This document shows, one piece after another, positions 1 to 64,000 of a DNA stretch of 64,000 nucleotides (positions are counted from its first letter, which is position 1; every line of letters starts with the position of its first letter). The DNA lies in the NCBI GenBank assembly GCA_965226585.1, contig OZ245366.1, positions 487,423 to 551,422 on the forward strand, written 5' to 3'. The notes beneath the pieces were generated by a model that saw only the letters and a list, made by a program, of their open reading frames with translations, ran no database searches and was not told where the DNA came from. Both the position numbers and the translations under genes were made by a program. Source of the stretch: Thermodesulfobacteriota bacterium (GTDB lineage Bacteria; Desulfobacterota_D; UBA1144; Nemesobacterales; Mycalebacteriaceae).

Positions 1-103
1 GAAATGTCAGGCCATGTCGATTCCACCTGTCAAAAATATACTTTAGTGTTTCCCTTGCCCCGTCTCTTACTATTTGAGTGTCAAACCTATTTGGTGTGCT
101 CAT
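1..103 (-). CDS. Partial CDS (N-terminus only; runs off the window start), hypothetical protein. Its start codon overlaps the Fic stop (ATGA).
   Basis: The reverse complement of bp 1-103 reads ATG AGC ACA CCA AAT..., giving MSTPNRFDTQIVRDGARETLKYIFDRWNRHGLTF... with no stop before the window edge. The ATG at 103-101 overlaps the TGA of the upstream Fic gene at 102-100. It is not in the ORF track because it is truncated. Confidence 0.3.
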   Translation of the reverse strand, partial: MSTPNRFDTQIVRDGARETLKYIFDRWNRHGLTF

Positions 104-1536
104 GTGTCACCCTTACATTCCTTGAGAATATCAAGAAACAAATGTTTGCCTTCAGCAAACAACTTTTTAACTTCTTCTTCGGAGTAGGGTTGGCTGTAGT
201 CCTTTTTCAAACCATTCACACTCTTTGCATTCAGTCCCTCTTTTTTAATTCTTAAACCTGTTTTATAACCGAGTTCTTCCAAAAAAAATGCTAACTTGCA
301 GTTGCAGTCAAAAGATCTATTTGCTTGGCCCATATATCCATAATATTGGTAATCTATTACGAATAAATTTCTTGCATGCCGTGAGATATACTCAAAATTC
401 ATAGTGAAGTTTTCTTTGATAGTATTAATTAGATTGTTTAGATTCTCATCCGTCAATTTAGCACCTTGGGAAATTGTTTGTAAGCATTTGTTAGAGTTGT
501 TCTCACTATAATTTTCATCCATTCTTGTTATTTCCAATGAAGTTTGCTCAAACAGGTCGCTATACACACTAAATTCTTTGATGAACATTTTAGAAGTCTC
601 TGCAAAACATTTATCAAATATTTCTGTGCAATTTGTCGGTGTGATTGGCACTTTTAACCCTGTTTCTTTTTGCTGTCGGATGAATTGCTGAGTTTCTTTA
701 TCAATGTCTTCAATCTCGCTTATATCTTCACCTTTTGCCGCCTTAACCCCAATCTCCAGCCAATAAACAAGAATGTTCCCAAGATATGTTGCAAGAGTAT
801 CCATATCTTCGTCATCCGCTTTCTGCAAAGCCGCAAAGTAGTTTCTTTTCTCTTCGCTCTTAATTACCAAAGGCGGGTAACCCAGTTTCAATAAAACATA
901 GTTCACCCACAGACGCACTACACGGCCGTTGCCGTCATCAAACGGGTGTATAACGATAAAGCGGTGGTGTAGTTCCGCGATAAAAGAAGCGATTGGCAGA
1001 GTCGGTTTTTCAATCTCATTGTTAAACCAATCCATAAGTTCATTCATTTTGGGAGAAACTTCCTGAGGTTCCGCAAACTTGAAAATCTCTCCCGTCTCTG
1101 TCCTTACGTGATTAGGTTGTGTCTTATACTGTCCGGGGATTATCTCTTTCTGAGTTTTTTGTCCGTCAGTAGTTTCCGCTTCTTTCCAGAAAGATTCTTT
1201 GAGAATAATTTTGTTCAAGCCCCTGATGTCGGCTTCCGTGAGATTTCTCTGTTTGTCTTCTGCAAACTCTCTGACTTTATCTATTGCCACATCGTGCGCT
1301 TTCATTTCCATATAATCGCGTTCAGGGTGAATTCCTTCCTCTTTTCCCTCAAGTATTAAGGCAACAGTTTCGCCGTAGGTAAGCGTATTCCCTTCAATGT
1401 GATTTGAATTGTAGTTCCACTCCAGACGGACTTTCTTATCAAACCGTTCCTTATCCTCCGGTTTAAGCGGTTGAATCTCCCGCCATTCCTTAAAAAGCGT
1501 TTCTATGCGTTTGTTAGTTTCCTGTAAAGACATCAC
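100..1536 (-). CDS. Fic/DOC family protein (class II Fic, putative AMP-transferase) with a roughly 190-aa C-terminal extension of unknown function
   Basis: It carries the canonical Fic motif HPFDDGNGR. An N-terminal SNHIEGN element matches the (S/T)xxxE(G/N) inhibitory-helix motif of class II Fic proteins. The coding DNA for the C-terminal third (about 100-700) is markedly AT-rich compared with the rest of the gene. Confidence 0.85.
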   Translation of the reverse strand: MMSLQETNKRIETLFKEWREIQPLKPEDKERFDKKVRLEWNYNSNHIEGNTLTYGETVALILEGKEEGIHPERDYMEMKAHDVAIDKVREFAEDKQRNLTEADIRGLNKIILKESFWKEAETTDGQKTQKEIIPGQYKTQPNHVRTETGEIFKFAEPQEVSPKMNELMDWFNNEIEKPTLPIASFIAELHHRFIVIHPFDDGNGRVVRLWVNYVLLKLGYPPLVIKSEEKRNYFAALQKADDEDMDTLATYLGNILVYWLEIGVKAAKGEDISEIEDIDKETQQFIRQQKETGLKVPITPTNCTEIFDKCFAETSKMFIKEFSVYSDLFEQTSLEITRMDENYSENNSNKCLQTISQGAKLTDENLNNLINTIKENFTMNFEYISRHARNLFVIDYQYYGYMGQANRSFDCNCKLAFFLEELGYKTGLRIKKEGLNAKSVNGLKKDYSQPYSEEEVKKLFAEGKHLFLDILKECKGDT

Positions 1537-2156
1537 TTCACTCCGGCTTTTGGTCTGTAATCCCTTTCGTCAATGCATCGGTCATACATATCCCTATCAA
1601 TCTTAATCCAATCCGTATCGTTTATTCCCCTTTTGTTTCTGCTTGCCGGGCCCACCGGAAACGCGCTTGCGATTTTAATCCAACGACTTTCCTTCCGTGC
1701 TATGTATCTAACTTCCTCCGCCACTTCGGACAAATCTTGATCTTGACTGAAGATAACTACAACATCACAGAGATTTTCAATTGCCGCCCTTGTAACATCA
1801 AGAGCGATTCTTATGTCAATTCCCTTCTCTCGCCCCACAAGTATTGGTGTGGAGTCATCCCGACTTGCATTTGAGTACTGGAGTTTTCTGGAGAAGACTT
1901 CTATTTCCGGGACTCTTCCCATAGCCGCCAATTTATTTTTCCAAAAAGCATGCCAATATGGGTCAACTTTTTCATCGGGAGTGCCGGTACAAAAGGTAAT
2001 TCCTGTTAGTTGCCATTTCTTGAGTTCACAGACTTTCTCCGAAAGTTTTTTGACTTCGTAGTTCGGGTATTTGTGTCCGAAAGCTTCCTTTGCTGAATGG
2101 AACAGATTTTGACCGTCAATGAAGAAACGGGCTCTTTTGATTTCGGGTTCAATCAT
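1533..2156 (-). CDS. NYN-domain (LabA/DUF88-like) putative ribonuclease
   Basis: FIDGQNLFH near the N-terminus and a KGIDIRIALD...VVVIFSQDQDL core are typical of NYN/LabA PIN-like nucleases. I placed the start at MIEPEIK (ATG at 2156-2154) because it is preceded by GGAGGTTT. The ORF-track start at 2246 has no RBS. The stop overlaps the Fic start (ATGA at 1533-1536). Confidence 0.7.
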   Translation of the reverse strand: MIEPEIKRARFFIDGQNLFHSAKEAFGHKYPNYEVKKLSEKVCELKKWQLTGITFCTGTPDEKVDPYWHAFWKNKLAAMGRVPEIEVFSRKLQYSNASRDDSTPILVGREKGIDIRIALDVTRAAIENLCDVVVIFSQDQDLSEVAEEVRYIARKESRWIKIASAFPVGPASRNKRGINDTDWIKIDRDMYDRCIDERDYRPKAGVK

Positions 2157-2315
2157 TGTTAAACCTCCAAAAAGCCAAAAAATAACCCCACTCAGAGGCC
2201 CGAAGGCAGGTCTGAGGGGGGGCAAATAGTTCAATATAAGTATCACCTGCCCTGAACATTGTCAAGAACGATGCCAAAGTTGACAAATTCCCCGATACAG
2301 ACATTTCCTTTACAA

Positions 2316-4112
2316 TCACTTTCCAGCCCCCAATTCCTTAAAAATCTTCCCGATTTCCCTGTCGCTTTTCTTTGCCTCTTTCTCAAGCATTGCCAGCTCC
2401 GCCCATATATCCGGTATTGAACGAAGAACCTCTTTCTCCGTTGTGTCTATGTAACGAGACGGCGAAAGGTTGTAGTCATTCTCCGCCGCCTTTTTGACGG
2501 TTATGACAGTTGAAAAACGCTCTTCCTCTTTCCATTTGGAAAAGACGTTCTCAATCCGCTTTGAACCCTCATCCGTCAAATGGTTCTTCGGGCTGACCTT
2601 TTTGAACTCGTTGCTCGCGTTGATAAGAACGATTTTCCGCTTTCTCGCGGCACTTTTGTTTTTATTCATAATGATTATGACACCCGCCGCCGCCGCATTG
2701 TAGAAAAGGTTGTCGGGAAGAAGGATTACGCCCTCAATCAAATCTTTATCAACAAACCATTTGCGTATTTTCTTTTCCTTGTCCTCTCCCGATGCCCCGC
2801 TTCCGCGTGTTACGGCTCCGGTGTCTATCACTACCGCCGCTCTCCCCCTGCTACTCATAGATTTTGCCGTGTGCTGAAGCCATGCCCAGTCCGCCTTTCC
2901 CGTTGTTGAACCGCCCTGCGACTCAAATCTGTCAAATTGGTCGTCTTCGTAAGTCCGGACATTAAACATCTGATTCCACATCGGATTGGCGACAACAATG
3001 TCAAAAGTCTGAAGCCCCCCCGTTTTATTGCGAAACTTCGGGTTCGTCATTGAGTTGCCCCGCACAATCTCACAGTCCATGTCGTGTATGATGGCATTCA
3101 TTCGCGCCATCGCGTAGTTGTCCGGTCCAAGTTCCTGCCCGGACAGTTTTAAGGGGATTCCCTTTTTCACATCGGGATAACGCTCGCGAAACGCAAGTTC
3201 GCACTTGATAAGCAGACCCGCAGACCCGCAAGCATAGTCATAAACGGTTTCGCCCTGAGTCGGCTTCATAATCCGCGCCATAAGCCACCCGACTTCCGTG
3301 GGCGTGAAAAACTCGCCCGCAGTCTTTCCCGAACCTTCCGCAAACTTTCTCAAAAGATATTCGTAACAACGTCCAATAAAATCCGGCTCCACATCGTGAA
3401 GACCAAGCCGGTATCTTGGCTTTGAAAACTTTTCTATTACTTCCTTGAGCGACTCGTCGCTTACCTCCCTCTCTCCGCCGGTTGTTTTGTTGTAGTCAAC
3501 AAGATCTATGACACCGTTTAACAACGGATTTCTTCTGGCGACCGCGCGCATCGTTGTAGTTATCTGCTCTCCCAGAGTTTTCGGCTTCTTTCCTTTCCGC
3601 CAGTTGAAACTTTTTCTGCCGCTCAGAACTTCCCATCTGGTTTCCGGCGGCAGATAAAAGTGGATGTAACCCTCTCCCCCGCTGACCATCTCCTCCGCCT
3701 CTTCCATACTCCCGAGTTTTTCCGCAATGCGGTTCATTTCGTCTTCAAACACATCCGAGAGGCGTTTGAGGAAAACGAGCGGAAGGAGAAAGTTTTTGAA
3801 CTGCGGCGCGTCTTTTTCACCCCTGATTGAACAGGCGGCGTCCCACAGCATCGTTTCCATCATCTTTCTGCTCAAAACATCTTGCCCGGTTTTGAGCCTG
3901 CGAACAGGCGATTCCGGGTCAGACTGTTCCGCTTTCTCCGCCATTGTCATTATTCTCTTGTGATACTTTTTGTGCGGAGACCGGCGTCCGTTTTCCCAGC
4001 CGTTCAGAGTGGAAAACGAAACGCCCAGCTTCGCGGCAAGGTTCTCCTGAGACAGATTCATCTTTTCTCTGATGCCCGCTATAATCTCTGATATGTTTTC
4101 TTTTTCCGCCAT
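2316..4112 (-). CDS. hsdM: N6-adenine DNA methyltransferase of the type I R-M HsdM family with an N-terminal XRE-type helix-turn-helix
   Basis: An HsdM_N-like region (MLWDAACSIRG...FLLPLVFLKRLSD) is followed by a SAM-binding motif (YDYACGSAGLL), the catalytic VANPMW (NPPY-type) motif and an HsdM C-terminal signature (YNLSPSRYID). The first 50 aa or so (LSQENLAAKLGVSFSTLNGWENGRR) look like an HTH_XRE. Confidence 0.8.
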   Translation of the reverse strand: MAEKENISEIIAGIREKMNLSQENLAAKLGVSFSTLNGWENGRRSPHKKYHKRIMTMAEKAEQSDPESPVRRLKTGQDVLSRKMMETMLWDAACSIRGEKDAPQFKNFLLPLVFLKRLSDVFEDEMNRIAEKLGSMEEAEEMVSGGEGYIHFYLPPETRWEVLSGRKSFNWRKGKKPKTLGEQITTTMRAVARRNPLLNGVIDLVDYNKTTGGEREVSDESLKEVIEKFSKPRYRLGLHDVEPDFIGRCYEYLLRKFAEGSGKTAGEFFTPTEVGWLMARIMKPTQGETVYDYACGSAGLLIKCELAFRERYPDVKKGIPLKLSGQELGPDNYAMARMNAIIHDMDCEIVRGNSMTNPKFRNKTGGLQTFDIVVANPMWNQMFNVRTYEDDQFDRFESQGGSTTGKADWAWLQHTAKSMSSRGRAAVVIDTGAVTRGSGASGEDKEKKIRKWFVDKDLIEGVILLPDNLFYNAAAAGVIIIMNKNKSAARKRKIVLINASNEFKKVSPKNHLTDEGSKRIENVFSKWKEEERFSTVITVKKAAENDYNLSPSRYIDTTEKEVLRSIPDIWAELAMLEKEAKKSDREIGKIFKELGAGK

Positions 4113-4149
4113 TTTAATTTGCCCGCATACAAAATAAACGCTATAGCGT

Positions 4150-5637
4150 TTATGTCAAGTTAGACCTGTCTTCAGTTAAGTTTTTTACGAGAGATTCTCT
4201 GAAATCGTTGCTGTTCAGAACCTTTCCCCATTCAAAGCAGAACAGGCTTGTGGGCAAAAACATGACTAATCTGTTTCTTACGGATTTGTGCCCAAACTTG
4301 CTTTTTGTCAGGCACGTTATGCCCCCGTTTTCGTTTCCAATATCGTGCTTTTGTGCAAAATCAAGAAGCCCCTCAATTTCCGACAAGTTGTCATAGGGTT
4401 TATCCGACCATTTGATTTCAATCGCGGATTCAACTTTTGTTCCGGTTTCATCCGGCAATACCAAATCCACCTCCTTACTGTTCCAGCGCGCGTAGTAGAG
4501 AGCTTCCGGCTTTTTTATCAAGTGAAACAGATGGCTGAACACCGCCGTCTCCACGAGTCTCCCAAGAACCGTGCCATCGCTGTCCTGCTCTCCCACAGTT
4601 CCGAAAAGCGCCGCATACATTGAGGGGTTTGTCAGATAGATCTTGAAAGTGTGGTCTCTTTGAAATCTTTTTATGTTCCTGTCCACCCTGCGGACGCGCC
4701 TAATAAGGAAAGCCGCCTCAAGGTATTCCAGATACTTTGAGATTGTGCTTTTGGTAACACTTGAGCCTTGCGAGAGTTTGGACAGATTAATTTCAAGCCC
4801 CGTATTATGGGCAACAGTCATGAAAAGGCGGTTGAGTTCGGGGATGTCCGTTATCCCGTATAAACTCGGCAAGTCTCTGAGGAGCACCTTGTCTATGATG
4901 TCGCTTCTGATAAAACGCCCCGGATCTTTTTTAATTTCCTCGGAAAACACGGCTTCGGGGTATCCTCCAAAATTCAGGTATTCGATGAAGTGTTTGTTGA
5001 TTTCACCGATATTTTCCACTGCTTTGCCGGCATTCATAAACACTCCGCCGCTTTGGTCAAATATCTTTGACTCTTCATCCGCAAACTTCATGTACTCCTG
5101 AAAAGTCATAGGCGGAAGAATAAAGTCCGTGAACCTTCCCGCGCCGGACTCGGTGCTTTTCAGTTTTAGTGCCGCCGCTGAAGATCCGGTAGCGATAAAG
5201 CGGTGCTGAGGGTAGGAATCAACAAGTGATTTCAGATGTATTTCCCAGTTTTTGAGATATTGAATCTCATCAAAAAAGATATAGGCGGAACTGTCCTGCG
5301 GGACTTTCTGCAGTTCAAGAAATGTCAGAAGAACTTTTTCAAGGTGCAGCCCGGCGTAAACGGGGTTGTCCAGAGGGATGTAGAGAATGTTTGCCGGACT
5401 GGTGTTTTCCTCTATCAGTTTGGCAATTGACTGATGCGCCATTACAGTTTTGCCGACCCTGCGCGGTCCCATGAGGACAATGGCGCGATTTATTCCGGTT
5501 TTGCACACCAACTCATAGAACGGGTCGAAGTAGACCCTTTTGGGTTCATCCTTCCACCTCACATTCTCAGGCTGTGTCCACCACGGATTGTCAGCTTCAA
5601 GACGTTGGCGGATTTCTTTTTCCGATATCTCAAGCAT
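4150..5637 (-). CDS. AAA+ ATPase of the DUF4143 family (ATP-binding protein)
   Basis: It has a Walker A (GPRRVGKT) and Walker B (IFFDEIQ). The N-terminus (PWW...YFDPFYELV) and the C-terminal region resemble AAA_14 plus DUF4143 proteins. Confidence 0.7.
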   Translation of the reverse strand: MLEISEKEIRQRLEADNPWWTQPENVRWKDEPKRVYFDPFYELVCKTGINRAIVLMGPRRVGKTVMAHQSIAKLIEENTSPANILYIPLDNPVYAGLHLEKVLLTFLELQKVPQDSSAYIFFDEIQYLKNWEIHLKSLVDSYPQHRFIATGSSAAALKLKSTESGAGRFTDFILPPMTFQEYMKFADEESKIFDQSGGVFMNAGKAVENIGEINKHFIEYLNFGGYPEAVFSEEIKKDPGRFIRSDIIDKVLLRDLPSLYGITDIPELNRLFMTVAHNTGLEINLSKLSQGSSVTKSTISKYLEYLEAAFLIRRVRRVDRNIKRFQRDHTFKIYLTNPSMYAALFGTVGEQDSDGTVLGRLVETAVFSHLFHLIKKPEALYYARWNSKEVDLVLPDETGTKVESAIEIKWSDKPYDNLSEIEGLLDFAQKHDIGNENGGITCLTKSKFGHKSVRNRLVMFLPTSLFCFEWGKVLNSNDFRESLVKNLTEDRSNLT

Positions 5638-5672
5638 CGCAACGGGAGTATAGTGAAAATGCCTAAAATGTC

Positions 5673-5856
5673 AAATAAGAACAATCAATTAGTCTTATTT
5701 GCCTTTTTGCTGTTTCGGTCAATAAAATCAGTATGATGAACAATGCAAATAGTGTAATGCAAAATAAGAACAGTTGATTAGTCTTAATGCATAGATACGC
5801 AATAAAGGTTGTGATACCAGTAAGTTATGTAATGCAAATAGTGTAATGCAATGCAA
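5673..5856. repeat. AT-rich intergenic repeat cluster: two copies of a 25-bp unit and two copies of a 21-bp unit, with TAATGCAA reiterated at least five times
   Basis: aaataagaacaatcaattagtctta at 5673-5697 matches aaataagaacagttgattagtctta at 5762-5786 at 22 of 25 positions. aatgcaaatagtgtaatgcaa at 5742-5762 is identical to 5831-5851. More taatgcaa copies occur at 5848 and 5879. Confidence 0.6.
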
Positions 5857-5985
5857 GACGCATAGGTTAACAGTCCGGTAATGCAATCCGCACAAAACCG
5901 GCGCGATGCCGTCTATTTCCGTTTGTTACTTTTTGACCTCAACCTCCGTTTAATTTACACTTTCCGCCGTTTCAGGGGCGGAACT

Positions 5986-7896
5986 ATGAACGGAGAAAAA
6001 ATCTGCAACGTTATTGTGATAGGCGGCGGGCACGCGGGCTGTGAAGCCGCGCTTGCGGCGGCGCGCATGGGGCGCAAAACACTTCTGCTTACGGCAAATA
6101 TAGACACAATCGGCGTTATGTCATGCAACCCGTCCATCGGCGGGGTTGGCAAAGGGCATATCGTGAGAGAGATAGACGCCCTCGGCGGCGAGATGGCTAA
6201 AGCCGCAGACGCAAGCGCGATTCAATACAGAACACTCAACACACGCAAAGGCGCGGCGGTGCGCGCCACCCGCTCTCAGGCGGACAGACAGGTGTACAGA
6301 GCGCATATGCGCCGGGTTCTTGAAGAGTGCGAAAATCTTGACATAAAACAGAGAATGGTGGACGGATTTCTTGTTTCCGGGGATGAGGTGAAGGGCGTGA
6401 AAACAAGCCTCGGAGAAACCTTTTTCTCTGACTCCGTTGTCGTTACGCCGGGAACTTTTCCGAACGGGCTTATACACGTTGGAGACGAACGCTACTCTTC
6501 GGGACGCGCCGGGGAAAAAGCGGCGATGGAGATAACCGGCTCATTCAAAGACCTGGGGCTTGAAGTGGGCAGACTCAAAACCGGAACGCCGCCCCGCTTT
6601 GACGGCAGAACAATACGCTGGGACGCCCTTACAGAGCAGAAAGGCGATGAAAATCCAAGACCGTTTTCTTTCTCAAACACCCGGACAGGCATCAGCCAGA
6701 TGTCGTGCTACATCACGCACACAAACGGGAAAACGCACGAAGTTATCAGAAAAAACCTTTCCCGCTCGCCCCTCTATTCTGGCGTGATAAGCGGCGTGGG
6801 TCCGCGCTACTGCCCGTCCGTTGAAGATAAAATTGTGAAGTTTCCCGACAAAGACCGCCACCAGATATTTCTTGAGCCGGAGGGCAGAAACACCTACGAA
6901 GTCTATCCAAACGGCATATCAACCAGCCTTCCGCTTGACGTGCAGACGGAGATGTCCAGAACGATAGAAGGGCTTGAACAGGTTGAAATAATGCGCCCCG
7001 GATACGCGGTGGAATACGATTTTATAAACCCGACACAACTGAACTCGGCGCTTGAATGCAAACGCGCGCGAGGGCTTTTCTTTGCCGGGCAGGTGAACGG
7101 AACAACCGGATACGAGGAAGCCGCCGGGCAGGGGATTGTGGCGGGAATAAACGCCGCTCTGCACTCGCGCGGCGACAGCCCCTTTGTGCTTGACCGCTCA
7201 GACGCCTACATCGGAATCATGATAGACGACCTTGTTACAAAGGGCGTTGACGAGCCATACAGGATGTTCACTTCAAGGGCGGAATACCGCCTTGTTCTGC
7301 GCGAAGACAACGCAGACATCAGACTTATGGAAAAAGGACACCGCGCGGGGCTCATAAGCGATGAACGCTACGAGCGGCTTGTCATCAAAAAACACGCGCT
7401 CAAGAGTGAAGTGGAAAGACTTGAACAGACCCGCTGTGTTCCCGGAAGCCCGGCGGATTTGCAACTGAAACAGATGGGCTCATCGGCGCTGAAAAAACCG
7501 CAGTCGCTCGCAGAGATTCTCAGAAGACCCGCAATCACTTACTCTGAACTCGCCCTTTTTGACACCGTGTCCGCCGAACTCGCCGGTTCAGACACCGCCG
7601 CGCAGGCGGAGATGCAGGTTAAATACGCGGGCTATGTGAAGATGCAGACGGAACAACTCGGCAGGTTCAAACGGTTTGAACGCATGTCCATACCGGAAAC
7701 CTTTGACTACGCCAAAGTGTCCGGGCTTTCCAAAGAGATAGTTCAGAAACTTTCAAGCGCGAGGCCGCGCTCTCTCGGGCAGGCGGGGCGAATATCAGGC
7801 GTTACGCCCGCCGCCGTTTCGGTTCTTATGCTGCACCTGAGGAAAAATCCCGCAAGGGAAGGTCAGTCAACCATCTCGACATCTTCTTCCTCGTAG
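5986..7896 (+). CDS. mnmG: tRNA uridine-5-carboxymethylaminomethyl modification enzyme MnmG (GidA)
   Basis: The FAD-binding N-terminus NVIVIGGGHAGCEAALAAARMG and the MnmG-specific motifs are present. I placed the start at M36 of the track ORF (ATG at 5986). The upstream 35 codons are not conserved. Confidence 0.93.
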   Translation: MNGEKICNVIVIGGGHAGCEAALAAARMGRKTLLLTANIDTIGVMSCNPSIGGVGKGHIVREIDALGGEMAKAADASAIQYRTLNTRKGAAVRATRSQADRQVYRAHMRRVLEECENLDIKQRMVDGFLVSGDEVKGVKTSLGETFFSDSVVVTPGTFPNGLIHVGDERYSSGRAGEKAAMEITGSFKDLGLEVGRLKTGTPPRFDGRTIRWDALTEQKGDENPRPFSFSNTRTGISQMSCYITHTNGKTHEVIRKNLSRSPLYSGVISGVGPRYCPSVEDKIVKFPDKDRHQIFLEPEGRNTYEVYPNGISTSLPLDVQTEMSRTIEGLEQVEIMRPGYAVEYDFINPTQLNSALECKRARGLFFAGQVNGTTGYEEAAGQGIVAGINAALHSRGDSPFVLDRSDAYIGIMIDDLVTKGVDEPYRMFTSRAEYRLVLREDNADIRLMEKGHRAGLISDERYERLVIKKHALKSEVERLEQTRCVPGSPADLQLKQMGSSALKKPQSLAEILRRPAITYSELALFDTVSAELAGSDTAAQAEMQVKYAGYVKMQTEQLGRFKRFERMSIPETFDYAKVSGLSKEIVQKLSSARPRSLGQAGRISGVTPAAVSVLMLHLRKNPAREGQSTISTSSSS

Positions 7897-7991
7897 AATT
7901 CTCCCAGTTCGTTCAATTCCACGTCGCCGACATCCATTTCTTCAGGGTCGTCGTTTCCCGCGTAAACCTGCTCATCAGGGTCCTCAATCAT
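7863..7991 (-). CDS. Possible very acidic 42-aa micro-ORF overlapping the 3' end of mnmG on the opposite strand (speculative)
   Basis: The minus-strand ORF ATG...TGA encodes MIEDPDEQVYAGNDDPEEMDVGDVELNELGEFYEEEDVEMVD. It is below the ORF-track size cutoff. No RBS was evaluated. Confidence 0.12.
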   Translation of the reverse strand: MIEDPDEQVYAGNDDPEEMDVGDVELNELGEFYEEEDVEMVD

Positions 7992-8120
7992 ATTGACGAG
8001 GTCTCTGATTCTTTCGTCTCTTGAAGTAGCCACCTCAACACCCCCTGTGTTGTGATTTAACGGACAGAGCCCGTTTCCGCCCCCATAATATTGACGGACG
8101 GGGAAAAATCAACCCTTTTT

Positions 8121-10190
8121 TTAGTCCGCAATTGAAGCGGCAAAATCGTCCGCGCCGGAAGGAAGTCCGCACGTCCCGTCTTCGCACACATAGACAAGCG
8201 TTTTCCCGTTTCCGCCCGCAGAGCATCCGGCGGCAAAAGGGGCTATGTTGCCGGTCTCAGAGCAGTCCGGTTTTTTGAGCAGAACTGTTGCCCCCGGCTC
8301 GTAGTTTTTCGCGAGCGCGTCCGTAACTTTTTCCGCCCCGTCCGTGCCTTCGGCGATAACAACCTCAAATGTTTTTCCCGCGGCAAACTCAAGCGCGCAG
8401 AGAAGCATTCCGTGTGAAGACGGCAGTTTTTCAACCGACAGCGAAAGAGAGCGGGCAATTTTAGCGGCGTCCTCATCGTACCGGTGGTTTCCCGTCAGGC
8501 GGGATATTTTCATCAGGTTGAGAGCCGCAACCGAGTTTCCGCACGGAAGCGCGCCGTCATGAAACTCCTTTTTCCTCACTATCAGACTTTCCGCCCCCGA
8601 CGGGGTGAAGAAAAAACCGCCTTTTTCCTCATCAGAAAAAAGTTCAATCATCTTGTCGTTCAGCCTCATCGCGGTTTTAAGGCGCGAGATGTCAAACCCC
8701 GCTTCGTAAAGCTCAAGCAGTCCCCAGACCATAAACGCATAGTCGTCCAAGTTTCCCCTGATGGCGGCGTCTCCGTCTCTGAATCTGTGCAGAAGTTCAT
8801 TGCCGTCAAACATATTTGCGAGAATGAAATCCGCCGCAGTTTCCGCCGCTTCAACATATTCTTTCCGCCCGAAAGCTCGTCCCGCTTTTGAGAACGCCGC
8901 TATCATCAAGCCGTTCCAGTCGGTCAGAATTTTGTCGTCTTTGTGCGGACGCGGGCGTTTTTCTCTGCGTTCAAACAGCTTTTTCACCGCAGATTCAGTA
9001 AGCCGCTCCGCTTCGGTTTTGTCTGTGCCCGCAGTTTCCGCCGCAAAGGAAAGCGGTTTTGTTCTGTGCGGGATGTTGGTTCCGGGCATTTTTCCGGTCG
9101 CCTCGTCAACAAAGTTCCCGCCGCTTTTTATGGTAAAAACCTCCGCCGCAATGCGGGCTTCATCCGCTCCCGCCGTCTCTCTGAATTCCTCTTCGCTCCA
9201 TAGGTAGAACTTTCCCTCCTCGCCCTCGCTGTCCGCGTCTTCTGCGGAGAAGAACGCGCCGCCTGAAGCGGTCATGTCTCTCATGACGTATTCAAGCGTT
9301 TTTTCCGCGCCGTTTTTATAGGCGGGGTTTGAGGTGGCAAGCCACGCCTCGGTCAGGGCGGCGCAGATAAGCGCCTGATCGTGGAGCATTTTTTCAAAGT
9401 GCGGCACAAGCCACCGGCGGTCGGTTGAATACCTGTGAAATCCGCCCCCGATGTGGTCGTTTATTCCGCCGTCAAGCATGGAGCCGAGCGTTTTTTCAGC
9501 AACTTCAAGGGATTTGGCATCTCCGGTTCTTTTCCAGTGGCGAAGCAGGAATATCAGGTTTTGCGGAGAGGGGAATTTAGGCGCGTCTCCGAAGCCCCCG
9601 AAAACGGGGTCAAAAGCCGCCGCCAGAGTTTCCGCGCCGTTTTTCAGCAGATCCTCATTGCCCATGCGCCCCTCAGACTGCATCACCGCTTGAGAGTCTC
9701 TGATGGCAATCTCAATGTCTCCGGCGGATTTTTCTATGTCTGCGCGCCGGGAACTCCACACCTCTTTTATCTGCGGTATCAGTTCAACCATTCCGGCTCT
9801 GCCGTATCTGTTGTGTTTCGGTATGTAGGTTGCCGCGAAAAACGGTTTTTTGCCGGGCGTCATAACAACATTCAGGGGCCATCCGCAGTTTCCTCTTGAA
9901 ACTATCTGGCACACGCTCATCAGAACCCCGTCAATGTCCGGACGCTCTTCGCGGTCAACCTTGATGGAGATGAAAACATCGTTCATCAACTCCGCCACTT
10001 CCGGGTCTTCAAAAGACTCCTTTTCCATCACGTGGCACCAGTGGCAGGTTGAGTATCCGACTGAAACGAGAACGGGCTTGTCTTCGCGCGCGGCGGTTTC
10101 AAACGCCTCTCCGCACCAGGGGTACCAGTTCACCGGGTTGCCCGCATGCTGGAGAAGATAAGGGCTTTTTTCTTTTGAAAGTCTGTTCAT
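8121..10190 (-). CDS. Thioredoxin-domain protein of the DUF255/YyaL family (N-acylglucosamine-2-epimerase-like C-terminal domain)
   Basis: The N-terminus ([17 protein letters not shown]...[18 protein letters not shown]) is the DUF255 thioredoxin-like signature. The long alpha/alpha-toroid-like C-terminus is typical of YyaL. Confidence 0.8.
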
Positions 10191-10295
10191 CGGCTTGTCT
10201 GAAACCGCAAAGAAAATACCCGTCCGCGCCGCGCCGTTCCATTATTTTTATGCAATATGTGTCCGGACGGTTTATATTGAAGGCGGGATTTTGCC

Positions 10296-10679
10296 GTGAA
10301 GTTGTATCACAAAGCCGGAGTGGTTGTCCGCAGAAGCGGAGATGACGGGGACGAGATTCTTCTCGTCAGCGCGCGCCGTCATGCCGGTTCGTGGGTTTTT
10401 CCCGCCGGAACGGTTGAAGAGGGAGAAGCCGCCGCGCAAGCCGCCGCGCGCGAGTGCGAGGAGGAAAGCGGATACACCGTCCGCACGGGGGAGGAGATAG
10501 GCGCGGTTACCGTTACGGGAGACGGCTGGACAAAAGAGTTTATTTTTTTCTCAGCCGCCGTTACGGGCGAGGTGGAGAGAAAGGAGAGCGACAGGGAACG
10601 CAAGTGGGTGCGGGTTTCCCGTCTTGAAGACGAGGTTGCCGATGTTTTCGCCCCCATAGCGAAACTTGTGAAAAAATAG
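10296..10679 (+). CDS. NUDIX hydrolase
   Basis: It carries the Nudix box GTVEEGEAAAQAAARECEEESG (Gx5Ex7REUxEExGU). Confidence 0.8.
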   Translation: MKLYHKAGVVVRRSGDDGDEILLVSARRHAGSWVFPAGTVEEGEAAAQAAARECEEESGYTVRTGEEIGAVTVTGDGWTKEFIFFSAAVTGEVERKESDRERKWVRVSRLEDEVADVFAPIAKLVKK

Positions 10680-10736
10680 CCGTTTTACGGTCTGCTCCCG
10701 TTCTGTTAGAATTGGCGCGAAATACGGACTGCCGCA

Positions 10737-11504
10737 ATGGAAAACTACTACGAAAAACTGGCGGGAAGATACAGAACCCTCCGCATGACGGACAACGAGC
10801 CGGTGGACTTTGCCTGCAAACTGCTTTCGTCATTAAAAGAAGGGCGCGTTGAGGTTGCCGACATGGGCTGCGGCGCAGGAAGATACGCCAAACTGTTTCT
10901 GGAAAATCTCGGAGACAACCTTTTTCTCCACTGCTTTGACACAAACGAAGTTATGCTCAACCAGCTTGAGAAATATCTCTCAGGCGAGGGCATAAAAAAC
11001 TTTTCCGCCAAAGTGGCGGACGCAAGAGAAGTTCCTCTCACCGAAAACACGCTTGATGCGGTGGTGTGCTTCAACTCCGTTCACCACATCGGGATTGTCG
11101 GTTTGCTGCAGGAGATTTCAAGGATATTGAAACCCGGCGGTCTGTTTTTTATCTACACAAGGTCGAGAGCCCAAAACGCGCGAACCGTGTGGGGGCGGTA
11201 TTTTCCGCTTTTCCAGCGCAAAGAGTCGCGCCTTTACGATCCGGAAGAGTTTGAGTTCAAGATTGAAAAATTTCCCGAGTTTGAAATTGAAGCCGCAAAA
11301 ACCTTCACCTACGAGCGCGTAACTTCAAAGAAAGACCTTGAAGAAAAGGCGTCCGCGAAGGCATATTCGCCTTTTCATTTCTACGGGCCCGAAGAGTTTG
11401 ACAGGGCGTTTGACGAGTTCAAAAGGAAACTGGAAGAGCAGTTTGAAGGCGATGTGGAGTGGGAGGACGAGAAGATAATGTACGTCCTCAAAAAACGCGC
11501 CTGA
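10737..11504 (+). CDS. Class I SAM-dependent methyltransferase
   Basis: Motif I VADMGCGAGRYA and a post-I acidic residue are present. The substrate is unknown. Confidence 0.7.
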   Translation: MENYYEKLAGRYRTLRMTDNEPVDFACKLLSSLKEGRVEVADMGCGAGRYAKLFLENLGDNLFLHCFDTNEVMLNQLEKYLSGEGIKNFSAKVADAREVPLTENTLDAVVCFNSVHHIGIVGLLQEISRILKPGGLFFIYTRSRAQNARTVWGRYFPLFQRKESRLYDPEEFEFKIEKFPEFEIEAAKTFTYERVTSKKDLEEKASAKAYSPFHFYGPEEFDRAFDEFKRKLEEQFEGDVEWEDEKIMYVLKKRA

Positions 11505-11519
11505 TATCAAAAAGCGGCT

Positions 11520-12434
11520 TCAACTGAGACAGTCTTTTATCTCGCGTGCGAGGTTTTCCACCACTTCAAAATAGAGGTCTTCACCCGGAGTGATGCCTGA
11601 GCCCAGAGGGTCTATAACTCCGATTTTCGCGTCTGTTCCCTCAACCACCGTTTTCATGATTTTTCTGCTGAACTGCGGCTCGCCGAAAACGCAGACGGCT
11701 CCGGACTTGCGTATTTTTTTGCGTATGCGGGTTATCTCCGCCGCAGACGGAGGGGAATCCGGGTTGAAGGTTATGGAGCCCACCGGTTTCAGCCCGTACA
11801 GTTTTTCAAAATAGATGTAGGCATCGTGAAAAACCACGTACGGAATGCCTTTCACTCCGGCGAGTTCTTTGCGTATTTTCGCGTCCAGTTTTTTCAGCCG
11901 CGCGATAAGAGCCCGCGCGTTTTTTTTGTATCTGCTTCTCTCGCCCGGATTTGCCTTAGACATTTCCCGCGTAATTATCTTCACGATTTTCTCCGCCATT
12001 GGAGGCGACAGCCAGATGTGCAAGTTGTGATTTCCGTGGTCGTGCCCGTCAGACTCCCATTCTCCGCTTTTTCTGACTTTCATAAGCGACAATCCGGAGT
12101 TATCCGCCACCGCCACCGTGCGAACGCCTGAGGGAACGGAGCGCAGGGCGTTGTTGAGAAACCCCTCAAGACCGCCGCTAATATAGAAAACCGCTTTCGC
12201 GTTTCTTATGCTTCTCACGTGCGACGGGCTGAGACTGAATCCGTGAGGCGAAATGCCTGACTTCACTATCAAATCCGTTTTTTCCGCGCCCTTTACAACT
12301 CCCGACACAAGAGCGTGAAGCGGCGCGATGCTTGCCGCTACCCTGCCCGAATCCTTCGCATTTACACCGCCTGAAAACACGGCAAACATCACGCCCGCAA
12401 GAACAAAAACACTTGCAAATCTTTTCATGTGCAA
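11520..12434 (-). CDS. znuA: Zinc ABC transporter substrate-binding protein ZnuA (TroA/cluster A-I SBP)
   Basis: It has a signal peptide and a cluster-9 SBP fold with a His-rich loop (DGHDHGNHNLHIW). It is divergent from zur-znuCB. Confidence 0.85.
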   Translation of the reverse strand: MHMKRFASVFVLAGVMFAVFSGGVNAKDSGRVAASIAPLHALVSGVVKGAEKTDLIVKSGISPHGFSLSPSHVRSIRNAKAVFYISGGLEGFLNNALRSVPSGVRTVAVADNSGLSLMKVRKSGEWESDGHDHGNHNLHIWLSPPMAEKIVKIITREMSKANPGERSRYKKNARALIARLKKLDAKIRKELAGVKGIPYVVFHDAYIYFEKLYGLKPVGSITFNPDSPPSAAEITRIRKKIRKSGAVCVFGEPQFSRKIMKTVVEGTDAKIGVIDPLGSGITPGEDLYFEVVENLAREIKDCLS

Positions 12435-12444
12435 CCCACCTCTT

Positions 12445-12477
12445 TTGACACAATATGCGTTATGTTATAACATAACG
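12445..12477. promoter_or_regulatory. Divergent znuA / zur-znuCB promoter region with a perfect 20-bp Zur-box-like palindrome
   Basis: TTGACA at 12445-12450 is followed by CGTTATGTTATAACATAACG (12458-12477; 10+10 perfect inverted repeat with a TGTTATAACA core). This resembles Fur/Zur-family operators and lies between znuA and zur. Confidence 0.6.
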
Positions 12478-12484
12478 CTTGATT

Positions 12485-12979
12485 ATGCAAAATTCAGAGC
12501 GAAAAACTGGAAATTCCGCAGTTTTCTGCGGCGACCATGATGTTTGCGTTGATGATGTTACCGCTTTTGCCGCCCGTGTTTGTTCGGAAAGGGGGGCGCG
12601 GCTCACGCCTATCAGAAAGCGCGTTCTTGAGATAGTCGCGCGCGCTCACAAGCCCGTCAAGGCGTATGACATCCTCGCCGACCTTTCAAGTTTCGCCAAG
12701 CCGCCCACGGTCTACCGCGCGCTTGATTTTCTGATAGAAAACGGTCTTGTCCACAAACTTTCCAGCATATCGTCTTACTCCGCCTGTTTTCACCCCGAAA
12801 GCGGGCACGCGGAGTGCTTTTTCCTTATCTGTTCGGAATGCGGAGGCAGTAGAGAGTTCTGCGGCTCAGACCTTTCGGGAGCAATAGAGGGAGCGGTTTC
12901 CCGTGAGGATTTCCGCAAGAAAAACGCGATTGTTGAAGTGCTCGGAACGTGCGCCGTGTGCGCGGAGGACGGGCGGTGA
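12485..12979 (+). CDS. zur: Fur-family zinc uptake regulator Zur
   Basis: It has a Fur-family winged helix (RKRVLEIVARAHKPVKAYDIL) and a C-terminal CxxC pair (CSECG...CAVC). It sits in the znu operon. The start is uncertain; I used the first ATG (12485), whereas the track uses TTG at 12479. Confidence 0.8.
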   Translation: MQNSERKTGNSAVFCGDHDVCVDDVTAFAARVCSERGARLTPIRKRVLEIVARAHKPVKAYDILADLSSFAKPPTVYRALDFLIENGLVHKLSSISSYSACFHPESGHAECFFLICSECGGSREFCGSDLSGAIEGAVSREDFRKKNAIVEVLGTCAVCAEDGR

Positions 12980-13728
12980 GGGAAGCCCTTATAAAGACTG
13001 AAAATGTGAACGTGTCGAGAGGCGGCGTTGAGATTTTGCGCGATATTTCGCTTGAGATAGGCGCGGGCGATTTTGTTTCAATCGTGGGTCCCAACGGAGC
13101 CGGAAAGACCACACTTCTGAAAATTCTCACGGGCGTTCTCAGCCCCGATTCCGGTTCGCGCTTCCGCAAGCCGGGGCTCAAAACGGGTTATATGCCGCAA
13201 ATCGTTGACAATATGAGTTTCATGCCCGTTTCGGCGGCGCGTTTTATACGTCTGCGTCACGGAAACGCCGGGGAAGAGGAGTTTAAATCTGTCTGCGGGG
13301 AAACGGGGGTTGCCGGTTTTGTGAACAGGGAGATGGGAAGACTTTCGGGCGGCGAGATTCAGCGCGTTCTGCTTGCAAGGGCTCTTATGGACAGCCCGGA
13401 CATACTCATTATGGATGAGCCCGCGCAAAACCTTGACGTTTCCGGGCAACTGGAGTTCTACAAACTGCTTGAAAGAATTCACCGCGAGCGCGGGGTTGCC
13501 GTTGTGATGGTATCGCACGACCTACACATGGTGATGTCTTCCACAAAGAATGTCATCTGCCTTTACGGGCATATATGTTGCGAGGGAGAGCCTCAGAGTG
13601 TGGCGAAACACCCGGAGTTCTCGGTGATGTTCGGCGAGGGTATGGCGCAACTGATGTCTGTCTATTCCCACAGTCACGAGCATACGCACGGCGGCAACAC
13701 GGGCGGAGAGACGAGCAAAAATGGGTGA
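12976..13728 (+). CDS. znuC: Zinc ABC transporter ATP-binding protein ZnuC
   Basis: It has Walker A GPNGAGKTTLLK, the ABC signature LSGGEIQRV and Walker B ILIMDEP. I propose a GTG start at 12976 overlapping the zur stop (GTGA). Confidence 0.85.
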   Translation: MREALIKTENVNVSRGGVEILRDISLEIGAGDFVSIVGPNGAGKTTLLKILTGVLSPDSGSRFRKPGLKTGYMPQIVDNMSFMPVSAARFIRLRHGNAGEEEFKSVCGETGVAGFVNREMGRLSGGEIQRVLLARALMDSPDILIMDEPAQNLDVSGQLEFYKLLERIHRERGVAVVMVSHDLHMVMSSTKNVICLYGHICCEGEPQSVAKHPEFSVMFGEGMAQLMSVYSHSHEHTHGGNTGGETSKNG

Positions 13729-14536
13729 AGATTTTGTCATACGCGCTCTTATAGCCGGAGCGGGGGTCGCAATCGCCGCGGGCGCGCTGGGATGCTTTGT
13801 TGTGTGGCGGCGCATGGCTTATTTTGGAGACTCGCTGTCTCACACCGCGCTTGCGGGCATTCCGTTCGGATTGCTTGCCGGAATAGGAATTGACTACGGG
13901 GTTTTTGCGGTTGTGGTGGTGTTTTCCCTTCTGCTCACTTGGGCGTATAAGCGCGGCAAACTCGGCACAGACACGGTTCTCGGCATAATAGCCCACGGCG
14001 CTCTTGCCATCGGTGTGGTCGCGGTTTCCCTTGTCAATTTCACTGCCATCAACCTTCACTCGGCTCTTTTCGGCGACATACTCACGGTCGTAAACGCAGA
14101 CATAGTGCGGATATACGTTTGCTGTGCCGTTGTTCTCGCCCTGATTTTGCTCAACTGGGATTCCCTTGTGCTTATAACGATAAGCGAAGACATGGCAAAG
14201 GCGGAGGGCGTCAGGGTGTTGGTGATGAACTTTATGCTTGTGTTTCTGATGGCGGTTATGGTGTCTGCTTCCTTCCGAATTGTGGGGGCTTTGCTGATAA
14301 CTTCAATGCTTATAATTCCCGCCGCCGCCGCGCGGATGCTCGCGCGTTCTCCCGAAATGATGGCGATTCTCGCGTGCGCGGTCGGGGTTTCATCCGTTGT
14401 GGTTGGCATATACGGTTCGCTTGTCTACAACACCCCTTCGGGGCCCACAATAATCACGGCTTCCGTTCTGTTTTTCGTTCTTTTTCTCGCTTGCGGGTTT
14501 ATTTACGAAAAGTGGTTCGCGGGCGTAAAAAACTAG
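13721..14536 (+). CDS. znuB: Zinc ABC transporter permease ZnuB
   Basis: It is a multi-TM protein of the ABC-3 family (GALGCFVVWRRMAYFGDSLSHTALAGI). Its start overlaps the znuC stop. Confidence 0.85.
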   Translation: MGEDFVIRALIAGAGVAIAAGALGCFVVWRRMAYFGDSLSHTALAGIPFGLLAGIGIDYGVFAVVVVFSLLLTWAYKRGKLGTDTVLGIIAHGALAIGVVAVSLVNFTAINLHSALFGDILTVVNADIVRIYVCCAVVLALILLNWDSLVLITISEDMAKAEGVRVLVMNFMLVFLMAVMVSASFRIVGALLITSMLIIPAAAARMLARSPEMMAILACAVGVSSVVVGIYGSLVYNTPSGPTIITASVLFFVLFLACGFIYEKWFAGVKN

Positions 14537-14548
14537 AGGTGTAATGTT

Positions 14549-15970
14549 ATGAAAACGTTTTTTGCTTTTATTCTAATGGCTTCCGCGATATTCGCGGCTG
14601 TTCCGCCCGCGTCCGGTGAAATAACCATAGACGGGCATATTGATATGAAACTCCACATGGACAAAGTCATAGACTCAGCCGAAGCAACCGGCGAGGTGCT
14701 TGAGGGCTATACCGATTCCCATATCTACACGATATTGCACCTGCCGTGGGGTTTTTCCCTTGAAACGGAAGTGCTTCTTGAGGGTGAACCGTGCGGACAC
14801 GACCACGGGCACGGCGAAGAAGAGGAGGAAGAAGAACATGCTCATGAAGCGGTGTGCAGAACAGCGGTAGAGGAGCATGAAGAAGAAGCAGCTGAGCCAC
14901 ATTCACACGCCGACCCTCCGGCAGCAGCACAAGCACAAGAAGAAGAAGAGGAAGTGGAATTAAGGAAACTTTCTTTCTTCGGTGACCATGTTTTTACGCT
15001 TCAAACCTTTATGCTGAAATACACACGCGCTTTCGGTCCCGTAAAATGGTCTCTCTACGGCGGCAAGTTTGTTCCCGTTGTCGGAATAGACGCGGAATCC
15101 CTGCCGGGTGTGTATTCATACCGCGCTCTCCACGAATACGATTTAGACCCGAAAATCGGTTTAGGCACAAAGTTTGTCGTGAACGCGGAGGATTTTGGAA
15201 CGCACCAGTTGAATACATCCCTCTTTACGGCGGACACAACCGCTTTCAGCGATAACGGCTCGGGCGACCGCCTCAAAAGGGCGGACGGTGGACCGTCCAA
15301 CAACGGCGACCTTACATCCGTGGTTTTTTCGCTTGGCGGAAAAAATTTCTACACCCTGAGAGACGGCTTTTTTGCCAACTTTCTGGAAGGTTTTTCATAC
15401 CGCATCGGCTATGCGAACCAGAAGAAGCAGAGCATGGCATATGAAGGTGAATATGATGAACACATCGGACCGCCGACCACAGGAGACGAAACGAGATACA
15501 CATTTTCAATGGGGCAGAAACGGAACTTTACGGAAAATCTCTCCCTCACACTCAAGACCGAATACATCAACATAAACAACTACGGGGGCGAAACGGGACG
15601 ATTGCGCAATGCGTGGACGGTGGCAACCGCTTTTGACTGGAAGCGGTGGACGCTTGCGGGTTCTTATTCCTCAACGGACAACAGGTCATCCACTTTCACC
15701 AGAAGGAGGATAGCGATAGAGACGCAGGTAAGGGATAGGACACCGAGAGAAAACGTGCTTCCGCCGGAAGAAGATACGGGGAGCCTTGGCGCGACTATTT
15801 ACAGCTTTTCCCTCTCACGCAAACTTGGCGGCGGCGGAGCGAAACTTGGTGTCGGCTACCAGAGTGTGAAAGAAGAGGGCGAAACAACCGGCAGAATTGG
15901 AATGCTCCTCAGTTACAGCGGCTCGTTTTTCTCAGGCTCCGCAGAGAGCCACGAAGGGCACGACCACTAA
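14549..15970 (+). CDS. Secreted/outer-membrane protein with a His- and Glu-rich low-complexity metal-binding region, co-transcribed with znuCB
   Basis: It has a signal peptide (MKTFFAFILMASAIFAAVPPASG). A tract GHDHGHGEEEEEEEHAHE...EEHEEEAAEPHSHAD...QEEEEEVE and a C-terminal SHEGHDH are present. The rest has the alternating pattern of beta-barrel strands. It begins 13 nt after znuB, with an RBS. Confidence 0.5.
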   Translation: MKTFFAFILMASAIFAAVPPASGEITIDGHIDMKLHMDKVIDSAEATGEVLEGYTDSHIYTILHLPWGFSLETEVLLEGEPCGHDHGHGEEEEEEEHAHEAVCRTAVEEHEEEAAEPHSHADPPAAAQAQEEEEEVELRKLSFFGDHVFTLQTFMLKYTRAFGPVKWSLYGGKFVPVVGIDAESLPGVYSYRALHEYDLDPKIGLGTKFVVNAEDFGTHQLNTSLFTADTTAFSDNGSGDRLKRADGGPSNNGDLTSVVFSLGGKNFYTLRDGFFANFLEGFSYRIGYANQKKQSMAYEGEYDEHIGPPTTGDETRYTFSMGQKRNFTENLSLTLKTEYININNYGGETGRLRNAWTVATAFDWKRWTLAGSYSSTDNRSSTFTRRRIAIETQVRDRTPRENVLPPEEDTGSLGATIYSFSLSRKLGGGGAKLGVGYQSVKEEGETTGRIGMLLSYSGSFFSGSAESHEGHDH

Positions 15971-15973
15971 TTT

Positions 15974-16354
15974 TCAGATGAGATATATGGCAAGAAAGGC
16001 GAAGAAAAATCCCGTCAAATAAATAACCACGGATACCGCCACCGTCCACAAACTCAAGGCGCGCAGACGCATGCACGAGCGCGCCGCCTCAGGGTCTGCC
16101 GGGCACGGGGCGTTTCTCTGCGAGTATCTCGCCACGGCGGCGATAAGAAGCATCACCCCCGCGACTGAAAAAACCCACACCTTGTGAGTGGAAAGCCAGA
16201 TAAGCCCCGGAAACGCGCTGACGAGCCCCGCCGTAACGGCTCCCATCCCGATTGCGGCAAGAAGCGAGGGAAGGGCGCAGCAGATTAGAGTTCCCGCAGA
16301 TGTGAACAGTGAGAAAAAGGGCAAAGCCGTGTCTTTCAGCCCTGCCTGTCTCAC
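15974..16354 (-). CDS. MerT-like inner-membrane metal transport protein
   Basis: It has three TM segments, a vicinal Cys pair in TM1 (LICCALP; compare MerT CCLGP) and a second Cys pair in the cytoplasmic loop (APCPADPEAARSC). Its size is about 125 aa. Confidence 0.6.
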   Translation of the reverse strand: MRQAGLKDTALPFFSLFTSAGTLICCALPSLLAAIGMGAVTAGLVSAFPGLIWLSTHKVWVFSVAGVMLLIAAVARYSQRNAPCPADPEAARSCMRLRALSLWTVAVSVVIYLTGFFFAFLAIYLI

Positions 16355-16749
16355 CGCCTGCCCTCTTTTTTGTAGAACGATATGGACTCAACCGAGTATC
16401 CGGCATCGTTCACAAGTTTGCTGATTTTCTTATCAGACAGTTTCTTTCTTTTCTTCATGTAGATGTTGATAAAACTGCGTTTCAGGTTGACATCCACATC
16501 TTCAACCGCGCCGGTTTTGAGAAAAACCTTGCGTATGGAACGCGCGCAGAAATCGCACACAAGCCCCTTCACCCGCACATGAACTATGTTTCCCGAAGAC
16601 ATGGGTTTGGCGTTTGCCTGTTTCTCTTTCTTTTCTTCCGAGTGGTCGTGTCCTCTGCTTCCGGAATGGTCTGCGTTTGCGGCTCCGGTGAGGCAAACCG
16701 CCGCCAGAATAAACGCCGCAACAAAAGTTCGTATCGCTGTTGTTTTCAT
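16351..16749 (-). CDS. MerP-like periplasmic heavy-metal-associated (HMA) domain protein with a His-rich N-terminal segment
   Basis: A signal peptide is followed by DHSGSRGHDHSEE, and then an HMA fold with a metal-binding VCDFCA motif (a variant of GMTCxxC). Its stop overlaps the merT-like start (ATGA). Confidence 0.65.
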   Translation of the reverse strand: MKTTAIRTFVAAFILAAVCLTGAANADHSGSRGHDHSEEKKEKQANAKPMSSGNIVHVRVKGLVCDFCARSIRKVFLKTGAVEDVDVNLKRSFINIYMKKRKKLSDKKISKLVNDAGYSVESISFYKKEGRR

Positions 16750-16759
16750 GGTTTTCCCC

Positions 16760-17398
16760 CTAAAACCGCCTGATAAAGTTCAGGGTCAGTTTTTCGCTAA
16801 AACTATATCCTACCTCAACAAGAGATTTCCCCTTAAACAAACGGACAACCGGCGTTATATCAATGTCTTTGTTTTCTCCGCCCTCAAAACGCTGGGTTGC
16901 ATCAACCATCAGCCATGTGTGAAGGGCTCCGTATTCCGCCACATACGGGGCGATTCCCGCTCTTGCGGAATGAGTAAAAAACTTTCCCGCGTCTCCAAGC
17001 GTCCACCCGCGACTTTCATAACGCGCAAAAAGCCGCCGCGTTTCCCAGTCCACAGCCGCGCCACCGAAAACGGCGGGAAAATAACGGTCTTCATAACGCC
17101 CGCCGCCCGCGCCCAGTTTTATGTAGAAGTTCGCCTGCGAGCCGATTTTGTTTATCCGCCTGATAAGAAAATTGGCTTGAGCCACCGCGCCCCGAAAATC
17201 ATTGCGCCTCAAATGGACCATCCTCAAGCCCAGCGAATGCCGCGCTGTGGGCGAGTAGTGGATGTGGAGCGAGGTGTTGTCTGCGTTGTGAAGTTGCATC
17301 ACAGTCCACCCGCCCGGATATGAAACGGGTCTTGCAAGCGCGGAAAAAGGAGCGAACGCGAATACGGTGAGAATTAGAAACAGTTTTATATTCCGCAA
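16760..17398 (-). CDS. Small outer-membrane beta-barrel protein (unknown), first gene of the merP/merT-like operon
   Basis: It has a TTG start with an AAGAGGA RBS and a signal peptide ending ALA. There is an alternating amphipathic pattern and a C-terminal aromatic (…NFIRRF). It lies 10 nt upstream of the merP-like gene. Confidence 0.5.
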   Translation of the reverse strand: MRNIKLFLILTVFAFAPFSALARPVSYPGGWTVMQLHNADNTSLHIHYSPTARHSLGLRMVHLRRNDFRGAVAQANFLIRRINKIGSQANFYIKLGAGGGRYEDRYFPAVFGGAAVDWETRRLFARYESRGWTLGDAGKFFTHSARAGIAPYVAEYGALHTWLMVDATQRFEGGENKDIDITPVVRLFKGKSLVEVGYSFSEKLTLNFIRRF

Positions 17399-17445
17399 AT
17401 CTTTTCCTCTTTTGGAACGGCGGGGCGGGGAAATAAAGGGAAAGG

Positions 17446-17523
17446 TGGCGCGCCCGAGAGGATTTGAACCTCTGACCCTTGGCTCCGGAGGCCAATGCTC
17501 TATCCGGACTGAGCTACGGGCGC
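17446..17523 (-). tRNA. tRNA-Arg (anticodon CCG), CCA encoded
   Basis: The reverse complement folds as GCGCCCG-TA-GCTC-AGTCCGGATA-GAGC-A-TTGGC-CTCCGGA-GCCAA-GGGTC-AGAGG-TTCAAAT-CCTCT-CGGGCGC-G-CCA. The anticodon loop is CU-CCG-GA. Confidence 0.9.
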
Positions 17524-18255
17524 TTAACCTTTTTTCAACTCCTCCATCACCACTTTCATATCATCCCACAGGGGGCGTTTGAAAGCCGGATTCCTGAGGA
17601 GCGCGGCGGGATGGTAGGTTACCATAAGTTTTGTTTTCCCGTATTCGTGAAACACCCCGCGCAGAGAGCCGAGAGAGACTCCGGCGCCGAGTTTCAAAAT
17701 CGCCTTTGCCGCCACAAGCCCCAGACACACCACAATTCGCGGAGAGATGACGCCCAGCTGCCCGAGCAAAAACGGCTCGCACTGCGCCACTTCATCGGGT
17801 TCAGGGTTGCGGTTTTCAGGCGGTCTGCACTTCACCACATTGCAGATATAGACATCGGAACGCTCCATATTCATCGCGGATATTATCTTGCCCAGAAGCT
17901 GTCCCGCCCTGCCGATAAACGGTCTTCCCTGCTCGTCCTCGTCCTTTCCGGGACCTTCGCCCACAAACACGAGTTTCGCCTCCGGGTTTCCTTCGCCGAA
18001 AACTATTGATTTTCTGCCCTCGTGAAGTTTGCACCTTTCGCAGTCGCCAAGATGCTCTCTTACTTCCTCAAGTGTTTTTGCTCCTTTTCCGTCAAAAAGC
18101 GATGACGGCGGGGCGACAGACACGGAAGACGGTTTTGCGGGAGATGGTTTTGCAGTTTTCGTTTTTATCGCCATTCCGTTTCCCATTCGCGACTGAAACT
18201 CAAGATAGCCCTTGAGGTCTCTTATCACGGCTTCGGTTTCTTCTTTTCTTCCCAT
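17524..18255 (-). CDS. Uracil-DNA glycosylase, family 4 (UdgA-type, Fe-S)
   Basis: GEGPG...EDEQGRPFIGRAG and the HPAALLR motifs are present with a Cys cluster (CERC...C). A low-complexity N-terminal extension of about 70 aa precedes the domain. Its stop codon directly abuts the tRNA-Arg 5' end. Confidence 0.85.
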   Translation of the reverse strand: MGRKEETEAVIRDLKGYLEFQSRMGNGMAIKTKTAKPSPAKPSSVSVAPPSSLFDGKGAKTLEEVREHLGDCERCKLHEGRKSIVFGEGNPEAKLVFVGEGPGKDEDEQGRPFIGRAGQLLGKIISAMNMERSDVYICNVVKCRPPENRNPEPDEVAQCEPFLLGQLGVISPRIVVCLGLVAAKAILKLGAGVSLGSLRGVFHEYGKTKLMVTYHPAALLRNPAFKRPLWDDMKVVMEELKKG

Positions 18256-18351
18256 TTGTCCGGGCGGTTAATTCATTTGAAAGCCGCCCCCCGTTAATCT
18301 ACAATATACACCCTTACGGGCGGCAGGTGGGATTTTTGCCGCAAGCGTCCA

Positions 18352-20781
18352 ATGAAAAAGATTTATACCCCTCAAACCGTTGAGACAAAATGGCAGGAAA
18401 AATGGGAGCGGGACGGCGCGCACAAACCCTGTTCCGATTCCGGCAAGCCGAAGTTCTATGTTCTGGAGATGTTTCCCTATCCGTCCGGGCGGATACACAT
18501 GGGGCACGTGCGCAACTACACAATTGGCGATGTTATTGCCCGCTATAAAAGGGCGCGCGGCTTTGACGTTCTGCATCCAATCGGGTGGGACGCCTTCGGT
18601 CTGCCCGCAGAAAACGCGGCGATAAGCAACGGGGTTGACCCTTCGGAGTGGACAAAAACAAACATCGCCCAGATGAGAACGCAGTTGAAACGGCTCGGTT
18701 TTTCCTACGACTGGTCGAGAGAGATAGCGACTTGCGACCCGTCATATTACAAATGGGAGCAGTGGCTTTTCACCCGGATGCTTGAGAAGGGGCTCGCGTA
18801 TCGCAAAAAAACATTTGTGAACTGGGATCCCGAAGACAAAACCGTTCTCGCCAATGAGCAGGTGATAGACGGAAAGGGCTGGCGTTCCGGCGCGCCCGTT
18901 GAGCGCAGGGAGATAGAGCAGTGGTTTTTGCGCATAAGCGACTACTCGGACGAACTGCTTGACGGACTGAAAAATCTCCGAGACTGGCCCGAGCCGGTAA
19001 AAACCATGCAGTCAAACTGGATAGGGCGTTCCGAAGGCGTTGAGATGACGTTTGACTGCCCGGATTCCTCTCCCGTAACGGTTTTTACCACAAGACCCGA
19101 CACGGTGATGGGGGTTACCTTCATCGCGGTTGCGCCGGGGCATCCGGCGGCTCTCGCGGCGGCAAAAACGGATAAAAAAGTTGCTGATTTTATCGGCGCG
19201 GCGAAAGCCCTTCCGGTTTCAGAGGCGCAGCTTGAGGCGGTTGAGAAAAAAGGCGTTCCGCTTGGGATTTCCGCCATACATCCGGTTTCCGGCGAAAAAA
19301 TTCCCGTGTGGGCGGCAAACTTTGTTCTTACGGGCTACGGTTCGGGAGCCGTTATGTGCGTTCCCGCTCACGACAGAAGGGATTTTGATTTTGCGAAAAA
19401 ATACGGATTGCCCGTAAAACAGGTTGTTTTCCCCAAAGGGGAGGATTTTGATATTGAGGAGGGCGCGTTTACGGGTGAGGGGATTTTGAAAAATTCAGGC
19501 GATTTTGACGGGCTTTCTTCAGATGAGGCGTTTTCAGAGATAGCGGATTTTCTGGGAAAAGCGGAAAAAGGCGGACGGGTTACAAACTACCGCCTGCGCG
19601 ACTGGGGAATATCGCGCCAGAGATACTGGGGCGCGCCCGTTCCCGTTATCCATTGCGGCGCGTGCGGGGCGGTTCCCGTTCCGGACGGCGACCTGCCCGT
19701 GCGTTTGCCCGAAGGCATGAATTTCAGCAGAGGAGAGGTTGCGTCTCTCGCTTCGGTAGAGTCTTTTGTGTCTGTCAACTGCCCGAAGTGCGGCGGAAAA
19801 GCGGAAAGAGACACAGACACGATGGACACTTTTGTTGAGTCGTCCTGGTATTTTCTCAGGTACGTGTCTCCCGATTTTGACGGGGCGATGTTCAACCCCG
19901 AATCCGCGCGCCGCTGGATGCCGGTTGATCAGTACATAGGCGGCGTTGAGCACGCGATACTTCACCTGCTTTATTCAAGATTTTTTGTGCGCGCTCTCAG
20001 GGATTTGGATATGTGCGATTTTGACGAGCCGTTTTCCGCCCTTCTCACTCAGGGCATGGTTACAAAAGACGGGGCGAAAATGTCAAAATCTCTCGGCAAC
20101 ACCGTTGACCCGGACGAAATGATAGAAAAATACGGCGCGGATGCGGTTCGTCTTTTTATTCTTTTCGCGGCTCCGGCGGAAAAGTCGCTTGACTGGAACG
20201 AAAAGGGAATTGAGGGAATGAGCAGATTTTTGAAGCGGCTTTGGTCTCTTGTCCAGTCGGCAAATACGGCGGATGAGGAGAGAAATCCCGGCGGTGAGGA
20301 AAAGCGGATACTCAGCCTTATGCACGGGACGATAAAAAAAGTTACCGAAGACACGGACGGTTTTCATTTCAACACCGCGATTGCCGCCCTGATGGAGTTT
20401 TTGAACTCCCTTTCCGCTTTCGCGGAAAAAAATCCTTCCTCCGCTCTGGTAAAAGAGGGGGCGGTTTCAATTATAAAACTCCTTTCCCCTATGGCTCCGC
20501 ATTTTTGCGAAGAGGCTTGGGAGATGACGGGCAATAAAGAGTCCGTTTTTCTTGAGCCGTGGCTTGAATTTGACAAGGAATTTTTGCATGGAGACACGAT
20601 GAGGGTGGTTTTTCAGGTGAACGGAAAGGTGAGGGCGCAGGCGGATATGCCCTCCGGTTCAACCGAAAAGGATATGGAAAACGCCGCTATTGCCGCTCCG
20701 GGGGTGGAGAAGTTTATTTCGGGGAGAGAGGTGAGGAAAATTATAGTTGTGCCGGGAAAACTGGTAAATATTGTGGTTTAG
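18352..20781 (+). CDS. leuS: Leucine--tRNA ligase
   Basis: It has the class I HIGH region ([15 protein letters not shown]) and a KMSKS motif (KMSKSLGN), at 809 aa. Confidence 0.95.
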
Positions 20782-20814
20782 AGATGGTTGATTCTCAAAA
20801 TACGGAGGCGTTTC

Positions 20815-21876
20815 ATGGGAAAGGATGACAAATTCTTTGAGAAGAAAGTTGAAGCCGTTGAGGTGGAGGGCGGCAAAAGCGTTTCGGATTTAATCTCCGC
20901 GATGTCAAAAACGGGCTTTCAGGGCAGAAGCCTTGCGCGAACGGTTGAGGTTTTCGAAAAAATAGTTAACGATCCTGATGTTACCGTTTTCCTCGGCTAT
21001 GCGGGCTCTCTCTCCACAACCGGGCAGTGGAAAATAATAAACTGGTTTATTGAGAACCGCTTTGTTGACGTGCTTATTCCCACGGGCGCGAACATATCAG
21101 AAGACATTATAGACGCGATGGGTTTCGGGTATTTTCAGGGTTCGGCAAACGCGGACGATACAAAACTTTTTTCCGAGGGAATAAACCGCTATTACGATGT
21201 CTATGGGAAAGAATCCGACTATCTTGAGATGACGGAGATGATAGCGGAGTTTATCCTCACTCTTGACAAGGGGCATAAATACTCTTCTCGTGAGTTTTTG
21301 AAACTTTTCGGCGGCTATCTTTCAAAAAAGAAAATAAACTCAATAGTGTCTGCGGCGGCTGACAGCGGTGTTCCGGTTTTTTGTCCGGCAATCGCGGACA
21401 GCCCGTACGGAGACGCCGCGCTTATAGCGGAGAGCCGGGGTTTTCATCTCACAATAGACGCGATAAAAGATTATGTGGAGTTTATGGAGATGGGCGAGAA
21501 GGTTAAAGATACGGCGGTAATTTATATCGGCGGCGGCGTTCCGAAAGATTTTATTCAGCTTTTTGCCGTAACCGGCGACCTGCTTTATGAAGACAGAGCG
21601 GTTCCGGGCAGAAAACAGGGAGTGAACAGAAAAGGAACGGGACCGGCTGAGACATACTATCCGCACAAATACGCGATTCAGATAACAACGGATTCTCCGC
21701 AGTGGGGCGGTCTCAGCGGTTGCACTTTTGAGGAGGCGGTTTCATGGGGAAAGGAAAATCCCGAAGGCGGTCTTGTGCAGTGTTATTGTGATGCGACAAT
21801 CGCCCTGCCGATTATTTCCCGCGCAATCGCGGAGAGGGTGAAAAAACCGAGAAAGGGAACGGATTTGGGATTTTAA
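20815..21876 (+). CDS. Deoxyhypusine synthase-like protein (DHS family)
   Basis: A DHS-family fold is recognisable (GYAGSLSTTGQW...IPTGANISEDIID). I placed the start at MGKDDKFF. Confidence 0.7.
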   Translation: MGKDDKFFEKKVEAVEVEGGKSVSDLISAMSKTGFQGRSLARTVEVFEKIVNDPDVTVFLGYAGSLSTTGQWKIINWFIENRFVDVLIPTGANISEDIIDAMGFGYFQGSANADDTKLFSEGINRYYDVYGKESDYLEMTEMIAEFILTLDKGHKYSSREFLKLFGGYLSKKKINSIVSAAADSGVPVFCPAIADSPYGDAALIAESRGFHLTIDAIKDYVEFMEMGEKVKDTAVIYIGGGVPKDFIQLFAVTGDLLYEDRAVPGRKQGVNRKGTGPAETYYPHKYAIQITTDSPQWGGLSGCTFEEAVSWGKENPEGGLVQCYCDATIALPIISRAIAERVKKPRKGTDLGF

Positions 21877-21896
21877 TTTATATGGAGGTTTCAAAA

Positions 21897-22658
21897 ATGA
21901 GACTTAAAGGAAAAACGGCTTTAATAACCGGCGGCAGTGAGGGCATTGGAAAGGCGACCGCTTTGCTTTTTTGCAAAGAGGGCGCGAAGGTGGGAATTAT
22001 GTCCAGAACCGCGAAAAACCTTAAAAAGGTTGTTTCCTCTGCGAAAGGGCGCGGGGAGATAAAAGCGTTTTCGGGTGATGTGTCAAACGAAAAAGATGTT
22101 AAAAGGGTTGTGAACGCATTTTACAAGCAGTTTGGCAGGATAGACATTCTTTTCAACAACGCCGGAATTCTTGAAGGCGGAACGGTTGCCACGACCACAA
22201 GCGAAGTTTGGGACAGAACGATTAACATAAATGTAAAGGGGGTTTTTCTGGTGAGCAAATACGCCGTTCCTTTAATGGCGAAGCACGGCGGCGGTTCCGT
22301 GATAAATAATTCAAGTGTTCTTGGAATGGTGGCGATGGAGGATTGTGTTGCGTATAACGCCTCAAAGGGCGCGGTTAGGCAGATAACAAAAAGCATGGCG
22401 CTTGACCACGCGAAGGAGAATATACGGGTTAATTCCGTTTGTCCGGGTTACATAAAGACGAAAATGGATGTTGAGTTTATGGGCAATCCTCCCGATGCTG
22501 AGGAGAAGCTTGATGAGATAGCGGCGGGGATGATACCGATGGTAAGAAGGGCTGAGCCGCTTGAGGTTGCGCAGTCCGTTCTTTTTCTCGCGTCTGACGA
22601 GTCAACATATATGACGGGTTCGGATCTTGTAATAGACGGCGGATGGACGGTTTTATAG
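21897..22658 (+). CDS. SDR-family oxidoreductase (3-oxoacyl-ACP reductase-like)
   Basis: It has TGGSEGIGKA (Rossmann), NNAG and the catalytic YNASK. The ATG at 21897 is preceded by GGAGG at an 8-nt spacing. Confidence 0.85.
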   Translation: MRLKGKTALITGGSEGIGKATALLFCKEGAKVGIMSRTAKNLKKVVSSAKGRGEIKAFSGDVSNEKDVKRVVNAFYKQFGRIDILFNNAGILEGGTVATTTSEVWDRTININVKGVFLVSKYAVPLMAKHGGGSVINNSSVLGMVAMEDCVAYNASKGAVRQITKSMALDHAKENIRVNSVCPGYIKTKMDVEFMGNPPDAEEKLDEIAAGMIPMVRRAEPLEVAQSVLFLASDESTYMTGSDLVIDGGWTVL

Positions 22659-22662
22659 GCAA

Positions 22663-23064
22663 GTGAGTGATATTGAAACAAGGGAGGATGTGGAACTGCT
22701 TGTAGACCGTTTCTACGACAAAATGCTCGCGGATTCAATTCTCGGTTTTATTTTCACGGATATTGCGAAGGTTGATATTGATAAACACAAGCCGGTTATT
22801 TGTGATTTTTGGGAAACGCTTTTGTTTAACAAGGCGGTCTACAAACGGGGACCCGAAGTGATGAATGTGCACAAGAGGCTTAATGAAAAGATTCCTCTAA
22901 AAAAAGGGCATTTCAAAAGGTGGCTTTTTCTGTTCTCAAGAACCGTTGACGAATTGTTTGAAGGCAAACGCGCAAGTTTTGCCAAAGAGAAAGCGGATTC
23001 AATTGCGGTGCTGATGCAAAAGAGAGTTGGGGTTGAGGGAGGGGTGGAAGGGAAAAGCATATAG
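22663..23064 (+). CDS. Globin-like protein (truncated haemoglobin family)
   Basis: It is about 130 aa with a truncated-Hb-like pattern (FYDKMLADSILGFIF...FWETLLF). It has a GTG start. Confidence 0.45.
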   Translation: MSDIETREDVELLVDRFYDKMLADSILGFIFTDIAKVDIDKHKPVICDFWETLLFNKAVYKRGPEVMNVHKRLNEKIPLKKGHFKRWLFLFSRTVDELFEGKRASFAKEKADSIAVLMQKRVGVEGGVEGKSI

Positions 23065-23089
23065 TGGTATTCTACGGGAGGTAGTATTG

Positions 23090-23896
23090 ATGGAATTACA
23101 AAAGAAGAAGTCAATTGAAGCTATAGTTCGTTCTGCTGTGGAGTCGTACGCCGTAGGCTTTCAAGCACGCCATGAAGGAGAGGTTGATAATCCTTCTGGC
23201 GTCATCAATATGAAGGTTCATAATGTTTTTATTGAGGCACTTGGGAAAGATATTCAATACTACGCTGCACTTGTACGTTCTTTGGATAGTTCACTCGGAA
23301 ACATGCTTGAAAACATGGCAATCAACATAGCAAAGATGTCATTTGAGGTGAGAACCAATGTTGAAGGTCCGCTTGACCCATCTCAAACACGGAAGATTGC
23401 AAATATTCTGGAGAAGTACAAAAGTCGCAAGAAGGTACCGGCAATATCTGACTATAAGGGTTTGAGAAAACCCCCGAAGGGTGACAAGGCAAGTAAAAAA
23501 CGCCATGAAAGCGATTACTACTTGATTGATGACAAAAATGACAGTCACTATTTGATTGAACTGAAAATTGGCGGTGATCTGGATAACAAGAAAGCCCGTT
23601 CCGAGAAAGAGGCGATTTTAGAACAGTTTGCCATATTGTCTAATACTCTCCCACAAGATAAAGAAATTAAGATTTTCTTTGCAACAGGCTATAACCGCTT
23701 TGGTGAGAATCAGCCTTGGAAACAGGAGCGTGTTCGTCAGTTTTTTGCTGATGAAGAACTACTTGTCGGCAAAGATTTCTGGAATTTTGTATGTTGTTCA
23801 GATGACGGCTATCCTACCGTCATTAATACTTACAGAGAGAGTGCCCACTTGATTAACAAAGCACTCGAGTCGATAAAGAGGACTTATCTTGGCTAA
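23090..23896 (+). CDS. Putative type II restriction endonuclease (PD-(D/E)xK fold)
   Basis: It lies immediately upstream of, and overlaps, a DNA methyltransferase gene. A candidate catalytic motif is ...YYLIDDKNDSHYLIELK (D...ELK). It is AT-rich and its start has a GGGAGG RBS. Confidence 0.5.
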   Translation: MELQKKKSIEAIVRSAVESYAVGFQARHEGEVDNPSGVINMKVHNVFIEALGKDIQYYAALVRSLDSSLGNMLENMAINIAKMSFEVRTNVEGPLDPSQTRKIANILEKYKSRKKVPAISDYKGLRKPPKGDKASKKRHESDYYLIDDKNDSHYLIELKIGGDLDNKKARSEKEAILEQFAILSNTLPQDKEIKIFFATGYNRFGENQPWKQERVRQFFADEELLVGKDFWNFVCCSDDGYPTVINTYRESAHLINKALESIKRTYLG

Positions 23897-24659
23897 AAAA
23901 GTAGAAAAGAGTTATCAATTGCGTCTGGGGGATAGCCATGAATTGATAAAGCAAGTACCCACTTCTTCTGTTGATTTAATCCTTACAGATCCTCCCTATA
24001 ATCTAAGTCCTTATTCTACCGGCAACATTAAGATGTCTTGGCGAAAAGATTTGAACAACGATCTTGCGGACTGGGATAAGGTTGAATTCAAGCCGTCCGA
24101 ATGGGTCAAGGAGTTTAAGAGAATACTAAAACCAGAAGGAAACATTTTTGCCTTCTGTAGTTACAATCTTATTGGCAAATGGCACGAGGTTTTCGACCCT
24201 GAATTTGATACATTCCAATTTATGGTATGGCATAAAACAAACCCAGCACCCAAGATTCGTCGGGCGGGTTTCTTGAACAGTTGTGAAATGATAATTTGTA
24301 TGTGGAACAAAAACCACACTTGGAATTTTACAAATCAAAGAGATATGCACAACTTTATTGAAACACCGATTTGCATGGGTGTTGAAAGGATGAAAAAACC
24401 GAAACACCCTACACAGAAGCCAGTAAGGGTTTTAGAACATTGTATCAACCTTGCTTCGGTGGAGGGTGATGTTGTTTTTGACCCGTTTATGGGAGTTGGT
24501 TCAACAGGAATTGCCGCCCTCAATTTGGATAGGAAGTTTATTGGATTTGAAATAGAAAAAGAATATTTTAAGGCAGCAGAGAAAAGATTGGATGGTAAAC
24601 CTGCCAAACTAGTTTTTGATTGCGATAAGCAAACTTCACGTAAGGTAGGTGTATCATAG
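23889..24659 (+). CDS. DNA methyltransferase, beta-class (N6-adenine or N4-cytosine)
   Basis: The catalytic DPPYN motif comes first, then HPTQKP, then a C-terminal SAM motif FDPFMGVGSTGIAA. This order is typical of beta-class amino-MTases. It has a TTG start overlapping the REase end. Confidence 0.85.
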   Translation: MAKKVEKSYQLRLGDSHELIKQVPTSSVDLILTDPPYNLSPYSTGNIKMSWRKDLNNDLADWDKVEFKPSEWVKEFKRILKPEGNIFAFCSYNLIGKWHEVFDPEFDTFQFMVWHKTNPAPKIRRAGFLNSCEMIICMWNKNHTWNFTNQRDMHNFIETPICMGVERMKKPKHPTQKPVRVLEHCINLASVEGDVVFDPFMGVGSTGIAALNLDRKFIGFEIEKEYFKAAEKRLDGKPAKLVFDCDKQTSRKVGVS

Positions 24660-25278
24660 GGTGATTATAGACTTTCCTGAGGCACAAACATATATTGCCA
24701 AGATAATTTCACAATATGTCAATAGACAAATTCGTGAACGCTCTAAATTGCTTTCAATGATGAATCCGGTACATGTCGTACATGAGGGTGACAGAATTGG
24801 AATTCACCGTGAAGATGGGAGCCGTGAGTCTAAACCACTTACGCTTCATAAGAGTGAGGTCCAAATAACAGGTGATAATGGGGTTGCAATTGGAGCAGAA
24901 GAACTGGTAAAAGGTCTTGATGATATGGTCGGGGATATGTCTCGTCAACTTGAAAAAAGTGTTGTGAGTGGAATACAAGATATCGCCGAGAAAGGCGAGA
25001 ATACAGTCTCAGGCAGTATGGACAATATTGAAAGTATGCAAGATATGCTTCTTCAATCAATGGAGAATATGCATATTGATTTCAAAGATGGTGATCGCAA
25101 TAAGCCAATACTCCCAAGTTTGCTTGTTCACCCCACTATGGGTTCAAAACTCGCCGAACTTGCATCAGGAGAGACGCAGATACAAAAAGATAACTTTAAG
25201 GAACGCGAAAAAAAGATATTGGATGAAAAATATAAGGATTACATAAATGATATCAATTCTCGTATTATCGTAGATTGA
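24649..25278 (+). CDS. Hypothetical protein X (no recognisable domain), third gene of the R-M operon
   Basis: Its start overlaps the MTase stop, and it is followed 1 nt later by the next gene. It is AT-rich. The start codon is uncertain (GTG at 24649/24661, or ATG at 24757). Confidence 0.45.
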   Translation: MYHRVIIDFPEAQTYIAKIISQYVNRQIRERSKLLSMMNPVHVVHEGDRIGIHREDGSRESKPLTLHKSEVQITGDNGVAIGAEELVKGLDDMVGDMSRQLEKSVVSGIQDIAEKGENTVSGSMDNIESMQDMLLQSMENMHIDFKDGDRNKPILPSLLVHPTMGSKLAELASGETQIQKDNFKEREKKILDEKYKDYINDINSRIIVD

Positions 25279-25279
25279 T

Positions 25280-26896
25280 ATGTGCAGTAGTAACAATCAA
25301 AATAGAGACCCTTTTTTACAGAGAGCTATTGAATACTGGCTAGATTCTGCAAACGAACTTGGCTATCAGCCACTTTTCTGTGAGTCATTGATAAACAAAG
25401 GGTATAGTCTCAAATATTCAATTAAAAATACGAGTTTTGAACAGGGAAAGGATGTTGTTGCAGTTGATTCTGAAGGAATACCCCATGCTTATCAATTAAA
25501 GGGTGGAAAGATAACTTTGGATAGGTGGAGAAGAGAAGTTAGACCTGAGATAGAGGCATTAATTGATTGTCCAATAGAGCATCCTGAAATTAAAAAAGAA
25601 GACATGCATGAGTCTCACCTCGTTACTAATGGTGAGTTAGATGATAGTGTTAGGGTTGAAATAAATAGCCTCAATTCCAAGAAATGGAAGGAAACTCCTC
25701 TGCGTTTAGAAACAAGAGGGGATTTGCTAAGTGCTTTTCAGAAAATGGCAGAAGGGATGTTTCCTATTGATGCGCAAATGTACAGACAAATTGTTGATTT
25801 AATGTTTGTGGATGGAGAGGGTTCTCCTAATCTGGATCGAGTAAACAATTTTCTTGTTGGGATTCTACAAATAAACAAAGACGGTAAAGTTCCAAAAGAG
25901 CAGAGGAAAAGAGATATAGCGGCAGCACTTCTTTACTCAACAATTTTTGTAGGGCATTACAGAAAAATGGAAAACCATATTTCCGTTGTCCGGATAATGG
26001 TTTTGTTGCTTTCTCTAATCTTTCATTTAGTCGACAAGCATAATCTTGAAGACAAGTATTGGATTGATTCCTACAAAATCATCTGGAATGACATTGTTGA
26101 AACATTAAAATTATTAGAAGGTGAAATTAAAGATGGTTCTCTTCATAGAATTCCTGAAGACCCTCTGAAGAGTGGACTCAAGCAATTTAGAGAGCATGGA
26201 GCAGTTTCCCTCCTGCTTTCCCTTCAATTGGCAGAATGTATCTCAAACAAAGAAAAACGTAACGATATAGTTGATTACTTAACTCAAGTAGATATAAACA
26301 AACATATTTTACTCTGGGGAGAATCTTCTTTAGTCCCCTACATTTTTATGTCGTTGATATTAAAGGTTCAAGAACCAAAATTCGCGTCTGATATTTTGAA
26401 AAATGCAGCATTAGAGATAATCAGACATAATGGAAGAACATCTAATGAAAAACTAGGTCTGCTTTCTCCTTATTATGATATAGATTATGCAGTAAAAATA
26501 AAATTCGATTTGTTGGAGAAAGAATTCGAGGATCATACACCTCTGCATTCTTATTTTTTAAATCCTCTCGTTCACCTGCTTGCAAGATTTCAAGAAAGAG
26601 CTTTTCTTTCTAGTGTTTGGAAGGAGATTTCCTTCATATATTTTGAAGAGTTTGTATTTGATAATAACATAGACTATTACCTTTGGAGATCCCAAAGAGG
26701 GGAAAATCTTACCACCGCTCCACAGAAACAGCAAAGTTGGTCGGATCTAGAGAATAAATCTTCTCAAACCAGTAGTGATATGCCTCCGAAAACGATGCAA
26801 AGATTTCCAGAATTTTTACCACTTTTCCTCTCAGTATTTCCTTTCAGATTAAATTCTCAAACACTATGTTTTTTGGACAGTCAAATTAATGGCTAA
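25280..26896 (+). CDS. Hypothetical protein Y with an N-terminal Mrr/NERD-like PD-(D/E)xK nuclease signature and a large C-terminal helical domain
   Basis: The N-terminal segment GKDVVAVDSEGIPHAYQLKGGK fits the D-x(n)-E/Q-x-K pattern of Mrr_cat/NERD restriction-endonuclease-like domains. The remaining roughly 420 aa have no recognisable motif. Confidence 0.5.
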   Translation: MCSSNNQNRDPFLQRAIEYWLDSANELGYQPLFCESLINKGYSLKYSIKNTSFEQGKDVVAVDSEGIPHAYQLKGGKITLDRWRREVRPEIEALIDCPIEHPEIKKEDMHESHLVTNGELDDSVRVEINSLNSKKWKETPLRLETRGDLLSAFQKMAEGMFPIDAQMYRQIVDLMFVDGEGSPNLDRVNNFLVGILQINKDGKVPKEQRKRDIAAALLYSTIFVGHYRKMENHISVVRIMVLLLSLIFHLVDKHNLEDKYWIDSYKIIWNDIVETLKLLEGEIKDGSLHRIPEDPLKSGLKQFREHGAVSLLLSLQLAECISNKEKRNDIVDYLTQVDINKHILLWGESSLVPYIFMSLILKVQEPKFASDILKNAALEIIRHNGRTSNEKLGLLSPYYDIDYAVKIKFDLLEKEFEDHTPLHSYFLNPLVHLLARFQERAFLSSVWKEISFIYFEEFVFDNNIDYYLWRSQRGENLTTAPQKQQSWSDLENKSSQTSSDMPPKTMQRFPEFLPLFLSVFPFRLNSQTLCFLDSQING

Positions 26897-26945
26897 TTCA
26901 GGAGGTTGCCAAATTTGTCTTTTTCCCGGCATTGTTTTAGGTATT

Positions 26946-28037
26946 TCACCCCATCTCATACCCCGTACTCCTTCCGCCTTCTTTGCTTTTCTTTAATATC
27001 TTCAACTCAATCAGCGCGTTAATATCCCTTTGCGCGGTGTCTTGGGAGCATTTTCCCATCTTTGCCCACTTTGACGAAGTGAGTTTGCCCTTGAAGTTTC
27101 CGTCCAGAAGCAAGTTCAAAATCTTTGTCTGCCTGCTGTTGAAAGGCACCTCAGCGTATTCCTCCCAAAAACGCGCCTTATGCAGGATTGCCGACAGCAT
27201 TTTGTCGGAACCCGCTATGGAACGTTTGAGACAACCCAGAAACCAACTCAGCCATTTTGTAATATCAACTCCGCTGTTTTGCGTTTCCTCAAGCTGTCTG
27301 TAGTAGTCCTGCCTCTCTTCCATTATCTGCGTGGACATACTGTAAAAACGTTGCGATGTTTCCTCGGAACGGGCAAGAGCCATCTCCGCTATCGCCCTTG
27401 TTGTGCGCCCGTTCCCGTCATCAAACGGGTGGATAATTACAAACCACAGGTGAGCAACCGCCGCTTTAATCACCGGATCCATTGAAGACGGCGAGTTAAA
27501 CCACGAAAGAAAATCATCCATCTCCTTCGGAACCCGCTCTGCGGGCGGAGCAACAAAATGAACCCTCATCCTTCCCTCGCGCCCCGATACAACCTGAACT
27601 CCGTGAGTACGCCACTTTCCGGTTGTTATCTTGTGAAAACCACTGCGCCCGTCCGGGAAAAGAGAAGCGTGCCAGCCGAAAAGCCGCTTTTTTGTGAGCG
27701 TTTTGTCAAAATTTGTTGTGGCGTCAATCAGTATCTCCACTATGCCGTCCACCTCACGCCCGTACGGTTTGCCCTCATACGTATCTATTCCCAAACGCCG
27801 CGCAACGGATGAACGAACCTCCTCAACATCAAGAAACTCCCCCTCAATTTCACTGGTTTTGATAATCTCTCCCGACAGAGTCCGGAAAGCGGCGTCACGC
27901 CTCAGATTAAAACCGAGACCGCTCATGCGTCCCAGCAAAAGCCCCTGCGTGCGGTGAACCTCCGCCAAAAGAGCAGACAACTCGCCGTCATCCCACTTCA
28001 AAAGGGGCCAACCCTTTTCTTCCCATAAATACGGCAT
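26946..28037 (-). CDS. Fic family protein (DUF4172-type N-terminus, C-terminal winged-helix domain)
   Basis: It carries the Fic motif HPFDDGNGR and an inhibitory-type motif TSEIEGE, with a C-terminal wHTH (KILNLL...SSKWAKMGKCSQDTAQRDINAL). I placed the start at MPYLWEE (ATG at 28037, RBS AGAGG). The 14-codon extension in the ORF track overlaps the operator-like repeats. Confidence 0.85.
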   Translation of the reverse strand: MPYLWEEKGWPLLKWDDGELSALLAEVHRTQGLLLGRMSGLGFNLRRDAAFRTLSGEIIKTSEIEGEFLDVEEVRSSVARRLGIDTYEGKPYGREVDGIVEILIDATTNFDKTLTKKRLFGWHASLFPDGRSGFHKITTGKWRTHGVQVVSGREGRMRVHFVAPPAERVPKEMDDFLSWFNSPSSMDPVIKAAVAHLWFVIIHPFDDGNGRTTRAIAEMALARSEETSQRFYSMSTQIMEERQDYYRQLEETQNSGVDITKWLSWFLGCLKRSIAGSDKMLSAILHKARFWEEYAEVPFNSRQTKILNLLLDGNFKGKLTSSKWAKMGKCSQDTAQRDINALIELKILKKSKEGGRSTGYEMG

Positions 28038-28046
28038 ATTGTGAAC

Positions 28047-28212
28047 CTCTGCGGAGATTAATGTTGCTATTCTCCGCATATTTTGCGGAGAATATAGCCC
28101 GCATTCACCGCAAAATCAACCTTAATCTCCGCACATTCTGCGGAGATTAGCAATTTCTATGACTCATAATTTGGGGGTTTTATGAGTCATAGAACAGTTT
28201 CCTATGACTCAT
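28047..28212. promoter_or_regulatory. Cluster of three perfect palindromes plus half-sites in the Fic 5' region
   Basis: The first palindrome is ATTCTCCGCA-tattt-TGCGGAGAAT (28069-28093). The second is TAATCTCCGCA-cattc-TGCGGAGATTA (28123-28149), with a half-site TGCGGAGATTA (28050-28060) overlapping the Fic RBS. The third is CTATGACTCATAA-N10-TTATGAGTCATAG (28157-28192), with a third CTATGACTCAT copy at 28202-28212. Confidence 0.55.
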
Positions 28213-28834
28213 CATTAAAAAACCCCGCCAGTTTTCGCGCCGCAGTTTCGGGGTCTTTCTCCCCAAATATTGCCGTGATGACGGCTATTCCGTCCACTCC
28301 GGTTTTCAGCACATCGGCGGCGTTTTCGGGGGTTATTCCGCCAATCGCGAAAACGGGGATGGTCAGTTTCGCTTTTGCCTCGCGCAAAACCTCAAACGGG
28401 GTCGGTTTTCTGCCGGGCTTTGTGGGAGTGAAATACGGAGTTCCAAAAGCCGCGTAATCCGCCCCCGCTTTTTCGGCGGCAACCGCCCTTTCAATATCCC
28501 CGTAGCATGAAACGCCTATAATCGCCCCGCCGCCAAGCAGTTCTCTCGCCTCACAAACGGTTTTGTCTCCGCCGCCGAGATGAACCCCGTCCGCGCCCGC
28601 CTTTTTCGCAATCTCAGGGCTGTCATTGATTATGAACGGAACTCCGTATCTCCGCGCAATCGCGGCAAGGGCTTTTCCCTTTCCGGCTGTCTCATCTGCG
28701 CTTGAGTTTTTATCGCGCAGTTGAACAACCCTCGCCCCGCCTTTTATCGCGGCTTCAACGGAGCGGGCAAAACCGCCTTCCGGAATCAGCTTTTCATCCG
28801 TAATTGCGTAGAGTCCGCGCAGGGAAAAGTTCAT
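28202..28834 (-). CDS. thiE: Thiamine-phosphate synthase
   Basis: It shows a TMP-TENI fold (GLYAITDE...VVQLRDK...VHLGGGD...IGVSCY...IAIGGI). Confidence 0.85.
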   Translation of the reverse strand: MNFSLRGLYAITDEKLIPEGGFARSVEAAIKGGARVVQLRDKNSSADETAGKGKALAAIARRYGVPFIINDSPEIAKKAGADGVHLGGGDKTVCEARELLGGGAIIGVSCYGDIERAVAAEKAGADYAAFGTPYFTPTKPGRKPTPFEVLREAKAKLTIPVFAIGGITPENAADVLKTGVDGIAVITAIFGEKDPETAARKLAGFFNDES

Positions 28835-28843
28835 CGCGGTTTT

Positions 28844-30238
28844 TCAGTTTCCTTCAATGTGTTTGAAAATTGCGTCTTTCACAACGTCATAACTGTTGGG
28901 CAGTTCCAGAGGCTGATTGCGGAACGTTTTGTTCGCGCCCTTTATCTTCCCCTCGTGATACCCGATTTTGAACTCAACAAACTTCAGCCCGTGCGCCGTG
29001 GAGATAATCACCACCTTGTCTTTCTTTTTGAAAGTTCCCCGCGCCTGAAGTTTAAGGAAAACGGCAAGTGCCACACCCGTGTGCGGGCAGTTGAATGTGC
29101 CGGTTTTATCCGCCATCGCAGAAGCGTCTGACAGCTCTTTTTCAGATGCCTGCTCCACAATTCCGTCAAACTCCCGCAAGGTTTTTATCGCCTTGTTCAC
29201 GCTCACCGGGTTTCCAATCTGAATCGCGTTGGCAAGCGTTTTCTTTGCCTTCACGGGCTTGAACTCTTTGAATCCTTTTTTGTAACTCAAGTAAAGCGGG
29301 TTGGCGTTTTGAGACTGCGCGCAAACGATGCGGGGCAGTTTTTTTATCAGCCCCAAGTCGCGCATAAGCAGAAATCCCTTTCCCAGCGCGGACACATTTC
29401 CGAGGTTTCCGCCCGGAATTATAATCCAGTCCGGCACGTCCCATTTGAACTGCTGGCAAAGCTCAATGCTGATGGTTTTCTGCCCTTCAATCCGCAAAGA
29501 GTTTATGGAGTTCGCCAGATATATGTTGTTTTCCTGCGTAACTTTCTGAACCATTTTCATACAGCCGTCAAAATCGGTATCAAGAGAAAGCACCATCGCG
29601 CCGTTTGAAATTGGCTGAACAAGTTGAGCGAGAGAAACCTTTCCTCTCGGCAGAAACACAATCGCCGGAATATCAGCCGCCGCGCAATAAGCCGCCAGAG
29701 CGGCGGAGGTGTCTCCCGTTGAGGCGCAGGCGACCGCCGGAATGTCGCGGTTTTTTTTGCGCATATGCTGAACAACGGAAACAAGAACCGTCATTCCGAG
29801 GTCTTTGAAAGAGCCCGTGTGGCTGTTTCCGCACATCTTTATCCAGATGTCATTCATTCCCACCTGTTTGCCGAACCTCTCCGCCCAGAACAGATTTGTT
29901 GAGCCCTCATACATTGAGACGATGTCTTCATCCTTCACCACCGGGCAGACCCATTCTTTTTTGCCCCACACCGAACTGCCGAAGGGCCATGACTGATTTT
30001 TGTAGCGTTCGTCAAAGATGTTTTTCCACTCTTGCGGAGGCGTTTGGGCAAGCAGTTCCCTGTCGTGCGTTACTTCAAGCAGTTCGCCGCATTCACCGCA
30101 ACGGTAGATAACTTCGTCAATTTCGTAGGTTTTGCCGCATTCGGGGTTGATGCAACTGAGCCATGCCCTGTAGACGGGTTTTTTTCCGGAGAGCTTTTTT
30201 TTGCGGGTGCTTCGGGAACCCGGAGAGGTGTTGGGCAT
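28844..30238 (-). CDS. thrC: Threonine synthase (long form with N-terminal zinc ribbon)
   Basis: It has a PLP-lysine motif (HTGSFKDLGM) and a fold-type II PLP enzyme layout. The N-terminus carries CxxC...CxxC. Confidence 0.8.
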   Translation of the reverse strand: MPNTSPGSRSTRKKKLSGKKPVYRAWLSCINPECGKTYEIDEVIYRCGECGELLEVTHDRELLAQTPPQEWKNIFDERYKNQSWPFGSSVWGKKEWVCPVVKDEDIVSMYEGSTNLFWAERFGKQVGMNDIWIKMCGNSHTGSFKDLGMTVLVSVVQHMRKKNRDIPAVACASTGDTSAALAAYCAAADIPAIVFLPRGKVSLAQLVQPISNGAMVLSLDTDFDGCMKMVQKVTQENNIYLANSINSLRIEGQKTISIELCQQFKWDVPDWIIIPGGNLGNVSALGKGFLLMRDLGLIKKLPRIVCAQSQNANPLYLSYKKGFKEFKPVKAKKTLANAIQIGNPVSVNKAIKTLREFDGIVEQASEKELSDASAMADKTGTFNCPHTGVALAVFLKLQARGTFKKKDKVVIISTAHGLKFVEFKIGYHEGKIKGANKTFRNQPLELPNSYDVVKDAIFKHIEGN

Positions 30239-30288
30239 AGCGAAAAATACCGCACGAAACGGGCGGGTGTCAATCTCTGGGCGCGGAT

Positions 30289-32691
30289 TTAGAACAGATA
30301 CTTCAGGCGCAAGCCAATCCTTCTCGGCTCCGTAACGGTTCTGGCGTATATGCGGATGGAAAAGCCGTCTCTGAGGCTGAATAATGGGTCGTTCAGAAGT
30401 GGCACGCCGTTCACGGCGCTGGTTGCCGAGTATTTGTTGAACAGGTTTTCCGCGAATGCGGAGAGCTTCATCCGTCCGACTGAAACCGAAGCCGAAAGGT
30501 TGTGAACCCCGTAGCCGCCGAATTTGTCGCGGTAGTTCCCGTGCCCTCTGAAGAATTTGGATGTGCGCGAGTATCCGTAGAGAAAGTCCACGGGCGCGCC
30601 CGCCAGAGCGGTTTTGTAGAGCGCGAGCAAACTTGCCGTGTGCTCCGGCGCGTACGGGATTACCTCGTTATGCCCGTCTTCGGTATTCAGATAGCTCCAC
30701 GAGCCGCGAATCTCCGCCTCTTCAAACGGCTTCAACACAAGCGAGAATTCCAGACCGGCGGTTTCGGCTTCCCCCTCATTAACGGTGATTGCCTCGCCGC
30801 TTCCGGTGGATGCGGCAATCGTCTGAATGTCTTTCCATTGCGCGCTGAAAACCGCCGCGTCCGCTTCCACCGCGCCGCCAAGCCATGAGCCGCGAAACCC
30901 GATTTCGTAATTTGCCACGCTGTCCGGCATGAAGCTCACCTCATTCGGCTGAAGGCAACTTGCCTGCACGGTTTCGCCTTCCCCGGCGCCGAGATGCTGA
31001 CTGCAGACCGGAAGCCGGTTGCGCCCGCCCAGCCGGTAGCCGCCCGCCCGCGTGAAATACGCGAAAAAGTTTTCCCGCATTTTCATCTCCATTTTCACGC
31101 TGTAGACCGCGCCGCTGTCTTCACTGCCGAATTTTGAGTAGGGCGAGTCGTGCTCTCCGGTCCCGCCGTTTTCTCCGGGCGTGAACGGAAAGCGGGTGAA
31201 CCCTTCAACCGTTCCCTCATACGAATACCACCGCCCGCCCGCGCTGATTTTCAGCCACCGGTCGAAAAGCGAGCGCGAAACCTCGCCGAACACGGCTTTT
31301 TCCGTATTCCGGTTGCGCTCTTCCGTTTCATATTCAAGCGTTTTGTCTGCGGCGTCAAAATCCGCAAGATTGAAAAAATCCACAAGTCCGGGCGTGAACT
31401 CCTTTTGCGCGTCCGTATCGTCATTCTCCTCATAGAAAAGCCCCGCCGCAAATCTCCACTTGCCAATGTCATCTGACTCGGCGCGTATTTCAAAGCGCGT
31501 GTTTTCAATCTCAAAGTTGTCAACCGTAAGGGCGGAAAACTCCCGGAAACAGAAAGCGGCGGCGGTGGCGGGGTTACCGCACACACTCAAATCCGGCTGT
31601 CCGTTTTCGAGATAGGGCGAATAGTCGGCGTCATTTTCGTCTGCGTAGGGCGCAACCGTGCCGTGGGGCAGTAAGCCGCCGATGCCGAGCCACAGGAGCA
31701 GAAAATCCGTCTGGTCGCGCCAGCCCTCATACGAAAACTTTGAGTGTCCCGCCACGCCGGTGAACAGAACGGGACCTTTTTTCCATTTGAGGTTCGCGCT
31801 CCATATTTCGTTTTCAGAGTCGCCGGGTTCAAGGTAGCGGAATGCGGATTCATATTTTCCGGTGTTAAAATCGGAGATTGTGTGGTTTGCCCGCCGCGCG
31901 CCGGATTCCTGTTTTTGTCTGTCGTATGACACGGCTGCCTCAATGTCTTCTGTCAACCGCCAGAGCAGTGAAAGGCGCGAGTACAGGGCTTTCTCATCAT
32001 CCGCGTCTTTTTTCCTGCGCAGGTTGTCCGCCCGTGCGCTTTCGCCAAAATCCCTTGGGTCTGGCAGGGAAACTCCCGGTTCCCGCAGAAGGTAGTTGTA
32101 GTCAATAAATCCCGGCTCTCCGCTCCGCCGCACCGCGCCGCGAAAGGCAAGGCGGTTTTTCAAAACGGGCAGGTTGACGATTGCGTCCGCTTCGTAGCCG
32201 TATCCGCCGCTCTTACTGCGAACATCTCCGCCCGCGCGGACGGACAGAGAAAATTTATCGGTATCCGGCTTGCGGGGAATGTAATGCACCACGCCGCTCA
32301 TAATGCCGGAGCCGTGCGCGACTCCCTGAGGTCCCTTAACGATTTCAACGCGTTCAAGGTCAAGCAGTTTCGGGTCTATGCCGATAACCGGAAGTTCGCC
32401 GAGAAAGGCGGCGGAATGCGAGAAGCCGCGTATCAGCCGCAGGTTTTCTTCCCGTCCGCCCGTGTCAAAAACTGAAAACCCCGCAACCCACGGCGACAAG
32501 TCCGAGATGTTGTCCGCGCCGAGCCGGTCAATTAAATCGCCGTCAATCAGAGTTACGGCGAAAGGTGTTTCAAAGAAGTTTTCCGTGTGCCATGTTTCCC
32601 TTGAGTAACCCGGCTCTGCGGTAAGGAGCAGGGCAAGGGAGACAAACAAGAAGTGGGTAAAAATGAGAGTTCTCGTCATGATGTGCTTCAC
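30289..32691 (-). CDS. TonB-dependent outer-membrane receptor
   Basis: It has a signal peptide, an N-terminal plug, a long beta-barrel of about 800 aa and a C-terminal aromatic (LRLKYLF). The substrate is unknown. Confidence 0.85.
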   Translation of the reverse strand: MKHIMTRTLIFTHFLFVSLALLLTAEPGYSRETWHTENFFETPFAVTLIDGDLIDRLGADNISDLSPWVAGFSVFDTGGREENLRLIRGFSHSAAFLGELPVIGIDPKLLDLERVEIVKGPQGVAHGSGIMSGVVHYIPRKPDTDKFSLSVRAGGDVRSKSGGYGYEADAIVNLPVLKNRLAFRGAVRRSGEPGFIDYNYLLREPGVSLPDPRDFGESARADNLRRKKDADDEKALYSRLSLLWRLTEDIEAAVSYDRQKQESGARRANHTISDFNTGKYESAFRYLEPGDSENEIWSANLKWKKGPVLFTGVAGHSKFSYEGWRDQTDFLLLWLGIGGLLPHGTVAPYADENDADYSPYLENGQPDLSVCGNPATAAAFCFREFSALTVDNFEIENTRFEIRAESDDIGKWRFAAGLFYEENDDTDAQKEFTPGLVDFFNLADFDAADKTLEYETEERNRNTEKAVFGEVSRSLFDRWLKISAGGRWYSYEGTVEGFTRFPFTPGENGGTGEHDSPYSKFGSEDSGAVYSVKMEMKMRENFFAYFTRAGGYRLGGRNRLPVCSQHLGAGEGETVQASCLQPNEVSFMPDSVANYEIGFRGSWLGGAVEADAAVFSAQWKDIQTIAASTGSGEAITVNEGEAETAGLEFSLVLKPFEEAEIRGSWSYLNTEDGHNEVIPYAPEHTASLLALYKTALAGAPVDFLYGYSRTSKFFRGHGNYRDKFGGYGVHNLSASVSVGRMKLSAFAENLFNKYSATSAVNGVPLLNDPLFSLRDGFSIRIYARTVTEPRRIGLRLKYLF

Positions 32692-32728
32692 CGGGGCAAT
32701 TTATACGACTTCTTCCCCGCCGTAAATC

Positions 32729-32757
32729 TTGACACAAAACGGCTTTTGAAACACAAT
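32729..32757 (+). promoter_or_regulatory. Sigma70-like promoter for tRNA-Val
   Basis: TTGACA (32729-32734), a 17-nt spacer and CACAAT (32752-32757). The tRNA 5' end is at 32772. Confidence 0.4.
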
Positions 32758-32771
32758 AGGCGGGCTTAAAA

Positions 32772-32843
32772 GAGCGCGTAGCTCAGCGGGAGAGCGCTTG
32801 CCCGACACGCAAGAGGTCGCTGGTTCGATCCCAGCCGCGCTCA
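32772..32843 (+). tRNA. tRNA-Val (anticodon GAC inferred); no CCA encoded
   Basis: It folds as GAGCGCG-TA-GCTC-AGCGGGA-GAGC-G-CTTGC-CCGACAC-GCAAG-AGGTC-GCTGG-TTCGATC-CCAGC-CGCGCTC-A. The loop CCGACAC gives GAC at positions 34-36, but position 33 is C instead of the near-universal U. Confidence 0.75.
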
Positions 32844-33280
32844 TGGAGGGAAATCTATTGCTAAAGGATTACCAAGAAAGGACAGATTTTGGGTACATAT
32901 TTCCCGCCAAGAGAAAGGACGGAAGTATGATTATGCTTGTCAGATTTGGAAGACATGATGGGAAGGGGTATGACTTTGAGCTACATTGTATATCTGCCGA
33001 ACACCACAAGGAATGGTTAAAATTAGGACACGCACCATCAGACATTAAGACTGTTAGGCAACACGTCAGTGTTAGTCCACATTGGGAGGACAGCAGTAAG
33101 TGGGTAGTAACTGATGTATCTGCGGATTACGACCAAAAAATTGTAGACTCAAGGGAAGATGCTTTTGCTGAGGCAATTCGTGCAATGACGGAAGATGATG
33201 ACCCTATAAGGGAAAAGATTCCCGATGTTAATCACAGTATTAAATGGTGGATGGATGAAACCGCAAAGTTTGATTGGTGA
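32843..33280 (+). CDS. Hypothetical protein P1 (island cargo)
   Basis: This AT-rich ORF begins at the last nt of the tRNA (MEGNLLLKDYQ...). An alternative start is MIMLVRF at 32927. No recognisable domain was found. Confidence 0.4.
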   Translation: MEGNLLLKDYQERTDFGYIFPAKRKDGSMIMLVRFGRHDGKGYDFELHCISAEHHKEWLKLGHAPSDIKTVRQHVSVSPHWEDSSKWVVTDVSADYDQKIVDSREDAFAEAIRAMTEDDDPIREKIPDVNHSIKWWMDETAKFDW

Positions 33281-33282
33281 AA

Positions 33283-33948
33283 ATGAACTCAGATCTTATA
33301 GAAGTCATCACAACTTACGCTACCAAGTCTCACGGAGACCTGAATGCCTTGTTATCTGGAAAGTCAAAAGACAACATCACTTCTATTCTTGTTGACCTTC
33401 TCACCACTTACTACAATGACAAAAACTCATCAACTTTAAGAGAGTTTGTTCTGGTGTCCCTGAGTGGTTTTGAACAGAACCTCGGTAAAATCGGCTATAA
33501 CGGTTACAAGCATGAGAGTATTGGTAGCAAGACAAAATATTGCGAAGCGAAACCCAAGAATGTCAACACAAACGATCCGAAGCCAAAGAAGCTGAATGGC
33601 GGGGGAAACTTTACGGACTACACTTGGGCGAGACTGGAAAAAGATAAGTCGTCTAACCCAACAATGCTTGTTGGGGGCTTTATAGACGGACGCCTGATTT
33701 ACATATTCAAGTTTCCTTTCAATTCAAAGGATTTTGTTGATAGGCTGGAGCACCAGTTAAAAAACAAGTTTCCTGACGGAGACGTAAGTGGATACTTTCT
33801 CAGAAGTGCTTCTTTTGGCTTAAAACACTACAAAAGTATTGCTAATTTGGATGTTGAAGTTTTTGTAAAAGAGCAAGATTTACCTAAATATGAAAACAGC
33901 ATTACAAAAGGGTTATACTCTTTCATAGAGGAGTCCTTTACCGAATAA
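33283..33948 (+). CDS. Hypothetical protein P2, possible restriction endonuclease partner of the downstream methyltransferase
   Basis: Its start is 2 nt after the P1 stop, and its stop overlaps the MTase ATG (TAATG). It is AT-rich. A possible PD-(D/E)xK-like segment GYKHESIGSKTKYCEAK is present. There is no secure domain call. Confidence 0.4.
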   Translation: MNSDLIEVITTYATKSHGDLNALLSGKSKDNITSILVDLLTTYYNDKNSSTLREFVLVSLSGFEQNLGKIGYNGYKHESIGSKTKYCEAKPKNVNTNDPKPKKLNGGGNFTDYTWARLEKDKSSNPTMLVGGFIDGRLIYIFKFPFNSKDFVDRLEHQLKNKFPDGDVSGYFLRSASFGLKHYKSIANLDVEVFVKEQDLPKYENSITKGLYSFIEESFTE

Positions 33949-34829
33949 TGGAACTCAAGCCTGAACAGTACAGAAACAAACTTATATGTGGTGATACTTT
34001 CGAGGCTTTGCGGTCAATCCCAAACGGTGTTGTAGATGTTGGTGTAACCTCTCCTCCATATAACAAGAAAGAAAAAAACAAGGGCTGGTTGGTAAAGAAT
34101 GTTGTCTACTCTGAATACAAGGACAAAGTTCCTGAAAACAAGTATCAGGCAAATCAAGTTGCTGTTTTGAACGAAATCCACCGTATAACCAAAAGCGATG
34201 GGTCTTTTTTCTATAATCACAAAATCAGGTGGGAAGATGGAGAGATGTTTCACCCTATGGATTGGTTGAGAAAGACCGATTGGGTTGTTAAGCAAGAAAT
34301 CATCTGGGATAGGACTATCGCCGCGAATATAAGAGGGTGGAGATATTGGCAAGTTGAGGAGAGGATTTACTGGCTTTACAAGCCGATTGGTACAAACAAG
34401 AAAGGGAGAGAGCTGGCATCAAAGGATGCAAAGTTAACCTCAGTGTGGCGAGCAGTTCCTGAAAACAACAATCCTCATCCCGCTCCTTTTCCCCTTTGGC
34501 TTCCGGCAAGGATCATCATTTCACTTTTAGAAGGTAAAAAAAGCGGTCTTGTTTTAGACCCGTATGTTGGTAGTGGCACAACTGCGGTTGCCGCAAAATT
34601 GCTCGGCTTTGATTATCTGGGTGTGGATATTGGAGAGGAGTACATTGACTACGCTGAAGAACGTCTTGCAAATGCTGAAAGAGAAAGAAGCAAGATTATG
34701 GGTGAGCAGAGCCTTCATAAAGTCCACAAGACCTTTAAGTCCAGAAAAGAAAGGGGAGAAAATACTGGCAAATATCGTAAAGAGGAAGAATCTAACAAGC
34801 CTCTAACACTCTTTGAGCATAGGAAATAG
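33948..34829 (+). CDS. DNA methyltransferase, beta-class (SPPY motif; N4-cytosine or N6-adenine)
   Basis: VGVTSPPYN comes first, then a C-terminal SAM motif LDPYVGSGTTAVAA. Its size and layout match beta-class amino-MTases. Confidence 0.85.
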   Translation: MELKPEQYRNKLICGDTFEALRSIPNGVVDVGVTSPPYNKKEKNKGWLVKNVVYSEYKDKVPENKYQANQVAVLNEIHRITKSDGSFFYNHKIRWEDGEMFHPMDWLRKTDWVVKQEIIWDRTIAANIRGWRYWQVEERIYWLYKPIGTNKKGRELASKDAKLTSVWRAVPENNNPHPAPFPLWLPARIIISLLEGKKSGLVLDPYVGSGTTAVAAKLLGFDYLGVDIGEEYIDYAEERLANAERERSKIMGEQSLHKVHKTFKSRKERGENTGKYRKEEESNKPLTLFEHRK

Positions 34830-34880
34830 TGCGCTAAGTAAGGGTAATTTGCTAGGGTGGTTTTTATTTTGAGTTTGAAT

Positions 34881-35285
34881 ATGGAAGACAAAGTCCAGAA
34901 AGATTATGATTACAGGCAGGGACTTATTTCCACAGAAACCAGTCTCAGACATTCTTATGACAAATTAGTAGTTGCCATTGCAACGGGTACGGTTTGGATA
35001 AGTGTTTTCTTTGTTGATGGTAGGGAGATGATAGTCTCAGAAAGGTTTATCTTCTGGGGCTGGTTTTTTTCAATTCTTTCCATAGTTTCCGTGTTGTTCT
35101 CAGTCTATTTAGGTATCAAAGCACACAGAAAAGCAGTTGAGCAAAGGGATAAAAACCCTAGCCAGACACACAGGCTAGGTGGAAATTTTTCGCTTTTGTC
35201 GAGCTATTTTCACAACTCTGCCTTAGCCTTTTTGATTGTCGGTATGTGTTTTATATGTGCATTTGTCTTTTTTAATATAAGGTAG
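34881..35285 (+). CDS. Small membrane protein (3 predicted TM), unknown function
   Basis: Hydrophobic segments VVAIATGTVWISVFFV, FIFWGWFFSILSIVSVLFSVYL and LAFLIVGMCFICAFVFF. It is AT-rich. I placed the start at MEDKVQ. Confidence 0.4.
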   Translation: MEDKVQKDYDYRQGLISTETSLRHSYDKLVVAIATGTVWISVFFVDGREMIVSERFIFWGWFFSILSIVSVLFSVYLGIKAHRKAVEQRDKNPSQTHRLGGNFSLLSSYFHNSALAFLIVGMCFICAFVFFNIR

Positions 35286-35300
35286 TACAATTCGGGTGGC

Positions 35301-35465
35301 ATGAAGGACGATAAACAAAATCCTCCAACTCCTACAGAGCCAGAGGAGCGTCCCACTCCTAAGCCTGTTGGGGACAACAGAAGGGATCAGTCTTGGGAAC
35401 CACCGCCACCACCCCCGTCGCCACCATCACCCCCGCCAAAAGAAAATCCTAATCAAGATGATTAG
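35301..35465 (+). CDS. Possible proline-rich 54-aa ORF (speculative)
   Basis: It encodes MKDDKQNPPTPTEPEERPTPKPVGDNRRDQSWEPPPPPPSPPSPPPKENPNQDD. It is below the ORF-track cutoff and sits between the membrane-protein gene and the tRNA. Confidence 0.15.
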   Translation: MKDDKQNPPTPTEPEERPTPKPVGDNRRDQSWEPPPPPPSPPSPPPKENPNQDD

Positions 35466-35520
35466 ATGGACAGTTGGTTTTTTGACAACGCTTGTTATTT
35501 CAAAGCATATACGAACTTCA

Positions 35521-35592
35521 GGCCCCGTAGCTCAGGGGGAGAGCGTTCGCCTCACACGCGAAAGGTCGTTGGTTCAATTCCAACCGGGGCCA
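35521..35592 (+). tRNA. tRNA-Val (anticodon CAC); no CCA encoded
   Basis: It folds as GGCCCCG-TA-GCTC-AGGGGGA-GAGC-G-TTCGC-CTCACAC-GCGAA-AGGTC-GTTGG-TTCAATT-CCAAC-CGGGGCC-A. It is preceded by TTGACA (35482-35487). Confidence 0.85.
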
Positions 35593-35627
35593 AGCTAGGC
35601 TAGGATAAGAAATATAGGGGATTGATT

Positions 35628-36173
35628 ATGTTTTCTATTGTTTTTGCATCAATTGCTCTCTTGATTTCTGTTTTCACCCTTTACTTACAGTTTTTTCATC
35701 ATCCGCGCAGGATCAGAGTTGTCAGCCTCGGGATACACACCCCTCACGGACAAAGGTTTGCTATATGTAATGGAGGCAAGCAAGCAGCTTATCTGGTCAG
35801 CATATCGGCAAATTATATGTTTCCGCTGAATCAAGGAACTCTTTTTTCGCCGGTTGAGAAAATACAAACGGTAAGTACCAGTTTTATCCAACCTGATGGT
35901 TTCCTCGAATTTTTCTATCAAGATACACAAGAAAATTTTCGGAAAGCTACGGACACATACTCATCTCTTGCGAGGTCGGGTAAGGTTCAAAACAAAAGAG
36001 TGAGCATCATGATTGATGTTTCCATTTCATTTTCTGATGGCGTAATATTCTATCATCAGTTTGAATCTGCTGTGGTCTCATTCAACGACCAGCATGCTCT
36101 TCAAGCAATGTCTTACAATGAGGTTGGTCTTGATTTTTTAAAGAGTGCAAAAGAAAAAGGCTTTTCTAAGTGA
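35628..36173 (+). CDS. Hypothetical protein with an N-terminal TM helix (AT-rich, island-like)
   Basis: MFSIVFASIALLISVFTLYLQFF, followed by a soluble domain with no motif. AGGGG sits 6 nt upstream of the ATG. Confidence 0.4.
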   Translation: MFSIVFASIALLISVFTLYLQFFHHPRRIRVVSLGIHTPHGQRFAICNGGKQAAYLVSISANYMFPLNQGTLFSPVEKIQTVSTSFIQPDGFLEFFYQDTQENFRKATDTYSSLARSGKVQNKRVSIMIDVSISFSDGVIFYHQFESAVVSFNDQHALQAMSYNEVGLDFLKSAKEKGFSK

Positions 36174-36247
36174 AATCCGTTGAATAGTTTGGTAAAAACG
36201 GCAAGGTATGTCTCAAGTTTCTTCTGAAAACCATCGTATCTCTCACT

Positions 36248-38179
36248 ATGTCTAGTATAACAATCACAAACAAAGACAACTCCGCCGAAATTGAATTCGG
36301 TTCAACAGTCGCGCAAGCCCTTGCCGCTCTCGGCGCGGAGAAATCCGCTATCGGGGCTACTGTCAACGGCAACCTGATGGACTTGACGCAAACCCTTGCG
36401 GAAAACTCCGCGCTTGAACCCGTTAAACAAAACTCCCCCGAAGGGCTTGCCCTTATACGCCACACCGCCGCGCACGTTATGGCGGAAGCGGTTCAAGGGC
36501 TCTTCCCGGATGTGAAAGTTACCATCGGTCCCGTTATTGATAACGGTTTCTATTACGATTTTGACGCTCCAACACCGTTCACACCGGAAGACCTGGAGAA
36601 GATTGAAGAAAAAATGACGGAAATAGTCTCGGAAAACAAACCGCTTGCGCGCAAGACCGTCTCACGCGAAGACGCGGTTAAAACCTTTTCGGATATGGGC
36701 GAAAACTATAAAGTGGAAATCATCCGCGACCTGCCCGAAGACGAAGACATCACGATTTACGAACAAGGCAAATGGTTCGACCTGTGCAGAGGGCCCCACG
36801 CGCCTTCAACCGGCGCGGTCAAAGCGTTCAAACTCACGTCCTCCGCCGGAGCTTACTGGCGCGGCGTTGAAACCAACCCCATGCTTCAGCGCATATACGG
36901 CACGGCTTTCCCCGACAGAAAAGAACTGAAAAAACACCTCGCCATGCTTGAAGAAGCAAAAAAACGCGACCATAGAAAACTGGGCAAAGAACTCGACCTT
37001 TTCAGCATCCGAGACGATGTGGGTCCGGGGCTTGTTCTCTGGCATCCGAAAGGGGCGAGAGTGCGCGGAATTATTGAAGACTACTGGAGAAAAGAGCACC
37101 GCAAGGCGGGATACGACATTCTCTACACACCGCACCTTGCGCGTCTCGACCTTTGGAAAACAAGCGGACATCTGGACTTCTACTCTGAAAGCATGTTCTC
37201 GCCGTCACAAATTGACAACGCAGACTATCAGATAAAACCGATGAACTGCCCGTTTCATATCCTTATCTACAAATCCACCGTCAGAAGCTACAGAGACCTG
37301 CCGCTTCGCTGGGCGGAAGTGGGAACGGTCTACAGATACGAACGCTCAGGCGTTCTGCACGGGCTTTTGAGAGTGAGAGGCTTTTCACAGGATGATGCCC
37401 ATATATTCTGCCGCCCCGACCAGATTGCGGATGAAGTGGGAGACGTTATAGACCTTACGCTCTCATTCCTGAAAAAGTTCGGGTTTGACGATTTTGAGAT
37501 ATTTCTCTCCACACGCCCCGACAAGTTTGTGGGAAGCGAAGAAGACTGGGAAAGATCAACCGAAGCCATCAAATCCGTGATGGAGGACAAGGGGCTGGAG
37601 TATTCCATTGACGAAAAAGGCGGCGCGTTTTACGGGCCCAAGATAGACCTCAAGATAAAGGACGTTCTCGGAAGGTCTTGGCAGTGTTCCACCGTTCAGT
37701 TAGACTTCAACCTGCCCAAGAGGTTTGACATGGCGTTTGCGGGTGAAGATAATGCGCGCCATGTTCCGATAATGATTCATCGCGCCATATTCGGTTCGTT
37801 TGAGAGATTTTTCGGGATTTTAGTTGAGCATTACGGCGGAGCGTTTCCGTTGTGGCTCAGCCCGGTTCAAGTCCGGGTTGCCACTGTCGGGGGCGAATAC
37901 GCCGGATACGCGCAATCGGTTGTGGATGCTCTCAGGGGGAAGGGAATACGGGTTGAAGAAGACTTCAGAAACGAAAAACTCGGCTACAAGGTTAGAGAGG
38001 CTCAAGTGATGAAGGTGCCGTACCTGCTCGTGATTGGAGAAAAGGAAGCCGCGAATTCAACCGTGGCGCCAAGAAAATATGGAAGTGAAAGTTTGAACCC
38101 AATGGGGATTGGCGAGTTTATAGAAGTGCTGAACACTGAAGGCGCGGAGTTTGAATCCGGCGGGGAGATGTCGCCATAA
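36248..38179 (+). CDS. thrS: Threonine--tRNA ligase
   Basis: It has a TGS/second-site N-terminus, class II motifs and a C-terminal anticodon-binding domain, at 643 aa. Confidence 0.95.
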   Translation: MSSITITNKDNSAEIEFGSTVAQALAALGAEKSAIGATVNGNLMDLTQTLAENSALEPVKQNSPEGLALIRHTAAHVMAEAVQGLFPDVKVTIGPVIDNGFYYDFDAPTPFTPEDLEKIEEKMTEIVSENKPLARKTVSREDAVKTFSDMGENYKVEIIRDLPEDEDITIYEQGKWFDLCRGPHAPSTGAVKAFKLTSSAGAYWRGVETNPMLQRIYGTAFPDRKELKKHLAMLEEAKKRDHRKLGKELDLFSIRDDVGPGLVLWHPKGARVRGIIEDYWRKEHRKAGYDILYTPHLARLDLWKTSGHLDFYSESMFSPSQIDNADYQIKPMNCPFHILIYKSTVRSYRDLPLRWAEVGTVYRYERSGVLHGLLRVRGFSQDDAHIFCRPDQIADEVGDVIDLTLSFLKKFGFDDFEIFLSTRPDKFVGSEEDWERSTEAIKSVMEDKGLEYSIDEKGGAFYGPKIDLKIKDVLGRSWQCSTVQLDFNLPKRFDMAFAGEDNARHVPIMIHRAIFGSFERFFGILVEHYGGAFPLWLSPVQVRVATVGGEYAGYAQSVVDALRGKGIRVEEDFRNEKLGYKVREAQVMKVPYLLVIGEKEAANSTVAPRKYGSESLNPMGIGEFIEVLNTEGAEFESGGEMSP

Positions 38180-38778
38180 GGGGACCCAGGAGAAAACCGG
38201 AAAGACGCCCCCCCGCCACACGGATAAACCGCAGGATAAGGGCTCCACAGGTGAGAGTGATTGACGAAGAAGGTAATCAGCTTGGGGTTATGGCAATAGA
38301 TGACGCTCTGGCAAGGGCGGAGCAGGTTGAGCTTGACCTTGTTGAGGTCGCGCCCGAATCAAGCCCTCCCGTTTGCAGGCTTGTTGACTACGGAAAATAC
38401 AAATATCTGCAGAAGAAAAACACGCGCAAGCAGAAGCCGAGCCAGGTGAAGGAAATAAACTTGAGACCGCACATAGGACAGCACGATCTGGCAGTTAAAA
38501 TGGGAAGACTGAAGAACTTTCTTCAAGACGGCTGCAAGACGAAACTGAAGGTTATGTTCAGGGGAAGAGAGTTTGCTCATCAGAACACCGGCTTTGAACT
38601 TATCTCCTCAATAGTGGCACAAGTCTCGGATTTGGGTAAAGTAGATTCTCCGGCGAAACTTGAAGGCAGAAGCATAGTGGCTGTTCTGTCTCCCGCTTCC
38701 GGCGCGGTTAAGGCGGAAGGCACAGATAAGGCGGCGGAAAAGAAACTGCCGGAAGACGGAGCGCGGGAAGCGTCATGA
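38176..38778 (+). CDS. infC: Translation initiation factor IF-3; a non-AUG start is inferred (AUA at 38176; the minimal ORF begins at GTG 38251)
   Basis: IF3 N- and C-domains are present (VRVIDEEGNQLGV...). The in-frame translation upstream of the GTG gives RINRRIRAPQ. This matches the conserved IF3 N-terminal RINxEIRA motif, so the true start lies upstream, probably ATA 38176 overlapping the thrS TAA, or ATA 38224. Confidence 0.85.
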   Translation: MRGPRRKPERRPPATRINRRIRAPQVRVIDEEGNQLGVMAIDDALARAEQVELDLVEVAPESSPPVCRLVDYGKYKYLQKKNTRKQKPSQVKEINLRPHIGQHDLAVKMGRLKNFLQDGCKTKLKVMFRGREFAHQNTGFELISSIVAQVSDLGKVDSPAKLEGRSIVAVLSPASGAVKAEGTDKAAEKKLPEDGAREAS

Positions 38779-38975
38779 AAAACAAAATCAAAACAAACAG
38801 AAGCGCGGCGAAAAGGTTTTCTTTTACCGGCGGCGGAAAAGTGAAAATGGCAAGGGGCGGCAAATCGCACCTGAACGTCAAAAAGAACTCCAAGAGGATG
38901 AGGCGGCTCGGCTCGGCTCTCTACCTTGACGGAGCCGCGGCGAAAAAAATCGCCTCGTATATTTCGGGGAAATAA
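38775..38975 (+). CDS. rpmI: 50S ribosomal protein L35
   Basis: [15 protein letters not shown]... is a classic L35. Its ATG overlaps the infC stop. Confidence 0.95.
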
Positions 38976-38991
38976 CACAGGAGCAAATCAG

Positions 38992-39360
38992 ATGAGAGTA
39001 ACACCGTCAGTCGCGTCACGGAACAGGCGCAAAAAACTTCTGAAACAGGCAAGGGGCTACTGGGGACGCAGGAAAAACAACCTCAGGAAAGCCAAAGAAA
39101 CTCTTCTGCGCGCTATGGCGTATTCATACCGCGACCGCCGCAACAGAAAGAGAGAGTTCAGGGCGCTGTGGATAACGCGCATAAACGCGGCGGTTAGACC
39201 CTACGGGCTTTCATACAGCCGTTTTATGGCGGAACTCAAAAAATCAGGCGTTGAACTTGACAGGAAATCCCTTTCGGAACTCGCCATCAGAGACCCTCGC
39301 GGATTTGAGCAGATTGTCAAAAACGCGGGCGGCGATGCCTCCGCTTCCGCCGCCAACTGA
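38992..39360 (+). CDS. rplT: 50S ribosomal protein L20
   Basis: [29 protein letters not shown] is a classic L20. CAGGAG lies 9 nt upstream of the ATG at 38992. Confidence 0.95.
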
Positions 39361-39372
39361 AGGCGGCATTTT

Positions 39373-40065
39373 TCATCCAACAGTTTTTGCCCCGCCCGGC
39401 GGAAGGTCTGCGCGAAGCGGGCAGTTTTCGCAATCCGGTTTTCTTTTGTGGCAGAACAGTTTTGCCGTTCTGACTATAAGCGCGTGATACTCGCCCCACA
39501 TCTCCACATCACGGGGCAGGTTTTCTTCAAACAGTTGTTGAACATCTCCGTAAGCCGCTTTTTCATCCGAAAGCCCGTGCCGCGAGGTTATCCGTTTGGT
39601 GTAGGCGTCAACAACAAAAGAGGGTTTGCCCGCCGCGTAAAGCGTTATGCTGTCCGCCGTTTCGGGGCCTATGCCTTCAAGGTTCAAAAGGGTTTCCCGC
39701 AGTTTTCCGGTTTCTTCGGCAAGAAGGGCGTCTATTTCCCCGCCGTAGTTTTGTGTTACAAAACGGGCAAAGATTTTCAGGCGTTTTGCTTTCTGATTGA
39801 AGTAGCCGCTTGGTTTTATCAACCGCGCAAGGCGGAAAAGCGGCATATCGTCAATCCCCCGGACGGTCAGTTTCGCGCTGTTTTTCAGGTTTTTTATCGC
39901 CTTCTCAACGTTTGTCCAAGCCGTGTTTTGCGTAAGGATTGCCCCCGCCACGCACTCAAACGCCGTTTCAGCGGGCCACCAGTTCTGCCCGCCGAAGTGT
40001 GAAAACATCGCGCCGTAGATTTTTTCAAGCCTTTCGCCCGTTTTGCCCACGGCGGCAATATACAC
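39373..40065 (-). CDS. HhH-GPD superfamily DNA glycosylase (endonuclease III-like)
   Basis: It has a helix-hairpin-helix plus Gly/Pro-rich loop (LLNLEGIGPETADSI) followed by the catalytic Asp. A C-terminal Cys cluster CHKRKPDCENC has only three Cys. Confidence 0.7.
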   Translation of the reverse strand: MYIAAVGKTGERLEKIYGAMFSHFGGQNWWPAETAFECVAGAILTQNTAWTNVEKAIKNLKNSAKLTVRGIDDMPLFRLARLIKPSGYFNQKAKRLKIFARFVTQNYGGEIDALLAEETGKLRETLLNLEGIGPETADSITLYAAGKPSFVVDAYTKRITSRHGLSDEKAAYGDVQQLFEENLPRDVEMWGEYHALIVRTAKLFCHKRKPDCENCPLRADLPPGGAKTVG

Positions 40066-40093
40066 GGAAAGTGCGTCTCATCCGCCGTGTTTG

Positions 40094-40121
40094 TTGACAA
40101 TTTCTCTGTGTGATGTTTAAT
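40094..40121 (+). promoter_or_regulatory. Sigma70-like promoter of the gcvTHP operon
   Basis: TTGACA (40094-40099), a 16-nt spacer and TTTAAT (40116-40121). The leader is very short, so there is no room for a glycine riboswitch. Confidence 0.4.
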
Positions 40122-40134
40122 CATAACTCTTTCG

Positions 40135-41229
40135 ATGAAGCACACCTCCCTTTACAGGAAACACATAGAAAACGGCGCGAAAATGACCGAATTTGCCGGC
40201 TGGGATATGCCGCTTTTCTATGAGGGAATCAGAGAGGAACACCGCGCCGCGCGCTCCTCCTGCGGCGTTTTTGACGCAAGCCACATGGGCGAAATCGAGA
40301 TAACCGGAACCGGCGCGCAGGAGTTGTGCCAGCGGCTTGTTACAAATGATGTTTCGCGCATAGACGGCGGGCGCGTCCAATACAACCTGCTCTGCAACGA
40401 AGAGGGCGGCATTCTGGACGACCTTATGGTCTATAAGTTTTCCGAAGAAAGATTTGTTCTTTGCGTCAACGCCTCAAACACGGAGAGAGACTTTGAGTGG
40501 ATAGCGGAACGCGCCAAAGGTTCCGGAGCCGAAGCCAGAAACATAAGCGACTCAGTTGCCCTTGTCTCCGTGCAAGGGCCTGATTCTCCCTCAGCCGCCC
40601 GCGCCGCGCTTTCAGAAACAGGAGCGGATGTTGAACTTCCCGGCAGGTTTTCATTCACACTGCTTGACGGCGGCACGGAGGCGTTCATATCGAGAACCGG
40701 CTACACGGGAGAGGACGGTTTTGAGATATTTCTTCCGCAGAAAAACGCGCCCGCGCTCTGGGACGCGCTTGTTTCATCAGGCGCTGCAGTGTGCGGGCTC
40801 GGATGCAGAGACACGCTCAGGCTTGAGATGGGGTACACTCTTTACGGAAACGAAATATCAGAGGAGATAAACCCTTTTGAGGCGAACCTCGGCGGGTATG
40901 TGAAAATGGACAAGGGCGATTTTTGCGGCAGAAGCGCGCTTGAAAAAGTTGTGAGCGAAGGGGCAAAACGCTCTCTCTGCGGCATCACAATGGCTGAACC
41001 GGGTATTCCGCGAAGTCTTTACAAGGTGTTTTGCGGCGGCGATGAGGCGGGCTTTGTTACAAGCGGAACGATGTCGCCAAGTTTGGAAAAACCGGTCGGG
41101 CTTGTGATGATAAACTCTGCTGCGGTTGAAACGGCGCGGCGCGAAGGTGTTGAGATTCAGATTAGAAAAAACCGCAAAAAAGCGGAGATTACAGACCCGC
41201 CTTTTTACGGAAAAGACGGCAAAAAATAA
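40135..41229 (+). CDS. gcvT: Glycine cleavage system aminomethyltransferase T
   Basis: MKHTSLYRKHIENGAKMTEFAGWDMPLFYEG is the GcvT N-terminal signature. Confidence 0.9.
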   Translation: MKHTSLYRKHIENGAKMTEFAGWDMPLFYEGIREEHRAARSSCGVFDASHMGEIEITGTGAQELCQRLVTNDVSRIDGGRVQYNLLCNEEGGILDDLMVYKFSEERFVLCVNASNTERDFEWIAERAKGSGAEARNISDSVALVSVQGPDSPSAARAALSETGADVELPGRFSFTLLDGGTEAFISRTGYTGEDGFEIFLPQKNAPALWDALVSSGAAVCGLGCRDTLRLEMGYTLYGNEISEEINPFEANLGGYVKMDKGDFCGRSALEKVVSEGAKRSLCGITMAEPGIPRSLYKVFCGGDEAGFVTSGTMSPSLEKPVGLVMINSAAVETARREGVEIQIRKNRKKAEITDPPFYGKDGKK

Positions 41230-41250
41230 ATTCACAGGGAGGAAACTGTT

Positions 41251-41637
41251 TTGAGCGAGCCGGAAAACTTGAAATATACACGGGAGCACGAGTGGGCGCT
41301 GCTTGATGGCGGCGTGGTAACGGTGGGCATAACGGACTATGCCCAGCAGACACTCGGCGAGATAGTTTTTGTGGAACTGCCTTCAGAGGGAGCCGCGTTC
41401 GGGCGGGGAGATGTTTTCGGGGCGGTAGAGTCCACCAAGGCGGTTTCCGACCTGTTCTGCCCGGTTTCGGGAAAGGTGGTTGAGATAAACGAGACGCTTG
41501 TTGACTCCCCCGAAACGGTCAACGGCTCGCCTTACACGGAGGGCTGGATAATAAAGGTTTCCGTTGATGACGCTTCCCCGCTTGAAGGTCTGATGGATTC
41601 AGCCGAGTATAAGAAATTTTTGGAGACCGCCGGATAA
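41251..41637 (+). CDS. gcvH: Glycine cleavage system H protein (lipoyl carrier)
   Basis: The lipoyl-lysine motif ESTKAVSDL is present. It has a TTG start with a GGGAGG RBS. Confidence 0.93.
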   Translation: MSEPENLKYTREHEWALLDGGVVTVGITDYAQQTLGEIVFVELPSEGAAFGRGDVFGAVESTKAVSDLFCPVSGKVVEINETLVDSPETVNGSPYTEGWIIKVSVDDASPLEGLMDSAEYKKFLETAG

Positions 41638-41658
41638 GGTTTTCTCCGCGGAGTTTTT

Positions 41659-44526
41659 TTGATGGACAAAGACTCTTACCCTGACGGTTTTGATTTAAGG
41701 CACATCGGCTCTCTCGGGCGCGACTGCGGGGAGATGCTGAGCGAGATCAAGGCGGATTCTCTTGAAGCCCTCATCCGCCAGTCAGTTCCCGCAGACATTC
41801 TTGACGACAGCCCCCTTTCCATTCCGCCCGCCTCTGATGAGCACGGGTTTCTCAAAGAGATGAAGGAACTGGAGTCCATGAACAGGCGGTTCAAATCGTT
41901 TATCGGGCTCGGCTACAGCGACTGCAAAACCCCCGAAATTATAAAAAGAAACGTGCTGGAAAACCCCGGCTGGTACACGCAGTACACCCCTTATCAGGCG
42001 GAAATAGCGCAAGGGCGTCTGGAAGCACTTCTCAATTTTCAGACCGTTGTGTGCGATATGACGGGTATGGAGGTTGCCAACGCCTCGCTTCTTGACGAGG
42101 CGACCGCGGCGTGTGAGGCGATGGCGATGATGCACAGAATATCCCCGTCCGGCGCGGGCAGATTTTTTGTTGACAGCGGATGCTTTCCGCAAACCATTGA
42201 AGTTTTGAAGTCGCGAACCGAGCCGCTTGGGATAGAGACCGTTGTTGACAGTTATGAAAACTTTGACTCTTCCGCCGGTTTTTTCGGCGCGCTGGTTGCT
42301 TTTCCCGACAGGCGCGGACAGGCAAACGACTACTCGGATTTTATTGAAGCCGCCCACAAAGAGGGCGTTCTGGTGGCGGTTTCGGCGGATATTCTTTCGC
42401 TCGCCGTTTTCACCCCGCCCGGAGAGATTGGGGCGGATGTGGTTGTGGGCTCAACCCAGCGGCTCGGCGTTCCGATGGGTTGCGGGGGCCCTCATGCGGC
42501 GTATCTGGCGACCAGAGAGAAGTTTCAGCGGCAGGTGCCGGGAAGGATTATAGGGGTGTCGGTTGACCGCGAGGGAAACCGCGCCTACAGGATGTCTCTT
42601 CAAACCCGCGAACAGCACATAAGACGGGAGAGGGCGACCTCTAACATCTGCACGGCGCAGTCTCTTCCGGCGATAATGGCGGCGATGTATTGCGTCTATC
42701 ACGGACCCTCAGGGCTTGAAAAAACGGCGAAAAAGATTCACTCTTCCGCCCTCGCCCTTTCCCGCGCTCTCACCGAAGCGGGATTTTCACAAACCAATTC
42801 GCGCTTTTTTGACACACTTTCGTTTGACCTCTCCGCGCTTCCCCCCGGAACGGGGGAGAACATCAGAAAAGTATCCCTTGAGCACGGGGCGAACTTTCTT
42901 CACGAAGAGGGCAGGGTGGGCGTTTCGCTTGACGAAACAACCGGAACCGCGGAATTGAACCTCATAGCGCGGATATTTTCCTCCGCCGCAGGCAAAGACG
43001 CCCCGGCGGTTGAGGATTTGGAAAACGGCGACAGCCTCCGGGGGCTTGAGAGAAAGACCGCGTTTTTATCTCATCCGGTTTTCAACACGCACAATTCGGA
43101 AACGGAGATGGTCAGATACATAAAACAACTTGAGAACAAAGACCTTTCGCTTACGCACTCCATGATACCTCTGGGTTCATGCACAATGAAACTGAACTCC
43201 GCTTCGGAACTTGCTCCGGTCAGCTGGGACGGTTTTTCAAACATCCACCCGTTTGCCCCGCGCGAGCAGATTGCGGGATATGAAAAAATCATCAGCGAGC
43301 TGGGCGGCTTCCTTTGCGAGATAACGGGTTTTTCTTCCGCGTCATTACAACCGAACTCCGGGGCTCAGGGCGAGTTCGCGGGGCTGATGGTTATAAGGGC
43401 GTATCACAGAAACAGGGGAGACGAGGGCAGAAATGTGGCTCTTGTTCCGTCTTCCGCTCACGGAACAAATCCGGCGTCTGCGGCGGCGGCGGGGATGAAG
43501 GTTGTTACGGTTGCCTGCACGGGTGACGGCTCCATAGACACGGACGACCTTGAGAAAAAATGCGCTGAAAACGCAGAAACTCTTTCAGCGATAATGATCA
43601 CCTATCCGTCCACTCACGGCGTTTTTGAGAAAGACATCAAAAAAGTGTGCGCGACCGTTCACGCCCACGGCGGGCAGGTCTACATGGATGGCGCGAACCT
43701 GAACGCGCAGGTTGGAATCACAAAACCCGCGCTCATAGGCGCGGACTTGTGCCACGTGAATCTTCACAAAACTTTCAGCATACCGCACGGCGGCGGAGGT
43801 CCCGGAATGGGCCCCATCTGCGCCGCCGCGCACCTTGCCCCGTTTCTGCCCGGACATCCGTTTTCTCCGGAAGGCGGGAGCCCCTCCGCTTCCGCTCCCG
43901 TCGCCTCCGCCCCGTGGGGAAGCGCGAGTATAACGGTGGTTTCCTACGCCTATATCAGACTGCTTGGCGCGGACGGAGTTAAGAGCGCGACCATGCACGC
44001 GATACTGAACGCCAACTATATGAAGCAGCGTCTTGGGCGCACTTACAAGGTTCTCTATGAGGGAGACGGCGGCCGTGTGGCGCACGAGTTTATTCTGGAT
44101 TTGAGAGAGTTTAAAAAGAGCGCGGATATAGACGTTGAGGACTTTGCCAAACGGCTGATGGATTACGGCTTTCACGCCCCGACCGTCTCATGGCCCGTTG
44201 CCGGAACCATAATGATAGAGCCGACCGAGAGCGAATCAAAAGCCGAGATTGACCGTTTTTGCGAAGCTCTTGAAAGCATCCGCGCTGAGATAGCGGACAT
44301 AGAGGCGGGAAAGGCGGACAAGGCGGACAATGTTTTGAAAAACAGCCCGCACACCGCGAAAACCGCAACGGCGGACATCTGGGAACATTCCTACTCGCGC
44401 CGGGAAGCCTGCTTTCCCGCAGGTTTTGTGGAGGCGAACAAGTTCTGGCCCCCCGTATCGCGCATAGACAGCGCTTACGGAGACAGAAATCTTTTCTGCA
44501 CCTGCCCTCCGCCGGAAGACGATTAG
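41659..44526 (+). CDS. gcvP: Glycine dehydrogenase (decarboxylating), single-chain P protein
   Basis: It is 955 aa and shows the tandem PLP-dependent GDC-P domains. Confidence 0.9.
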   Translation: MMDKDSYPDGFDLRHIGSLGRDCGEMLSEIKADSLEALIRQSVPADILDDSPLSIPPASDEHGFLKEMKELESMNRRFKSFIGLGYSDCKTPEIIKRNVLENPGWYTQYTPYQAEIAQGRLEALLNFQTVVCDMTGMEVANASLLDEATAACEAMAMMHRISPSGAGRFFVDSGCFPQTIEVLKSRTEPLGIETVVDSYENFDSSAGFFGALVAFPDRRGQANDYSDFIEAAHKEGVLVAVSADILSLAVFTPPGEIGADVVVGSTQRLGVPMGCGGPHAAYLATREKFQRQVPGRIIGVSVDREGNRAYRMSLQTREQHIRRERATSNICTAQSLPAIMAAMYCVYHGPSGLEKTAKKIHSSALALSRALTEAGFSQTNSRFFDTLSFDLSALPPGTGENIRKVSLEHGANFLHEEGRVGVSLDETTGTAELNLIARIFSSAAGKDAPAVEDLENGDSLRGLERKTAFLSHPVFNTHNSETEMVRYIKQLENKDLSLTHSMIPLGSCTMKLNSASELAPVSWDGFSNIHPFAPREQIAGYEKIISELGGFLCEITGFSSASLQPNSGAQGEFAGLMVIRAYHRNRGDEGRNVALVPSSAHGTNPASAAAAGMKVVTVACTGDGSIDTDDLEKKCAENAETLSAIMITYPSTHGVFEKDIKKVCATVHAHGGQVYMDGANLNAQVGITKPALIGADLCHVNLHKTFSIPHGGGGPGMGPICAAAHLAPFLPGHPFSPEGGSPSASAPVASAPWGSASITVVSYAYIRLLGADGVKSATMHAILNANYMKQRLGRTYKVLYEGDGGRVAHEFILDLREFKKSADIDVEDFAKRLMDYGFHAPTVSWPVAGTIMIEPTESESKAEIDRFCEALESIRAEIADIEAGKADKADNVLKNSPHTAKTATADIWEHSYSRREACFPAGFVEANKFWPPVSRIDSAYGDRNLFCTCPPPEDD

Positions 44527-44535
44527 GCGGCGCGT

Positions 44536-45471
44536 TTAGATTCTGAGGTCTATCAGGGAGTTGCTGAAACCTTCTTCTATGACGGACGAGATTATGCGCT
44601 CGGTTTCCAGAAAAGCCATCTCTTCAATCAGCGAGTTTTTCAGTTCGGGCGGAACAATCACTCCGCTGTCTTTTACGGCAATCACCCTCACGATGTGAAA
44701 ACCCGCGCCTGACTTCACGGGCCCGTTCACGTCTCCCGGCTCCGCGCCGTCCACGGCTTCCTGCAGAGGTTTGATAAGTTCGTCGTATTTGAAGTATCCG
44801 AGGTCTCCCCCTCTGGCGGCGGTTCGCTCGTCAATTGAATGTTCTGCGGCGAGTTCCGGAAAGTTCGCCCCTTCTTTTTTTGCTTCAAGCGCGATTTTTT
44901 CCGCCGCCTCAAGAGAGTTCCGCTTTACGGACGGCAAAAGTATGTGGGCTATTCTCACTTGCGCGGATGAGTCCGCGTCCGGGTTTTTCTGTCTGTAATA
45001 CTCTTCAACCTTCTTGTCGTCTATGGAAAGCCCCGACCGCGACACTTCGTATTGCACAAGTTTTCTGGTCAGAATCTGCACGCTCATCTCCCTGAAAAAG
45101 CCGTCCATCGTGAGATTTTTTTCAGTAAGCGTTTTTACAAAACCCGCGTCATCAAGCCCCTGAGACTTTTTGAAATCCGCCGTGGCGGCTTGAAGTTCTT
45201 CGGGAGACGTTTTGATATTTCTTTTCGCGGCTTCCTGAAAGATAAGCGTTTCGCTTATGATGTTGTTCACAATATCGTCTTTTGACGCCTGAGGGGCGCG
45301 CTGTCTCACCCTGTCTGCCCTGCGGTTGTATTCGGAGAGCGTGACTATTGAGTTGTTGATAACTATGGCAATTCCGTCAACCTTCTCCTTTGCGCGCGCG
45401 TCCGCCGAAAGCGCGAGGACGAAGGCGAGAAAAACCGCAATGATGATTTTTGCTCTGGTCACGAAATTCAA
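44536..45471 (-). CDS. Periplasmic peptidyl-prolyl isomerase (SurA N-domain plus parvulin)
   Basis: It has a signal peptide, a SurA_N-like chaperone region and a parvulin PPIase domain (FHIVRV...). Confidence 0.7.
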   Translation of the reverse strand: MNFVTRAKIIIAVFLAFVLALSADARAKEKVDGIAIVINNSIVTLSEYNRRADRVRQRAPQASKDDIVNNIISETLIFQEAAKRNIKTSPEELQAATADFKKSQGLDDAGFVKTLTEKNLTMDGFFREMSVQILTRKLVQYEVSRSGLSIDDKKVEEYYRQKNPDADSSAQVRIAHILLPSVKRNSLEAAEKIALEAKKEGANFPELAAEHSIDERTAARGGDLGYFKYDELIKPLQEAVDGAEPGDVNGPVKSGAGFHIVRVIAVKDSGVIVPPELKNSLIEEMAFLETERIISSVIEEGFSNSLIDLRI

Positions 45472-45480
45472 TTCTACACC

Positions 45481-48400
45481 CTAAACGCTCTTTATAGAAG
45501 AGAGAAGCCGCGCCGCTCTGCCCGCCGCTTTTTCAGATATGCCTTTGCGGAACACCGTCCGCCACTGTCCGCCGCTTTCAGAGAATGTTGCCACAGTTTC
45601 CGCGCGGTCTTTTGATGTGTAAGCCCTCGCCCCGCCGCTTTTTATCTCCATAAATCCAACCGAGTGTTTTTTCAAAATGATTTTCAGGGCGGCGAGGGCG
45701 AGCAGATTTTTCAGCCGCGCGGGCGGGGGCCCGAACCTGTCCGTCATCTCTTTTTTCAGTTTGTTCACCTCCCCGATTGCGGATGATGACGATATTCTTC
45801 TGTAAAACACAAGTCTTTCCCCGTTGTTTGCCACATAGTCTCCCGGAATGCGGGCGTCTGTGTTTATTTTGATTTCCGTCTCAACCGTTTTTTCCGTCTT
45901 TCCGGTTTTCAGGCTTTCCACCGCCTCGCGAAGCATCTCCATATAGAACTCAACGCCCACGCCCGTTATATGCCCCGACTGCTCCACGCCGAAAAGGTTT
46001 CCAACCCCGCGCATCCGCAGGTCTGAAAACGCCAGTTCGTATCCGCTGCCGAAATCCCACAGTTCGGCAAAACGCCGGAGCCGCCGCCACGCCTCTTCCG
46101 GCGGGCTGGTTTTTTCAGGCACAAGCAGGCACGCGTACGCCTGTTCCGACCCGCGCCCGACTCTGCCCTTGAGCTGGTAAAGGTCTGCCACTCCGAACCT
46201 GTGCGAATCGTTCACGATTATCGTGTTTGCCCTTGTTATATCAAGCCCCGATTCCACTATCGCGGTTGTTACGAGCATATCAACCTCGCCGCGCGCGAAC
46301 CTTTCAATTCTGCTCTCAAGATCTTTTTTCCCCGTTCTGCCGTGCGTGATTTCAATTGACACTCCGGGCGATATTTCCTCAAGCCGTTTCGCTGTCTCGC
46401 CGATGTTTTCAATCCTGTTGTGTATGAAAAACACTCCGCCGCCCCTGTTCGTTTCCCTGCTGATAAGGTCGCGTATCAGATTTTTGTTCCACCGCTTTAT
46501 CTGTATTTTCACCGGAAGCCGTCCGCGCGGCGGCGTGCTGATGGGGCTGATGTCTCTCATTCCGGCGAGAGAAAGCTGGAGCGTTCTCGGTATGGGAGTT
46601 GCCGAAAGCGAAAGCACTTCAAGGTTTTCCTTCATCGTTTTCAGTTTTTCCTTGTGCCGCACACCGAATTTGTGCTCTTCGTCTATTATCAGCAGACCGA
46701 GATTTTTGAATCTGACCCCGCCGCCAAGCAGTTTGTGCGTTCCGATAACGATGTCCGCCGTGCCGCGCTCAATTTCCTCAAGTATCTTTTTGCTCTCGCT
46801 CTGAGTGTTGAACCTTGAGAATGCCACCGCGTTTACCGGGAATTTTTCAAGGCGTTTTTTTGCGGTTTTTATGTGCTGGCTCACAAGCAGGGTTGTGGGC
46901 GTTATAAAGGCGACCTGAAAACCGTCCATCGCCGCCTTGACCGCCGCGCGTAAAGCCACTTCGGTTTTTCCGAAACCCGTGTCGCCGCATATCAGCCTGT
47001 CCATAGGGCGCGGCGACTCCATGTCTCTCATAACGTCTTCTATCGCTTTTTTCTGTTCCGGAGTTTCCTCAAACATAAAACCCATCTCGAACTCCCTGAA
47101 CTCCGCGTCCGGAGGCGAAAACCTGTGTCCCGAAACTGATTTTCTGCTCGCGTACAGTTCAAGCAGTTCCCTTGCCATGGTTTCGGTCGCTTTCTTCGCC
47201 CCTTTGACGGTTTTCCGCCACGTTACGCCGCCCAGTTTGTCTATCTTCGGCTTGCTTTCATCGCCGCCCGAATATTTGTGAAGAAGGTTGAACTTTGACA
47301 CGGGAACATAAACGCTGTCTCCGCCCTGATATTCGCACTCTATAAAATCGCCCGCCGCCCCTCTAATCGACAGATTTTTCAGCCCCCTGAATATCGCAAT
47401 TCCAAACTCCCGGTGAACCACAAGGTCTCCGTCTTTCATCTCACCGAAAGCGGATTCAAAAGACGCGGGTGAAAGTTTGTCGTTTGCCGGGGTTTTTGCC
47501 GCGGGGATTTTCTCCGTAAAATCGCGCTCGTCTATAAACGCCGTTCCCATATCCGGAAAAACAAACCCTCCGCCCGCGGTTCCGGTGTGGAACTCCGCTC
47601 CGGAAACGCCTTCCGAAGCAAAAATCTCGCGCATCTTCTCCGCTTCGGCCGCGCCTGAGAGAAACAGTTTCAGTCCGTACCCCTCGCGCTTCAAAAGTTT
47701 TGCCGCGTTCAGTATTTTTCCCGCCGTTGTGGATGTTTCTCCGCCCCCCGGCGGCACGGGAGAAGTTTTAAAATCTATCTCCGCCGTGTTCAGGCTTCGC
47801 GCCAGAACTTTTTTCCGCCCGGCAATCTTTTGTTCCATTTCCTCCGCGCTGAAAAATCCGTCCGTATCTGACTCCGCGCCCGCCCTCGCGGCGTTGCCGA
47901 GAGATTCTCCGGGGCTTTCATCGTTTTTTTGCTCAACAAACACAATGCCGCCGCAGTAGTCAAAAACAGACGCCTCCGCCTCTCCGCCCCCCGTCCCGCT
48001 CAGACCGGCGGGAAGAATATGCGCCCCGACCGCCTGCTCCGTTGACATTTGGCTTTGAGGAGAAAAAAGTCTCATAGACCGTATTTTGCCGCCGGAAAAC
48101 TCAACCCTCAGGGGCGTTTCCCCTCCGGCTCCGGCTACGTCAACAATCGCGCCCCGCACAGACATTTCTCCCTCAAGCCGCGCGAACTCCCTGTCTTCGT
48201 AACCCATTTCCCGCAAGCGGGCGGCAAAAACATCTCTCTCAATTTTCTGCCCGGCTTTTACGCTCAGAGAGACGGATTCAAGAAGTGAAGGGTGAACAAT
48301 TTTCCGCGCGGCGTCTTCAAAGGTGGAGCAGACGATTTGAGCGTTTTTCGCCCGCGCGGCAAAAGAAGCGGTGTCCCGCCCCGCAACCGGCGGCTCTTCT

Positions 48401-48702
48401 CCCGTAAACGCCGCAATGGCTTGCACAGCCCGCGCGCAGTTTTCGCTTGAGTTTGCTATGTAGAGAAGGCGAGTTTTAAGGTGTTTTGATATAAGACAGG
48501 CGATAAGGAAAGATGAGCCGCCCGCAAGTCCGGACACTTCCACTTCGCCGTCTGCAGGCGCGTTCCGCAGGGTTTGCGCGAGCGTTCCAATCCTGTTTCC
48601 GGGGTCTGAGGCAAAGAGGGAAAGCCCTTCAACCGGGGAGTTTCTCGCGGGCGCTACCGTTTGAGAAGTTTGCCCGCCACTGTTTCTCCCATCTCGCGGC
48701 AT
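45481..48702 (-). CDS. mfd: Transcription-repair coupling factor Mfd
   Basis: It has UvrB-homology, CarD-like/RID, DEAD/DEAH-box helicase (FGKTEVALRAA, DEEH) and TRG motifs, at about 1070 aa. The start is ambiguous; the ORF as drawn overlaps the leuB 3' end by 49-64 nt. Confidence 0.9.
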   Translation of the reverse strand: MPRDGRNSGGQTSQTVAPARNSPVEGLSLFASDPGNRIGTLAQTLRNAPADGEVEVSGLAGGSSFLIACLISKHLKTRLLYIANSSENCARAVQAIAAFTGEEPPVAGRDTASFAARAKNAQIVCSTFEDAARKIVHPSLLESVSLSVKAGQKIERDVFAARLREMGYEDREFARLEGEMSVRGAIVDVAGAGGETPLRVEFSGGKIRSMRLFSPQSQMSTEQAVGAHILPAGLSGTGGGEAEASVFDYCGGIVFVEQKNDESPGESLGNAARAGAESDTDGFFSAEEMEQKIAGRKKVLARSLNTAEIDFKTSPVPPGGGETSTTAGKILNAAKLLKREGYGLKLFLSGAAEAEKMREIFASEGVSGAEFHTGTAGGGFVFPDMGTAFIDERDFTEKIPAAKTPANDKLSPASFESAFGEMKDGDLVVHREFGIAIFRGLKNLSIRGAAGDFIECEYQGGDSVYVPVSKFNLLHKYSGGDESKPKIDKLGGVTWRKTVKGAKKATETMARELLELYASRKSVSGHRFSPPDAEFREFEMGFMFEETPEQKKAIEDVMRDMESPRPMDRLICGDTGFGKTEVALRAAVKAAMDGFQVAFITPTTLLVSQHIKTAKKRLEKFPVNAVAFSRFNTQSESKKILEEIERGTADIVIGTHKLLGGGVRFKNLGLLIIDEEHKFGVRHKEKLKTMKENLEVLSLSATPIPRTLQLSLAGMRDISPISTPPRGRLPVKIQIKRWNKNLIRDLISRETNRGGGVFFIHNRIENIGETAKRLEEISPGVSIEITHGRTGKKDLESRIERFARGEVDMLVTTAIVESGLDITRANTIIVNDSHRFGVADLYQLKGRVGRGSEQAYACLLVPEKTSPPEEAWRRLRRFAELWDFGSGYELAFSDLRMRGVGNLFGVEQSGHITGVGVEFYMEMLREAVESLKTGKTEKTVETEIKINTDARIPGDYVANNGERLVFYRRISSSSAIGEVNKLKKEMTDRFGPPPARLKNLLALAALKIILKKHSVGFMEIKSGGARAYTSKDRAETVATFSESGGQWRTVFRKGISEKAAGRAARLLSSIKSV

Positions 48703-49733
48703 CCGACCTTCCTGCATCCTTCCTCGTATATGTCTGCGGTTCTCAAACCTTCATCCAGCGCGCTCCTCACGGCGAGGTCTATTTTTTCCGCCTCATCGTT
48801 CATTCCGAAAGAGTATTTCAGCATCATAGCGACAGACAGTATAGCCGCGACCGGGTTGGCGATGTCTTTGCCTGCTATGTCCGGCGCGCTTCCGTGAACC
48901 GGCTCGTATATCGCGCCGCCGTCTCCCATGCTTGCGGACGGAAGCATTCCAAGCGAGCCCGTGAGTTGCGCCGCCTCGTCGCTTATGATGTCGCCGAACA
49001 GGTTTCCCGCAAGGATTACGTCAAACGTTGCGGGTCTTCTGATTATCTGCATCGCCGCGTTGTCCACGTAAAGGTGGTCAAGTTTCACGTCCGGGAACTC
49101 TTCCCGCCCGACTTTTGAGACCGTTTCCCTCCACAGAACCATAGATTCCAGCACGTTTGATTTGTCAACCGAGGTGAGAATTCCCTTCCGTAACTGCGCG
49201 GCGGCAAACGCTTTTCTTGCCACGCGCTCTATTTCCGGTGTTGAGTATGAGAGCGTGTTGAAGCCCTTGCGCCCGCCGTCCGGAGAGTCTTCAATCCCTC
49301 TCGGCTCCCCGAAATATATGCCGCCCGTCAACTCGCGCACAACAAGTATGTCTGTGCCGGAGACCACCTCTTTTTTAAGCGATGACGCATCCGCAAGCGC
49401 GGGATAGACCTTCGCGGGACGCAGATTGGCGTAGGCGTCAAGCTTTTTTCTGAGCGTAAGCAGACCGGTTTCGGGCTTGATTGAGTGCTCAATATTTTCC
49501 CATTTTTCGCCGCCCACCGCTCCCAGAAGCACGGCGTCCGCTTTTTCCGCCATAGCGATAACCTCGTCCGTTACGGGAACTCCGTGTTTATCTATGGAAC
49601 AGCCGCCAAAAAGCGCGGTTGTTTTTTCAAAAGAAACGCCTGATGCTTTCTCCGTTTCTTCAAGCACCTTGAGAGCCGCAGAGGTTACTTCGGGACCTAT
49701 CCCGTCACCGGGGATGATTAGAATGTGAGGCAT
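48654..49733 (-). CDS. leuB: 3-isopropylmalate dehydrogenase (isocitrate/isopropylmalate dehydrogenase family)
   Basis: It has IIPGDGIGPEV and NLFGDIISDEAAQLTGSLG, at 359 aa. Substrate assignment within the family is by size and similarity only. Confidence 0.75.
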   Translation of the reverse strand: MPHILIIPGDGIGPEVTSAALKVLEETEKASGVSFEKTTALFGGCSIDKHGVPVTDEVIAMAEKADAVLLGAVGGEKWENIEHSIKPETGLLTLRKKLDAYANLRPAKVYPALADASSLKKEVVSGTDILVVRELTGGIYFGEPRGIEDSPDGGRKGFNTLSYSTPEIERVARKAFAAAQLRKGILTSVDKSNVLESMVLWRETVSKVGREEFPDVKLDHLYVDNAAMQIIRRPATFDVILAGNLFGDIISDEAAQLTGSLGMLPSASMGDGGAIYEPVHGSAPDIAGKDIANPVAAILSVAMMLKYSFGMNDEAEKIDLAVRSALDEGLRTADIYEEGCRKVGCREMGETVAGKLLKR

Positions 49734-49759
49734 TTAAGAGGGGAGTATATCACAGCGCC

Positions 49760-50497
49760 TTAATACTCAACCTTTTCCAAAAACAGCCCCTGCGGCGGAG
49801 CCGACACTACGTCAACCGTTTTTACGCCGGTTTTCATTATCTCCTCAAAACCCTTTGCGCTCAGTTTTCCCCTGCCCACCCGCACAAGCGTTCCGACAAT
49901 CAGCCTGACCATTCGTTTGAGAAAACCGTTTGCCTCAATTGAGAAAATAAGAAAATCACCGCTGTTTTTCAAGGTCGCGGAAAAAACCGTTCGCACCGTT
50001 GTCCGCACCTTTGAATCCGCGTGCGCGAATACGGCAAAGTCATGCTCTCCCACCACAAACCCGCAGGCGTCTCTCATCGCATCCGCGTCAAGAGGCTGGG
50101 GTATGAACCAGCAGGTTTTTCTCTCAAGCGCGGACGGGGAAGGGCGGTTCAGTATTTTATAGACATAAGTCTTTTTAATCAGGGAAGCCCGCGAGTGAAA
50201 ATCTGACGGCATTTCCTCCACGCGGCTTACCGAAATGTCTTCGGGCAGAAAAGAGTTAAGCGCCTTGCACAGGGTTTCCGTGTCCATCTCCGTTCCGGTG
50301 AGAAAATTCGCCGTCTGCGCTATGGCGTGAACCCCCGCGTCTGTTCTGCCTGAGCCGTGAATGGCGATTTTTTCGCCCGTGGTTTTGAGGATGGACTCCT
50401 CTATTTTTTCCTGAATTGTTACTTCCGATTTTGTCTGTCTCTGCCAGCCGTTGTATGCCGTGCCTTCATATTCCACTGTTAATTTGATATTTCTCAA
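49760..50497 (-). CDS. truA: tRNA pseudouridine(38-40) synthase TruA
   Basis: MRNIKLTVEYEGTAYNGWQRQ with a catalytic Asp in the GRTDAGVHA motif. Confidence 0.9.
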   Translation of the reverse strand: MRNIKLTVEYEGTAYNGWQRQTKSEVTIQEKIEESILKTTGEKIAIHGSGRTDAGVHAIAQTANFLTGTEMDTETLCKALNSFLPEDISVSRVEEMPSDFHSRASLIKKTYVYKILNRPSPSALERKTCWFIPQPLDADAMRDACGFVVGEHDFAVFAHADSKVRTTVRTVFSATLKNSGDFLIFSIEANGFLKRMVRLIVGTLVRVGRGKLSAKGFEEIMKTGVKTVDVVSAPPQGLFLEKVEY

Positions 50498-53439
50498 ATC
50501 TTTTTTCTTACATAGAAAGTGCGCACGGTTTCAAGGTCGCTTGTGTCTTTCGCGGTTATTTTCATCTCGTTTATTCCGTCTTCAAGCGGAACGGTGAAAC
50601 TGAAACTGCGCTCTTTTTCCCTGGAATTAATTATGTGTATTTTGTCGTCATTGTTAAAAAACGAAATGTTGACCACCATCTCCATGTCTTTTACCGTGCC
50701 GCTTATTTCTATCTCGTTTTTGTCCGTTACGGAAACGTGCTTGTCAATACTTATAACGGGTGAACCCTCAAACTCGTATTTCAGCCCCGGGCGCGGTCTT
50801 CTGCTTTCAAGAGGGGATGTGAGCGCGGTTTTTATCCAGCCCGCTCTTTTTCTGCCGGTTTTTATTTTCAGCCACTCCCCGGCATTCCCCCGGACGCGAT
50901 ATGAGCTTCCCGCCTTTGCCAGAAAAACCGGAACAGCCCCGTCAAATCCGCCGCCCAGAATTTCCGTGTCTTCGGGAATTTTTACCGACCCCCTTTTGCC
51001 GGAAAACTCCTCTCCTTTTTCTATGGGAACGGTTATGCCGTAAATTGCTGAAAAACCGGATTCAAAATCGTTTGCCATAAGTTCAAATTCCGCCTCTTCG
51101 GGAATTTTATCGCCTTCCCCTTTTTCAAAATGAAACCTCATTGCCACGTCTTCCTCTTCACCGGGTTTTATTTCCCCTATTTCTTCAATGGCTTTTTCAA
51201 GAAACAGTTTTTCACCCGATTTGTTTTTAAGGTAAAGCCCCAAATCCTCGCTGACTCCGAGCCCCGTGTTTTTTATTCTGAACAGAAGCGTGATTGTTTC
51301 ATCCGCCGATATCCGTCCGTCTCCGTTTCCTTTTGAGCCGAACCTTCCGTCATCAACTATTTCGTAGTTGTAACTGATTGCCGGCATATCCCTTTCCTCC
51401 ACCGCAACCGTGAATGTTTGTGAGAAAACCTCTTTTCCCGAAGAGTCAAAAAATCTTATCACGCACTCGTCATCGCGGGCGCGGGCGTTTTTCGGGATTT
51501 TCACCCCGGATTTCCATCCGGCATTTTCGCCCGGAGAGATTTTTCCGAAAATAAACTCCCTGCCGTCAAAAAGAAAGTTTTCAGAATCGGTAACCGCCGT
51601 GAGTTTATAAACGGGATCGCCGCCGAGATTTTCAACCTTGATTTGCAGTTCCGCTTCTTCGCCCGCTTTGAATACTCTGCTCTCCGGAGATATTGTTACC
51701 TTGAGGTCGGCTTTTTTTATTTCCCCTTCCGTCTTTTTGCCGTCATCAGACCAGTCCACTTTGAATTCTTCCAGTTTTTCTTTTATCCGTCCGTTTTCCT
51801 CTTCTCTTATGCTCTCAAGAACCCGCGAGGCGGTTTGAAGCATGTCGCTTCTGTCAACGCCCTTTGATTCCGTAATTATGCGCCGCGCCGCGAGTATAAG
51901 CGGGTCTTTTTCCCAATTCTTTCTTTTCTCTTTTTTATCCGGATTCCGGGGCAGGTCGTCATCGTCTTCATCGTATTCCCGCGTGAGGGATTCATTCAGA
52001 ATTTTGAACGCGTAGGACGGAGGCTCCGGTTCGCGGTGCATTTTGTCGTCAATATAATCCTTGCGGTATTGCTCAAGCCGGAACTCAAACTCAGGCGTTT
52101 TGTATATCGCCATATCTTCAGAAAAATCCACCTCTTCAATAAATATGTCGGGGGTTATTCCAACCTTGTGTATGGATATGTCTCCCGGTATCAGATATTT
52201 GGCTATCGTGAGTTTGAAGGCGGAGCCGTCTGAAAGTTCAACTATGTCTTGAATGGAGCCCTTGCCGAATGTTTTTGTTCCCATTGTGAGGGCTCTGTCA
52301 TTTTCTTTCAGGGCTCCCGTTACAATTTCAGACGCGCTTGCCGAGCCGGAGTTTACCAGCACAACCGTTTTTTCCCGCAATTCAAAACGGCTTCGTCCGG
52401 AGGCGGGATAGGGGTTTATTTCATCGCCCTTTTTCACGCTGAAAACAGTTCCGTATTTAAGAAAAAGGTCTGATATTTCCGCCGCCTGATTAAGAAGCCC
52501 GCCGGGGTTGTCTCTGAAATCAAGAATTATTCCCGTGAGTCTCTCTTTCTTTTTTCGTTTTATCAGGGCTTCAACCGCGCTTTCCGTAGTGTTTCTCTGA
52601 AAGTTTTTAATTTTGAGATAGAGAATGCCGTCTGAAAAAAGATGCTCTTCAACGCTCTCTATTTTTATCACGTCTCTGACTATCGTAAGCAGTTTGGGTT
52701 TTGTCAGGGAATCCCTGAGAATTCTTATGTTGACGGGCTTGCCCTTGGGACCCCTCAGTTTGCTGACCGCCTCTTCAATGGACATATTCACGGTGGATTC
52801 GTTTTCTATCTGAACTATTTTGTCGCCCGATTTCATGCCCGCCCTGTAAGCGGGAGTGTCTTCAATTGGAGACACGACTGTTATCCACCCTTTCCGGGAA
52901 CTGATTACAATTCCGAGCCCCGTAAAACTGCCCTCGGTTTCAACCTTAAACTCTTTGTATTCCCTCGGCGGAATTATGCGCGTGTGCCTGTCCACGGCGG
53001 AAAACATTCCGTTTACCATCGCGTACTCTATGTCTCCGCCGTTTTCTTCTCCGCTGTCCGCATTTTTATGGACAAAGGAAAACGCCTGAGATGATATTTT
53101 TTCAAGGTCGTTCCACGAGCGCGGGTCTCTGTATCTGAAACTCTTTTTGTTCTGTCCGACCACCAGTTCGAATTTGCGCCCATCTTCGGGCCAGTCAACA
53201 AGAACTTCGTCTATGTTGGTTTCCAGATTGTTCAGCCCTTTTTTGAGCATTTCGGGGAAATCCGCCTCGGATTTGTAAAAGAATCTCTGCCGCGCGATTT
53301 CAAAAACCCTTGCCATGATTTTCGGAGAGGTTTTTTCCTCCGCGCCCGCGCCGGAAACCAAAAGCATTGCCGCGCAAAGATGCGCGCAGGCAAGCGCGAA
53401 CACCGTCTGTTTTCTCAATCTTCTCAATACAAACCTCAT
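50494..53439 (-). CDS. S41-family carboxyl-terminal processing protease (PDZ plus S41) with a roughly 500-aa C-terminal extension
   Basis: It has a signal peptide, a PDZ (GLGIVISS...GDKIVQIE) and an S41 catalytic core (VLVNSGSASASEIVTGAL...TFGKGSIQ). The C-terminal half has repetitive beta-rich segments of unknown function. Confidence 0.85.
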   Translation of the reverse strand: MRFVLRRLRKQTVFALACAHLCAAMLLVSGAGAEEKTSPKIMARVFEIARQRFFYKSEADFPEMLKKGLNNLETNIDEVLVDWPEDGRKFELVVGQNKKSFRYRDPRSWNDLEKISSQAFSFVHKNADSGEENGGDIEYAMVNGMFSAVDRHTRIIPPREYKEFKVETEGSFTGLGIVISSRKGWITVVSPIEDTPAYRAGMKSGDKIVQIENESTVNMSIEEAVSKLRGPKGKPVNIRILRDSLTKPKLLTIVRDVIKIESVEEHLFSDGILYLKIKNFQRNTTESAVEALIKRKKKERLTGIILDFRDNPGGLLNQAAEISDLFLKYGTVFSVKKGDEINPYPASGRSRFELREKTVVLVNSGSASASEIVTGALKENDRALTMGTKTFGKGSIQDIVELSDGSAFKLTIAKYLIPGDISIHKVGITPDIFIEEVDFSEDMAIYKTPEFEFRLEQYRKDYIDDKMHREPEPPSYAFKILNESLTREYDEDDDDLPRNPDKKEKRKNWEKDPLILAARRIITESKGVDRSDMLQTASRVLESIREEENGRIKEKLEEFKVDWSDDGKKTEGEIKKADLKVTISPESRVFKAGEEAELQIKVENLGGDPVYKLTAVTDSENFLFDGREFIFGKISPGENAGWKSGVKIPKNARARDDECVIRFFDSSGKEVFSQTFTVAVEERDMPAISYNYEIVDDGRFGSKGNGDGRISADETITLLFRIKNTGLGVSEDLGLYLKNKSGEKLFLEKAIEEIGEIKPGEEEDVAMRFHFEKGEGDKIPEEAEFELMANDFESGFSAIYGITVPIEKGEEFSGKRGSVKIPEDTEILGGGFDGAVPVFLAKAGSSYRVRGNAGEWLKIKTGRKRAGWIKTALTSPLESRRPRPGLKYEFEGSPVISIDKHVSVTDKNEIEISGTVKDMEMVVNISFFNNDDKIHIINSREKERSFSFTVPLEDGINEMKITAKDTSDLETVRTFYVRKKI

Positions 53440-53495
53440 ACGGGGGAAGCCGTGTATAATATCACAATCTGTTTTTTTATAATAGAGTTTTCCGG

Positions 53496-54674
53496 ATGGA
53501 AGTTCTTGTTCACTACGGAGATTTGTCCCTCAAGGGAAGGAACCGGGGCGACTTTGTCAGCCGCCTCGCAAACAACATAAGACTTGCCACAGGCGGAAGA
53601 TGCGAAGAGCACAGAGAGCGCATCATTTTGCGCGGCGGAGACCCTTCAAAACTGAAAGACATTTTCGGAATATCGTGGTACGCGCCCTGCTTCACCTGCG
53701 GGAAAAAAATGGATGAGATAGTTCCGCTTTGCGTAAAAGAGACGGAAAACGAGATTGCCCGGCGCGGCGGGAAGGATAAAACATTTGCCGTCTTCGCAAA
53801 ACGCGCGGACAAAGACTTTCCCCTGAAATCGTCTGAAATAGAGGCGGAAGTTGGCGAGAAGATACGCCGGGGTTTCGGTCTGGAGGTCAACATAAAGTCT
53901 CCCGATTTACAGGTGCATATCAGAATAGACCGCGACACGGCGCGTCTGCATTTTGAGAGAAATCCCGGAGCCGGCGGTCTTCCGGTTGGCGTTTCCGCGC
54001 CGCTTCTCTGCCTGCTTTCGGGCGGAATAGACTCTCCGGTTGCATCATTTCTCGCCATGAAACGGGGCTGCGCGGTGGATTTTCTCCACTTCCACGTTTT
54101 TCCCGACTCAGTTCCCGTGCGCGGCACAAAGATTGCCGACATATCCGGTGAACTGGAACGCTATCAGCCGGAGTCAAAGATGTTTCTCGCGTCCTACAAG
54201 TATTTTCAGGCGGGCGCGCTTGCGTCTTTTCCGAAGTCGGAAATATTCAGGGGTTACGAACTTGTTCTTTTCAGAAGGTTTATGCTGAAAGTGGCGGAAG
54301 GGATTTTACAAAAGCGCGGATACGGCGGCGTTGTTACGGGAGACTGCATAGGGCAGGTGGCTTCGCAGACCGTTGAAAACATGGCTTGCGCCGCAGTCGG
54401 GCTTGACTGCCTCGTTATGAGTCCGCTTCTGGGTTTTGACAAGAACGAAATCGTGGAAACCGCCCGCCGTATCGGAACCTACGGACACAGCACACAGCCC
54501 TACAACGAATGCTGTTCAATAGTCTCGCCGTCTCCCCGGACGCGGTGCCGCGCTTCGGTTTTACGGCGGCTTGAGGAAGATGTTTCAATGAACGCTCTTG
54601 TCGCGTCAACCCTTGAAAATATTGAGGAGTTTGCTCCCGCATCGTTACAGGAGGAGAAAAGTGAAACGGGTTAG
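53496..54674 (+). CDS. thiI: tRNA 4-thiouridine synthase ThiI
   Basis: It has a THUMP region and a PP-loop (SGGIDSPVASFLAMKRG). Confidence 0.85.
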   Translation: MEVLVHYGDLSLKGRNRGDFVSRLANNIRLATGGRCEEHRERIILRGGDPSKLKDIFGISWYAPCFTCGKKMDEIVPLCVKETENEIARRGGKDKTFAVFAKRADKDFPLKSSEIEAEVGEKIRRGFGLEVNIKSPDLQVHIRIDRDTARLHFERNPGAGGLPVGVSAPLLCLLSGGIDSPVASFLAMKRGCAVDFLHFHVFPDSVPVRGTKIADISGELERYQPESKMFLASYKYFQAGALASFPKSEIFRGYELVLFRRFMLKVAEGILQKRGYGGVVTGDCIGQVASQTVENMACAAVGLDCLVMSPLLGFDKNEIVETARRIGTYGHSTQPYNECCSIVSPSPRTRCRASVLRRLEEDVSMNALVASTLENIEEFAPASLQEEKSETG

Positions 54675-56367
54675 GGTGGCTCTGTGCCAGATGAACTGCC
54701 GCGTGGGCGCGATAGGGCGAAATGTTTCCGCCATCAGGCGAAACACCGAAAAAGCCATCGCTTCGGGCGCAGACATCGTCTGTTTTCCCGAACTGGCGGT
54801 TTGCGGCTATCAGCCCGAAGACCTTTTGCTCAAGCCCGCGTTTATAGAGAAAAACATTCAGGGGATGAAGGAACTGAAAAAAGCCGCTTATCCCGTAACG
54901 ATGGTGTTCGGTTTCGTTGAGCGCGGCGGCACAAAAAAATCGCCCTTAATCCATAACGCCGCCGCAGTTGTTTCAGGCGGGCGCGTTTCCGGAATCTACC
55001 GCAAAAACCGGCTTCCGAACTACGGCGTTTTTGACGAAAGCCGCTACTTTGAGAGCGGCAAAGACGCTCCCGTTTTTGAAGGCGGCGGCTTCAGGGCGGG
55101 GGTAACGATATGCGAAGACATCTGGTTTGCAGACGGTCCCGCCGCCGCAATGGCTGAGCGCGGGGCGGATTTGATAATCAACCTTTCCGCCTCTCCCTAC
55201 GCCATCGGCAAACCGCAGGCAAGGGAGAAAATGCTTTCAAAAAGGGCGAAATCGGCGGGCGTTCCGCTTGCCTTTTGCAATCTTGCGGGCGGACAGGACG
55301 AACTGGTTTTTGACGGGCACAGCGTCTTTCTGGACGCTCGCGGGAAGGTTACGGCGCGGGCGCGGGGCTTTGGTGAAGACATGATATTCGGTGATTTTGA
55401 GATTCCCCGGCGGGGAAAGAAAAAACTGCAGAGCGCGGAATACAAAATAAAATCCCCGTCCGCGAAAGAAAAATCCCCCGCGCCCCCCCGTATGGAGAGG
55501 TTCACGGAAAAAGAGGATGAGATATTTTCCGCCCTTGTGCTCGGCACACGCGACTATGTGGAGAAAAACGGCTTCAAGTCCGTTGTTCTCGGTCTGTCGG
55601 GCGGGATAGATTCCGCCCTTGTGGCGGCGGTTGCCGTTGAGGCTCTGGGGGCGGAAAAGGTTGCGGCGGTCAATATGCCGTCTGTTTTCAGTTCCTCTCC
55701 GGGCATCAGGGATTCAGAAAAAGTTGCCCGCAACCTGAACATAGAACTCCTTTCCGTCCCGATACAAGACATCGTTGACTCCTACCGCAAAAATGTGTCC
55801 GCGCCTTTCAAACTTCACTCAGGCGAGAAATCAAGCCCCGCCCTTGAAAACATACAGGCGCGGGTGAGGGGAAACATACTTATGGCGTTTTCCAACCGCT
55901 TCGGGTGGCTTGTGCTGACAACCGGCAACAAAAGCGAACTCAGCATAGGCTACTCAACGCTCTACGGCGACACCGCCGGAGGCTTCGCGGTCATAAAAGA
56001 CGTGAAGAAAACCCTTGTGTACGACCTTGCCCGCTTTTACAACCGCAAGCGCGGTTTTGACGCCATCACAAACTCCGTGATTGAAAGACCTCCGTCCGCA
56101 GAACTTAAAAGGGGGCAGCTTGACTCGGATGAACTCCCGCCCTACGAAGTTCTGGACGAGATACTGAAACACTATGTTGAGCGAGACAGGAGCGTAGCCG
56201 AAACGGTTGCCCTTTCGGGCATGGGAGTGAAAACGGTTCGCAAGGTTATAGACATGGTGGACAGGAACGAATACAAAAGAAGGCAAAGTCCGCCGGGCAT
56301 CAAACTGACCGACAAGGCGTTTGGCAAAGACCGCCGCATGCCGATAACAAACCTCTACCGAAACTGA
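54661..56367 (+). CDS. nadE: Glutamine-dependent NAD+ synthetase (nitrilase domain plus NAD synthase domain)
   Basis: The N-terminal CN-hydrolase has catalytic C in TICEDIWF. The C-terminal PP-loop is SGGIDSALVAAVA. It has a GTG start at 54661 with AGGAGGAG upstream, overlapping the thiI end by 14 nt. Confidence 0.9.
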   Translation: MKRVRVALCQMNCRVGAIGRNVSAIRRNTEKAIASGADIVCFPELAVCGYQPEDLLLKPAFIEKNIQGMKELKKAAYPVTMVFGFVERGGTKKSPLIHNAAAVVSGGRVSGIYRKNRLPNYGVFDESRYFESGKDAPVFEGGGFRAGVTICEDIWFADGPAAAMAERGADLIINLSASPYAIGKPQAREKMLSKRAKSAGVPLAFCNLAGGQDELVFDGHSVFLDARGKVTARARGFGEDMIFGDFEIPRRGKKKLQSAEYKIKSPSAKEKSPAPPRMERFTEKEDEIFSALVLGTRDYVEKNGFKSVVLGLSGGIDSALVAAVAVEALGAEKVAAVNMPSVFSSSPGIRDSEKVARNLNIELLSVPIQDIVDSYRKNVSAPFKLHSGEKSSPALENIQARVRGNILMAFSNRFGWLVLTTGNKSELSIGYSTLYGDTAGGFAVIKDVKKTLVYDLARFYNRKRGFDAITNSVIERPPSAELKRGQLDSDELPPYEVLDEILKHYVERDRSVAETVALSGMGVKTVRKVIDMVDRNEYKRRQSPPGIKLTDKAFGKDRRMPITNLYRN

Positions 56368-56455
56368 CTCCGTGTTTTTGAAATAAGGCGGGTTTTCTGT
56401 TAGCTTAAAACCCCTGAAATTGTAGTTGGAGTTTCCCGCGACAAAGGGGTGATTT

Positions 56456-59400
56456 ATGGGTTTTTCCTTTGAGAAACAAGGTCTTTATGACCCCTCTTTT
56501 GAGCACGATTCGTGCGGAGTGGGTTTTATTGCCAACATAAAGGGCGTAAAATCGCGCTCCATCGTGGCGGACGCCCTGACCGTTCTTCAAAACCTTGAAC
56601 ACAGAGGGGCGTGCGGATGCGAGCCCGAAACCGGTGACGGCGCGGGCATTCTGATACAGATACCTCACGGGTTTTTCAGCAAGCAGTGCTCTTCCTCCGG
56701 GGCGGAGCTTCCGCCTCCGGGAGACTACGGCGTGTGCATGATGTTTGCCCCCCCGGACGAAAAAGAGAGGGAGAGCGCGCTCAAAACTTTTGAGAAGATA
56801 GTGGAAAGCGAGGGGCAGACGGTTATCCACACAAGAGCCGTGCCGACAGACAACTCTTCGCTTGGCAAAACATCAAGAGAGTCTGAGCCGTTTTCATGTC
56901 AGATGTTCATAAGGCGCGGCTCATCCACCAAGCCCGGAACGGAGTTTGAAAGGGCTCTGTTTGTCATAAGAAAACAGGCGGAAAAACAGATAAATTCCGA
57001 ATGGTTCTACGTTTCAAGCATTTCTTCAAAAACCGTTGTCTACAAGGGAATGCTCACCACCGCTCAAGTGCCTCTCTACTATCCCGACCTTGCGCACGAA
57101 AAAATGGAGAGCGCGATAGCCCTTGTGCATTCGCGTTTCAGCACAAACACCACCCCGAACTGGAGCAGGGCGCATCCGTACCGCTTTATTATCCACAACG
57201 GCGAGATAAACACCTTGCGCGGAAACACAAACTGGATGCATTCAAGACACCCGATGCTCGGGGCAGACGGCGGGGCTTTCGGCTCAGAACCGGAAAAGGT
57301 TTTCCCCCTCACAGAGCAAGACGGAAGCGACAGCGCGGCTTTTGACAACTGCCTTGAACTTCTAACCCTTTGCGGCTTTTCAATAGAGCACGCCGTTATG
57401 ATGATGGTTCCCGAACCGTGGTTTAAGCACAAAGATATGGACGAAGCGGCGCGGGCGTTTTACAGGTATCACGGCTGTCTGATGGAGCCGTGGGACGGTC
57501 CCGCGTCCGTTTGCTTTACAGACGGCGAAAAGGTTGGAGCCGTGCTTGACAGAAACGGGCTTCGCCCCGGCAGGTACTACGTTACAACCGACGACACGGT
57601 GATACTTTCCTCTGAAGTCGGCGTTCTTCCGGTCGCGCCCGAAAAGGTGGTCTCAAAAGGGCGGCTTGAGCCGGGGCGGATGCTTCTGGTTGACACTCGC
57701 GAAGGCAGAATAGTGGAAGACGGGGAAATAAAATCCGGTCTTTCAGAAGCGTTTCCCTACAAGAAATGGACTGACGAGCACATGGTTAATCTGTCTGCCG
57801 TAGGGCCCGCGCCCGCAAGGGAAAACGGGATCGCGCCCTCAGACATTCTGATTCAGCAAAAGATATTCGGATACACATTTGAGGAGATACGGATACTGCT
57901 TGAGCCGATGGCTCTAAACGGCGTGGAGCCGGTGGGGGCGATGGGCAAAGACGTTCCGCTCGCGGTTCTTTCCGAAAGACCCAAACTGCTCTACAACTAC
58001 TTCAATCAACTCTTCGCGCAGGTTACAAACCCGCCCATAGACTCAATCAGAGAGGAGATTGTTACGGCGTCAAACATGAATCTGGGCGCGATGGGAAACC
58101 TGTTCAGCCCCGCCCCGGACAGTTGCAAAGTGATACAGATAGACAGCCCGATTTTATCAGGCGGCGAGATGGAAAAGATTCGCAACCTTTCGGGCGGTTT
58201 CAAATCAGCCGTGCTGGAAAGTTTTTTTGACCCCGGCGGCGGCGGAAAATCGCTTGAATCAGCCCTTGAGGAGATGTTCTCAAAAGCCGATGAAGCGGTG
58301 CGGGGCGGCGCGAATGTGCTGATAATTTCAGACCGGGGAGCCGGAAAGGGAAAATGCCCCGTCCCCGCGCTTCTTGCCACGGGCGGGCTTCACCACCACA
58401 TGATACGGAGCGGAAACCGGATGAAGGCAAGCATAGTTGTTGAGTCGGGAGAGCCGAGAGAGGTTCATCACTTTGCCCTGCTTATAGGCTACGGCGCTTC
58501 GGCGGTCAACCCGTATCTGGCTTTTGAAACCCTTGCCGATATGAAACGTTCGGGCGCGCTTGCAATAGAACTTGATGACGCTTACAAAAACTACATCACG
58601 GGAATGACAAAGGGGATAGTCAAAATAATGTCGAAAATGGGCATCTCCACCGTGCAGAGTTATCACGGGGCGCAGATTTTTGAGGCTCTTGGTCTTTCAG
58701 ACGAACTTGTGGACAGATACTTCACCCGCACACAGTCGCGGATAGGCGGAATAGGCATAGATATTGTTGCCGAAGAGGCGGCGCAGAGATACGCAAAGGC
58801 GTTTCCCGAACGCGGAGATTCGTCTGCCGAACCGCTTGAAGAGGGCGGCGTTTACCAGTGGAGGCGCGAGGGCGAGGCGCATATGTACAGCCCGAAAACT
58901 GTTCACACCTTGCAGAGGGCTTGCCGCACGGGAGATTTCTCGATGTTTGAAAAGTTTTCAGAACTCGTGGGAAATGAGGAGCGCGCGCATTTCACCTTGA
59001 GGGGAATGCTTGATTTCAAGTTTCAGAAAAACCCCGTTCCGCTTGAAGAGGTGGAGCCGGAAGAGGAAATACTCAGGCGTTTCAAAACGGGCGCGATGTC
59101 TTACGGCTCCATAAGCGCGGAAGCGCACGAGAGCCTTGCCATAGCGATGAACAGAGTGGGCGGCAAAAGCAACACCGGGGAAGGCGGGGAAGACACCCGC
59201 AGGTGGACGCCCGATGAAAACGGCGACCTGCGCCGGAGCGCGATAAAACAGGTGGCTTCGGGCAGATTCGGTGTTACGGGCGAGTATCTTGCCAACTCCG
59301 ATGAGATACAGATAAAAATGGCGCAGGGCGCGAAGCCCGGCGAGGGCGGACAGCTTCCGGGCAAAAAGGTGTACCCGTGGATAGCCAAAGTGCGTCTTTC

Positions 59401-61036
59401 CACTCCCGGAGTGGGTCTAATATCACCGCCGCCTCACCACGACATCTACTCCATTGAAGACCTCGCGGAATTGATATACGACCTTAAAAACTCAAATCCC
59501 GCAGCGCGGGTGAACGTCAAACTCGTTTCAGAGGCGGGCGTGGGAACCATCGCGGCGGGTGTTGCCAAAGGGCACGCCGATGTGATTCTGGTAAGCGGAA
59601 ATGACGGCGGCACGGGCGCGTCTCCCCAGAACAGCATTCAATACGCCGGGCTTCCGTGGGAACTCGGCGTTAGCGAAACGCACCAGACCCTTCTTCTGAA
59701 CAACCTCAGAAGCCGCGTGGTTCTTGAGACGGACGGGCATATGAAAACCGGCAGAGACGTTGCCATCGCCGCGCTTCTGGGAGCCGAGGAATACGGGTTT
59801 TCAACCTCTCCGCTTATCGCGCTCGGCTGTATAATGATGAGGGTTTGCCATCTGGACACCTGCCCCGTAGGCGTGGCGACACAAAACCCCTCACTCCGCG
59901 AAAAATTCACCGGAGACCCCGCCCATGTGGTCAACTTCATGCGTTTTGTCGCCCGCCAGATGCGGCAGATTATGGCACAGCTGGGCTTCCGCACGATGAA
60001 TGAAATGATAGGCAGAACAGACAAACTGAAAGCCGTAAAGCCCGAAGGGCACTGGAAGGCGGCGGATATTAATCTGGACGCGATACTGCACCGCCCTGAT
60101 GTTCCCGCAAACTACGGAACCTACTGTCAGATTAAACAGGATCACGGCATAGGCGAGAGTCTTGACATGACAAAACTGCTGAAAATCTGCGCTCCGGCGA
60201 TAGAAAGGCGCGAAAAGGTTGAGGCGTCTGTCGCCATAAAAAACACAGACCGCACGGCGGGCACGATAGTTGGCAATAAAATATCATCCGCCTACGGATC
60301 TTCTTCTCTTGATGACGACACCGTTACGCTAAAATTCAGCGGCTCTGCGGGGCAGAGTTTCGCGGCTTTTGTTCCGAAAGGGATGACCATGCTTCTTGAA
60401 GGTGATTCAAACGACTACATCGGCAAAGGGCTTTCGGGTGGAAAGGTGGCGGTTTTTCCGCCGAAGCAGTCAACCTTTGCGGCTGAAGAAAACGTGATAA
60501 CCGGCAACGTGGCTTTCTACGGGGCGACTGCGGGCGAGGCGTACATACGCGGGGCGGCTGGAGAGCGTTTTTGCGTGAGAAACAGCGGTGTGGACGCCGT
60601 TGTTGAAGGCGTGGGAGACCATGCGTGCGAGTACATGACCGGAGGCCGTGTGGCGGTTCTCGGCTCTGCGGGCAGGAACTTCGCGGCGGGAATGTCGGGC
60701 GGGGTGGCTTATGTTTTTGACGAAAGCGGGGATTTTGAGGAGAAAAAGTGCAACACTCAGGTGGTTTCCGTCTCATCTGTTCCGCCCGAAGACGGCAAGT
60801 CTCTCAAAACGATGATTATGCGCCATCTCCAGTACACCGGAAGCACAGTTGCCGAAAGGATTTTGAGCGACTGGGAGGCGTCTTTGAGCAGGTTCGTCAA
60901 GGTAACGCCCAACGACTACAAAAGGATGCTTGACTCCATCAAAAGAGTGGAAGACAGGGGTCTCAGCGGAGAGGAGGCGCTTATGGCGGCGTTTGAGGAA
61001 AACATCAAAGATGCGTCCCGCGTAAGCGGCAATTAG
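56456..61036 (+). CDS. gltB: Glutamate synthase large subunit
   Basis: It is 1526 aa with an N-terminal Ntn amidotransferase (CGVGF), a central FMN/Fe-S domain and a C-terminal GXGXG domain. Confidence 0.95.
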
Positions 61037-61044
61037 GAGAAACA

Positions 61045-62526
61045 ATGGGAAACCCTACAGGATTTATGCTCCACAACAGGAGAACGGGAAAAGACCGAGA
61101 CCCTTCCGAAAGAGTTTCGGACTGGGATGAGTTTCACGGTCATCTTTCAGAAAAAGACCTTGGCGTTCAGGGTTCAAGATGTATGGACTGCGGAGTGCCG
61201 TTTTGCCAGACGGGCGATATTCTCGCCGGAATGGCGACCGGGTGCCCGGTCTACAACCTGATTCCCGAATGGAACGACCTTGTCTACAAGGGCAAATGGC
61301 GCGAGGCTCTCGGCAGGCTTCACAAAACCAACAACTTTCCGGAATTCACCGGCAGGGTTTGCCCCGCGCCGTGCGAAGGTTCCTGTGTTCTCGGCATAAA
61401 CGAGCCGCCGGTAACCATCAAGGCGATAGAGTGCGCGATAGTGGACAAGGGCTTTGAGGAGGGCTGGATAGTTCCCGAACCTCCCTCCCGCCGCACGGGT
61501 AAAAAAGTGGCGGTTGTGGGCTCCGGTCCCGCCGGGCTTGCGTGCGCGGCGCAACTGAACAAAGCCGGACACAGCGTTGTTGTCTATGAGAGAGACGACC
61601 GCATTGGCGGTCTTTTGATGTACGGGATTCCCAATCCGCACCTTGACAAAAAGGTTGTGGAAAGGCGGGTGGACATTCTCAAACGGGAAGGCGTTGAGTT
61701 TGTCGTGAGCACGGAGATTGGAAAAGACATAGAGCCTCGAGACCTTGTGAGGGATAACGATGCGGTTGTTATCTGCAGCGGGGCGACAAAGCCCAGAGAC
61801 CTTGACGTTGAGGGCAGAAAATCAGAGGGCGTGTATTTCGCGATGGATTTTTTGCGGGGAAACACAAAAAAGCTTCTGGACAGCGGCTTCAAAACCGCGG
61901 GTGACATATCCGCCGAGGGCAAAGACGTTATCGTTCTGGGTGGCGGAGACACCGGAACGGACTGTGTTGCGACCTCAATGAGGCACGGATGCAAGAGTCT
62001 TCTGCAGTTTGAGATACTTCCCATGCCTCCCGAAAAAAGGGGCGCGGAAAACCCCTGGCCCCAGTGGCCCAGAGTGTACAAACTGGACTACGGGCAGGAA
62101 GAGGCGATGGCAAAGTTCGGCGGCGACCCGCGCAAATACCGCGTTCTCACAAAAAGCATTGAAACGGGCGGCGGCAGAGTAAAAGGGCTTAACACCGTGC
62201 GTATAGAGTGGAAACAGTCTGCGGACGGGCGTATGGAGATAGAGGAACAGCCCGGAACGGAAGAGTTTTTCCCCGCCCAGCTGGTTCTGCTCGCGCTCGG
62301 GTTTCTGGGTCCCGAACAGGGGCTGATAGACAAACTGGGCTTGGATAAAGACGACCGCTCCAACATCAACGCTCAATACGGCAAGTATCAGACCAGTGTT
62401 GAAAAAGTGTTTGCCGCCGGAGACGCGAGAAGAGGGCAGAGTCTTGTTGTGTGGGCGATAAACGAGGGGCGCGAAGCCGCCAGAGAGTGCGACCGCTACC
62501 TTATGGGTTCAACCGAACTCCCTTGA
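61045..62526 (+). CDS. gltD: Glutamate synthase small subunit (NADPH)
   Basis: It has N-terminal Fe-S Cys clusters and an FAD/NADPH Rossmann (KVAVVGSGPAGLACA), at 493 aa. Confidence 0.9.
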   Translation: MGNPTGFMLHNRRTGKDRDPSERVSDWDEFHGHLSEKDLGVQGSRCMDCGVPFCQTGDILAGMATGCPVYNLIPEWNDLVYKGKWREALGRLHKTNNFPEFTGRVCPAPCEGSCVLGINEPPVTIKAIECAIVDKGFEEGWIVPEPPSRRTGKKVAVVGSGPAGLACAAQLNKAGHSVVVYERDDRIGGLLMYGIPNPHLDKKVVERRVDILKREGVEFVVSTEIGKDIEPRDLVRDNDAVVICSGATKPRDLDVEGRKSEGVYFAMDFLRGNTKKLLDSGFKTAGDISAEGKDVIVLGGGDTGTDCVATSMRHGCKSLLQFEILPMPPEKRGAENPWPQWPRVYKLDYGQEEAMAKFGGDPRKYRVLTKSIETGGGRVKGLNTVRIEWKQSADGRMEIEEQPGTEEFFPAQLVLLALGFLGPEQGLIDKLGLDKDDRSNINAQYGKYQTSVEKVFAAGDARRGQSLVVWAINEGREAARECDRYLMGSTELP

Positions 62527-62528
62527 CT

Positions 62529-63719
62529 ATGAAAGACTTGACCCCCACAGAGCAACTTGAGATTATCAAGAGGGGCGCAGACAATGTTGTCTCCGACTCT
62601 GAACTTATTGACAAGTTGAGCAAGACCCGACCCCTGCGCGTCAAAGCCGGATTTGACCCCACCGCGCCCGACCTTCACCTTGGGCATTGTGTTCTTTTGA
62701 AGAAACTGAGGGATTTTCAAGATCTGGGGCACACGGTTGTTTTTCTCATAGGCGATTTCACGGCGCAGATAGGCGATCCAAGCGGCAGGGCGGACGAGAG
62801 ACCTCTTCTTTCTCCCGAAGACATAAAGAAAAACGCGCAAACCTACAAAAGCCAGGTTTTTCCCATACTGAACAAAGAGCAGACCGAAGTGCGTTTCAAC
62901 TCGGAATGGCATTCCGGCATGAGTTCGGAAGACCTTTTGCGCCTTGCGTCAATGGCGAATGTTGCCAATTTGCTTGAAAGGGATGACTTCAAAACCCGCT
63001 ACAAGGCGGGAAAACCCATATCAATAAAGGAGTTTCTCTATCCGCTGATACAGGCGTATGACTCTGTTGCCCTTGAGGCGGATGTTGAGATAGGCGGCAC
63101 AGACCAGACTTTTAATCTTTTGCTTGGCAGAGAGGTGCAGAAGCGGTTTAATCAGCCTCAGCAGGCGGCGGTTTTTCTGCCCATACTTGAAGGGCTTGAC
63201 GGCGTGAACAAGATGTCAAAATCGCTTGGCAATTACATAGCGGTAAAAGACACGCCTGAGGATGTGTTTGCAAAGGTTATGTCTGTTTCCGATGAGATGA
63301 TGTGGAGATATTACGACCTGCTCAGTTCAAAGACTGCGGATGAGGTTAAGGGTTTGAAAAAAGAGCATCCTATGGACGCGAAAAAGACGCTTGCGTTTGA
63401 GATAACGGCGTGGCTGAACGGTGAAAAAGAGGCAAAACAGGCGGAAGGCGCGTTTGCGGGCAAGTTTTCAAAAAGGGAGTTTCCCGAAGATGCTCCTGAA
63501 AAAGAGGTTTCACGCGGAAATATAAAGACGGTTCTTGATTTCGCGGTTGAGGTTTCGGATTCGCTGAAAAGCAGGGCGGAGGCGAAACGTCTGATAGCGC
63601 AGGGCGGATTGACAATAAACGGCGAGAAGTATTCCGACCACGGCGCAAACGCGCCTGAGGGAGAGGTTTTTGAGGTTAAAATTGGGAAGAAGGAGTTTGT
63701 GAGGGCGCGGGTGGGGTGA
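62529..63719 (+). CDS. tyrS: Tyrosine--tRNA ligase
   Basis: It has the class I HIGH (HLGH), KMSKS (KMSKSLGN) and a C-terminal S4-like domain. I placed the start at MKDLTPTEQ (ATG at 62529), 2 nt after the gltD stop. Confidence 0.93.
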   Translation: MKDLTPTEQLEIIKRGADNVVSDSELIDKLSKTRPLRVKAGFDPTAPDLHLGHCVLLKKLRDFQDLGHTVVFLIGDFTAQIGDPSGRADERPLLSPEDIKKNAQTYKSQVFPILNKEQTEVRFNSEWHSGMSSEDLLRLASMANVANLLERDDFKTRYKAGKPISIKEFLYPLIQAYDSVALEADVEIGGTDQTFNLLLGREVQKRFNQPQQAAVFLPILEGLDGVNKMSKSLGNYIAVKDTPEDVFAKVMSVSDEMMWRYYDLLSSKTADEVKGLKKEHPMDAKKTLAFEITAWLNGEKEAKQAEGAFAGKFSKREFPEDAPEKEVSRGNIKTVLDFAVEVSDSLKSRAEAKRLIAQGGLTINGEKYSDHGANAPEGEVFEVKIGKKEFVRARVG

Positions 63720-63758
63720 ATCTGTTATATTAGACAGCAACGGGAGACACGCCCAGAT

Positions 63759-64000
63759 ATGAAAACGCCCGCCATTCCGCATTTTTACCGCCAGAGATTG
63801 TTGCTTGCTCTTATAAGAGAGTTTGAAGGCGACATGAACAGAACCGATCTTCATAAACGCCTTTTCCTGTTTATGCGGGAAGAGGGGCGCAGTGAATACG
63901 AGTTTTTTCCTTACAAATACGGTTGCTGGTCAATGAACTGCGACAACGACCTGCAGAGATTGTCCCGGTTAGGATGGCTTGAGACGGGTGATAACGTCAG
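63759..64000 (+). CDS. Partial CDS (N-terminus only; runs off the window end), hypothetical
   Basis: An ATG at 63759 opens a frame (MKTPAIPHFYRQRLLLALIREFEGDMNRTDLHKRLFLFMREEGRSEYEFFPYKYGCWSMNCDNDLQRLSRLGWLETGDNV...) that stays open to the edge. No domain was recognised. Confidence 0.3.
   Translation, partial: MKTPAIPHFYRQRLLLALIREFEGDMNRTDLHKRLFLFMREEGRSEYEFFPYKYGCWSMNCDNDLQRLSRLGWLETGDNV

Follow-up and report, generated by a model that had tools for sequence, protein, structure and literature searches.

The window analysed here is a stretch of 64,000 nucleotides, and its positions 1-5640 contain five consecutive minus-strand ORFs, which the earlier note had read as a string of defence-type genes. 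All five ORFs were found in place, with strong family matches in Pfam and PADLOC. In string order they encode an ATPase with AAA_14 and DUF4143 domains (4150-5637, 495 aa), an HTH(XRE)-HsdM protein (2316-4112, 598 aa), a predicted RNase of the NYN (LabA/COG1432) type (1533-2156, 207 aa) and a class II Fic protein (100-1533), followed by an ORF that is cut off by the window edge after 34 codons (1-103, MSTPNRFDTQIVRDGARETLKYIFDRWNRHGLTF). The opposite flank of the string holds mnmG/gidA (5881-7896, plus strand), and the G+C content of the string (0.35-0.51) is lower than that of this neighbouring flank (about 0.55). The 159 nt between hsdM and the NYN gene contain a promoter-like site and a hairpin with a U-tract, and the string is therefore not one simple operon. 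Two junctions had been described as ATGA overlaps. The one between Fic and the next gene is a true ATGA (100-103), whereas the NYN/Fic junction reads AAG-TGA-TG, where the last base of the stop TGA doubles as the first of the start ATG (TGATG); four bases (GTGA) would be shared were GTG the start.

The ATPase matches Pfam AAA_14 (E 3e-33) and DUF4143 (E 9e-30), and a PADLOC run on the region assigned it to PDC-S01 (E 2.6e-59) and Fic to PDC-S04, both phage-defence-candidate families, and HsdM to MTase_I (E 1.5e-150). A putative promoter, TTGACA-16-TATACT, lies at 5647-5674 on the minus strand (consensus scan, 11/12 matches). In the related loci L002, L003 and L090 the ATPase gene is likewise upstream of HTH-hsdM; L004 carries it on the opposite strand. 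Comparison with the near-identical strain L001, whose flanks are 99.2% identical to the window and whose island is 93.2% identical, revealed an indel in which positions 4165-5664 are replaced by 48 bp. The ATPase gene is thus a separable module.

The HTH-HsdM protein has HTH_3 (E 1e-10), HsdM_N (E 5e-21) and N6_Mtase (E 7e-87) domains, and its best solved relatives are 7VRU/7VS4, 3LKD and the HsdM of EcoR124. Motif I is DYACGSAG, and motif IV is the variant NPMW, which is common to every HTH-HsdM examined, whereas HsdMs lacking the HTH carry NPPF. A promoter-like site on the minus strand at 4131-4158 (TTGACA-16-TATTTT; consensus scan, 10/12 matches) has its spacer filled by the perfect 20-nt palindrome ATAAACGCTATAGCGTTTAT (4134-4153), which also scored as a stem. 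Palindromes of differing sequence are found at the equivalent place upstream of HTH-hsdM in L001, L002, L003, L004, L006 and L090. Methyltransferases with an N-terminal HTH, for instance M.SsoII, repress their own promoters, and the window resembles these and the R-M controller (C) proteins in having an XRE-type HTH and a palindromic putative operator that overlaps the methyltransferase gene's promoter; it differs in that a type I HsdM subunit carries the HTH as a fusion. The palindrome is a putative operator of the HsdM HTH domain, which would bind it and limit expression in controller-protein fashion. The proposal in the earlier note that HsdM could be autoregulatory gains support from this plausible operator and from its counterparts in the six related loci.

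Neither HsdS nor HsdR is present in 1-5640, as had been noted before. The missing subunits were expected just beyond position 1, and synteny with L002, L003 and L090 makes this location very probable. L002 and L003 share the DsbH-mnmG flank with the window and have the order AAA, HTH-HsdM, cargo, Fic, HsdS, cargo, HsdR, followed by YgjP, M48 and UvrA, while L090, which has the closest Fic/NYN pair, reads AAA, HTH-HsdM, NYN, Fic, HsdS, with HsdS 9 nt past Fic. The same synteny bears out the placing of NYN and Fic between hsdM and hsdS in an operon of the type I R-M kind. The cargo varies by locus: loci other than the window have PhoD-like, KAP NTPase, SIR2-HerA, SIR2_2, DUF5131 or Abi_2 genes between the hsd genes, among them a PhoD-like gene that replaces NYN in L002, and a KAP NTPase or SIR2_2 with HerA that fills the interval between Fic and HsdS in L004 and L006. 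Judged by these gene orders, what lies between the hsd genes is a variable slot that takes up accessory genes.

Our data are best accounted for by a type I R-M operon that was acquired horizontally, sits beside mnmG and has such a slot between its hsd genes, the string being its promoter-proximal half. We consider this reading probable; the lower G+C of the string and the 12 Fic loci inside type I R-M gene sets speak for it. HsdM together with HsdS, and HsdR beyond the window, would then methylate and restrict DNA. Against it speak the absence of hsdS and hsdR from 1-5640, motif IV being NPMW instead of NPP[FYW], and an NCBIfam score of HTH-HsdM below the hsdM equivalog cut-off (190 vs 243 bits). 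The absence of both genes, the non-canonical motif IV and the gene after Fic, which is not HsdS-like and has no homologue, could also be explained by a solitary or decaying methyltransferase island, in which hsdS and hsdR are lost or inactive and HTH-HsdM, NYN, Fic and the ATPase are unrelated defence-island remnants. Loci of this kind can decay, since hsdM is split or frameshifted and hsdS fragmented in L003. However, all four complete genes of the window are intact ORFs with conserved motifs, intact hsdS follows directly after Fic in L002 and L090, cargo stands between Fic and hsdS in other loci too, and the retention of NPMW across diverged HTH-HsdMs argues for selection. We regard decay as distinctly unlikely, and the acquired type I operon is retained as the preferred reading.

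The Fic protein (Pfam Fic, E 4e-17) matches PADLOC PDC-S04 (E 1e-32) better than SoFic (4.5e-21). Its N-terminal part (aa 1-290, positions 664-1533) is predicted to be a class II Fic AMP-transferase core, with the catalytic HPFDDGNGR at aa 196-204 and the inhibitory-helix motif S43-x-x-x-E47-G48-N49, whose columns are invariant in a 32-sequence alignment. The core model (pLDDT 89) is most similar among solved structures to BT_2513 (3CUC; 43% identity, TM 0.90) and next to FICD/HYPE. With SoFic/EcSofic and BT_2513/FICD it shares the class II layout, the N-terminal inhibitory helix S-x-x-x-E-G/N, HPFx[D/E]GNGR and a regulatory C-terminal domain after the Fic core. Orthology to SoFic was considered and rejected (NCBIfam SoFic 22 bits against a cut-off of 550, 15% identity to 3EQX, no Fic_N domain), and the C-terminal domain is of a different, unmatched fold. 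This domain (aa 291-477, positions 100-663) was modelled as alpha/beta (pLDDT 88, pTM 0.85); Foldseek gave no solved match in the PDB (best E 0.011, TM <0.3), and phmmer gave one match among 1.84 billion representatives. DNA similarity to L001 ends at window position 716, about Fic aa 272, and past about aa 290 the two proteins are weakly alike; the C-terminal domain and the gene after Fic are both replaced in that strain. By these comparisons the domain is hypervariable and swapped between strains, and it is a likely sensor or target-selection surface. Fic stands alone in 71 of 84 loci, which counts against the operon reading, and lies inside type I R-M gene sets in 12.

The cut-off ORF starts with an ATG that overlaps the Fic stop, and L001 carries a different gene at its position. 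The statement in the earlier note that it is not HsdS-like can be agreed with: the ORF has no Pfam match, no similar ORF among 84 related loci and no word-sharing protein among 5.8 billion. The ORF probably represents another cargo gene or encodes a small partner. In this connection, EcSofic has a 47-aa downstream antitoxin, AS1, and class II Fic (SoFic) is an anti-phage toxin (PMC12249575).

NYN and Fic had been proposed to form a unit. As one dedicated two-gene system, a toxin/antitoxin or a sensor/effector pair, they would be co-translated and functional only together. This is consistent with the overlapping stop and start codons in the window, L001, L003 and L090, and with a second co-occurrence in the unrelated L144, between hsdM and hsdS, where the Fic is of the different, SoFic type and the gene order is opposite. 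These four closely related loci and L144 are the only ones with the pair, which apart from L144 is restricted to one narrow clade. L002 has the PhoD-like gene in place of NYN, L004 and L006 have Fic without NYN, and so do five further R-M loci (L011, L012, L020, L028 and L044). NYN is found without Fic in five of the six JGI R-M-adjacent NYN loci and in L171, which belongs to the same NYN sub-clade; no coupled ORF follows NYN in 41 of 63 loci with downstream room, and the ORFs in the other 22 are mostly short and probably spurious. The Fic protein, having its own inhibitory helix, needs no FicA-type antitoxin. Each gene is far commoner without the other and they are thus not an obligate unit, a dedicated pair being very unlikely. 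Within the preferred operon, Fic would be translationally coupled to NYN and inactive in its ground state through its own helix.

The NYN protein matches Pfam NYN with 37.9 bits against a cut-off of 24.2 (E 3e-9). A start at GTG 2246 was rejected, as the product in the protein collection begins at ATG 2156. The earlier note had made its case depend on the PIN-like acidic residues, and not one of these (D14, D114, D120, D139 and D141) varies among 27 homologues. The search found 3950 homologues, of which the best 120 are 55-70% identical and named from several phyla; the very high conservation across the named phyla and the patchy context suggest that the gene has spread horizontally. Upstream of it, on the minus strand, lie a putative promoter at 2237-2265, with -35 TTGACA (2260-2265) and a -10-like TACTTA about 17 nt downstream, a leader RNA element at 2176-2229 and the RBS GGAGG (2164-2168) after the U-tract of the leader. 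In an alignment of 78 upstream regions the CTTGACA consensus is kept, the C of TTGACA being at least 90% conserved. According to the MFE fold, the lower stem of the leader hairpin (2186-2220, followed by the U-tract at 2177-2185) comprises 10 bp and a single bulged U; above it come an internal loop and a GCC/GGC top of 3 bp, which is capped by a UUCG loop. A fold-based screen found the element in 76 of 85 NYN loci, and it is kept in four R-M loci. Paired cells amounted to 98.2% (91.8% in shuffles), and nine pairs showed compensatory changes (3.0 in shuffles). The covariance model R1 matched the window at 2176-2229 with 50.3 bits and gave 83 matches in 83 NYN sources; elsewhere in 1.45 Mb it matched only L001, L003 and a single marginal site. 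A search of Rfam 15 gave no family matching the element.

NYN is mostly found without Fic and without R-M, and the possibility must be considered that it is a housekeeping or stress RNase which regulates itself through its leader and is here by chance, which would leave Fic and the ATPase as the sole defence-type cargo. Homologues of 55-60% identity stand beside chaperone genes in the two long-contig places examined (L085, with dnaJ, HSP20 and lon; L088, with groES/groEL, dnaJ and grpE), and the other upstream neighbours are heterogeneous and often housekeeping, so that a non-defence role is possible. RNase III and RNase E are known to autoregulate via 5' UTR hairpins, and only three viral contigs out of 2.9 million contained the leader pattern. 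HEC-09, the PADLOC family that NYN weakly matches (E 6e-10), gave no protection. On the other hand, independent lineages repeatedly have NYN beside R-M genes. Its neighbours are type I HsdM and/or HsdS in five unrelated loci (L091, L092, L136, L144 and L170), and it sits between hsdM and hsdS in L091, L136 and, with Fic, L144. In L101 and L142 it adjoins N6_N4 methylases, and L171 has an N6_Mtase fragment with RhuM next to it. Further neighbours are Cas1, HipA, an AbiEii-type ATPase and PIN, and the signs of horizontal spread also argue against a housekeeping gene. We find this alternative unlikely, and continue with NYN as cargo of the type I operon.

The novelty claimed for R-M-embedded cargo is weak, as genes embedded in type I R-M have already been catalogued; since such cargo is described, the main finding is ordinary. 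PIN-like nucleases coupled to type I R-M subunits are known (PMC5499597), and PrrC, whose gene lies within a type I locus, is triggered on inhibition of restriction (PMC12707154). A preprint places PrrC almost only inside type I R-M and derives the PDC families from genes that sit within BREX, DISARM or type I R-M systems (bioRxiv 10.1101/2024.01.29.577857). The window resembles EcoprrI-PrrC and RloC in that a gene for an RNA-targeting effector would lie within the type I hsd genes, between hsdM and hsdS/hsdR, and in the proposed back-up logic when restriction is defeated. It differs in that NYN and Fic are unrelated to these proteins and lack the ABC-ATPase and anticodon-nuclease domains, and in that NYN has its own promoter and leader and is mostly outside R-M loci; a physical link to the Hsd proteins would be a prediction. 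NYN and Fic may thus act as independent back-up effectors of the PrrC kind, stopping translation or growth when restriction fails. The roles of NYN, Fic and the ATPase are predictions, and the result with HEC-09, the one tested NYN-type embedded candidate, counts against this explanation. In the 'guilt-by-embedding' set of Payne et al. 2024, PDC-S04, PDC-S01 and HEC-09 are candidate families, and HEC-09 is described with an N-terminal HTH-like domain that is lacking in the window NYN; the searched passages of that paper make no mention of a conserved leader RNA or of swapping of a Fic C-terminal domain.

The one new result is that, in the aligned sequences, the NYN gene is accompanied by a putative promoter of its own and by a hairpin/U-tract with covariation support. 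This RNA-RNase module, conserved upstream of NYN in about 80 homologous loci, is the interesting part of the locus. It would be self-contained, comprising promoter, 5' hairpin/terminator, RBS and gene, and the hairpin and U-tract may hold NYN expression low or conditional, the most likely routes being attenuation and/or an action of the RNase on its leader. The eukaryotic Regnase-1 is an NYN/PIN-like RNase that acts on a stem-loop in its own mRNA. The arrangement of a promoter, a structured RNA ending in a terminator and then an RNase gene, with RNA element and gene inherited together, is reminiscent of type III toxin-antitoxin (ToxIN-like) systems and of autoregulating RNases. It differs from ToxIN-like systems in that there are no tandem repeats upstream of NYN, and the defining antitoxin array is thus absent. 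The leader loop can be either GNAA or UUCG, which points to hairpin stability and not to a loop-specific contact.

Five consecutive genes on the minus strand occupy positions 1-5640, as the earlier note had stated and as the ORF list and profile searches bear out. They are an ATPase with AAA_14 and DUF4143 domains (4150-5637; PADLOC PDC-S01, E 2.6e-59), a protein of 598 aa with HTH_3, HsdM_N and N6_Mtase domains (2316-4112; PADLOC MTase_I, E 1.5e-150), a NYN protein of 207 aa (1533-2156), for which the ATG at 2156 yields the product recorded in the protein collection, a Fic protein of 477 aa (100-1533; PADLOC PDC-S04, E 1e-32) and an ORF of 34 codons that is cut by the window edge (1-103). The overlap between Fic and the next gene is a true ATGA. 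The NYN/Fic junction, also described as ATGA, reads AAG-TGA-TG instead, since the stop and the ATG have one base in common. The G+C content is 0.35-0.51 across the string compared to about 0.55 in the mnmG/gidA flank, which suggests that the DNA was acquired. The same ORF list and profile searches also agree with the earlier note that positions 1-5640 contain neither hsdS nor hsdR.

The prediction that these two genes would lie past the window start is well supported by the synteny of relatives, because the operons of these carry hsdS, and in several cases hsdR, after Fic. Close Fic homologues are found on contigs with common chromosomal neighbours, i.e. NUDIX, DsbH-like thioredoxin and mnmG genes. 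The closest Fic (59% identical) is that of L090, where the order is AAA, HTH-HsdM, NYN, Fic and HsdS, and where hsdS begins 9 nt past Fic. The syntenic relative L003 has AAA, HTH-HsdM (split), NYN, Fic, HsdS fragments, HsdR, YgjP, M48 and UvrA, while a further related Fic locus, L002, has AAA, HTH-HsdM, PhoD-like, Fic, HsdS, GMT-wHTH, DUF5131, SIR2_2, HsdR, YgjP, M48 and UvrA. Two other loci are placed elsewhere in their genomes and not at the NUDIX/DsbH/mnmG site, namely L004 (HTH-HsdM, Fic, KAP NTPase, HsdS, Abi_2 and, further on, RhuM and HsdR) and L006 (HTH-HsdM, Fic, SIR2_2, HerA, HsdS). HsdS is thus found after Fic in L002, L003 (fragmented), L004, L006 and L090, and HsdR downstream in L002, L003 and L004. 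The synteny of L003 and L090 also bears out the placing of NYN and Fic between hsdM and hsdS, and the reading of the two as putative cargo of a restriction-modification (R-M) system is supported by it. Judged from gene order, the spaces between hsd genes are slots for predicted passenger genes that differ from genome to genome; the SIR2_2 and HerA pair in L006 (11582-14265) and the GMT-wHTH, DUF5131 and SIR2_2 genes in L002 (12738-15628) are also located between hsd genes.

In L003, a frameshift that falls exactly on motif IV (ANPMW / MFPDMWNQ) breaks hsdM (7419-9252) in two, and hsdS is fragmented (11541-12781), with NYN, Fic and hsdR still intact. L003 is a decaying R-M system in which the cargo has been kept.

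By the synteny of L003 and L090, NYN and Fic are located as PrrC and RloC are, inside a type I operon with hsd genes on both sides. Homology to these was rejected: NYN and Fic match PF01936 and PF02661 alone, with no PrrC/RloC match in Pfam, NCBIfam or PADLOC, and they lack both the ABC-type ATPase N-domain and the anticodon-nuclease C-domain of PrrC/RloC. PrrC is triggered once restriction is blocked (PMC12707154), a type I R-M operon of Vibrio contains TgvAB (PMC11411939), and PIN-like nucleases have been found coupled with subunits of type I systems (PMC5499597). A systematic 'guilt-by-embedding' catalogue gave rise to the PDC series, including PDC-S01 and PDC-S04, and to the NYN-type HEC-09, which afforded no protection when tested (bioRxiv 10.1101/2024.01.29.577857). 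Passenger genes in type I R-M operons are therefore already established, and the present locus is one further example.

The suggestion in the earlier note that NYN and Fic form a unit is not supported, the pair being limited to the window, the near-identical strain L001, L003 and L090. Among 84 Fic loci (80 from a genome scan with the Fic alignment, together with L001-L004), Fic stands alone in 71 and is found inside a type I R-M gene set in 12. NYN is absent from the Fic-containing R-M operons of L002, L004, L006, L011, L012, L020, L028 and L044. A noisy literature search gave no dedicated description of Fic within hsd operons. An independent co-occurrence of Fic and the NYN family in the hsdM-hsdS slot was observed in an unrelated locus from a sediment metagenome (L144, 3248-13266), in the opposite order: HsdM, Fic_N+Fic (SoFic-type), NYN with leader, HsdS, HsdR. 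The other type of Fic and the opposite order point to a slot in common use, and not to a fixed pair.

The HTH-HsdM protein has the domains of a type I M subunit, HsdM_N (E 5e-21) and the gamma-class N6-adenine methyltransferase domain N6_Mtase (E 7e-87) in Pfam, and it has solved type I M subunits (7VRU/7VS4, 3LKD and EcoR124) as its best PDB relatives; its score is below the NCBIfam hsdM equivalog cut-off. Motif IV at residue ~376 reads NPMW, compared to the canonical (N/D)PP(F/Y/W). NPMW is present in all seven HTH-HsdMs examined (window, L001-L004, L006 and L090), while NPPF is the sequence in HsdMs without HTH from other Fic or NYN loci. The HTH_3 domain (E 1e-10) had led to the proposal that HsdM could be autoregulated. 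Ahead of hsdM, TTGACA-16-TATTTT (4158-4131) is the best promoter-like site, and the perfect palindrome ATAAACGCTATAGCGTTTAT (4134-4153), which has positional equivalents in six loci, takes up the whole of its spacer. Palindromes in the same place, with other sequences (GCTATAGC-type or GTTATAAC-type cores), occur in L002, L090, L003, L004 and L006. An HTH regulator together with a palindromic putative operator overlapping the promoter is a C-protein-like layout, and the same place with differing sequences is the pattern expected of an operator co-evolving with the fused HTH. Autoregulation of HsdM via its HTH is therefore plausible. We found no published description of a clade of HTH-HsdMs that has NPMW and putative operators that co-vary.

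The Fic protein contains the active-site motif HPFx(D/E)GNGRxxR as H196-P-F-D-D-G-N-G-R204 with R207, invariant in 32 homologues. The inhibitory motif (S/T)xxxE(G/N) is also present, with S43, E47, G48 and N49 invariant, and since it is located upstream of the Fic core in the same chain, the protein has, as predicted from these motifs, the class II arrangement. The structure model (pLDDT 89) agrees with a class II fold: the first ~280 residues match BT_2513 best (3CUC; 43% identity, TM 0.90), followed by FICD/HYPE. The protein was rejected as an orthologue of SoFic, with 22 bits against the cut-off of 550 for NF046030 (NCBIfam), no Fic_N domain and 15% identity to the SoFic structure; in PADLOC, PDC-S04 outscores SoFic. 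Class II Fic proteins are known as anti-phage toxins, and EcSofic has a downstream antitoxin of 47 aa (PMC12249575). The C-terminal domain (~291-477) gives a confident alpha/beta model (pLDDT 88, pTM 0.85) with no fold match in the PDB and with one sequence relative among 1.84 billion representatives. In many Fic homologues the N-terminal 57-72% is kept at 59-71% identity and the remainder is divergent, which indicates that the C-terminal domain is the modular and fast-evolving part of the protein. No published description of swapping of Fic C-terminal domains was found.

The comparison with L001, a Logan contig of the same species, pinpoints the fast-evolving parts of the locus. The flank of L001 is 99.2% identical to window 12500-5665. 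The ATPase gene is missing, with 48 bp (L001 7322-7369) in place of window 4165-5664 and no obvious repeats flanking the insertion/deletion junctions. HsdM, NYN and the N-terminal part of Fic are retained at 93.2% identity. DNA similarity is gone from window 716 onward, corresponding to about Fic residue 272, and the DNA similarity of the two Fic alleles stops at the domain boundary; the proteins share ~80% identity as far as about residue 290 and are weakly alike past that (window 100-716 and L001 10815-11377). The gene after Fic also differs. Two strains that share such flanks and yet differ in three parts (ATPase gene, C-terminal domain of Fic, gene after Fic) represent useful natural variation.

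In the intergenic region between mnmG and the ATPase gene (window 5665-5860) there is a tandem duplication of ~89 nt, also present in L001, with copies at 5667-5697/5756-5786 and 5729-5769/5818-5858 and several TAATGCAA-type short repeats within. It has no resemblance to a DnaA box. The duplication also includes a 21-nt inverted repeat at 5665-5708 that overlaps the putative ATPase promoter.

From the stop codon of Fic it is 100-140 nt both to the window start and to the end of the independent L001 contig (11536). For the incomplete ORF at 1-103, the product (34 aa, padded with X) has no words in common with any of 5.8 billion proteins, no Pfam match and no similar ORF in related loci. As no search gave a counterpart, the gene was probably never called, perhaps because the contig ends there or because the gene is very small. 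The two ends at similar distance from Fic, together with a product without relatives, suggest that the contig ends, or the assembly breaks, in a stretch that is hypervariable or repeated.

The NYN protein belongs to PF01936 (37.9 bits against a Pfam gathering threshold of 24.2), within the LabA/COG1432 group. Its acidic residues, the loss of which would have counted against the finding according to the earlier note, are intact, with D14, D114, D120, D139 and D141 invariant in 27 homologues. The homologues comprise 3950 matches, of which the best 120 show 55-70% identity and bear names that belong to several phyla. NYN mostly stands alone, and a consistent partner gene was rejected since a survey of neighbours showed none. 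In both places covered by long contigs it adjoins chaperone genes (dnaJ, HSP20 and lon in L085; groES/groEL, dnaJ and grpE in L088). In L091, L092, L136, L144 and L170 its neighbour is type I HsdM and/or HsdS, it is followed by N6_N4 methylases in L101 and L142, and in L171 it is found beside an N6_Mtase fragment and RhuM genes. NYN thus recurs beside R-M genes in independent lineages.

The spacer of 159 nt between hsdM and NYN contains four conserved elements on the minus strand: a -35 TTGACA (2260-2265), a GC-rich hairpin (2186-2220), a U-tract (2177-2185) and GGAGG (2164-2168). A weaker promoter-like site at 2286-2258 was set aside for the conserved TTGACA. A fold-based screen detected this arrangement in 76 of 85 NYN loci, 12-46 nt ahead of the start codon, and among L085-L170 it precedes NYN in practically all loci for which upstream sequence exists. 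The consensus from an alignment of 78 sequences is CTTGACA, ~17 nt, TAnnnT and ~10 nt, followed by the hairpin CCCCGCTCGA-CAY-GCC-GNAA-GGC-C-TCGGGCGGGG-TTATTTTTT. Most loci have a GNAA loop and the window clade has a UUCG loop, and this variation suggests that stability counts for more than loop identity. RNAalifold gives 12 pairs with compensatory changes in 9. For a specified structure of 13 pairs, 98.2% of the cells are paired compared to 91.8% in column shuffles, and none of 500 shuffles reaches 98.2%; double changes occur in 9 pairs where 3.0 are expected, and pairing in slid controls reaches only 29-55%. A covariance model of the leader (R1) applied to 1.45 Mb (window and Fic loci) detected, apart from one marginal match, no sites other than those ahead of NYN in the window, L001 and L003, of which L003 was outside the training set. 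On the NYN sources it gave 83 matches in 83 sources, all on the NYN strand, and nearly every source has a copy directly upstream of NYN. Upstream neighbours are divergently oriented in 10 of 47 cases, and the element is therefore not a terminator of the preceding gene. A known RNA family was rejected, since neither window 1-6200 nor a set of 20 NYN loci gave a match to Rfam 15 (4227 covariance models, E <=1) at the element. A phage origin of the module is unlikely, with three occurrences of the leader pattern in 2.9 million viral contigs (IMG/VR).

The order in the 78 aligned loci is -35, hairpin, U-tract, RBS and NYN, so that a single putative promoter precedes the RNA element, a predicted terminator and the endoRNase gene, a layout shared with type III toxin-antitoxin systems. 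A promoter with an immediate intrinsic-terminator-like hairpin before an RNase gene suggests three possible readings. The hairpin may act by attenuation and hold a potentially toxic RNase low, or the NYN RNase may autoregulate on its own leader, as do RNase III and RNase E. A type-III-toxin-antitoxin-like RNA partner is less likely, because the defining repeat array is absent: in type III systems the antitoxin RNA is a repeat array, while the NYN module has a single hairpin and no direct repeats in 2157-2315. It is tempting to speculate, although we regard it as rather improbable, that the LabA-type NYN gene and its 5' hairpin/U-tract form an uncatalogued, self-contained RNA-protein module (an autoregulated or type-III-TA-like switch) that has spread horizontally and been captured repeatedly beside R-M genes, and that here it would act as a gate on the class II Fic translated along with it, in which the hypervariable C-terminal domain would sense phage, so that NYN and Fic would make up a conditional 'restriction guard' layer.

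The newest part of this work is first of all the NYN promoter-hairpin module, of which no published description was found, and then the HTH-HsdM NPMW clade with its putative operators and the apparent exchange of C-terminal domains in Fic. With a common promoter, hairpin and U-tract element in ~80 loci, clear covariation and no Rfam entry, the module offers a direct experimental handle on a large uncharacterised family of predicted RNases of ~210 aa, and lets one ask whether R-M-embedded RNases are controlled in cis by RNA. We consider it a more useful product than the R-M-cargo finding.

Two NYN loci deviate from the single leader copy. L115 has a second, weaker R1 match away from NYN (6538-6587), and in L156 two copies of the leader hairpin are adjacent (6788-6839 and 6935-6987).

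Follow-up and report, generated by a model that had tools for sequence, protein, structure and literature searches.

The described systems closest to the locus considered here come from mercury and copper biology. In mer operons, merT precedes merP, and import by the MerT/MerP pair (PF02411 and PF00403) is driven by reduction inside the cell; to our knowledge, these operons encode no outer-membrane barrel, and every characterised protein of the MerT superfamily that we know of is an importer. The closest functional analogue is the CopB-CopC-CopD set of the Pseudomonas syringae cop and Escherichia coli pco systems, in which copper induces an outer-membrane barrel, a chaperone that handles copper in the periplasm, and a small protein of the inner membrane to which inward movement of copper is ascribed. 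Also relevant are the E. coli Cu(I)/Ag(I) export system (CusCFBA with CopA), the CsoR-regulated copZA genes and, for the outer membrane, the 12-stranded monomeric porins of the KdgM/NanC type and the COG4313 channels.

Here, we describe a three-gene cassette found in a 64-kb stretch of DNA that was analysed as a whole (the window). The genes, their predicted folds, the conservation of the operon, and the linkage to regulators and operators in other genomes are direct results. An earlier analysis made without database searches (the sequence-only reading) had regarded the cassette as undescribed, and our literature searches likewise found no description of a barrel-HMA-MerT-like cassette. One candidate paper proved to deal with an ordinary merT:P fusion.

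The cassette and its proteins

Three intact adjacent open reading frames (ORFs) lie on the minus strand, where the sequence-only reading had placed them, and the three-part architecture that it proposed (an outer-membrane channel, a periplasmic HMA protein and a MerT-like inner-membrane protein) is supported. The features are as follows, with the basis of each assignment in brackets.

17399..17445, minus strand: leader of 47 nt between tRNA-Arg(CCG) and the start codon of the barrel gene, with a GAGGA ribosome-binding site
16760..17398, minus strand: gene 1, predicted outer-membrane barrel of 212 aa, TTG start (ORF call, AlphaFold2, Foldseek)
16351..16749, minus strand: gene 2, predicted secreted (periplasmic) HMA-domain metallochaperone of 132 aa (ORF call, Pfam/NCBIfam scores, solved relatives)
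15974..16354, minus strand: gene 3, MerT-like inner-membrane protein of 126 aa, GTG start (ORF call, conservation, topology)

Genes 1 and 2 are separated by a 10-nt gap, and genes 2 and 3 overlap by 4 nt.

The call of a small outer-membrane beta-barrel for gene 1 was borne out by a confident AlphaFold2 prediction (48-sequence alignment, pLDDT 92), which places 12 beta-strands downstream of the signal peptide. The signal peptide ends in ALA, followed by RP, and the C-terminus reads NFIRRF, with a final aromatic residue, so that strands, leader and C-terminus all agree with an antiparallel outer-membrane barrel of 12 strands. Invariant motifs include an N-terminal RPVSYPGG together with HxH, IAPY and LHTW, and an analysis of conserved-residue parity puts conserved His, Met and acidic residues on the presumed lumen side. 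The best solved matches found by Foldseek are KdgM (4pr7, E=5e-5) and a COG4313 channel (4rl8, E=2e-4), with a TM-score of about 0.5. This likeness to the KdgM/NanC-type porins and COG4313 channels is structural and is not accompanied by sequence similarity; unlike them, the cassette barrel shows invariant motifs that are peculiar to it and is in every case linked to metal-handling genes. No Pfam or NCBIfam model matched it at E<=1, and by sequence it falls into no described family of outer-membrane proteins. The family is nevertheless large, with 924 clusters at 50% identity, and every one of 314 homologues is labelled 'hypothetical'. Kinship with CopB was considered and rejected, as the barrel profile, compared by HHalign with the CopB-like protein at locus L037, reached a probability of 1.5%.

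Gene 2 was found as earlier described, that is, as an HMA-domain periplasmic protein with a His-rich stretch and a VCDFCA site. As judged by eye, its signal peptide ends in ANA, followed by D, and family members have similar leaders; the protein is predicted to be secreted to the periplasm, as MerP is. The linker is His-rich (DHSGSRGHDHSEE), and the metal site reads GLVCDFCA. The HMA call stood at the level of the superfamily, to which the protein clearly appears to belong, and fell short at the level of the Pfam family, for which the score over the full domain (PF00403, 23.6 bits) is just below the cut-off of 24.8. The NCBIfam CopZ models (NF033795) match with E=3.7e-8, under their equivalog cut-offs, and the closest solved relatives are metal-binding domains of Cu-ATPases (E=9e-8, with the CxxC aligned). 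MerP is also among the solved relatives, but behind the Cu-ATPase domains (E=1e-3), and membership in the MerP equivalog (TIGR02052) is not reached, at 16 bits versus 92.55. Across 80 loci the motif G[LM]VC[D/A/S]FCA is conserved. The His-rich linker is present in 28 of 78 loci, and neither it nor the Asp within the CxxC is conserved across the family. Both of these features of the window protein would suit Zn or Cd as well as Cu(I), a point against the reading that we favour below.

The gene 3 protein has three hydrophobic segments. An invariant vicinal Cys pair (C25-C26) lies in the first transmembrane segment, TM1 (GTLICCALP; GTLxCCALP in the family), and two further invariant cysteines, C84 and C94, lie in the loop between TM2 and TM3. 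That loop is placed in the cytoplasm because it is positively charged (mean of 4.8 Lys + Arg), and the charge distribution fits an N-terminus inside. The hallmarks noted earlier for this protein (the CC of TM1 and the paired cysteines of a cytoplasmic loop) were confirmed, with all four cysteines invariant.

Is gene 3 then a MerT? The sequence-only reading had staked its call on a match to the MerT family, and as a statement of membership the call fails. The window protein has no match to Pfam MerT (PF02411), and its sole NCBIfam match is to MerTP_fusion, at 12.3 bits versus a cut-off of 180, with none to PRK13751 or merT_RC607; its 665 homologues are without Pfam annotation. MerT-type models are the only ones that relatives of gene 3 match repeatedly, in register and, it appears, below threshold. 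Among 45 members, 23 matched MerTP, 13 the MerT-CopZ selenoprotein model, 6 MerT and 9 Pfam MerT, with best E-values of 5e-4 for Pfam MerT and 2e-4 for NCBIfam MerTP_fusion. Matches to CcdA, DsbD or thioredoxin-like models did not occur in the family. The structure model is of low confidence (pLDDT 68), and Foldseek with this model against the PDB returned noise only (best E-value 2.4). Sequence comparison makes a distant kinship to MerT likely. HHalign of the family against a true MerT alignment sets CC on CC at a probability of 23%, and this weak homology also counts against the favoured reading.

Relation to known systems

The likeness to MerT/MerP comprises a small 3-TM protein whose cysteines form a vicinal pair in TM1 and a second pair in the cytoplasmic loop, a gene for a secreted HMA protein with CxxC beside the TM gene and, where a regulator is linked, a sensor of metal excess. 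The cassette differs in that the similarity is sub-threshold, the loop spacing is C-x9-C rather than the C-x5-C of MerT, the HMA gene comes before the TM gene, MerA is missing, the regulators are mostly of the CsoR and CueR types, and a barrel is co-encoded. From CopB-CopC-CopD it differs in all three folds or families; its chaperone is an HMA protein rather than CopC, and its inner-membrane protein is MerT-like with Cys ligands rather than CopD.

With CusCFBA and CopA the cassette shares an apparent role in envelope-spanning copper stress, a small periplasmic chaperone of the Cu(I) type, and a possible outer-membrane exit. In contrast to that system, it contains no RND pump, membrane-fusion protein or evident energy coupling, and its outer-membrane protein is a small 12-stranded barrel of the monomer type rather than a TolC-like trimer. 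The CsoR-linked loci described below resemble copZA in their C-H-C repressor family, in a TACCC...GGGTA operator at the promoter, and in having an HMA protein in the operon. Here, however, the HMA protein is secreted rather than cytoplasmic, a MerT-like protein of 126 aa takes the place of the P-type ATPase in the membrane, and a barrel is included.

Conservation and linked regulators

The order barrel-HMA-TM is kept in 77 of 83 loci from several phyla, so the arrangement is far beyond chance. The loci come from Alpha-, Beta- and Gammaproteobacteria, Bdellovibrionota, Dadabacteria and others. Contig ends truncate five of the six exceptions; the sixth is L011, where another outer-membrane protein, of the COG4313/Phenol_MetA_deg type, replaces the barrel. 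At least 522 species representatives have the operon. An upstream gene for a Cys/Met-rich secreted protein, weakly similar to CopL, is present in at least 35 of 73 loci and is missing from the window. A Pfam census of 145 flanking genes returned CsoR and two CDF proteins among what was otherwise housekeeping noise; the survey of all loci used seed-based searches. Homologues on plasmids of Vibrio and Variovorax were set aside as a clue to function, being about 40% identical and differently organised.

Regulators or operators could be recognised in about 14 of the 83 loci. Ten loci have a repressor of the CsoR family (PF02583, E=2e-24; C-H-C ligands) joined directly to the cassette, and these repressors score best against the copper sensor RicR. 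A total of 17 TACCC-N5-GGGTA sites occur in 1.3 Mb, and 9 of the 10 CsoR-linked loci have boxes at the cassette's 5' end; the sites match published CsoR boxes (PMC3902906, PMC5057107). MerR-family regulators are adjacent in 4 loci only, 2 of them (L032 and L057) with a divergent CueR-type gene whose product scores 138 bits versus the CueR cut-off of 147 and has a CPGxxxxxCPI loop and a Ser at the position-77 equivalent. A three-Cys regulator of the ZntR/MerR type, with a perfect dyad, is found in L024 and L042. A generic palindrome scan upstream of all cassettes gave no further shared operator.

Other metal genes accompany some of the cassettes. In L037 the cassette follows a multicopper oxidase gene and a CopB-like gene, while in L059 a CPC P-type ATPase (CopA-type) lies 13 nt downstream, co-operonic with the cassette. 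A Cu/Zn efflux permease of the SO_0444 type comes after csoR in L011 and L019, and the L024 cassette is located in an RND/CDF/ars island. The variants of the metal site differ correspondingly, with CSFC in the ZntR-type loci L024 and L042 and CDFC, the variant of the window, in the CsoR- and CueR-linked loci.

How is the window cassette itself regulated? A search for Zur or CsoR-type operators upstream of the cassette and tRNA-Arg, as the sequence-only reading had proposed, found neither box in the 47-nt leader, and a promoter scan of the cassette strand was empty there. The CsoR box is absent from the whole window, and Rfam finds only the tRNA near the cassette, with no riboswitch or regulatory RNA. 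The closest relative, L005, has the same tRNA-Arg followed by TTGACA-N17-TAGTTT and an extra Cys-rich gene, both absent from the window. That the window has no CsoR or CueR gene, CsoR box, recognisable promoter or Cys-rich upstream gene is a further point against the favoured reading; the regulator could lie beyond the 64 kb. Because regulators and operators were seen in only about 14 of 83 loci, our reading of the window is an extrapolation from the family.

A candidate thiolate relay across the envelope

The cassette is very probably an envelope module for the handling of soft metals that is tied to metal excess. In relatives it stands under sensors of copper excess, sometimes of Zn/Cd excess, and it is therefore probably a metal-stress device rather than a part of zinc uptake. 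The earlier idea of a MerTP-like device for a thiophilic metal other than mercury, with an outer-membrane channel of its own, is supported. The nutritional side of that idea, 'uptake', is not supported, since every linked regulator elsewhere (CsoR, CueR-type or ZntR/MerR-type) senses metal excess.

Three things are inferred here: which metal is carried, that it moves by a thiolate relay, and in which direction. One operon of three genes would build a route for a soft (thiophilic) metal through the whole cell envelope. The ion would cross the outer membrane through the 12-stranded channel, with its His, Met and acidic residues at the presumed lumen; the secreted HMA protein would capture it with its two cysteines; and the distant MerT relative would move it over the inner membrane, with thiolate exchange linking the vicinal cysteines of TM1 to the Cys pair of the cytoplasmic loop. 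Cu(I) has a slightly better than even chance of being the main substrate, and some lineages appear to have wired the cassette to sensors of the Zn/Cd type. Inward transfer would empty the periplasm and supply the cytoplasmic sensor and efflux machinery. We favour this direction, though only tentatively and at clearly less than an even chance, because MerT/MerP act in this way and because it has parallels in other importers that are induced by metal and encoded within resistance operons (CopB-CopC-CopD, PbrT). Taken together, the reading of a trans-envelope thiolate relay in a metal-stress response, with Cu(I) the likeliest substrate, possibly beside other soft metals, and the inward direction favoured, falls a little short of an even chance.

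Alternative explanations

The direction of transfer is where the strongest alternative arises. If the cassette releases Cu(I), the HMA protein would pass the ion to the outer-membrane channel, after being loaded either by CopA, in the manner of CusF, or by the MerT-like protein running in reverse; external oxidation or dilution would be the sink. The linked regulators all sense metal excess, the operon is self-contained and lies wholly in the envelope with no cytoplasmic sink, and, under metal stress, an outer-membrane channel of its own is easier to understand as an exit. The co-operonic CopA-type ATPase of L059 and the position behind a multicopper oxidase and a CopB-like gene in L037 point the same way, and a thiolate-exchange relay may be reversible in principle. 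Conversely, an importer induced by excess, with no cytoplasmic sink in its operon, looks counter-productive. Against export, the characterised MerT-superfamily proteins all import, and the operon encodes no energy-coupling component. Moreover, induction by excess is not on its own a sign of export, because resistance operons often include importers that are induced by metal (MerT, PbrT, CopD). We consider the outward route unlikely, at perhaps half the weight needed for an even chance. Its fullest form is somewhat more doubtful: a self-contained class of copper-homeostasis system, not described before, that would be an energy-independent thiolate relay over both membranes and a mirror image of mer. 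Cu(I) would leave along its gradient of chemical potential, external oxidation would be the sink, and many aquatic bacteria with small genomes (Dadabacteria, Rickettsiales-like Alphaproteobacteria and Bdellovibrionota) would have in it a main device against copper stress.

The same relay might instead carry, in this lineage, a divalent thiophilic metal in excess (Cd, Zn or Pb) rather than Cu(I). The ZntR/MerR-type regulators and dyads of L024 and L042, the RND/CDF/ars island around L024, and the Cu/Zn efflux permeases of L011 and L019 would fit such a substrate. In addition, a C-H-C CsoR can respond to Zn and Cd, as the Bradyrhizobium protein does, more weakly (PMC5057107). The window, however, has the CDFC site of the CsoR- and CueR-linked loci and not the CSFC of L024 and L042; links of the copper type number about 14, against 2 of the divalent type; and the HMA domain is nearest to Cu(I) domains. 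A divalent substrate is accordingly quite unlikely.

The sequence-only reading had proposed an uptake route for another thiophilic metal (Zn, Cu or Cd) next to the zinc-uptake operon; in its zinc (or other nutrient-metal) form, such a route would work with ZnuABC under Zur control. The cassette does lie tail-to-tail with zur-znuC-znuB and a gene for a 473-aa His/Glu-rich protein, and znu also adjoins it in L005 and L006 (Dadabacteria) and, arranged differently, in L017 (a Rickettsiales MAG); the His-rich linker and the Asp inside the CxxC would suit zinc. But the orientation is convergent in all four loci, so there is no shared promoter. The one Zur box of the window (12459-12476) is at the znuA/zur promoter, and in all four loci the Zur-like site lies solely between znuA and zur, never upstream of the cassette. 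A place in the Zur regulon thus finds neither a Zur box at the cassette promoter nor co-transcription with znu. With no znu nearby in 79 of the 83 loci, with the Asp and the linker not conserved in the family, and with no scarcity sensor among the linked regulators, we regard a part in zinc uptake as improbable.

A true MerT/MerP mercury pair, either without a reductase or serving a merA elsewhere in the genome, is slightly more improbable still. The MerT-like hallmarks, the sub-threshold matches to MerT-type models, the place of MerP among the solved relatives of the HMA domain and the name 'Mercuric ion transport protein' given by one UniRef entry to a gene 3 family member are in its favour, but the window proteins pass none of the curated MerT and MerP cut-offs, the gene order is the reverse of merT-merP, the regulators are mostly of the CsoR or CueR type, and the outer-membrane barrel that mer operons do not include is always present. 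The sequence-only reading had also noted the lack of a reductase and of MerR in the 64 kb, and motif inspection and tblastn confirmed it. ORF inspection and tblastn (for MerR/CsoR) found no merA, merR, csoR or cueR gene in the window, where the only ORF of the flavin disulfide-reductase type (61045-62526) is GltD-like and no class-I redox motif occurs. The class-I flavin disulfide-reductase motif is likewise found in none of the fetched flanks of the 83 loci (up to 10 kb on each side where the contig allows).

Finally, gene 3 might not be a transporter at all but a thiol-disulfide relay that keeps the HMA cysteines reduced, like the copper-protective DsbD/ScsB systems; invariant Cys pairs on both sides of the membrane, and the need of an HMA protein for reduced thiols in the oxidising periplasm, would fit this, but two adjacent cysteines in one helix make a poor redox couple and the consistent matches are to MerT-type models rather than to CcdA, DsbD or thioredoxin-like ones, which makes it the least probable of these readings.

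Implications

Returning to the favoured reading of a trans-envelope relay for a soft metal, the analysis bears first on annotation. The operon is widespread but unstudied, and its proteins are called hypothetical in public records; neither Pfam nor NCBIfam has a family for the barrel or for the membrane protein, though the operon is common. These genes are probably mislabelled when called 'Mercuric ion transport protein', and a znu operon next door is not to be taken as a sign of a zinc-uptake role. The cassette would represent a thiolate relay of the MerT type that has been reused outside mercury resistance and joined to its own outer-membrane channel. Cultured carriers exist, Eilatimonas milleporae and Methylophilus glucosoxydans among them, and the hypothesis is therefore directly testable. 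In lineages with a visible regulator the cassette is a direct target of classical copper sensors, which suggests that it fills a gap in what is known of copper (soft-metal) handling in the many Gram-negative bacteria of the environment that have no well-studied system such as Cus.

Gene organization in the window

The three minus-strand open reading frames on which the sequence-only reading was based are present precisely where it placed them; its interpretation of them as a metal uptake route is supported only in part. These genes and two of their neighbors are as follows.

16760-17398, minus strand: barrel gene, ORF of 212 aa
16351-16749, minus strand: HMA gene, ORF of 132 aa
15974-16354, minus strand: TM gene, ORF of 126 aa
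17446-17523, minus strand, as the cassette: tRNA-Arg(CCG), 47 nt upstream of the cassette
14549-15970, plus strand: gene for a 473-aa protein with a signal peptide, starting 13 nt past znuB

The barrel and HMA genes are separated by a 10-nt gap and the HMA and TM genes overlap by 4 nt, spacing which indicates that the three form one operon. Upstream, the end of a family-4 uracil-DNA glycosylase (UDG) gene abuts the tRNA gene. On the other side, zur-znuC-znuB and the gene for the 473-aa protein lie tail-to-tail with the cassette, and znuA is divergent from zur. The nearest named homologs come from Candidatus Dadabacteria, including a Mycalebacterium MAG, and the window seems to derive from a member of this group. 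The window also encodes two Fic/DOC-domain proteins unrelated to the cassette (100-1536 and 26946-28079, both minus strand), the second with an N-terminal DUF4172.

No promoter, operator or regulator for the cassette was seen in the window, and the small Cys-rich upstream gene of other loci was not found there. The closest complete relative, locus L005 (8371-8513, compared with 17399-17523 of the window), has the same order of UDG, tRNA-Arg(CCG) and cassette. Its tRNA and barrel genes are separated by a Cys-rich secreted gene and the promoter-like TTGACA-N17-TAGTTT, whereas the corresponding interval in the window is only 47 nt and lacks the promoter-like site. This comparison suggests a deletion in the window, where the cassette may be transcribed by read-through from the tRNA.

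The three cassette proteins

The barrel has no Pfam or NCBIfam match. Its AlphaFold2 model (48-sequence alignment, pLDDT 92) has twelve strands following the signal peptide, and a Foldseek search of solved structures returned exclusively outer-membrane barrels, headed by the 12-stranded KdgM porin and a COG4313 channel. Conserved residues (H44, H46, H159, M163, D116, E118, E127 and E194) concentrate on the strand parity of lower hydrophobicity, inferred to face the lumen, and an invariant RPVSYPGG comes immediately after the signal peptide. The barrel would be a metal-selective pore. At the alphaproteobacterial locus L011 its place is taken by a 300-aa outer-membrane protein of the Phenol_MetA_deg/COG4313 type (9099-10001), whose gene sits between those for the HMA and TM proteins; this substitution speaks for a generic role as outer-membrane channel. 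Next in order are csoR and a gene for an SO_0444-type Cu/Zn efflux permease.

The HMA protein consists of a signal peptide, a His-rich linker and a domain with the site GLVCDFCA. Its Pfam HMA score is 1.2 bits below the cut-off. The predicted HMA fold is nevertheless in no doubt, because the protein resembles CopZ-type NCBIfam models, although below their equivalog cut-offs, and the metal-binding domains of Cu(I)-ATPases with solved structures (E=9e-8 to 2e-6), with MerP behind at 1e-3. Across the family the site reads G[LM]VC[D/A/S]FCA: CDFC, the variant of the window, occurs with CsoR and CueR loci, CSFC with ZntR-like loci, and CAFC with multicopper oxidase and CopA loci.

Three segments of the TM protein are hydrophobic, and four of its Cys are invariant: TM1 carries C25-C26, and a loop that is strongly positive and hence predicted to be cytoplasmic carries C84 and C94. 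The sequence-only reading called this protein MerT-like. The layout bears this out, and membership in the MerT family is rejected: there is no Pfam MerT match, and the sole NCBIfam match is MerTP_fusion at just 12 bits. Among 45 members of the TM family scanned, MerT-type models are the only families matched recurrently (MerTP_fusion in 23, the MerT/CopZ selenoprotein in 13, Pfam MerT in 9 and MerT PRK13751 in 6), all weakly, with best E-values of 2e-4 to 1.4e-3. A profile-profile comparison with a reference MerT alignment, built from database proteins labeled PF02411, brought 83 columns into register, CC over CC, at a probability of just 23%. The structural model of the TM protein is of low confidence. 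We conclude from these comparisons that the protein is probably a distant MerT-superfamily relative.

Distribution and conservation

With one genome scanned per species, carriers number at least 522 and belong to Alpha-, Beta- and Gammaproteobacteria, Bdellovibrionota and Dadabacteria, with Verrucomicrobia and Spirochaetia represented by single MAGs. The barrel family comprises 924 clusters at 50% identity (exhaustive profile search of 1.84 billion proteins); close homologs number 314 for the barrel and 665 for the TM family. All TM and barrel homologs are labeled "hypothetical", except for one UniRef "Mercuric ion transport protein". The order barrel-HMA-TM on one strand holds in 77 of the 83 loci compared; contig ends cut five of the exceptions, and the sixth is L011. 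The cassette consists of three envelope proteins of predicted folds that are strictly co-inherited. No experimental data on any member were found in the searchable literature.

Directly upstream, at least 35 of 73 loci also encode a small Cys/Met/His-rich secreted protein with weak similarity to CopL. In another Dadabacteria-type group (L028, L035, L043, L053, L066, L071, L079 and L084), a promoter-like block, CTTGAAnnTTGAAC...ATAGTTTATAAT, is conserved ahead of this four-gene version, some 60 nt before the Cys-rich gene, and several members of the group have a TACCCAnnnGGGTA-like site once more, 2.2-3.8 kb downstream. A distant relative (about 39% identity) on Vibrio diabolicus plasmid NZ_CP069194.1 (locus L085, 6281-8416) has a TM-HMA fusion adjoining a "GDCCVxC domain-containing (seleno)protein", a divergent helix-turn-helix regulator and a Tn3-family transposase; it is another MerT-like plus HMA variant, on a mobile element.

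Regulators and neighboring metal genes

When all flanking ORFs were clustered and a Pfam census was taken, the only conserved partner to emerge was a CsoR/RcnR-family repressor. It is directly attached in 10 loci as first, last or divergent gene (PF02583, E=2e-24; ligands C-H-C), with the copper sensor RicR as best NCBIfam match. Within 1.3 Mb there are 17 copies of the motif TACCC-N3-11-GGGTA, and 11 of these sites lie at the cassette 5' end. They cover 9 of the 10 loci linked to CsoR, including those in which csoR comes last. The sites agree with the published CsoR boxes ATATACCCCTNAGGGGTATAT (PMC3902906) and TATACCCnnnnnGGGTATA and ATACCCCnnnGGGGTAT (PMC5057107); a C-H-C CsoR can respond to Zn and Cd as well (PMC5057107).

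In two other loci, L024 (within an RND/CDF/ArsR island) and L042, the regulator is of the ZntR/MerR type with three Cys, and the perfect dyad ACCTTGGAGTATACTCCAAGGT accompanies it. This regulator continues in frame into the barrel signal peptide (L024 8572-9657, L042 4069-5124), with no stop codon or obvious internal start, and the barrel profile aligns with two database proteins of about 360 aa, P0393 and P0424, only from around residue 157 onward, which would fit a fusion of this kind. A cytoplasmic DNA-binding domain, a cleavable signal/anchor and an outer-membrane barrel in one frame are an unusual combination.

L032 and L057 have a divergent CueR-type regulator (138 bits against a CueR cut-off of 147.4) with a CPGxxxxxCPI loop, a TTGACC-dyad promoter, and Ser at the position that in CueR selects for monovalent ions. 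Most loci have no recognizable regulator; in about 14 of the 83, the cassette is directly controlled by metal-excess sensors, mostly of the copper type. Among metal genes, a multicopper oxidase and a CopB-like gene lie directly upstream of the cassette in L037, and a CPC-type P-type ATPase 13 nt past it in L059. In the CsoR-linked loci L013, L018, L025, L029, L036 and L063, no metal gene apart from csoR was recognized nearby.

Proposed mechanism and alternatives

A metal ion would pass the outer membrane via the barrel, be held by the CxxC of the HMA protein, and be exchanged to the CC pair of the TM protein and then to its cytoplasmic Cys pair. Cu(I) is the best-supported substrate, on the basis of regulator types, operator sequences, neighboring copper genes and the nearest HMA relatives. 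Inward transfer is tentatively favored: the only characterized relatives known are importers, and metal-induced importers have precedents within resistance operons (MerT/MerP, PbrT and CopB-CopC-CopD), the last an outer-membrane/periplasm/inner-membrane trio. The main rival is that the cassette is an exit route for metal, which would better explain both a dedicated outer-membrane channel made by a stressed cell and an operon without a cytoplasmic sink.

The sequence-only reading pointed out that the cassette lies next to the zinc-uptake operon. The 44-nt znuA/zur intergenic region contains a perfect palindrome, GCGTTATGTTATAACATAACGC, the Zur box, whose 18-nt core GTTATGTTATAACATAAC (12459-12476) is unique in the 64 kb even with three mismatches allowed; nothing similar lies upstream of the cassette, which is convergent with the znu operon and shows no sign of Zur control or co-transcription with znu. 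Only 4 of the 83 loci have znu/zur adjoining the cassette (the window, L005 and L006, all Dadabacteria, and L017, a Rickettsiales MAG with a different arrangement), and in all four a Zur-like site occurs only between znuA and zur. Since these represent two independent juxtapositions, slightly above chance expectation, zinc is retained as a low-probability rival. The cassette is probably not a zinc importer. The gene for the 473-aa protein, given its start 13 nt past znuB, is probably part of the Zur-controlled operon. Its product carries a tract rich in His and Glu (GHDHGHGEEEEEEEHAHE), and the C-terminus is His-rich (HEGHDH). Sequence searches of Pfam, NCBIfam and the PDB gave no match, and L006 was the one locus in which a homolog was found. 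The product may be a zinc-regulated outer-membrane protein not described before.

A mer remnant is rejected; a class-I flavin disulfide-reductase motif occurs in none of the 83 loci, in up to 10 kb on each side of the cassette, and hence there is no nearby MerA. The cassette instead belongs to a MerTP-like operon type, widespread and unannotated, which is proposed to be a soft-metal relay with its own outer-membrane channel and is most likely part of copper-stress handling.

Follow-up and report, generated by a model that had tools for sequence, protein, structure and literature searches.

A Predicted Two-Gene Nuclease Cassette Adjoining a TdeIII-Family Restriction-Modification Pair in an AT-Rich Block

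In Escherichia coli K-12, the mrr and mcrBC genes flank hsdRMS. Other genes are embedded in type I restriction-modification (R-M) operons: PrrC, RloC, Abi-type genes, and TgvAB of Vibrio cholerae VPI-2 (PMC11411939). Type II R-M systems of the TdeIII family (T. denticola TDE0911; PF09520) consist of a restriction endonuclease gene followed by a DNA methyltransferase gene in the same orientation, the class of the partner methylase varying within the family. TdeIII itself is a type II enzyme in experimental use (PMC12878829). We analyzed a window of 64,000 nucleotides, the whole stretch of DNA considered here, in which a pair of this type, R and M, is directly followed by two genes of an unannotated kind, X and Y (table 1). 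On balance, we favor the reading that these four genes form a small defense islet, in which two independent modules, a type II R-M system and an X-Y cassette with a predicted nuclease, are packed head to tail.

Table 1. Features of the AT-rich block and of its right neighbor (positions are those of the window).
Feature	Position	Strand	Basis or remark
AT-rich block, four genes	23065..26945	.	GC 0.379
R, TdeIII-family type II restriction endonuclease, 268 aa	23090..23896	+	Pfam RE_TdeIII; D...ELK
M, beta-class N6/N4 DNA methyltransferase, 256 aa	23889..24659	+	N6_N4_Mtase; overlaps R by 8 nt
X, 205 aa, mostly helical, partner of Y	24661..25278	+	Start GTG 24661, 1 nt past M stop
Y, 538 aa, uniform unannotated family	25280..26896	+	Starts 1 nt past X stop
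Y nuclease domain, predicted PD-(D/E)xK, Mrr/FokI type, residues ~10-160	25307..25759	+	Fold and invariant residues
Y all-alpha superhelical domain, residues ~165-538	25772..26893	+	Model; own invariant residues
DUF4172+Fic gene, SoFic-like, right neighbor	26946..28079	-	Family matches; GC 0.505, host-like

R matches the Pfam family RE_TdeIII (PF09520) with an E value of 3e-40 (138.7 bits for a cut-off of 27.2). Its start is ATG 23090, preceded by the ribosome-binding site GGGAGG; the mechanical ORF begins upstream, at TTG 23027. M matches Pfam N6_N4_Mtase (8e-41, 140.8 bits) and the PADLOC model MTase_II (5e-58). The motifs named in a first-pass annotation of this DNA can be read in the translations, PD-(D/E)xK motif D...ELK in R and, in M, DPPY (residues 34-37) followed by FDPFMGVGSTG, which is the beta-class order. 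The closest solved relatives of M in the PDB are adenine methyltransferases (DpnA-type, 2e-39; CcrM, 3e-32), and M is probably an N6-adenine methyltransferase. The family matches bear out the earlier recognition of a type II pair, and R and M are predicted to constitute a conventional type II R-M system. R is 55% identical to an annotated TdeIII-family endonuclease of the Psychrobacter plasmid pA3H9. The latter is partnered with a D12-type methylase, in place of the beta-class enzyme of this block, and has no X-Y beside it, which counts against the initial proposal that X and Y are obligately tied to the R-M genes.

ORF translation confirmed the four packed genes, all on the plus strand. The GC content of the block compares with a mean of 0.519 (SD 0.029, minimum 0.426) for 3.9-kb segments elsewhere in the 64 kb, and the block is therefore the composition extreme of the window. 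Each gene contributes to this bias (R 0.408, M 0.389, X 0.387, and Y 0.354). The description of an AT-rich block between GC-rich flanks holds for the block but not for the truncated globin gene on its left, which is of intermediate composition (0.428). On the right, the DUF4172+Fic gene is convergent with Y and lies outside the AT-rich block; it is a possible defense neighbor, not a member of the block. As first noted, the ORFs of the block include no integrase or transposase gene. We found no direct repeats flanking the block, and its surroundings revealed neither meaningful repeats, direct or inverted, nor an integrase or an adjoining tRNA. Promoter-like and terminator-like sites occur in numbers no different from those in shuffled sequences.

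The coordinates agree with the 8-nt overlap of R and M and with the single nucleotide between X and Y (TGA-T-ATG) given previously. Conversely, the 11-nt overlap described for M and X is probably wrong. A longer X ORF opens at 24649 and shares the end of the shorter one. As the N-terminus MI/LxDFP is present in all 26 aligned X homologs and the database gene call is of 205 aa, we placed the start at the GTG codon, immediately behind the M stop codon and its 1-nt spacer. This 1-nt junction is also compatible with a functional coupling to R-M in this genome. The close packing of the four genes may well result in co-transcription, which would make the block a defense islet rather than an obligate four-part machine.

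A word-indexed homolog search with X alone returned X only, and a profile of locus-derived homologs was used instead. The Y family is represented by ~1,500 clusters at 50% identity in bacteria and archaea. Of 93 other loci, 92 encode X immediately ahead of Y, and these are all the loci with room upstream. Among the first 33 loci, the two genes are either separated by 2-10 nt (with a 1-nt overlap at L001) or overlap by 35-56 nt, as in translationally coupled bicistronic pairs whose smaller gene comes first. The pairwise identities of X and Y are correlated (r = 0.92), although at intermediate distances X is the faster of the two to diverge. [quoted passage not shown] Some copies are degraded, by frameshift or deletion. 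Y is absent from the phage and viral collections. Cultured carriers include Flavisolibacter longurius BT320, Algoriphagus taiwanensis JCM 19755, and Rhodococcus qingshengii, in which the pair is borne by plasmid pdjl-6-4. Taken together, the pairing and distribution characterize X-Y as a putative self-contained, horizontally mobile two-gene cassette.

The first-pass annotation had proposed a single restriction-type system with R, M, X, and Y as its four components, in which X-Y would act only with this R-M. The tight junctions (an overlap of 8 nt, then 1 nt, and again 1 nt), the low GC content common to all four genes, the lack of a detected internal terminator, and the location of X-Y directly behind the modification genes of three type I operons are consistent with this proposal. 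However, the arrangement is not syntenic in other X-Y loci, and the claim therefore fails: a TdeIII homolog is missing from all 94 other loci, and a homolog of M is found only once, 5 kb away. Most X-Y pairs lack an R-M neighbor, ~90% of the loci lying outside R-M operons. X is the sole gene conserved next to Y, and the R family is found with another methylase and without X-Y. We consider an obligate four-gene system highly improbable and retain the reading of two independent modules.

In agreement with their initial description as proteins of no known function, X and Y have no significant match in Pfam, NCBIfam, PHROGs, or PADLOC; the only weak, sub-threshold matches were LbR_Ice_bind (0.006) and phrog_22463 (0.025). 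PADLOC-DB v2.0.0 returned no family at E <= 0.1 for either protein; Hachiman, Gabija, and Shedu, none of whose component models matches at this threshold, were rejected as identities of X and Y. Profiles of X and Y compared with PDB sequences yielded chance-level matches only, and we found no paper describing the pair. Dallas and ldgA, derived from Patescibacteria (PMC12366544), are described as clade-restricted or as devoid of nuclease domains and have no obvious correspondence to X-Y.

The AlphaFold model of Y (pLDDT 89.9) shows the core fold of PD-(D/E)xK nucleases, including conserved acidic residues and the (Q/E)xK motif. It resembles the Mrr/MspJI/AspBHI type, with the motif D...QxK. Residues E26, E54, K57, D58, and Q72-L-K74 are fully or almost fully conserved, and E54, D58, Q72, and K74 are kept in 100% of 211 sequences that are 19-57% identical to the Y of the window; D58, Q72, and K74 are predicted to be catalytic. 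By fold and motif, the N-terminal part of Y is a predicted Mrr/FokI-type PD-(D/E)xK DNA-cleavage domain. The suggestion that X and Y hold a nuclease module stands for Y, from its fold and invariant motif. Neither the Y of the window nor any of 52 relatives matches Mrr_cat (PF04471) at E <= 0.05. Its cut-off is passed only by the distant homolog on the Rhodococcus plasmid (22.8 bits for a cut-off of 21), which is annotated as "restriction endonuclease" and was matched with an hmmsearch E value of 3.5e-25. The helical domain has its own invariant residues (N232, R304, E348, W447, W487, and R523). It gave generic helical-repeat matches and no specific structural match, and may be a regulatory or partner-binding domain.

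With the whole chain of Y, Foldseek found no match in the PDB at E < 0.05, and with the nuclease domain the best match was NucS/EndoMS. This match, and the presence of DnaE, RecG, SmpB, and FtsH genes among the core, replication, and repair neighbors of several loci, would be in keeping with a housekeeping or DNA-repair role outside conflict systems, Y being a NucS/EndoMS-like nuclease and X an accessory factor. Such a role appears very unlikely to us, as the likeness to NucS is confined to a generic PD-(D/E)xK core of 120 residues, the distribution combines a patchy cross-domain pattern with up to 57% identity across distant phyla, the copy in the window is of foreign composition, some copies are frameshifted or deleted, and the neighborhood is not conserved.

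Defense genes are found beside X-Y in at least 11 of ~55 distinct loci (raw count), recurrently and in unrelated genomes. The defense-type neighbors comprise three type I R-M embeddings and SIR2-HerA-like, UvrD/NERD, GmrSD_N, Abi_2, retron-type PRTase, OLD-like, and AAA_15/21 genes. Two of the type I operons have the order hsdM-hsdS-X-Y-(SLFN-type ATPase or Abi_2)-hsdR (L015 and L019). In the third, hsdM-hsdS-X-Y (L037), hsdS and X overlap by 4 nt and the contig ends there. One locus reads Integrase-X-Y-SIR2_2-DUF87 (L096), and two belong to islands with HNH, RES, HSDR_N, AAA_15/21, UvrD, and GmrSD_N genes (L098 and L099). A NERD/UvrD helicase and a SIR2-like protein (L024), a retron-type PRTase (L030), and, on the Rhodococcus plasmid, an OLD-like endonuclease and a DEAD helicase are encoded near other pairs. 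Many loci, especially in Patescibacteria, have housekeeping neighbors only. Judged from gene neighborhoods, the defense-island signal of X-Y appears real, though not universal.

X-Y recurs within R-M loci or next to them, and once near a GmrSD_N gene, which might suggest a type IV (modification-dependent) restriction enzyme of two subunits, with Y as the Mrr-type cutter and X for specificity or as an adaptor, in loci of the "immigration control" style. The Mrr/MspJI/AspBHI-type fold and D...QxK motif of Y, the Mrr_cat match of its distant member, and the arrangement of mrr and mcrBC around hsdRMS in E. coli K-12 count for this reading. We nevertheless regard it as rather unlikely: no modified-base reader (SRA, PUA, Mrr winged helix, or DUF3427) and no NTPase were found in X or Y, the domain order of Y is opposite to that of Mrr, and the same fold is used by many modification-independent nucleases, among them FokI, NucS, and HamA. 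That X-Y follows modification genes at this type II locus and at three type I loci could also denote an Mrr-type nuclease complex that guards R-M and fires when R-M is disabled or overwhelmed, for instance by anti-restriction proteins. The logic would be that of PrrC with EcoprrI, the proteins being unrelated, and we find this idea quite doubtful. In a weaker variant, X-Y would be a new family of anti-phage systems with a mechanism of its own, widespread among Patescibacteria and Bacteroidota.

The conserved features of X are its N-terminus MIxDFP, a HEG motif, and a C-terminus SRKhVD. Its structure model is of low quality (pLDDT 69) and gave no informative match to a known fold, so that any role ascribed to X is a guess. 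A selfish toxin-antitoxin pair devoid of phage defense, with X as labile antitoxin and Y as DNase toxin, would be maintained by post-segregational killing and horizontal transfer. A bicistronic layout in which a small upstream gene overlaps a larger nuclease gene, the housekeeping contexts in the very small genomes of Patescibacteria, the plasmid copy, the faster divergence of X at intermediate distances, and the pseudogenised copies would all suit such a pair. On the other hand, no DNA-binding domain typical of type II antitoxins (HTH, RHH, or AbrB) was detected in X, within the limits of its poor model, 205 aa is large for an antitoxin, and to be found time and again inside type I R-M operons and defense islands is more typical of defense genes. 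A purely selfish pair is therefore unlikely in our opinion. Many toxin-antitoxin systems also defend their hosts.

Within the favored islet of two independent modules, X-Y probably represents a new module with an anti-phage or toxin-like function. We propose that X binds Y, probably at the helical domain and possibly through its conserved termini. Bound X would keep the Y nuclease inactive, or would target it. Upon an infection cue or the loss of X, Y may oligomerize and cut DNA, whereupon either the invader would be restricted or the infection would be abortive. Should this be validated, X-Y would be a nuclease-based defense or toxin-antitoxin system whose regulatory partner is new; otherwise the finding would come down to an ordinary R-M islet. 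The existence of cultured carriers makes the pair experimentally accessible.

X-Y is a sizeable protein-pair family outside Pfam, NCBIfam, PHROGs, and PADLOC. Compared with the Mrr type IV endonucleases and the AF1548 structure (PDB 1y88), Y has its nuclease at the N-terminus instead of the C-terminus, and no N-terminal winged-helix DNA-binding domain as in Mrr was found; what it has instead is a helical domain of 370 aa, together with an obligatory partner of 200 aa. The Y of the window also gives no sequence match to Mrr_cat. Unlike the type IIS enzymes FokI and N.BspD6I, X-Y has no FokI-type sequence-specific recognition domain, and a methylase is missing at most loci. It differs from other systems with PD-(D/E)xK effectors, Hachiman HamA, Shedu, Lamassu LmuA/Cap4-type, and Can2/Card1, in the absence of PADLOC matches (E <= 0.1) and of a helicase, SMC, or CARF partner, and from PrrC, RloC, and TgvAB in having no ABC-ATPase, anticodon-nuclease domain, or DUF262/DUF1524. 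Like these last systems and Abi-type genes, X-Y is embedded in type I R-M operons, between hsdS and hsdR at two loci and directly after hsdS at the third, and two of the three loci adjoin another embedded defense-type gene, Abi_2 or an SLFN-type ATPase. This habit of residing inside type I R-M operons and defense islands is typical of immune genes.

The AT-rich block at 23065–26945 has a GC content of 0.379, compared with an average of 0.519 (SD 0.029, minimum 0.426) for equal-size windows elsewhere in the 64 kb. The compositional anomaly reported in the first-pass annotation is therefore real. The block is bordered by a truncated-globin gene on the left and by a convergent Fic gene on the right. 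The globin flank, previously described as GC-rich, has a measured GC content of only 0.428. The Fic gene encodes a DUF4172+Fic protein matching the PADLOC SoFic model (2e-51). As its GC content is host-like (0.505), it lies outside the imported block; it may be the marker of a defense-prone site. The ORFs of the block include no integrase, as already stated, and neither flanking repeats nor an adjacent tRNA gene were found around it. Promoter-like and terminator-like sites within the block are at background level only. The 8-nt overlap between R and M and the 1-nt spacer between X and Y are directly visible in the sequence. The 11-nt overlap initially proposed between M and X is doubtful, as it hinges on the GTG codon at 24649. 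X homologs all start with MI/LxDFP, and X has 205 aa in the public gene call; its most likely start is therefore GTG 24661, 1 nt past the M stop codon.

Features of the window and, where a locus handle is given, of the loci collected for comparison
Feature	Positions	Strand	Source or content
Truncated-globin gene	end 23064		left border of the block
R	23090-23896	+	ORF list
M	23889-24659	+	ORF list
X	24649 or 24661 to 25278	+	ORF list
Y	25280-26896	+	ORF list
Fic gene	26946-28079	-	right border of the block
tRNA-Val	32772-32843
Putative islet	33274-34829	+	GC 0.43-0.47
tRNA-Val	35521-35592
Low-GC stretch	1-2000		GC 0.403
L015	2568-12276		hsdM-hsdS-X-Y-(SLFN/AlbA_2 ATPase)-hsdR
L019	2194-11752		hsdM-hsdS-X-Y-Abi_2-hsdR
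L037	18-4820		hsdM-hsdS-X-Y; hsdS/X overlap 4 nt; contig end before any hsdR
L085 (metagenome contig)	1005-2407		X and Y matches ~0.5 kb apart
L094 (metagenome contig)	544-2762		X and Y matches ~1.5 kb apart
L002 (Lewinellaceae MAG)	7657-8989		Peptidase_M15_3, Glyco_hydro_108+PG_binding_3

Two other regions of the window have a low GC content, one at its very start and the other between two tRNA-Val genes. In the latter, a 224-aa ORF without sequence relative in the PDB overlaps by ATGA the gene of a 293-aa N4-cytosine methyltransferase (SPPY...DPYVGSGTT; 2e-43 against PDB 8s9n). This region has the appearance of another small islet resembling an R-M system, and the two tRNA-Val genes suggest an insertion hot spot.

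The R-M pair of the block is an ordinary module belonging to an already known family. R matches Pfam RE_TdeIII (3e-40), and M matches Pfam N6_N4_Mtase (8e-41) and PADLOC MTase_II (5e-58); the motifs previously cited for both proteins were found in their translations. The nearest solved relatives of M are adenine methyltransferases, DpnA-type and CcrM. TdeIII is a functioning type II enzyme of T. denticola (PMC12878829). The Psychrobacter plasmid pA3H9 encodes a relative of R, 55% identical and annotated as a TdeIII-family enzyme, followed by a D12-type adenine methylase unrelated to M; X and Y are absent there.

Relatives of Y are numerous: 74 by word-indexed search and 1,503 cluster representatives by exhaustive HMMER search, including 691 at E ≤ 1e-30. 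Nearly all the representatives are 510–570 aa long and match end to end. We gathered 94 further loci through exact look-up and scans of genomes and metagenomes, with plasmids as an additional source; as L095 was obtained via R and is devoid of X-Y, 93 loci bear Y. Among their hosts are the bacterial groups Patescibacteria, Bacteroidota, Acidobacteriota, Ignavibacteria, Gemmatimonadota, Clostridia, and Actinomycetota and the archaeal groups Bathyarchaeia and Methanosarcinales; for Thermodesulfobacteriota, only an X homolog was seen. Carriers of the cassette include F. longurius and A. taiwanensis. According to profile searches of six-frame ORFs, an X homolog directly precedes Y in 92 of the 93 loci, and in the remaining one Y sits at a contig edge. 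The two genes are separated by 2- to 10-nt spacers in the close clade (L001 has a 1-nt overlap) and overlap by 35–56 nt in the distant clade. Pairwise identities of X and Y are correlated (r = 0.92), X diverging faster than Y at intermediate distances. In two metagenome contigs (L085 and L094), the X and Y matches are set apart; DNA inserted between them, or a mis-assembly, may account for this. No R homolog was found in any collected locus, a window-type M is present only once, at a distance of 5 kb, and no third gene is conserved beside X-Y in these loci. By the synteny criterion that the first-pass annotation itself set, the four-gene system is refuted, and X-Y stands out as a two-gene cassette. 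That the four closely packed genes of the window form an obligate R-M-X-Y system is extremely improbable.

Three of the collected loci (L015, L019, and L037) carry X-Y within a type I system, directly after hsdS; in L015 and L019 it is accompanied by a further embedded gene of defense type. The hsdR gene of L019 consists of two ORFs, probably as a result of a frameshift. Since these type I systems are distant relatives of one another and their Y are 27–50% identical to that of the window, X-Y was inserted independently in each. Other loci display diverse neighbors: integrase-X-Y-SIR2_2-DUF87 (L096), islands with HNH_5, RES, FRG, HSDR_N, and AAA_15/21 or with a UvrD helicase and GmrSD_N (L098 and L099), a NERD/UvrD helicase and a SIR2-like protein (L024), a retron-type PRTase (L030), a PHP-SMC-like ATPase at a further locus, and, on the Rhodococcus plasmid pdjl-6-4, an OLD-like endonuclease together with a DEAD helicase. 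In the window, the neighbors are the TdeIII R-M pair and the SoFic-like Fic. X and Y are obligatorily linked and co-diverging, horizontally mobile, and recurrently found in defense loci. No copy of the cassette was found in the phage and viral collections searched. In L002, the genes directly downstream of X-Y are endolysin-like, so the locus may adjoin a prophage remnant.

Against a defense role speak the many X-Y loci of Patescibacteria and Acidobacteriota that have housekeeping neighbors only. Several copies of the cassette harbor frameshifts or internal deletions, as expected for dispensable accessory genes, and a housekeeping nuclease is a very unlikely reading of X-Y. Among the degraded copies, Y is reduced by an internal deletion to ~120-aa N- and C-terminal pieces in three Vicinamibacterales loci (L033, L088, and L089) and is frameshifted in L080 and L083; X is recognizable upstream in every one.

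The AlphaFold2 model of Y, based on a 52-sequence alignment, is confident (pLDDT 89.9, pTM 0.76). In the structural comparison, it scored highest with AF1548 (10.6), the FokI cleavage domain (10.2), and N.BspD6I (10.1), followed by MspJI (8.9), AspBHI (8.7), NucS (8.6), Hna (8.4), and HamA (6.9). Foldseek likewise retrieved NucS (probability 1.0) and no whole-chain counterpart. The modeled order of helix (E26), strand, strand from D58, strand to Q72-L-K74, helix, and strand corresponds to the canonical core. Among 211 full-length relatives (19–57% identical to the window Y), E54, D58, Q72, K74, and N232 are invariant, and conservation reaches at least 97% for E26, G56, K57, R304, E348, W447, W487, and R523. 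The distant member encoded by pdjl-6-4 matches the Y profile (3.5e-25), exceeds the Mrr_cat cut-off (22.8 vs. 21 bits), and is annotated as "restriction endonuclease"; the gene upstream aligns with the profile of X (hhalign probability 98.1%, E 1e-13). Y contains a conserved and apparently catalytically competent nuclease domain of the Mrr/FokI type. In X, the best-conserved parts are the N-terminal end (MLPDFP), an HEG motif, and the C-terminal end (R-K-L-V-D); conservation of both ends would fit their docking into a partner protein.

We lean toward a two-module reading, in which X-Y is a nuclease-based conflict system; what this reading says on structure and synteny is almost certain, and a defense role for X-Y is likely. 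X would bind Y and hold it back or direct it, and an infection cue or the loss of X would switch on DNA cleavage by Y, which would probably oligomerize before cutting, like FokI-type domains. A pure addiction module is an unlikely reading of the cassette.

The mechanism predicted for this conflict system resembles that of other PD-(D/E)xK-effector systems. X-Y shares with Mrr the catalytic fold and a liking for R-M loci. However, the window Y does not match Pfam Mrr_cat, and its domain order is opposite to that of Mrr; no recognized reader, NTPase, or helicase partner was found for X-Y. That the pair is a two-subunit type IV restriction enzyme is accordingly doubtful. Neither X nor Y matches any model in PADLOC, Pfam, NCBIfam, or PHROGs. 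The literature searched contained no report describing the pair, and a recent naming is possible. Although the four-gene architecture dissolves, a large, unannotated, and testable X-Y family remains.
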